Program-made: the position numbers and the translations under genes
Virus record (IMG/VR): IMGVR_UViG_2740892268_000008
Reading direction: 5' to 3' (one strand)
Source of the DNA: a virus
Taxonomy: Duplodnaviria; Heunggongvirae; Uroviricota; Caudoviricetes
Length of the DNA: 6,480 bases
Notes under the pieces: model-generated
The model's database searches: none
Seen by the model: the letters and a program-made list of their open reading frames with translations, nothing else
What the model was told of the DNA's origin: nothing
In this document: positions 1-6,480 of the stretch, in pieces
Position numbering within the stretch: the first letter of the stretch is position 1
How the letters are laid out: each line of letters starts with the position of its first letter

Positions 1-98
1 GGGGAATATCTCCCCGGCAGCCTTCAGGGAAAAATATCATCAGATGGCTGCTTAAAAAAAGAACAAATGGTAGTGTCCGCTATTGCCAGTACACCTCA
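1..98. repeat. Left copy of a 98-bp perfect inverted repeat; partner at 6383-6480
   Basis: Reverse complement of 6383-6480 equals 1-98 base for base; identity ends at position 99. The outermost 15 nt (GGGGAATATCTCCCC) is itself a small hairpin-capable palindrome. Confidence 0.95.
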
Positions 99-443
99 GG
101 ATAGCGGTCATGTGATGCCGGTTTCCCGGTAACTCAGCACCGGTATCTGAGTCAACGTTTTCTCTACTGGGTCATTTCCGATACGCCCTGCCTGCTGACA
201 GGCTTTCATCACATCTGAAAATATAGCACCCTGACTGATACTGTAGTACCTAAGGTTCCAGAAACTGTGATGTATCCGGNNNNNNNNNNNNNNNNNNNNN
301 NNNNNNNNNNNNNNNNNNNNNNNNNNNNNNNNNNNNNNNNNNNNNNNNNNNNNNNNNNNNNNNNNNNNNNNNNNNNNNNNNNNNNNNNNNNNNNNNNNNN
401 NNNNNNNNNNNNNNNNNNNNNNNNNNNNNNNNNNNNNNNNNNN

Positions 444-520
444 NNNNNNNNNNNNNNNNNNNNNNNNNNNNNNNNNNNNNNNNNNNAGGCAATTGCTCTG
501 TCCGGCTGAGCTAACAACGC
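444..520 (-). tRNA. tRNA, partial; only the 5' third is visible and the anticodon is masked
   Basis: Minus strand from 520 reads GCGTTGT-TA-GCTC-AGCCGGACA-GAGC-A-ATTGC-CT..., i.e. acceptor 5' strand, D stem/loop and start of the anticodon stem with U33 in place, then runs into the N block. The low end (444) is extrapolated from a typical 76-77 nt length. Confidence 0.5.
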
Positions 521-533
521 ATGATGCAGATAA

Positions 534-610
534 TGGACCGCCATCGGGGACTTGAACCCCGCGCAGCCAGCTTCGAAGGCTGGCGCTCTTTCCTGATGAG
601 CTAATGGCGG
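534..610 (-). tRNA. tRNA-Arg, anticodon UCG as read from the sequence
   Basis: 77-nt minus-strand cloverleaf: acceptor CCGCCAT/ATGGCGG, D stem GCTC/GAGC, anticodon stem CCAGC/GCTGG with loop CTTCGAA, T arm CGGGG-TTCAAGT-CCCCG, discriminator T and encoded CCA. Confidence 0.8.
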
Positions 611-617
611 TATGTGA

Positions 618-693
618 TGGTGGCCCTTGCTGGATTTGAACCAGCGACCTGGCGATTATGAGTCGCTCGCTCTCACCACTGAGCTAAAGGGCC
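618..693 (-). tRNA. ileZ: tRNA with anticodon CAU, tRNA-Ile2 (lysidine) type rather than Met
   Basis: 76-nt minus-strand cloverleaf GGCCCTT...AAGGGCC-A-CCA with anticodon loop CTCATAA and T loop TTCAAAT. The anticodon arm GCGACTCATAATCGC matches what I recall of E. coli tRNA-Ile2 (ileX), and Stx-type lambdoid phages carry an ileZ-arg-arg tRNA trio. The symbol is from memory, not a search. Confidence 0.8.
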
Positions 694-733
694 GGGAGCC
701 GCATAATAACGACGCGTAATTAATTCTTCAATA

Positions 734-1802
734 TCATCCGTTCTGGCTGACTAAATCCTGTACTTCCCGAACCGTCTGCTCAAAACGTTCAGTCTCCAGC
801 TCAACGCCAATTGCACGACGCCCGAGCGCCAGTGCCGCTTTCACTGTCGAACCCAACCCCATGAAAAAATCTGCAATCAGGTCACCCGGACGACTGCTAG
901 CGNNNNNNNNNNNNNNNNNNNNNNNNNNNNNNNNNNNNNNNNNNNNNNNNNNNNNNNNNNNNNNNNNNNNNNNNNNNNNNNNNNNNNNNNNNNNNNNNNN
1001 NNNNNNNNNNNNNNNNNNNNNNNNNNNNNNNNNNNNNNNNNNNNNNNNNNNNNNNNNNNNNNNNNNNNNNNNNNNNNNNNNNNNNNNNNNNNNNNNNNNN
1101 NNNNNNNNNNNNNNNNNNNNNNNNNNNNNNNNNNNNNNNNNNNNNNNNNNNNACCCGGGCAAACAGCGCCTGTAATTTCAGATAATCGCTTTCATTCGGC
1201 AACTGCCACTGACCGGCACTGAACCAGTGCGACACCATGTTTTTCTTTCCTGTGGCATCTGCAATCTGTTTTGCCGTTATCCCCAGGGCAGCTCGCGCAT
1301 CACGAAAGTAAGAAATCAGCGGGGCCATCACATGCTGTTTCAGTGCACTGCCCTTCGCCGCATACCCGGCATCTTTCGGACGATACGGCCCCTGATAATG
1401 TTCCGCGAACAGAATGCGCTCTGTGGCGGGGAAATACGCCCGCAGGCTTTCCTTGTTGCATCCGTTCCAGCGTCCGGACGGCTTCGCCCAGATAATATGG
1501 TTCAGCACACTGAAGCGTTCACGCATCATGATTTCGATATCAGATGCCAGGCGATGACCACAGAACAGGTAAAGACTTCCGGCAGGTTTCAGCACCCGCC
1601 AGAACTGCGCCAGACACTGGTCCAGCCACTTCAGGTAATCATCGTCGCCCTTCCACTGGTTATCCCAGCCCTCAGGCTTCACTTTAAAGTACGGCGGGTC
1701 CGTGACTATCAGGTCAACAGAATTTTCGGGTAACGACCGGATAAATTCCAGGCAGTCGGCGTTGATTAACTCACAACTGGATATTTTTACAGTATTAAGC
1801 AT
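734..1802 (-). CDS. DNA methyltransferase, beta-class (N6-adenine or N4-cytosine), probable orphan phage methylase; middle masked by N
   Basis: N-terminal part (ORF 897-1802) carries the catalytic DPPY motif (LIVTDPPYF). C-terminal part (ORF 734-1162) carries the AdoMet motif region PGDLIADFFMGLGST...LGRRAIGVELE. DPPY before FxGxG is the beta-class order. The two parts are in different frames as numbered across the 250-nt N block. Confidence 0.8.
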
Positions 1803-1894
1803 GGATCATTAAGCCTGTCTCTGATAGGCTCATTCTGCTTTTGCGCAAAGCAGTGGGCCTGAGGTTTGCTTGTGAACCCAACGCATGAGCAGAT

Positions 1895-1925
1895 GGCTGG
1901 TGGGTGCCCCTAACACCCACCAGCC
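1895..1925. repeat. Perfect 12-bp inverted repeat with a 7-nt spacer (GGCTGGTGGGTG-cccctaa-CACCCACCAGCC)
   Basis: Read directly. It sits about 90 bp upstream of the methyltransferase start and just downstream of a terminator on the minus strand, so it could be an operator or an RNA stem-loop. Confidence 0.6.
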
Positions 1926-1938
1926 GCCCATTTACCAC

Positions 1939-1966
1939 AAATAAAAAAGCCTTCACTGCGGAAGGC
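1939..1966 (-). terminator. Rho-independent terminator candidate (minus strand)
   Basis: Minus strand GCCTTC-CGCAGT-GAAGGC (6-bp perfect stem) followed by TTTTTTATTT. It overlaps the stop codon of the 65-aa ORF. Confidence 0.55.
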
Positions 1967-2150
1967 GTCTGTAACAACCGAACTGATAGTCTGCCAGACC
2001 CGCCATAACCAGCTGGGTCAGTATTAACTGGCAGCGTTCGCGTGAAAGGTAAGTATTCTGCGCTATCTCCCCGACTGTCGCCGGTTCGGTAACGCTTAAT
2101 TCATTAAACACCACTCTGGCGGTTTCTGTCATATCCTGCTGTTTTAGCAT
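1953..2150 (-). CDS. Hypothetical small protein (65 aa), first ORF downstream of the Q-associated promoter and terminator
   Basis: ORF with AAGGA about 7 nt upstream of the ATG and a terminator hairpin at its 3' end. No family recognised. Confidence 0.45.
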   Translation of the reverse strand: MLKQQDMTETARVVFNELSVTEPATVGEIAQNTYLSRERCQLILTQLVMAGLADYQFGCYRRLPQ

Positions 2151-2270
2151 GTCTTTTCCTTTTCCGGTTAACGTGACACACCAATAACTCTTGTCGAAAA
2201 AGCCAGCAAGCTGAAAGACAGGTATTCACCGCCACCAGCGCGTTTACTGTACTGACGCGATTTCAGTCAT

Positions 2271-2292
2271 AAAAAAACCGCTCGGCGGCGGG
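2271..2292 (-). terminator. Intrinsic terminator candidate, tR'-like, about 45-65 nt downstream of the putative late promoter
   Basis: Minus strand CCCGCCGCCGAGCGG (short GC stem CCGC/GCGG) followed by TTTTTTT. The position mirrors the pR'-tR' arrangement next to Q in lambdoid phages. Confidence 0.45.
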
Positions 2293-2341
2293 TTGTAGAA
2301 ACTCTTCTAACGTCAGGCATAAAACGCCCATCGTTATGACG

Positions 2342-2369
2342 AATTTACCACAGATTCCGGAAAAATCAA
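2342..2369 (-). promoter_or_regulatory. Sigma70 promoter candidate (pR'-like late promoter) immediately downstream of the Q stop codon
   Basis: Minus strand TTGATT (-35, 2364-2369), 16-nt spacer, TGgTAAATT extended -10 (2342-2350). Lambdoid Q genes are followed directly by the late promoter and qut site. Confidence 0.4.
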
Positions 2370-2374
2370 CCTTG

Positions 2375-3196
2375 TTACCTAGTTACCTTTTTTAACTGCC
2401 GCTCAGCCCATGCTTCTTCAATATCAAACCGGGTCACCAGCGCATCATAAAATTTCTTAACTGTTTTTTCCCATGACGCGCGTGTTATCTGGTTTGTCAC
2501 CTCGCATATAGCATTAAATGCCTCCGTTGATGGTAGTCTTTCATAGCCACGACCACCACAACGCTGGCAGTCTCTGATAACAGGCATACCACGTTTTACC
2601 GACTCTTCACGATGAATGGCGACACCACGCCCACGGCAATCCTTACAGGCGGTGGAAACCTCACCCTTTCCGCCACACTCCGGACAGGCAACTTTTACCA
2701 CCTCCCTGACTTTTTTCCATTCTTCCCAGTAAGACGGATACACACCTTTCGTACACTTTGCCCATACCGGCGGCTTACCATCCGGATACTGGATCTTGTT
2801 TGTAAAAACCTCGCTTTCAATAAATTTTTTTCCGTGACAGCAGGGGCACTGTTTTTTGCTCGCCGCGCTACGGGCATAATCTTCAAACGCATACGAAGCC
2901 ATAATACGCATCACTGCCGGTTTTATTTCTGCCGGGAGTTTTCTTAACGCCGCCACGCGATCACACCGACTGAGTGCATATTCTGTCAGCAATTCTGTTG
3001 CCCGCTCTCTGTCATTCATACTAATGCCCATTTTCCCAAGGAACGCAGAAACCCCCATCTCAGCCCGATTCTGTGTCATGCCCTGCGCGGCCATCACATC
3101 AGTGATACTCAGCGCATCTTTCGACGTTGAGGCCGATGCATCAGTCAGGCCGGGGGATTTTGGGGAGTAGTATTTCGGTAAATCTTCCAGTTTCAT
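2375..3196 (-). CDS. Late-gene antitermination protein Q-like (QuuQ/Antiterm-type, 273 aa) with four CxxCxGxG zinc-binding repeats
   Basis: Sits directly downstream of rusA with an ATGA start/stop overlap and directly upstream of a promoter plus intrinsic terminator. Carries CPCCHGKK, CPECGGKG, CKDCRGRG and CQRCGGRG motifs. Family assigned from context and motifs, not a search. Confidence 0.65.
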   Translation of the reverse strand: MKLEDLPKYYSPKSPGLTDASASTSKDALSITDVMAAQGMTQNRAEMGVSAFLGKMGISMNDRERATELLTEYALSRCDRVAALRKLPAEIKPAVMRIMASYAFEDYARSAASKKQCPCCHGKKFIESEVFTNKIQYPDGKPPVWAKCTKGVYPSYWEEWKKVREVVKVACPECGGKGEVSTACKDCRGRGVAIHREESVKRGMPVIRDCQRCGGRGYERLPSTEAFNAICEVTNQITRASWEKTVKKFYDALVTRFDIEEAWAERQLKKVTR

Positions 3197-3570
3197 TTTT
3201 TGACCTGCCCTTCAAGCATTATGGGATAAATCTTCACCCCCAGACGTCCACCAGATACTGGCTGAGCACGAACGATATTGATTTCATCAAACTGCTCATC
3301 GTCCATTAGCAACCCCGCATGCGTCAGCGCATCCAGCGGCGCTTTCAGAATATTGTCCAGGTCACGGCGGCGCTTATCCGGTGGTTCTGCAATAATTTTT
3401 ATTGCCAACCTTCCGGACAGGCTTAATTTCAGCCGCTGCTGGCGAACAATAAGCGCCACTGCCCGGCGANNNNNNNNNNNNNNNNNNNNNNNNNNNNNNN
3501 NNNNNNNNNNNNNNNNNNNNNNNNNNNNNNNNNNNNNNNNNNNNNNNNNNNNNNNNNNNNNNNNNNNNNN
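3193..3570 (-). CDS. rusA: Crossover junction endodeoxyribonuclease RusA (Holliday junction resolvase); N-terminus masked
   Basis: Visible C-terminal 88 aa contain PDKRRRDLDNILKAPLDALTHAGLLMDDEQ, matching the RusA catalytic region ([30 protein letters not shown] in E. coli RusA, from memory). The frame stays open into the N block; the 5' end is estimated from a ~120-aa RusA length. Confidence 0.8.
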   Translation of the reverse strand, partial: XXXXXXXXXXXXXXXXXXXXXXXXXXXXXXXXXXRRAVALIVRQQRLKLSLSGRLAIKIIAEPPDKRRRDLDNILKAPLDALTHAGLLMDDEQFDEINIVRAQPVSGGRLGVKIYPIMLEGQVKK

Positions 3571-3571
3571 N

Positions 3572-4640
3572 NNNNNNNNNNNNNNNNNNNNNNNNNNNNN
3601 NNNNNNNNNNNNNNNNNNNNNNNNNNNNNNNNNNNNNNNNNNNNNNNNNNNNNNNNNNNNNNNNNNNNNNNNNNNNNNNNNNNNNNNNNNNNNNNNNNNN
3701 NNNNNNNNNNNNNNNNNNNNNNNNNNNNNAAATCATCAGCCTTTGTTCCCATCCCTCCCAGTCCATGACCAATGATGTGATGCGGATCATCTGCCTGATT
3801 GCCACACGTCATGCATTTCTGCGTTTTTACCCAGCGCGTGTATACAGGCATCTCTTCCCGTTGTGATTTCTGGCGCTGGAGATACTGAGCCGGTGACTCC
3901 GGATCAACGGCAATGCTGACCACCGTCTTTTCCTGTGGTGGGTTCTGTTGCTGGTGGACGTGAGGCAGTAACGCAATATTTTTTGTGCGCTGCTTCAGTA
4001 TGCTGGTGGCTGTCTGCTCTCCCGGTATGATGTCGCTTTCACTGTACACAGAGCGAATTTTTTCCGCACGCAACCCCAGCGAACGACGTAATACCGCTTC
4101 CGGTAGCGCGTCCGCCACCTGATTGCGGACCGCCCACCAGGATAATTCAGCCAGAGATAATTCACGCTCCTGCGTACCGCTTATTGCGTGACCGATGACG
4201 TCAATCATCCATGCTGACAGGTTTTGATGAGCAAGTTGCTCGAGTGATTCGGATGTCTGGTCACGCAGCTGGTTGTCGCAGTGCCAGCACAACACCATTG
4301 CGCCGGTACCATAACGGTGAATGACGGTTTCGCTGTGATGATAATCGCCGTGTGGCCACTGGCAGGATTTAATATGGCGCAACAGCCAGTCAGACAATGC
4401 ACCAGCACCACCAGCAGCACGAATCACCCGTGCGTTACTGAAAAACGGCAGCAATGTTTTGTCTTCCACCAGCGGCTGGCGAGCGGCAGGAACGACCCCG
4501 GACGGCAGATTACGCATGCTTTTTGGTTCCGGCTCCACCAGTATTCTGCCGTTATGGAATGCTGACATTGATTCACGGCCTGGCTTAACGATAACCAGAC
4601 CGAGTTCCGGTACCAGAACAGGTCGAAGTAATACCCGCAC
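3572..4640 (-). CDS. DUF968/YdfU-like prophage protein with an HNH-like CxxC...HH motif; 3' end masked
   Basis: Long minus-strand ORF from a GTG at 4640 (GGAGG 4 nt upstream; alternative ATG at 4568) into the N block, sitting just upstream of rusA and Q as YdfU does in Qin-type prophages. CMTCGNQADDPHHIIGHG lies just before the mask. The 3' coordinate is an estimate. Confidence 0.55.
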
Positions 4641-4715
4641 ATTACCTCCAGATCCGTTGCTGGAATGTGCGGGACGGACGCGTTGGCCGTTCGGAGTAAG
4701 GGAGCCTGACGGAGA

Positions 4716-4997
4716 TTATCCAGTGACGGTAGTCGAGGCTAAGGGCTTTTTTAACCTCGCATCCGCGCCTGCGGTAACACTGAATGAGCCATTCGGCCTG
4801 TTCTTCAGTGCATGGGGGATGCTGGTACCAATCAGATTTAAATGCGTGAGAGCGCCGCCCGTGCCTGCTGGCAAAGACGGCTGAATTATCAGAATTGTGT
4901 AGTCTGGAAGGCAGTGGCTGACAATAGCGCCATTCTCAACGCGCACAGTATAGAGGCCATCTTCACTAAAAATTTCACGTAATTCTTCGATTTTCAT
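4716..4997 (-). CDS. Hypothetical small protein (93 aa) in the position occupied by rem in Qin-type prophages
   Basis: ORF with GGAAGGA about 8 nt upstream of ATG 4997. It is in the same frame as the downstream DUF968 ORF, separated by one TAA at 4716-4718 and 25 sense codons. Confidence 0.5.
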   Translation of the reverse strand: MKIEELREIFSEDGLYTVRVENGAIVSHCLPDYTILIIQPSLPAGTGGALTHLNLIGTSIPHALKNRPNGSFSVTAGADARLKKPLASTTVTG

Positions 4998-5080
4998 CAA
5001 CAGAATCCTTCCAGATAAATAGCACTCCCCTGTTCGGGGTCCATCCCTCTTCTCCCTGCGCGCTACTTAAGTATTTTTGA

Positions 5081-5109
5081 TTCTATTCCGGCACCATCTA
5101 AAACTTCAA
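5081..5109 (-). promoter_or_regulatory. Sigma70 promoter candidate upstream of the 93-aa/DUF968/rusA/Q gene block
   Basis: Minus strand TTGAAG (-35, 5104-5109), 17-nt spacer, TAGAAT (-10, 5081-5086). A 10-bp perfect palindrome TACTTAAGTA lies just downstream at 5066-5075. Confidence 0.35.
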
Positions 5110-5117
5110 ACGCGTTG

Positions 5118-5149
5118 AAAATAAAAACAAAAACCCGCCGAAGCGGGTT
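5118..5149 (-). terminator. Rho-independent terminator at the 3' end of the hok transcript
   Basis: Minus strand AACCCGC-TTCG-GCGGGTT (7-bp stem, TTCG loop) followed by TTTGTTTTTATTTT, about 70 nt downstream of the hok stop. Confidence 0.7.
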
Positions 5150-5217
5150 AAGTGTGGGTGCATTGAGGATGCCTGACCCATCAGAGGTGGCGAGGGATTT
5201 CTCCCCCGCCTGGTCTC

Positions 5218-5373
5218 TTACTCCTCAGGTTCGTAAGCTGTGAAGACAGCGACCTCCGTCTGGCCGGTTCGAATTCGTACCTCGCAGAGGTCTTTCCTCG
5301 TTACCAGTGCCGTCACTATGACGGTTAAACAGATGACGATCAGGGCGATTAACATCGCCTTTTGCTGCTTCAT
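5218..5373 (-). CDS. hokD: Hok/Gef-family type I toxin (51 aa small membrane toxin), HokD/RelF-like
   Basis: MKQQKAMLIALIVICLTVIVTALVTRKDLCEVRIRTGQTEVAVFTAYEPEE matches my recollection of HokD/RelF and is unmistakably Hok family. AAGGAG lies 9 nt upstream of ATG 5373. The track's 70-aa ORF is an in-frame upstream extension from ATG 5430. Context differs from K-12 hokD because no relBE lies upstream. Confidence 0.85.
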   Translation of the reverse strand: MKQQKAMLIALIVICLTVIVTALVTRKDLCEVRIRTGQTEVAVFTAYEPEE

Positions 5374-5549
5374 AGCCTGCTTCTCCTTGCCTTTCGGCAC
5401 GTAAGAGGCTAACCTAGATTTGCCGTTCATAGATTGAGCCTCAGATTAATGTTAAGCGTCTTGCCGGACGCGTAATGTTAACTGGGGCTTTTCTCTATCT
5501 GCCTTTTGGTGTTCATGCCTGAGACAGATAGCCTCAAGCACCCGCTGCA

Positions 5550-5577
5550 ATTCTACTTAACTCTCCTTTTCCCGCAA
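5550..5577 (-). promoter_or_regulatory. Sigma70 promoter candidate for the hok mRNA
   Basis: Minus strand TTGCGG (-35, 5572-5577), 16-nt spacer, TAGAAT (-10, 5550-5555). From here to the terminator at ~5120 the transcript would be about 420 nt, the size class of known hok mRNAs. Confidence 0.35.
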
Positions 5578-5584
5578 ACCGTTT

Positions 5585-5668
5585 TTATCCCCAGCGGCAA
5601 ATCGAATACACCACCAGCGCCACCGCCATCGCAATTCCTACCGTTGTTAATGCTTCAGGCCAGGTCAT
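5585..5668 (-). CDS. Small hydrophobic peptide (27 aa, [27 protein letters not shown]), candidate single-pass membrane peptide
   Basis: Absent from the ORF track because it is short. ATG overlaps the stop of the 114-aa gene (ATGA), GGAGGA lies about 10 nt upstream, and the product has a ~17-residue hydrophobic core. Confidence 0.35.
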
Positions 5669-6009
5669 CGTAAAATATCCTCCACGCTTATCAGTCCGTT
5701 CCGCTCCAGATAACTCATCGCCTTATCCGGTAATTTGCAGTCTGGCTTCGCTTTCCTCAGTTGCCAGGTTAACTGCTTTACCAGCATGGTTAACTCATCG
5801 ACCAGACGCTGATATCCCACTGGTTTGTATTCATGCAATTTACCGGCTGGCTCTGCTGCCAGCGATACCAGTGCGATTTCCAGAACAGCAATATCCATCT
5901 TATATGTGCGGATGATGTCATGGTCGATTGTGCCCGGTATGCACAGTCTCTGTGCTTCAATAGTCTCCTCTGCGTGAGCTATTAACTGCTCTCTGGTAAA
6001 AGTCGTCAT
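5665..6009 (-). CDS. Hypothetical protein (114 aa), paralogous at its N-terminus to the upstream 55-aa protein
   Basis: ORF with AAGGGG upstream; ATGA overlap with the 55-aa gene. Shares the N-terminal MTTxTxE and an IALxSLxAEP segment with the 55-aa product. Confidence 0.55.
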
Positions 6010-6173
6010 GCCGTAGCCCCTTCTTGATATTTTTCAAACCAGAACACAACCGGCTCTGCTTCCAGCGATGCCAGCGCAATCCGTGCCAGTTCCATTTGTT
6101 CACCACGGGTAAGCCCGTTTTCAAGCGGGTTTTTAATGAACAATTCAATACGTTCTTTGGTAATAGTGGTCAT
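6006..6173 (-). CDS. Hypothetical small protein (55 aa, [55 protein letters not shown])
   Basis: Not in the ORF track (under 60 aa). Strong AAGGAG 6 nt upstream of ATG 6173; its stop overlaps the start of the 114-aa gene. The track's ORF 5957-6148 is in another frame over the same DNA and is the less likely reading. Confidence 0.5.
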
Positions 6174-6183
6174 GTGTTACTCC

Positions 6184-6414
6184 TTAACCCGCAGTGCTTT
6201 CAACTGATGAGGGGAACAAAATCTTTTCATCAAACCCTGCATTCATATCATGAACAGCAACACACCAATCCATCGACGAACGATTATCAAGAGCCTCCAT
6301 GATTTCATCCATGCGGCGTAGGTCATACAGGTAAATGCTTTTATCGCCAATGGTGTAAAAGCCAATTTTTTTCGGTGATGGATGAGGTGTACTGGCAATA
6401 GCGGACACTACCAT
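6184..6414 (-). CDS. Hypothetical protein (76 aa from ATG 6414), possibly the 3' part of a longer gene starting beyond the right edge
   Basis: ORF from the track. No convincing Shine-Dalgarno before ATG 6414, and the frame has no stop from 6414 to 6480, so the true start may lie outside the window. Its first 11 codons lie inside the right inverted-repeat copy. Confidence 0.4.
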   Translation of the reverse strand: MVVSAIASTPHPSPKKIGFYTIGDKSIYLYDLRRMDEIMEALDNRSSMDWCVAVHDMNAGFDEKILFPSSVESTAG

Positions 6415-6480
6415 TTGTTCTTTTTTTAAGCAGCCATCTGATGATATTTTTCCCTGAAGGCTGCCGGGGAGATATTCCCC
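6383..6480. repeat. Right copy of the 98-bp perfect inverted repeat; partner at 1-98
   Basis: Exact reverse complement of 1-98. Confidence 0.95.

What the first reader, a model, noticed from the sequence alone, without database searches (positions are those of the whole stretch)
1..98. Perfect 98-bp inverted repeat sits exactly at both window termini (1-98 and 6383-6480)
The two ends are exact reverse complements over 98 bp and diverge abruptly at position 99 / 6382. Between them lie 6.3 kb of prophage genes: the tRNAs, methylase, Q, rusA, hok and the small-gene array. Inverted copies of this length are substrates for RecA-dependent inversion, which would flip the whole block. Alternative explanations are an inverted duplication scar or a snap-back assembly artefact. 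The repeat edge falls inside a coding frame at codon 11 of the 76-aa ORF, which looks more like a rearrangement junction than a designed recombinase site, and no invertase or transposase is present. The outermost 15 nt (GGGGAATATCTCCCC) are themselves palindromic.
Basis: seen in the sequence. Interest (0 to 1): 0.6.

Follow-up and report, generated by a model that had tools for sequence, protein, structure and literature searches.

The report
IS600 ends capping a Shigella contig
The 98-base inverted repeat is the same end of the common insertion sequence IS600, cut short at both ends of a short-read Shigella sonnei contig because two full, oppositely oriented IS600 copies flank this prophage remnant: real but ordinary.

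Summary
Positions 1-98 and 6383-6480 are perfect reverse complements.

The repeat is not a 98-bp element. It is the right end (IRR plus the last 17 codons and stop of the transposase OrfB) of IS600, an IS3-family element. It matches annotated IS600 copies at 100% in 2,887 of 5,426 complete E. coli genomes.

Prophage homology in E. coli stops exactly at 98/99 and 6382/6383. The hybrid 76-aa ORF across the right junction is a Shigella sonnei protein.

Complete S. sonnei chromosomes carry two full 1,264-bp IS600 copies, inverted, on either side of this 6.28-kb block.
- The tRNA-side copy is a clean insertion with a 3-bp duplication (TCC). Two strains still have the empty site.
- The other copy interrupts an 87-aa phage gene and has no duplication, so its outer flank has been rearranged.

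The length of 98 nt is set by where the assembler stopped. Another S. sonnei assembly keeps only 47 nt at the same junction.

None of the roughly two dozen complete chromosomes read shows the block flipped. Snap-back artefact, duplication scar and composite transposon are rejected. Already known; low interest.

The parts
1..98 (+). Right end (IRR side) of IS600 'copy B', truncated by the contig end. It holds the last 17 codons of OrfB (2-52, GNISPAAFREKYHQMAA), the stop TAA at 53-55, and the terminal inverted repeat ending ...ACACCTCA at 98. The rest of the element lies to the left, outside the window.
   Evidence: 100% match to annotated IS600 transposase ends. In L002 the IS600 spans 2001-3264 and its transposase CDS ends at 2044. 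In complete S. sonnei chromosomes a full 1,264-bp copy sits here (L003 16398-17661).
99..101 (.). GGA (TCC on the other strand): the inner copy of the 3-bp target-site duplication made when IS600 copy B inserted between the tRNA cluster and the nanS-like esterase gene.
   Evidence: L003 and seven other loci read ...CCGCTATCC|IS600|TCCTTCCAGG. The empty site CCGCTATCCTTCCAGG is present in L004 and L009.
99..6382 (-). 6.28-kb lambdoid prophage remnant, all genes on the minus strand. Contents: truncated 87-aa gene, 55-aa and 114-aa ORFs, hok-type toxin (5218-5373), DUF968 (about 3582-4640), RusA (from 3193), Q antiterminator (2375-3196), 65-aa ORF (1953-2150), N6/N4 DNA methyltransferase (734-1802), tRNA-Ile2 (CAT anticodon, 618-693) and tRNA-Arg (534-610). 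Three stretches are masked as N (280-486, 903-1152, 3470-3729).
   Evidence: ORFs and tRNAs. Pfam families of the identical genes in L003. Collinear with the E. coli 042 prophage at 89-100% identity, with homology ending exactly at 98 and 6382.
6184..6414 (-). Hybrid 76-aa ORF. The first 10 codons (MVVSAIASTP) are read from the IS600 end; the remainder is the 3' two-thirds of an 87-aa phage gene whose first 22 codons were cut off by the insertion.
   Evidence: The intact homologue in E. coli 042 is at L001 10651-10914. The exact protein is named as Shigella sonnei hypothetical/prophage protein Q3Z0Y9_SHISS and occurs on 832 contigs.
6380..6382 (.). GGA: the target triplet next to the IRR of IS600 copy A. 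Its partner triplet is not on the other side of this IS. In complete genomes it lies 2.2 kb away, inverted.
6383..6480 (-). Right end (IRR side) of IS600 'copy A', truncated by the contig end. It is the mirror image of 1-98; the rest of the element lies to the right, outside the window.
   Evidence: A full 1,264-bp copy is at L003 8769-10032.

Best explanation
The window is a whole short-read contig from Shigella sonnei. It holds a 6.28-kb piece of a degraded lambdoid prophage that, in the chromosome, lies between two full-length (1,264 bp) copies of IS600. The copies are in opposite orientation, each with its right end (IRR) facing the block.

IS600 is multicopy, so the assembler could not extend past the point where the sequence stops being unique. 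It therefore left the same 98 nt of IS600 on both contig ends.
- The inner edge of the repeat (98/99 and 6382/6383) is biological: it is the IS600 terminus.
- The outer edge is technical. It is consistent with k-1 of a k=99 de Bruijn graph; that value is an inference.

The two copies have different histories.
- The tRNA-side copy arose by ordinary IS3-type transposition, with a 3-bp duplication, and is polymorphic among strains.
- The other copy inserted into an 87-aa phage gene, and its outer flank was later rearranged.

The pair is a potential substrate for homologous inversion. The fixed arrangement in the sequenced strains is the un-inverted one.
For: **Identity of the repeat (shown).**
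- The 98 nt match IS600 ends at 100%. They occur in 2,887 of 5,426 E. coli genomes, at up to 43 places per genome, and are annotated 'IS3-like element IS600 family transposase'.
- In L002 the element is 1,264 bp, and the 98 nt cover the 3' end of the transposase CDS.
- IRL and IRR are alike only over about 27 nt. Two perfect 98-nt arms must therefore be the same end of two separate copies.

**Junctions (shown).**
- Prophage homology in complete E. coli genomes ends exactly at 98 and 6382.
- None of the 5,426 genomes spans either junction.

**Source and full structure (shown).**
- The junction-spanning 76-aa protein is a S. sonnei protein.
- It lies in complete 4.8-5.0 Mb chromosomes in the order IS600(+) - block - IS600(-) - SASA esterase - holin.
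- The window aligns to these chromosomes at 99.9-100% identity. Both IS copies are full length there.

**Mode of origin (shown).**
- Copy B has the duplication TCC on both sides, and L004 and L009 keep the empty site.
- An E. coli IS600 copy shows a 3-bp duplication, GCG.

**Truncation is technical (shown, plus inference).**
- Both arms stop at the same 98 nt.
- Another S. sonnei draft contig (L013) stops 47 nt into IS600 at the same junction.
- 599 of the 795 index blocks carry the protein only on contigs of 2-10 kb.

**Literature.** S. sonnei carries hundreds of IS copies that fragment assemblies, and IS600 is one of the five expanded IS (PMC12795559; PMC7373316).
Against: - The source record of the window was not found. 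A genome-contig scan for the left junction gave 0 hits. 'Whole contig' and 'k=99' are therefore inferred from the symmetry of the ends, not read from an assembly graph.
- Copy A has no target duplication, so its history is not a simple insertion.
- The window differs from all the complete genomes by 1 SNP. Its N-runs differ in length from the corresponding sequence, so the exact strain is not among the loci fetched.
Confidence: 0.93

Rival explanations
1. Recombinationally invertible cassette. The two inverted IS600 copies are used by RecA-dependent recombination to flip the Q-tRNA-hok block, giving two orientations within or between S. sonnei populations.
For: - The copies are 1,264 bp long and 6.3 kb apart. 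They differ at 0-3 positions, and are identical in L003.
- Alleles at three variable IS positions are shuffled between copies A and B across strains. This is compatible with gene conversion among IS600 copies.
- IS600 pairs recombine on pINV (PMC5629016), and IS-flanked inversions are known in S. sonnei (PMC12795559).
Against: - Every complete chromosome read has the same orientation. That covers 25 contigs (10 shown, 13 listed as similar) and one more.
- On the tRNA side the block is collinear with its outer flank exactly as in E. coli 042.
- The allele shuffling could come from other IS600 copies, or from short-read polishing of long-read assemblies.
- The S. sonnei structural survey inspected only rearrangements above 7 kb, so it is uninformative here.
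Confidence: 0.05
2. Assembly artefact. A snap-back or chimeric join created a false terminal inverted repeat that does not exist in the genome.
For: The repeat sits exactly at both ends of the sequence, and both arms have the same length. This is typical of assembler behaviour.
Against: More than ten independently assembled complete S. sonnei chromosomes contain both IS600 copies, at the same two junctions and in inverted orientation. Only the length of the arms is technical, not their existence.
Confidence: 0.01
3. Composite transposon. The IS600-block-IS600 structure moved as one unit into its present site.
For: Two copies of one IS bracket a DNA segment in inverted orientation.
Against: - The outer flanks carry no common duplication: TTT on one side and TCC on the other.
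- Copy B has its own duplication, and strains with the empty site still contain the block.
- The block sits in its native position and order within the prophage, as in E. coli 042.
- The outer ends would be two IRLs.
Confidence: 0.01

Closest known systems
IS600 (IS3 family, IS3 group), first described in Shigella sonnei
   Same: - 100% identity over the 98 nt, and 99.7-99.9% over 1,264 bp in the flanking full copies.
- TG...CA termini and imperfect terminal inverted repeats.
- 3-bp target duplication.
- OrfAB transposase with programmed frameshift and rve (DDE) domain.
   Different: Nothing about the element itself differs. Only 98 nt of each copy is inside the window. Copy A lacks a duplication because its outer flank was rearranged.
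IS-bounded contigs in short-read Shigella assemblies (repeat-collapsed de Bruijn graph nodes)
   Same: - The contig ends a fixed number of bases into a multicopy IS on both sides.
- The same junction in another assembly ends after a different number of bases: 47 against 98.
- Most assemblies carry this gene on 2-10 kb contigs.
- Fragmentation by IS is described for Shigella (PMC12795559).
   Different: Here both ends happen to be the same IS end in opposite orientation, which produces a conspicuous terminal inverted repeat.
IS600-interrupted defective lambdoid (Stx) prophage of Shigella dysenteriae type 1
   Same: IS600 is inserted in the Q / tRNA / toxin-locus part of a degraded lambdoid prophage in a Shigella chromosome (PMC7819885: IS600 orfA upstream of stx).
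   Different: This is a different species and prophage, and no stx genes are visible here. Whether the insertion site is the same was not tested.
IS-mediated homologous rearrangements in Shigella (e.g. the IS600-IS600 deletion on pINV)
   Same: Pairs of IS600 copies act as portable homology (PMC5629016). In L011 the flank of copy A has been exchanged.
   Different: Those documented events are deletions between direct copies or large inversions. No inversion of this 6.3-kb block was observed.

Membership tests
IS600 / IS3 family insertion sequence | Nucleotide identity to IS600 | tested here: met
   The 98 nt match annotated IS600 copies at 100%. The full flanking copies in S. sonnei are 1,264 bp and 99.2-99.9% identical to an E. 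coli IS600.
IS600 / IS3 family insertion sequence | 5'-TG...CA-3' termini with imperfect terminal inverted repeats | tested here: met
   IRR reads TGAGGTGTACTGGCAATAGCGGACACT and IRL reads TGAGGTAGCCTGAGTTTAACGGACACT. They are alike over about 27 nt only.
IS600 / IS3 family insertion sequence | 3-bp target-site duplication | tested here: met
   Copy B has TCC on both sides, with the empty site present in L004 and L009. The E. coli copy in ninF has GCG on both sides. Copy A does not meet it: TTT against TCC, because its flank is rearranged.
IS600 / IS3 family insertion sequence | OrfA-OrfB transposase made by programmed -1 frameshift, with a DDE (rve) catalytic domain | tested here: met
   RefSeq annotates 'programmed frameshift'. 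The 385-aa products carry HTH_Tnp_1, HTH_21 and rve domains. Only the last 17 codons lie inside the window.
IS600 / IS3 family insertion sequence | Transposition activity | not testable with these tools
   Indirect evidence only. Copy B is present in 9 and absent from 2 of the 11 complete S. sonnei loci shown. The literature reports recent IS600 activity in S. sonnei (PMC7373316).
Composite transposon | One target duplication flanking the whole IS-cargo-IS unit | tested here: not met
   The outer flanks are ...AATTTT| and |TCCTTC.
Composite transposon | Cargo foreign to its surroundings, or the unit found at other loci | tested here: not met
   The block and its right flank are collinear with the E. 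coli 042 prophage. Strains without copy B still carry the block.
Site-specific invertible segment (Hin/Gin/Cin or Fim type) | Dedicated invertase gene in or beside the segment, and short recombination sites at its borders | tested here: not met
   There is no recombinase ORF in the window. The borders are IS600 ends. The nearest recombinase in L003 is a 506-aa large serine recombinase about 7 kb away, beyond chromosomal genes.
Site-specific invertible segment (Hin/Gin/Cin or Fim type) | Both orientations observed | tested here: not met
   A single orientation is seen in all complete chromosomes read.
Linear replicon or transposon with 98-bp terminal inverted repeats | The molecule or element ends at the repeat | tested here: not met
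   In complete chromosomes the sequence continues through the rest of IS600 on both sides. The arms end in the middle of the transposase reading frame.

The most novel reading that the evidence does not exclude
The two near-identical inverted IS600 copies could make the Q antiterminator / tRNA / hok block a recombinational switch in S. sonnei. Occasional RecA-mediated flipping would uncouple Q and its late promoter from the downstream esterase-holin-lysis genes. This would create subpopulations that differ in expression of the cryptic prophage's late genes. Nothing here excludes low-frequency inversion, but no fixed inverted variant was seen, and there is no evidence of any phenotype.
Probability: 0.05. 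Interest if true: 0.3.

Novelty: already known. Interest (0 to 1): 0.08.

Why it matters
It matters mainly as a caution. A striking 'perfect terminal inverted repeat' on a short bacterial contig can simply be two copies of a multicopy IS, truncated by the assembler. The repeat length then reflects the k-mer size, not biology.

Biologically, it documents one more polymorphic IS600 insertion and one IS-associated rearrangement in a decaying prophage next to ompW in S. sonnei. This fits the established picture of IS expansion and genome degradation in Shigella. It opens no new question.

Tried and rejected
- **Source record.** An exact scan of genome contigs for the left junction (41 nt) gave 0 hits. 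The source record was not found there, so I switched to an exact look-up of the junction-spanning 76-aa ORF, which worked.
- **Organism via accessions.** Searching papers for the chromosome accession numbers gave only one useful link, CP060117 in a S. sonnei paper. The organism was settled from the protein names instead.
- **Snap-back or chimeric artefact.** Rejected, because independent complete genomes show both copies.
- **IRL and IRR of a single IS.** Rejected. The two ends of IS600 are alike over only about 27 nt.
- **Composite transposon.** Rejected on the duplication and empty-site evidence.
- **Palindromic 15-mer as a site.** Rejected. It is 10/15 self-complementary, lies inside OrfB codons, and sits at an arbitrary contig end.
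- **Inversion.** Looked for by comparing flanks in all complete loci; none was found. It cannot be surveyed with short patterns, because inversion through the IS leaves both IRR junctions unchanged.
- **SNP patterns between IS copies.** Examined as a trace of exchange. Judged inconclusive because of the many other IS600 copies and possible polishing artefacts.

Full report
**1. Observation**

The window ends are exact reverse complements. Arms 1-98 and 6383-6480 are 98 nt and 100% complementary, with 6,284 nt between them. No other inverted repeat in the window comes close; the next is 26 nt at 73%. Similarity stops abruptly at 99 and 6382.

The 76-aa ORF on the minus strand (6184-6414) starts inside the right arm and crosses its edge after 10 codons.

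The '15-nt palindrome' at the tip is only 10/15 self-complementary: a 5-bp stem with a 5-nt loop.

Two side remarks, the palindrome and 'no transposase', do not.

**2. What the repeat is**

A megablast of the whole window against 5,426 complete E. coli genomes gave lambdoid-prophage matches whose query ranges end at exactly 98 and 6382. The arms therefore do not belong to the prophage.

The 98 nt alone match 2,887 of those genomes at up to 43 places each, at 100% identity. The matches lie under features annotated 'IS3-like element IS600 family transposase'.

In one annotated copy (L002, E. coli E2865) the element is 1,264 bp (2001-3264). The 98 nt cover its end and the last codons of the transposase CDS, which ends at 2044.

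In the window this places the end of the OrfB reading frame at 2-52 (GNISPAAFREKYHQMAA), with the stop TAA at 53-55 on the plus strand. The mirror image lies on the minus strand at the right end.

The two ends of IS600 resemble each other only over about 27 nt:
- IRR: TGAGGTGTACTGGCAATAGCGGACACT
- IRL: TGAGGTAGCCTGAGTTTAACGGACACT

Two perfect 98-nt arms must therefore be the same end (IRR) of two different copies, lying in opposite orientation.

**3. Where it comes from and what lies beyond the window**

No complete E. coli genome spans either junction. Queries 1-279 and 6180-6480 always split at the IS boundary.

The junction-spanning 76-aa protein is an exact match to a Shigella sonnei protein (Q3Z0Y9_SHISS; 'hypothetical protein [Shigella sonnei]'). 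It is found on 832 contigs.

An exact look-up found it in 795 index blocks, including 83 with contigs over 1 Mb. In complete 4.8-5.0 Mb chromosomes the order is:

ompW region ... DUF977 (-) | IS600 transposase (+) | 76-aa ORF, 55 aa, 114 aa, hok, DUF968, RusA, Q, methyltransferase, tRNAs | IS600 transposase (-) | SASA-family esterase, holin.

The window aligns as a reverse complement to L003 9935-16495 at 99.96-100% identity outside its N-masked stretches. Both IS600 copies there are full length:
- copy A: 8769-10032
- copy B: 16398-17661

The copies differ from each other at 0-3 positions depending on the strain. The real inverted repeat is thus 1,264 bp. The window shows only the inner 98 nt of each copy.

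**4. Why 98 nt**

The inner edge is the IS600 terminus. The outer edge is the end of the sequence, and it is the same 98 nt on both sides.

A different S. sonnei draft assembly (L013, a 3,648-nt contig) starts at the very same junction but keeps only 47 nt of IS600.

Of the 795 index blocks, 599 hold this protein only on contigs of 2-10 kb. This is as expected if assemblers break at both IS copies.

Shigella genomes carry hundreds of IS copies that fragment short-read assemblies, and IS600 is one of five expanded IS (PMC12795559; PMC7373316).

I infer that the window is a whole contig and that 98 = k-1 for k = 99. This is an inference from the symmetry, not read from an assembly graph. The source record itself was not found.

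**5. How the two copies arose**

*Copy B (window left end)* is a textbook IS3-family insertion. In eight loci it reads ...CCGCTATCC | IS600 | TCCTTCCAGG.... Two strains (L004, L009) carry the empty site CCGCTATCCTTCCAGG with a single TCC.
- Window positions 99-101 (GGA) are the inner copy of that 3-bp duplication.
- A second instance of a 3-bp duplication (GCG) is seen in the E. coli copy in ninF.
- Copy B lies between the tRNA cluster and the esterase gene. Sequence on both sides is collinear with the E. coli 042 prophage.
- The block has therefore not been inverted relative to that flank.

*Copy A (window right end)* interrupts an 87-aa phage gene (042 homologue at L001 10651-10914).
- The insertion replaces the gene's first 22 codons with 10 IS-derived codons, giving the 76-aa hybrid ORF.
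- Copy A has no duplication: its flanks are ...AATTTT| and |TCCATC. Its outer flank has therefore been rearranged (see section 8).

**6. Does the block invert?**

The repeats are inverted, 1.26 kb long, 6.3 kb apart and essentially identical, and the species is recombination-proficient.

IS600 pairs are documented recombination substrates in Shigella (a pINV deletion, PMC5629016). IS-flanked inversions occur in S. sonnei.

However, every complete chromosome read has the same orientation: 25 contigs (10 shown, 13 listed as similar) and one more.

Alleles at three variable IS positions are distributed differently between copies A and B in different strains. This could reflect gene conversion. 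Other IS600 copies or polishing artefacts explain it equally well.

Inversion through the IS leaves both IRR junctions unchanged. It therefore cannot be detected in short-read contigs or by pattern searches. Only long reads can settle it.

**7. Rivals rejected**

- *Snap-back or chimeric artefact:* refuted by the independent complete assemblies.
- *Inverted duplication scar:* refuted by the separate origin of copy B.
- *Composite transposon:* the outer flanks carry no shared duplication, the cargo sits in its native prophage position, and strains without copy B still have the cargo.
- *Site-specific invertible element:* no invertase, the borders are IS ends, and only one orientation is seen.
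- *Linear element with terminal repeats:* the sequence continues into IS600 on both sides, and the arms end in the middle of a reading frame.

**8. Side observation on copy A**

The missing 5' fragment of the 87-aa gene lies 2.2 kb to the outside, inverted (L003 6543-6611). It still carries the target triplet.

It is fused in frame to the 3' third of a lambda-type integrase gene next to ompW. Homology to intact integrases stops exactly at L003 6542.

The break is therefore precisely at the former IS600 IRL boundary, yet no IS is there now. The integrase-side sequence at the joint (TGTGGTGT) resembles the IS600 terminus (TGAGGTGT).

The joint is conserved in eight of the ten S. sonnei loci checked. 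I could not work out the mechanism; it is recorded as unexplained.

**9. Verdict**

This is an ordinary, already-known kind of structure: two IS600 copies flanking a prophage remnant in S. sonnei, seen through the keyhole of a short-read contig. Novelty: already known. Interest: low (0.08).

The most novel reading not excluded is a low-frequency recombinational flip of the Q-tRNA-hok block with regulatory consequences (probability about 0.05).

Noticed in passing
L003 6192-6611 (outside the window; beyond IS600 copy A at window 6383-6480): The 5' fragment of the IS-interrupted 87-aa gene, still carrying the 3-bp target triplet, sits 2.2 kb away in inverted orientation. It is fused in frame to the 3' third of a lambda-type integrase gene next to ompW. 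Homology to intact integrases ends exactly at the joint, and the integrase-side bases (TGTGGTGT) resemble the IS600 terminus (TGAGGTGT). This suggests a transposase-related break at a pseudo-end. The mechanism is unresolved.
   Followed up: partly
window 280-486, 903-1152, 3470-3729: Three N-masked runs of 207, 250 and 260 nt. The corresponding stretches in the near-identical S. sonnei chromosome L003 are 306, 240 and 252 nt, and the first two have the same lengths in E. coli 042. The N-runs therefore do not preserve true length, or the source strain has indels there. The first run hides a third tRNA (tRNA-Arg in 042).
   Followed up: partly
window 4909/4910: The window and most S. sonnei loci lack 250 bp that L004 and L009 retain (L004 11506-11755). 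The extra sequence there carries a Rem-family gene (PF27490) and the start of a 92-aa gene. This is a small deletion polymorphism inside the block.
   Followed up: no
L004 and L009, 20108 onward: The two strains that lack IS600 copy B have another IS600, also inverted relative to copy A, about 3.5 kb further out, beyond the holin and DUF1327 genes. The IS600-bounded inverted pair there encloses about 10 kb instead of 6.3 kb.
   Followed up: partly
L011 8700-8768 and L008 1-8100 (left of IS600 copy A): Two complete chromosomes have different DNA to the left of copy A. In L011 it changes right at the IRL boundary. In L008 a Mu-like prophage (Com, Mom, a Gin-like invertase) replaces the ompW side. 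This shows that IS elements here have served as rearrangement break-points.
   Followed up: no
IS600 copies A and B in L003-L012, positions 285, 715 and 1142 counted from the IRR end: Alleles at three variable sites are distributed differently between the two copies in different strains, and the copies are identical in L003. This is compatible with gene conversion among IS600 copies, or with polishing artefacts in the long-read assemblies.
   Followed up: partly
window 618-693: ARAGORN calls this tRNA-Met (CAT anticodon). RefSeq annotates the homologous gene in E. coli 042 as tRNA-Ile, that is, the lysidine-modified ileZ type typical of lambdoid and Stx phages.
   Followed up: no

Follow-up and report, generated by a model that had tools for sequence, protein, structure and literature searches.

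A toxin gene of the hok family lies in a prophage without relBE beside it, which raises the question of how it is controlled: the gene may belong to a complete type I toxin-antitoxin locus with its own antisense RNA, it may be what is left of such a locus, or it may be expressed as part of a phage operon. The gene is found in a 6,480-nucleotide stretch of viral DNA (IMG/VR record IMGVR_UViG_2740892268_000008), which is called the window here. The original prediction had recognised the architecture of an autonomous hok/sok-type locus, and the sequence features that it listed were all found, at or a few bases from the coordinates it had assigned to them. The locus is very probably an autonomous hok/mok/sok cassette of type I and of the hokD/hokW subtype, intact and with its own promoters and terminator, and it is situated among the nin-like early genes of a lambda-like prophage.

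Positions 5577-5122, minus strand: hok/mok/sok type I toxin-antitoxin cassette, self-contained
Positions 5373-5218, minus strand: hok, encoding HokD (51 aa), assigned by Pfam HOK_GEF, by identity to K-12 HokD and by the hokD annotation in E. coli genomes
Positions 5386-5383, minus strand: Shine-Dalgarno (SD) sequence of hok, GGAG
Positions 5430-5218, minus strand: mok frame of 70 codons, in frame with hok (an N-terminally extended Hok), taken from the open reading frame list

The 51-aa product had been taken for a Hok/Gef toxin. It matches Pfam HOK_GEF (PF01848) with E=1.2e-23 and 82.9 bits (cut-off 22), and is identical to E. coli K-12 HokD at 51 of 51 residues (100%). A TACG motif is present at 5232-5235 on the minus strand, where the UAC codon of Tyr47 is followed by a G.

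The mok-like reading of the in-frame ATG upstream of hok, with its own GAGG, is also supported. The GAGG at 5442-5439 is followed after 8 nt by the mok ATG at 5430, which opens a frame overlapping all of hok, and this frame matches PHROG 251 'MokW-like host killing' with E=7.7e-33. The arrangement, including the common stop codon, is that of mokW/hokW and mokC/hokC, and translation from the mok AUG would be predicted to yield a 70-aa extended Hok. For comparison, a set of 63 distinct cassettes was used, which all specify the identical toxin and differ little elsewhere; in 57 of them, that of the window included, mok and hok are in one frame. Six cassettes (L008, L027, L030, L044, L063 and L084) carry a 2-nt deletion and a 1-nt insertion, leaving a 19-codon mok, the TGA stop of which overlaps the hok ATG (ATGA).

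The transcript that would carry both frames is delimited by the following elements:

Positions 5577-5550, minus strand: hok promoter, with -35 TTGCGG (5577-5572), a 16-nt spacer and -10 TAGAAT (5555-5550), read from the sequence
Positions 5543 to about 5126, minus strand: predicted full-length hok mRNA of about 418 nt (418-422), with an inferred 5' end
Positions 5149-5122, minus strand: intrinsic terminator of the hok mRNA, a stem at 5149-5132 plus a T run, from the terminator scan

The promoter-like TTGCGG-16-TAGAAT of the original prediction is present, and its TAGAAT aligns with TATGAT, the -10 box of R1 hok that was validated by suppressor mutations (PMC9841398). Across cassettes, the hok -10 box is kept, while the -35 region is variable. 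The match to consensus is poor for both promoters of the cassette (8 of 12 positions for hok, 7 of 12 for Sok), and a generic promoter scan with a threshold of 9/12 detected neither. The hok promoter was missed because its -35 box fits the consensus in only three of six positions, and the Sok promoter because only 7/12 positions fit. Both promoters, being below the threshold of the scan, were placed by homology. The leader opens with GGGTGCTTGAGG from 5543, downstream of the -10 TAGAAT on the minus strand, and the predicted start at about G5543 gives it a length of 170 nt, as had been estimated. The terminator sets the transcript at about 418-422 nt, close to the roughly 420 nt proposed before.

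The predicted start is also where a covariance model begins. The Rfam family RF01794, named 'sok', matches positions 5543-5368 on the minus strand over its full model length (1-157) with 112.4 bits and E=9.5e-26 (gathering score 59), a match well above what chance would produce, its position 1 aligning at 5543, 7 nt past the hok -10 box. The match spans the region from the predicted mRNA start to the hok AUG, on the sense strand of hok. It was considered as Sok itself and rejected: since it is 176 nt long, starts at the 5'-terminal element tac and ends at the hok AUG, it represents the hok leader. A pipeline that relies on RF01794 as 'sok antitoxin' would therefore annotate sok on the strand opposite to the real gene and give it more than double its length. 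Two further Rfam candidates in the 3' UTR and terminator of hok (5128-5215, minus strand), isrK with 25.7 bits (threshold 50) and rsmX with 23.3 bits (threshold 56), were set aside as chance or terminator-driven matches, probably produced by the shape of the hairpin and terminator.

The elements of the antisense gene are located on the opposite strand:

Positions 5387-5415, plus strand: Sok promoter, with -35 TTGCCT (5387-5392), a 17-nt spacer and -10 TAACCT (5410-5415), read from the sequence and by homology
Positions 5422 to about 5495, plus strand: predicted Sok RNA of about 71-77 nt, from the ends of three annotated Sok RNAs and from its fold
Positions 5422-5435, plus strand: single-stranded 5' tail of Sok
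Positions 5436-5490, plus strand: Sok hairpin, from the fold
Positions about 5492-5498, plus strand: U-rich 3' end of Sok, UUUCUCU after the hairpin

A Sok-like RNA had been expected on the plus strand at about 5430-5500, and a Sok RNA is indeed predicted at about 5422-5495. The accompanying statement that a convincing promoter or terminator could not be recognised does not stand, as both TTGCCT-17-TAACCT and a hairpin with a U tail are present. By alignment, the ends of the annotated sokW (VT2-Sakai, AP000422), sokC and sokB (both K-12, NC_000913.3) could be transferred to the window: the 5' end maps to 5422, and the 3' end to 5492-5498. The start at G5422 lies 6 nt past the -10 TAACCT, and the predicted RNA folds with -33.2 kcal/mol (z=-5.7). 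The promoter aligns with TTGCGC-17-TATCCT of the R1-type locus, and promoter and hairpin are identical in the window and in VT2-Sakai sokW. In the study of sokW, the mutagenic primers YO-421/422 alter the motif TAGGTTA, which abolishes antitoxin activity (PMC8621323); TAGGTTA is the complement of the -10 box TAACCT of the window. Because of its homologous position to three annotated Sok RNAs and to the mutated -10 box of sokW, the Sok regulator is identified at the level of sequence, and the window copy would be expected to express it. For the regulation of the toxin, which the original prediction had regarded as unresolved, there is an identifiable Sok gene.

For the sense RNA, the control elements known from hok mRNAs were placed by folding and alignment:

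Positions 5543-5532, minus strand: tac (translational activator element), GGGUGCUUGAGG, the 5' end of the mRNA, paired with fbi in the minimum free energy (MFE) fold
Positions 5490-5482, minus strand: ucb (upstream complementary box), AAGCCCCAG, paired with the mok Shine-Dalgarno region at 5444-5437
Positions 5442-5405, minus strand: Sok-target stem-loop, comprising the SD GAGG (5442-5439), the mok AUG (5430-5428), the loop and dcb AGCCUC (5410-5405), from folds of the cut RNA
Positions 5210-5189, minus strand: 3'-UTR hairpin GGCGGGGGA/UCCCUCGCC, a helix of the MFE fold
Positions 5168-5156, minus strand: fbi (fold-back inhibition element), CCUCAA(U)GCACCC, the complement of tac with one bulged base

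The predicted hok RNA (5543-5126) has an MFE of -169.2 kcal/mol (z=-6.7 against shuffled sequences, none of which folds equally well). The long-range pairing of fbi and tac, for which folding had been suggested as a check, was recovered as a helix of 12 bp between 5543-5532 and 5168-5156 in both the MFE and the centroid fold. In the same full-length fold, ucb (5490-5482) pairs with 5444-5437, where the mok Shine-Dalgarno region lies. With fbi removed by a cut at 5172 or 5178, tac shifts to ucb and the mok start is found in a stem-loop closed by GAGGCU/AGCCUC (dcb); the loop of this Sok target is complementary to the 5' tail of Sok. When it is cut at 5183 or 5187, a 5' metastable hairpin is formed, in which tac pairs with 5525-5515, and ucb still covers the SD-mok region. 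The modelled folds are consistent with a tac/ucb and SD-mok/dcb switch as in the R1 model, with an outcome that varies with the chosen 3' end; this switch has been described for R1 (PMC9841398; PMC1635323). As a control, the method recovers the tac/fbi and ucb/SD-mok pairings in a 398-nt R1-type hok mRNA, and the switch is not shown by the same method for the R1-type mRNA cut at 361 nt.

Alignment to other hok loci, which had been proposed as a second check, placed the elements of the cassette in register. Across the 63 distinct cassettes, 94.6% of the structure is paired, compared with 34-44% when the pairing partners are slid, and changes on both sides of a pair occur at 7 pairs against 1.8 expected; they are located in the 5' hairpin, the Sok hairpin and the terminator. 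The tac sequence is invariant, and the tac/fbi helix is 100% paired without any variation, so that it provides no covariation evidence, for or against, in this set. The 3'-UTR hairpin (5210-5189) is 99.5% paired and alternates between G-U, A-U and G-C pairs. By analogy to the description of R1 (PMC1635323), this hairpin likely serves as the road-block that stops 3' trimming.

These data bear on the view that the locus is a decayed or unregulated hok remnant, comparable to the chromosomal copies of K-12, in which the toxin survives while the RNA control or Sok is defunct. Such decay has precedents, since K-12 hokD lacks the whole leader and IS186 adjoins K-12 hokC; in the window, both promoters are weak in comparison to the consensus, and the neighbouring rem looks disrupted past about 30 residues, so the prophage may be degenerating. 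Yet every element of the cassette is present and in register, and the Sok promoter and hairpin match those of a functional sokW without a difference. The leader is base-for-base identical in two of 80 IMG/VR loci with the identical toxin and near-identical in most, and the sole difference in fbi (U instead of C) falls on the bulged, unpaired base. A remnant is therefore very unlikely, and an intact cassette is the reading followed below.

All genes of the window are co-oriented with hok. Upstream of hok are small phage ORFs with PHROG matches only, which do not assign a function to them, and downstream follow rem, DUF968, RusA, the antiterminator Q, a DNA methylase and two tRNA genes. This order recurs in GF4, the best match in E. 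coli, where the genes run from cI/cro and the replication genes through hokD, rem, DUF968, rusA, Q and tRNAs up to the lysis genes; it assigns the cassette to the nin-like early part of a lambda-like prophage. The earlier designation as a prophage regulatory region is loosely right; the exact site is the nin-like delayed-early region, upstream of rem/DUF968/rusA/Q. Searches of the window with Pfam, NCBIfam and PHROGs found no RelB, RelE or transposase/IS genes, and homology to K-12 stops at about 5387, which agrees with the description of the locus as lacking relBE.

Several details of the neighbourhood were recorded. Directly upstream of the cassette, a hydrophobic, unannotated ORF of 27 codons (5585-5668, minus strand) starts in an ATGA overlap with the stop codon of a 114-aa ORF and ends 7 nt short of the hok -35 box; profile searches gave no family match for it, and its end is kept in VT2-Sakai and GF4. 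On the other side, the rem homologue (4716-5000, minus strand) matches K-12 Rem and PHROG 340 over the first ~30 residues only and then diverges, so it is probably frameshifted; rem of GF4 is also annotated as a pseudogene. The sole promoter-like site reported by the generic scan, TTGAAG-18-TAGAAT (5109-5080, minus strand), is outside the cassette, past the hok terminator, and may be the rem promoter. A tRNA-Arg(UCG) and a tRNA with a CAU anticodon are located downstream of Q and the DNA methylase (regions 534-693 and 897-1802, minus strand). The latter is called Met by ARAGORN, and in GF4 the first of the two tRNAs past Q is annotated as tRNA-Ile. Lambda-like and Stx-type phages typically have a cluster of tRNA genes after Q. 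Runs of N at 280-486, 903-1152 and 3470-3729 (207, 250 and 260 bases) cause runs of X in the ORFs that cross them; none is in the hok cassette.

The co-orientation of hok with all flanking phage genes would also fit a non-autonomous gene, transcribed mainly by read-through from the early-right operon, in which case the 'promoter' upstream would be incidental. The terminator scan found no terminator between the upstream ORFs and hok, relF/hokD of K-12 is co-transcribed with relBE (PMC3598666), and production of HokW requires RecA and prophage induction (PMC8621323). However, the stretch that is similar among cassettes extends from the hok -10 box to a few bases past the T run of the terminator, in many different and unrelated flanking contexts. 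In addition, tac functions only as a free 5' end, which is exactly where the Rfam model begins, and the terminator is conserved. Expression mainly by read-through thus appears most improbable. The same cassette is found in VT2-Sakai with different neighbours, on plasmids and in 78 phage records, and its boundaries, judged by alignment, fit a self-contained unit of about 450 bp. The claim of an autonomous hok/sok-type locus in a prophage is supported by this combination of an own promoter, tac/fbi/ucb/dcb, mok and a terminator between unrelated flanks.

The mechanism proposed for this autonomous cassette follows the R1 paradigm, with folding and alignment as its support in the window. The weak promoter (5577-5550) would yield a stable mRNA about 418 nt in length, the 5' end of which (tac) would pair with fbi near the 3' end, while ucb would mask the mok ribosome-binding site; due to these two pairings, the full-length RNA is proposed to be neither translated nor bound by Sok. 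Slow 3' trimming to the hairpin at 5210-5189 would remove fbi, after which tac would pair with ucb and the mok start region would refold as a stem-loop. The 5' tail of the unstable Sok would then attack the loop, and the duplex would be degraded. Once the supply of Sok ends, mok would be translated, and hok along with it, and the small membrane toxin Hok would depolarise the cell. As the mok and hok frames are joined, the product may also be the 70-aa extended Hok.

Least certain of all is what the cassette does for the prophage. The hokW-sokW locus of Sp5, the closest relative with experimental data, is turned on during prophage induction; it doubles phage release, and deletion of the locus halves release (PMC8621323). 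Mitomycin C induction depletes sokW, and HokW rises in a RecA-dependent manner (PMC8621323). As hokW is located at a different place in its phage, the role in phage release may not transfer to the window. Prophage retention and the exclusion of other phages are possible alternative roles; R1 hok/sok excludes T4. According to work cited in a preprint, the chromosomal hokA, hokB and hokC are reported not to mediate post-segregational killing (bioRxiv 10.1101/2025.08.07.668861), so that a maintenance role should not be assumed. Since hok is co-oriented with the early-right operon, transcription entering from that operon after induction might lengthen the hok transcripts and also disturb the Sok promoter, which is convergent to it. 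Such read-through during induction can coexist with autonomous expression in the lysogen, at least as an idea derived from the gene arrangement.

A 26-nt hypervariable patch at 5413-5438 affects both strands (alignment columns 106-131) and covers the mok AUG, codons 2-6, the target loop and the 5' tail of Sok. Among the 63 cassettes, pairwise diversity is 0.276 in the patch (5438-5413), compared with 0.013 at third-codon positions of hok and 0.03-0.10 elsewhere in the UTRs. The patch occurs in 17 haplotypes, from which 12 different Sok tails are predicted; within the first 11 nt, the median number of differences between these tails is 4. All 17 variants fold to the same target hairpin (-9.6 to -15.5 kcal/mol). 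In pairs of cassettes from the same genome in IMG/VR, the Sok allele differs in three of the only four pairs available, with about 87% expected by chance, a sample too small to have statistical power. It is conceivable, if rather doubtful, that prophage hok/sok cassettes have diversified into Sok 'specificity groups' that do not cross-react. If so, the Sok of one resident prophage could not silence the hok of another, in a manner similar to immunity or incompatibility groups. Alternatively, the diversity could reflect relaxed constraint on the loop and on an unimportant Mok N-terminus, together with recombination. A literature search, the coverage of which left out key older hok papers, found no description of such specificity groups. 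The hypervariable Sok recognition patch is the only lead of research value in this locus, and it may bear on antitoxin specificity between co-resident prophages.

Given the presence of a Sok antitoxin gene, the locus itself is ordinary and of a kind already described. The cassette type is annotated as mokW/hokW/sokW in AP000422 and as hokD in RefSeq, functional work on it is available (PMC8621323), and prophages are reported to be enriched in hok (bioRxiv 10.1101/2025.08.07.668861). The understanding of hok/sok is unchanged by this copy. What becomes possible is the base-level placement of the plus-strand Sok gene and of the mok frame in a very common prophage cassette, for which hokD alone is annotated in most genome records. 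In 3,829 of 5,426 complete E. coli genomes, there is a copy that matches 80% or more of the 501-nt query; the number of matching places in an E. coli genome has a median of 2 and reaches 9.

The closest known system is hokW-mokW-sokW (VT2-Sakai/Sp5, 933W), the cassette of which is ~92% identical to that of the window. It is a working type I pair, in which HokW is toxic and sokW under its own promoter protects (PMC8621323). Protection is lost in a 'promoter-less' sokW mutant and comes back in part when sokW is supplied in trans (Takada et al. 2021, PMC8621323). Both systems have the leader, the Sok -35, -10 and hairpin, and an in-frame mok, and both are found in lambda-like prophages. They differ in the C-terminus of the toxin (...VDYESEK in HokW, ...TAYEPEE in the window), in the Sok 5' tail and target loop (CCATGCTGAACACATG in the hokW allele, CTATGAACGGCAAATC in the window) and in the 3' end, which is divergent past fbi. 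Furthermore, hokW is located among other neighbours and, unlike the window copy, does not adjoin rem/DUF968/rusA/Q.

The K-12 hokC (gef)/mokC/sokC locus resembles the window in the first ~60 nt of the leader, which are nearly identical, and in the 57-nt offset that keeps mok in frame; the annotated start of sokC maps exactly to 5422. This locus is chromosomal and not part of a prophage, and it has IS186 inserted alongside; its Sok hairpin is shorter, and its toxin differs in sequence. The paradigm, R1 hok/mok/sok (parB), contains promoter, tac, ucb, SD-mok, mok AUG, 3' hairpin and fbi in the same order and spacing as the window, shows the same predicted tac/fbi closure, and likewise has the Sok promoter inside the mok/hok overlap. 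HokW and R1 Hok share 44% identity (PMC8621323). The toxin of the window is closely related to HokW and similarly distant from R1 Hok. The offset between mok and hok is 58 nt in the R1-type locus L004, which puts R1 mok out of frame, whereas it is 57 nt in the window and keeps the frame; the Sok hairpin is ~16-20 nt longer in the window, and the window has a separate terminator past fbi, while the R1 mRNA ends directly after fbi.

In contrast, K-12 hokD (relF) in the cryptic prophage Qin has the identical toxin, the same 3' UTR, fbi and terminator, and rem/ydfU(DUF968)/Q downstream, in the order relB-relE-hokD-rem-ydfU-ydfT(Q) in MG1655. K-12 matches only query positions 214-499, which correspond to the window from ~5387 downstream, ~14 nt before the hok AUG. 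The hok SD, coding sequence, 3' UTR, fbi and terminator are common to both, and nothing further upstream is; relBE takes the place of the hok promoter, tac, ucb, mok, the Sok target and most of the Sok promoter, including its -10 box. The 80 IMG/VR loci divide into 77 with the full leader, two with the K-12 relE junction and one with another rearrangement. By sequence comparison, the window carries the common, complete form, and the K-12 relBE-hokD locus is a truncated, rearranged one, which makes the textbook K-12 arrangement the exception and not the rule.

Follow-up and report, generated by a model that had tools for sequence, protein, structure and literature searches.

The DNA analysed here, a stretch of 6,480 nucleotides from IMG/VR virus record IMGVR_UViG_2740892268_000008 (hereafter the window), carries a packed array of four small minus-strand ORFs coding for 76, 55, 114, and 27 amino acids, all of them present as described in the original prediction. 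The products of 55 and 114 aa begin alike, and the locus therefore raises the question of how two similar genes came to lie side by side, whether by duplication in place or by the joining of pieces of separate origin. The lambdoid region holding these genes is famous for its mosaicism. The array and its immediate surroundings are as follows:

6383..6480, no strand assigned: end of a copy of IS600 (IS3 family), inserted in the upstream 87-aa gene (Megablast)
6184-6414, minus: 76-aa ORF, chimeric, an IS600-derived 5' end joined to a prophage gene
6174..6183, minus: spacer of 10 nt separating the 76-aa ORF from the start of the 55-aa ORF, TAAGGAGTAACACATG
6006-6173, minus: 55-aa ORF
5665-6009, minus: 114-aa ORF
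5585-5668, minus: 27-aa ORF, ATGA-coupled to the upstream gene
5218..5543, minus: hok/sok type I toxin-antitoxin locus, a neighbour outside the cassette

Organization and Genomic Setting of the Array

Consecutive ORFs of the array had been said to overlap by their stop and start codons throughout. This is so at the 55/114 and 114/27 junctions, each an ATGA; the 76-aa and 55-aa ORFs do not overlap and are separated by the 10-nt spacer, in which a Shine-Dalgarno sequence (AAGGAG) overlaps the TAA stop of the 76-aa ORF. The two other Shine-Dalgarno sequences lie within upstream genes: AAGGGG is found 7 nt 5' of the 114-aa ATG, inside the 55-aa gene, and GGAGGA 9 nt 5' of the 27-aa ATG, inside the 114-aa gene. 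Tight translational coupling of the ORFs of the array is thus plausible from these signals. Scanning for promoters and terminators yielded nothing beyond shuffle expectation.

The first ORF, counted at the outset as a member of the array, is a product of insertion and no intact gene: it consists of 11 IS600 codons (MVVSAIASTPH) followed by codons 23-87 of a prophage gene for 87 aa, the first 22 codons of which are missing. Megablast with positions 6375-6480 returned "IS3-like element IS600 family transposase" at 98-99% identity in 2881 E. coli genomes, and homology to IS-free relatives ends at window position 6382. Residues 10-76 match phrog_1714 (E=5e-37), the RefSeq relatives are 87 aa long, and an intact N-terminus is present in P0459. 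The exact 76-aa chimeric protein is Shigella sonnei Q3Z0Y9, carried on 832 contigs, which makes S. sonnei the probable source of the window. Since the IS600 end begins at about 6383 and the native 87-aa gene is truncated, the array is severed in this genome from the prophage early operon.

Located 3' of the array are hok/sok (Rfam sok RF01794, 112 bits, 5368-5543; Pfam HOK_GEF, E=3e-23) and then genes for DUF968, RusA, the Q antiterminator, and a DNA methylase, and two tRNAs. Whether the pair always travels with hok had been posed as a question: hok lies downstream within 1.2 kb in only 50 of 76 related loci, so that the linkage is facultative. DNA nearly identical to the array occurs in thousands of E. 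coli genomes. In an annotated relative (L001) the array occupies the nin-equivalent region of a Qin/Rac-like lambdoid prophage, flanked by replication genes (DUF977, DUF4014) on one side and by hokD, DUF968, RusA, and Q on the other. The same cassette is also found in exo-xis/int-proximal regions (ArgO145, L095), and it therefore moves between PL and PR accessory regions. The region is best read as part of a defective lambdoid prophage of the Qin/Rac type, in which early accessory genes form a mosaic; IS421 occurs in relatives. RefSeq already lists as hypothetical proteins the products of the 114-aa gene, of the 55-aa gene, and of the first gene in its 87-aa form; the 55-aa gene, noted at the outset as missed by the ORF track, is WP_000207997.1 there.

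The 55-aa and 114-aa Proteins Start With Alleles of One Module

For the comparison of both proteins, the following parts were distinguished:

6051..6173, minus: N-module allele "A1", residues 1-41 of the 55-aa ORF, corresponding to the N-terminus of P22 EaA
6051..6080, minus: conserved joint at the end of helix 2 of the A1 module, ATTGCGCTGGCATCGCTGGAAGCAGAGCCG, with the 23-nt core CTGGCATCGCTGGAAGCAGAGCC
6006..6050, minus: 14-codon tail and stop of the 55-aa ORF, containing the Shine-Dalgarno sequence and ATGA for the 114-aa gene
5848..6009, minus: N-module allele "A2", the first 54 residues of the 114-aa protein, a predicted helical hairpin
5665..5814, minus: C-module, residues 66-114 of the 114-aa protein, containing GGAGGA and ATGA for the next ORF

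The N-terminal similarity claimed for the pair is beyond chance, with 18/54 identities by BLASTP (E=1e-5) and a Smith-Waterman score of 56 against 23+/-4 for shuffled sequences (z=8-9; none of 2000 shuffles equalled it). Both proteins carry the two flanks MTT(I/F)T(K/R)E and (I)AL(A/V)SL(E/A)AEP, and both match the same N-terminal positions of phrog_660, phrog_60, phrog_5117, and phrog_3323. Starting at residue 1, the 55-aa protein matches phrog_3323 (E=1e-19) and phrog_60 (E=4e-18), and the N-module of the 114-aa protein matches phrog_5117 (E=3e-9) and phrog_60 (E=1.5e-7). The family, not recognised from the letters alone, is thus the EaA N-terminal module (PHROGs 60, 3323, and 660), named but uncharacterised. 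Pfam and NCBIfam contain no match for the 55-, 114-, or 76-aa ORFs; in particular, DUF551 (PF04448) gave no Pfam match in the 55-aa or 114-aa protein and occurs solely in relatives with which they have the N-module in common. The PADLOC anti-phage defence models gave 0 families at E<=1 for any of the four ORFs, and sequence searches of the PDB with single proteins and module profiles gave nothing meaningful, only designed coiled coils for the C-module helix.

The two copies in the window are not each other's closest relatives, as a local tandem duplication would have them. By tblastn the module of the 55-aa ORF is 86-93% identical to residues 1-44 of EaA/hkaE/DUF551 proteins (P22, HK620, ZX5, and others), which are annotated as "EaA," "DUF551," or "DUF550," and for the N-module of the 114-aa protein the N-termini of the DUF551 proteins P0064 and P0066 and of P0062 show 96-100% identity. 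Between themselves the two modules are 33% identical, and with 86-100% identity to copies on other proteins elsewhere the reading as a tandem duplication fails.

A Family of Predicted Hairpin Cassettes Between Conserved Joints

A profile of the N-module was built from 12 alleles and searched with a cut-off of E<=1e-3, clustering the matches at 50% identity. It detected at least 2,378 clusters, in which the match almost always covers residues 1-50 of proteins of 55-423 aa; in a representative library, the same position was found in nearly all of the best 150 matches. DUF551 follows in 36 of the 144 module-bearing proteins that were scanned, and most of the others have no known domain. Among 290 module-bearing proteins collected, the interior of the module falls into at least 15 classes (<50% identity, 20-43 residues), and the flanks are nearly invariant: the commonest N-terminal flank is MTTITKE, and the 10-residue joint motif of the 55-aa ORF is found in 166/290. 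The motifs shared by the two window proteins are kept in their relatives, where these flanks dominate.

The N-module is predicted to be a helical hairpin of ~41-63 residues, with a cassette of ~70-130 nt between the joints. AlphaFold2 (AF2) predicts such a hairpin for the 114-aa copy; for the 55-aa copy the model is of low confidence. In the predicted fold, where MTT(I/F)T(K/R)E begins helix 1 and the joint motif closes helix 2, the hairpin would bring the conserved flanks close to each other at its open end, with the variable part as its tip. In the DNA, conservation of the flanks extends to synonymous positions even among alleles that are otherwise unrelated (ATGACCACTATTACCAAAGA and the 23-nt core CTGGCATCGCTGGAAGCAGAGCC); the joints, ~20 and ~23 nt long, hardly differ from one such allele to another. 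The length of the 23-nt core matches the minimal exact-pairing segment of Red-beta, 23-27 bp (PMC3945230). Phage Rad52-like recombinases recombine short diverged homologies, and intragenic exchanges of ~100 bp are common (PMC3945230). We infer that the joints of the module serve homeologous recombination by phage recombinases; the conservation of the flanks could equally come from constraint at the protein level together with codon bias. The longest exact identity inside the motif between the two window copies is 8-9 nt, so that a direct exchange between them would be at the level of microhomology. In the literature searched, this particular N-module is not described.

The 55-aa ORF as a Chimera

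The similarity of the 55-aa ORF to EaA covers its first 41-44 residues, and the ORF is a chimera of EaA residues 1-41 and a 14-residue tail of other origin. Residues 31-54 are matched by phrog_2118, an HNH endonuclease (E=0.002), which suggests the 3' end of an HNH gene as the source of the tail. What precedes the 114-aa gene was then counted in 80 loci of IMG/VR in which this gene is nearly identical. The 55-aa ORF is no fixed partner of the gene: it lies 5' of it in 56 loci and is replaced in 23/80 by an HNH endonuclease gene (19 loci) or another allele of the module (4 loci); one locus has no readable ORF at this place. The HNH endonuclease is ArgO145 gp11, and a further module allele bearing the same 14-residue tail is found in P0230. 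Three kinds of upstream ORF, in 79/80 loci, thus end with the identical 14-residue tail and ATGA, and the 14 codons belong to the 5' flank of the 114-aa cassette. P0017-type loci have a DUF7167 gene in the upstream position.

The limits of this cassette were located by comparing contexts. Ungapped homology between them breaks either 37-38 nt or 69 nt 5' of the 114-aa start, and on the downstream side at the 27-aa stop codon. Of 5,426 complete E. coli genomes, 1,823 gave partial matches whose ends, at query positions 84, 151-179, and 472, lie near the inferred module limits. With breakpoints at the start of the tail and at the 27-aa stop, and with the tail shared by different upstream genes, the mobile unit is the 14-codon tail, the 114-aa gene, and the 27-aa ORF. 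The 27-aa ORF does travel with the 114-aa gene, as had been proposed for verification by synteny, and is intact in ~70/80 loci. Exchange is illustrated by the natural recombinants P0031 (IALASL|AAEPAGK...) and P0032, in which the module of the 55-aa ORF is joined directly to the C-part of the 114-aa protein, with the junction inside or just after the motif. Their genomic place is the same: 87-aa gene, 10-nt spacer, 101-aa gene, 27-aa ORF, and hok.

An ORF made of two unrelated gene ends could be a non-functional remnant, left by a recent junction, whose translation merely delivers ribosomes to the overlapping 114-aa start. The databases contain many copies of this module that are truncated or frameshifted, which would fit this explanation, as would the defective state of the prophage, with IS600 here and IS421 in relatives. 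On the other hand, no indels were found in 58 full-length copies of the 55-aa ORF, and its pN/pS is 0.27 (9 synonymous vs 8 non-synonymous changes, binomial p=0.007), which argues for a maintained gene over a dead stub; the identical 55-aa protein also forms a 65-member cluster on at least 1000 contigs. Variants of the 55-aa ORF may, however, enter by recombination from functional alleles elsewhere. All in all, we regard the remnant as rather unlikely while giving it a real minority share. An obligatory role for the 55-aa ORF is argued against by the ease with which the ORF is replaced.

The 114-aa Protein and Its C-Module

The 114-aa protein combines its N-module with a C-module that is widely distributed. 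The last ~45 residues match phrog_660 with E=8e-43, and the same C-module terminates proteins with different fronts, among them N15 gp45, H19J orf688, ST64B Sb32, SP-016_280, and Rac HP4. Fronts vary within the short form of the gene too, since products of 101-115 aa carry at least seven different N-module alleles. In the AF2 model, the N-module forms helices 6-23 and 30-52 (pLDDT 85-91) and the C-part starts with a disordered linker followed by helices 63-87, 95-103, and 109-113, so that the predicted C-module has an amphipathic helix and, after it, two short ones. The C-terminal tail had been called basic, and mildly it is: residues 57-114 have a pI of 9.2, with 11 K+R vs 8 D+E, and the hairpin is acidic (pI 4.6). 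The C-module helix bears a weak resemblance to designed coiled coils in the PDB. Foldseek searches of the 114-aa model against BFVD and the PDB gave no hit at E<=0.001 and only generic helical hairpins. The product is thus predicted to have an acidic hairpin that a flexible linker connects to a basic, amphipathic, coiled-coil-like helix, an architecture that suggests a small oligomeric adaptor-type accessory protein.

The 27-aa Peptide Gene

The RefSeq and GenBank records inspected have no feature annotated at the 27-aa ORF; a few submitters label its product "prophage protein." Homologues were sought by tblastn and exact cluster look-up. Diverged copies are 63-96% identical, with the consensus MxWPEAFxxVGxxxAVxxxxYSxCRWG, and several are ATGA-coupled behind unrelated genes: VT2-Sakai orf75 (with a gef/hok homologue beside it), DUF551 genes of YYZ-2008 and of phage-plasmids of 90-100 kb, and an EaA gene in phage 24-2-1. 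The ORF also lies 3' of P0017-, P0065-, and P0031-type genes, and directly 3' of some of those copies a terminator-like GC-rich hairpin with a T-run was read by eye. Since the ORF also follows genes without the C-module, it behaves as an independent module.

Across eight diverged copies, start and stop positions are conserved and the pN/pS is 0.37, compared with 0.77 and 1.45 for the two remaining forward frames; as expected, the value is similar for the antisense frame that shares its third-codon positions with the 27-aa frame. A plus-strand ORF (5506-5673) was considered as the source of this conservation and rejected, for it contains stops in 5/6 other copies checked. Damaged copies do occur, with a stop at codon 3 (POCJ13), a change of ATG to ATA (L090), or, in a few cases, frameshifts. 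The 27-aa ORF is a conserved small-peptide gene. The mean Kyte-Doolittle hydropathy of residues 6-24 is 2.16, a hydrophobic core that fits one membrane span, and the product is predicted to be a single-pass membrane peptide. Its only match in Pfam and NCBIfam is a sub-threshold one in Pfam, to DUF883_C (E=0.029). A Hok/Gef toxin was also considered and discarded: the peptide does not match HOK_GEF, the sok match belongs to the neighbouring hok, and the ORF is ATGA-coupled to the upstream gene and not independently controlled.

The coupling at both junctions raises the possibility that the three ORFs code for one system, in which the hairpins of the 55-aa and 114-aa proteins would assemble into a four-helix bundle, the 27-aa peptide would act as membrane anchor or partner, and ATGA coupling would set the stoichiometry. 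Consistent with such a system are stand-alone module ORFs that have the same tail in at least three alleles, in-frame double-module proteins in other lineages (P0250, P0335), the low pN/pS of the 55-aa ORF, and the constant company of the 27-aa ORF and the C-module in the E. coli-type contexts examined. However, the 55-aa ORF is dispensable in many contexts, and the 27-aa ORF is also found 3' of genes that lack the C-module entirely. The AF2 model of P0001, a natural frameshift fusion of 55-aa and 114-aa sequences that was used as a proxy for the complex (MAFFT aligned 55-aa homologues onto its second module), has a mean pLDDT of 50.6 and no confident packing. We therefore consider a three-part system decidedly improbable.

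Origin and Meaning of the Array

The reading that best accommodates these results, to which we give a probability of about 0.72, is that the array unites by recombination two alleles of a shuffled EaA N-module, the second of them within a mobile unit of tail, 114-aa gene, and 27-aa ORF. The joints of ~20 and 23 nt would act as sites of homeologous recombination through which interiors and downstream domains are swapped. The gene in front of the mobile unit, probably one for an HNH endonuclease, would have recombined through its 3' end with an EaA-type gene, at a point just past the LEAEP joint of the latter, and the 55-aa stub of EaA module plus tail would be the product. Expression would be polycistronic, with translational coupling through the Shine-Dalgarno sequences in upstream genes and the ATGA overlaps, and in this genome the IS600 insertion has cut the array from its operon. 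The 114-aa product would be a small oligomerising helical adaptor and the 27-aa product a membrane microprotein. Local tandem duplication and divergence, with a C-terminal extension later gained by the 114-aa copy, would explain why the genes are adjacent, in the same orientation, and alike in N-terminal and motif residues, but it is very improbable given the 33% identity between modules that are 86-100% identical to those of unrelated proteins, the replacement of the 55-aa partner in 23/80 loci, and a 14-residue ending that the 55-aa ORF shares with an HNH endonuclease and not with the 114-aa protein.

Under the reading as recombined alleles, the array is ordinary lambdoid mosaicism seen in unusual detail, and its proteins are already in RefSeq as hypothetical ones. 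Its interest would lie, first, in a clean case of sub-genic module shuffling, that is, a hairpin cassette family with at least 15 interior classes and joints near the minimal pairing length of Red-beta. Secondly, it would offer a worked case of a chimeric stub ORF (EaA N-module plus HNH tail) and a caution against calling adjacent similar ORFs duplications. Thirdly, the 27-codon peptide gene, widely conserved and present in Shiga-toxin phages beside hok/gef, is a cheap candidate for small-protein work. A further step, that the N-module is a diversified specificity cassette in an arms race and the 27-aa product a functional phage membrane microprotein, seems unlikely to hold in both its parts. 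If the first part were true, a variable hairpin tip between constant joints would give temperate phages a means of exchanging target specificity, the module acting for instance to inhibit a polymorphic host or defence factor or serving as its decoy; if the second were, a 27-aa peptide that PGAP does not annotate would close arrays in Stx phages, Qin-like prophages, and P1/SSU5-like phage-plasmids.

Comparison With Known Systems

The closest known relative of the 55-aa ORF is EaA of P22, together with the EaA-like/DUF551 proteins of P22-like, HK620-like, and Stx phages, to whose residues 1-41 the ORF corresponds at 86-93% identity; a different allele of this module heads the 114-aa protein. Both EaA-type genes and those in the window are non-essential accessory genes of early operons and highly mosaic. 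They differ in extent: P22 EaA has 317 aa, with a middle region, which we read as probably DUF550/MazG-like, and a DUF551-type C-terminus (GWISCSERMP...HWMQLPDPP), and the window proteins lack both. Nothing specific on the function of EaA or DUF551 was found in the literature, and the ea genes are not discussed in the epsilon34 genome paper. N15 gp45 resembles the 114-aa protein in combining an EaA-type N-module with a copy of the C-module that is 71% identical. At the ATGA joint corresponding to that of the 27-aa ORF, N15 has an annotated gene of 18 aa, gp45.1, whose product is unrelated in sequence to the 27-aa peptide, is not hydrophobic, and bridges to gene 46 only.

Lambda Ea22 and P22 Ead (PF13935) share the genomic niche of the cassette, the exo-xis/ea region. 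They have a mosaic domain architecture with a coiled-coil core and swappable C-terminal domains that include DUF551 (PMC10834534), and proteins of the Ead/Ea22 type (ST64B Sb32, SP-016_280, Rac HP4) end in the C-module found in the 114-aa protein. Ea22 belongs to mosaic accessory proteins centred on a coiled coil and has a pro-lysogenic phenotype (PMC10834534, PMC7093339). The window proteins were examined as Ead/Ea22-like and rejected as such, with no PF13935 match at E<=1 and a best BLASTP hit against lambda Ea22 of E=0.47 over 13 residues. As there is no homology to Ea22, its pro-lysogenic function is not transferable to them.

Lambdoid mosaicism by homeologous recombination was reportedly described by Martinsohn and co-workers in 2008. 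Its known features are exchange at short diverged homologies, boundaries at or inside genes, and defective prophages as donors (PMC3945230). The array shares with the mosaicism of De Paepe et al. (2014) the exchange at short, diverged homologies. It differs in that the unit exchanged here is sub-genic, a hairpin cassette of ~70-130 nt whose joints recur across at least 15 classes.

IS600 truncation and probable origin of the window

The 87-aa gene that lies upstream of the array is interrupted by an insertion sequence:
Window 6383-6480: end of IS600 (IS3 family), inside this gene

The chimeric 76-aa ORF is the product of this insertion of IS600 into the 87-aa gene. The same IS600 end is also found in protein P0028, where it is fused to the 114-aa gene at a different point. 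Exact-protein look-up returned the 76-, 55-, and 114-aa proteins under neighbouring locus tags of Shigella sonnei (PSZ80_20225, 20220, and 20215, respectively), and the S. sonnei UniProt entry Q3Z0Y9 corresponds to the IS600-truncated version. The window therefore probably derives from an S. sonnei defective prophage.

Other genes in the window

Several stretches of the window are masked (runs of N, translated as X), including 209-544, 734-1162, and about 3460-3700; since masking affects the ORFs of the methylase, of DUF968/RusA, and of their neighbours, these genes are only partly readable. The following features were assigned:
534-693, minus strand: tRNA-Arg(TCG) and tRNA-Met(CAT), beyond the Q and methylase genes
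2375-3196, minus strand: Q antiterminator (Pfam Antiterm, E=1.6e-53)
4716-5000, minus strand: 94-aa ORF between DUF968 and hok (phrog_340, E=1.3e-7)

Lambdoid and Stx prophages often carry a tRNA cluster downstream of Q, and the position of the tRNA pair is consistent with that cluster. The Q antiterminator also gave a sub-threshold match (30.1 bits; cut-off 32.7) to the DnaJ-type CXXCXGXG zinc-finger region. The phrog_340 match of the 94-aa ORF is confined to its first 30 residues, and this ORF may be another truncated or mosaic gene.

The 27-aa peptide ORF

The array ends in a short conserved ORF, which also accompanies an EaA-type gene and hok in a phage with a different deposited host:
Window 5585-5668, minus strand: 27-codon ORF encoding a peptide predicted to span the membrane (MxWPEAF...YSxCRWG), with counterparts at 1201-1281 of five related loci (L103-L107)
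Actinobacillus phage vB_Apl-pPE4 (L097), 1093-2085: EaA-type gene, 27-aa ORF, and hok gene

The RefSeq and GenBank records that were inspected carry no annotated feature for the 27-codon ORF itself. Unrelated genes precede the ATGA-coupled ORF in Stx phages, Qin-like prophages, phage-plasmids, and phage 24-2-1. Clusters 1-3 of the protein collection group the peptides with 121-185-aa DUF551 proteins that lack the peptide sequence, which looks like a database grouping artefact rather than biology.

The deposited host of vB_Apl-pPE4 is Actinobacillus pleuropneumoniae. Its 27-aa ORF differs from the window copy by a single L-to-F change, and its EaA-type gene, 27-aa ORF, and hok are all similar in sequence to the E. 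coli versions, with a C-terminal module (C-module) 89% identical. This closeness suggests either that the genes were transferred recently or that the host or the sequence was wrongly assigned.

Module joints in other phages

Some proteins, P0250 and P0335, each contain two different EaA-type N-terminal modules head to tail and in frame, which shows that modules in tandem occur repeatedly within one polypeptide. The second module keeps its own initial Met (in P0250, ...SLDSGPVA is followed by MTTLTRHRLL...). Joints between separate genes were found at these loci:
ST64B (L099), 1057-2504: Ead/Ea22-type C-module gene directly ATGA-coupled to an EaA-type gene starting MTTITKE
SP-016 (L100), 1195-2453: the same arrangement
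N15 (L003), 2135-2191: gene 45.1, 18 codons, annotated as following the C-module at the same ATGA joint

The end of the C-module and the start of the N-terminal module in ST64B and SP-016 thus constitute one conserved inter-gene joint. Gene 45.1 of N15 occupies the same ATGA joint position as the 27-aa peptide, but the two sequences are unrelated, and gene 45.1 forms a bridge to gene 46.
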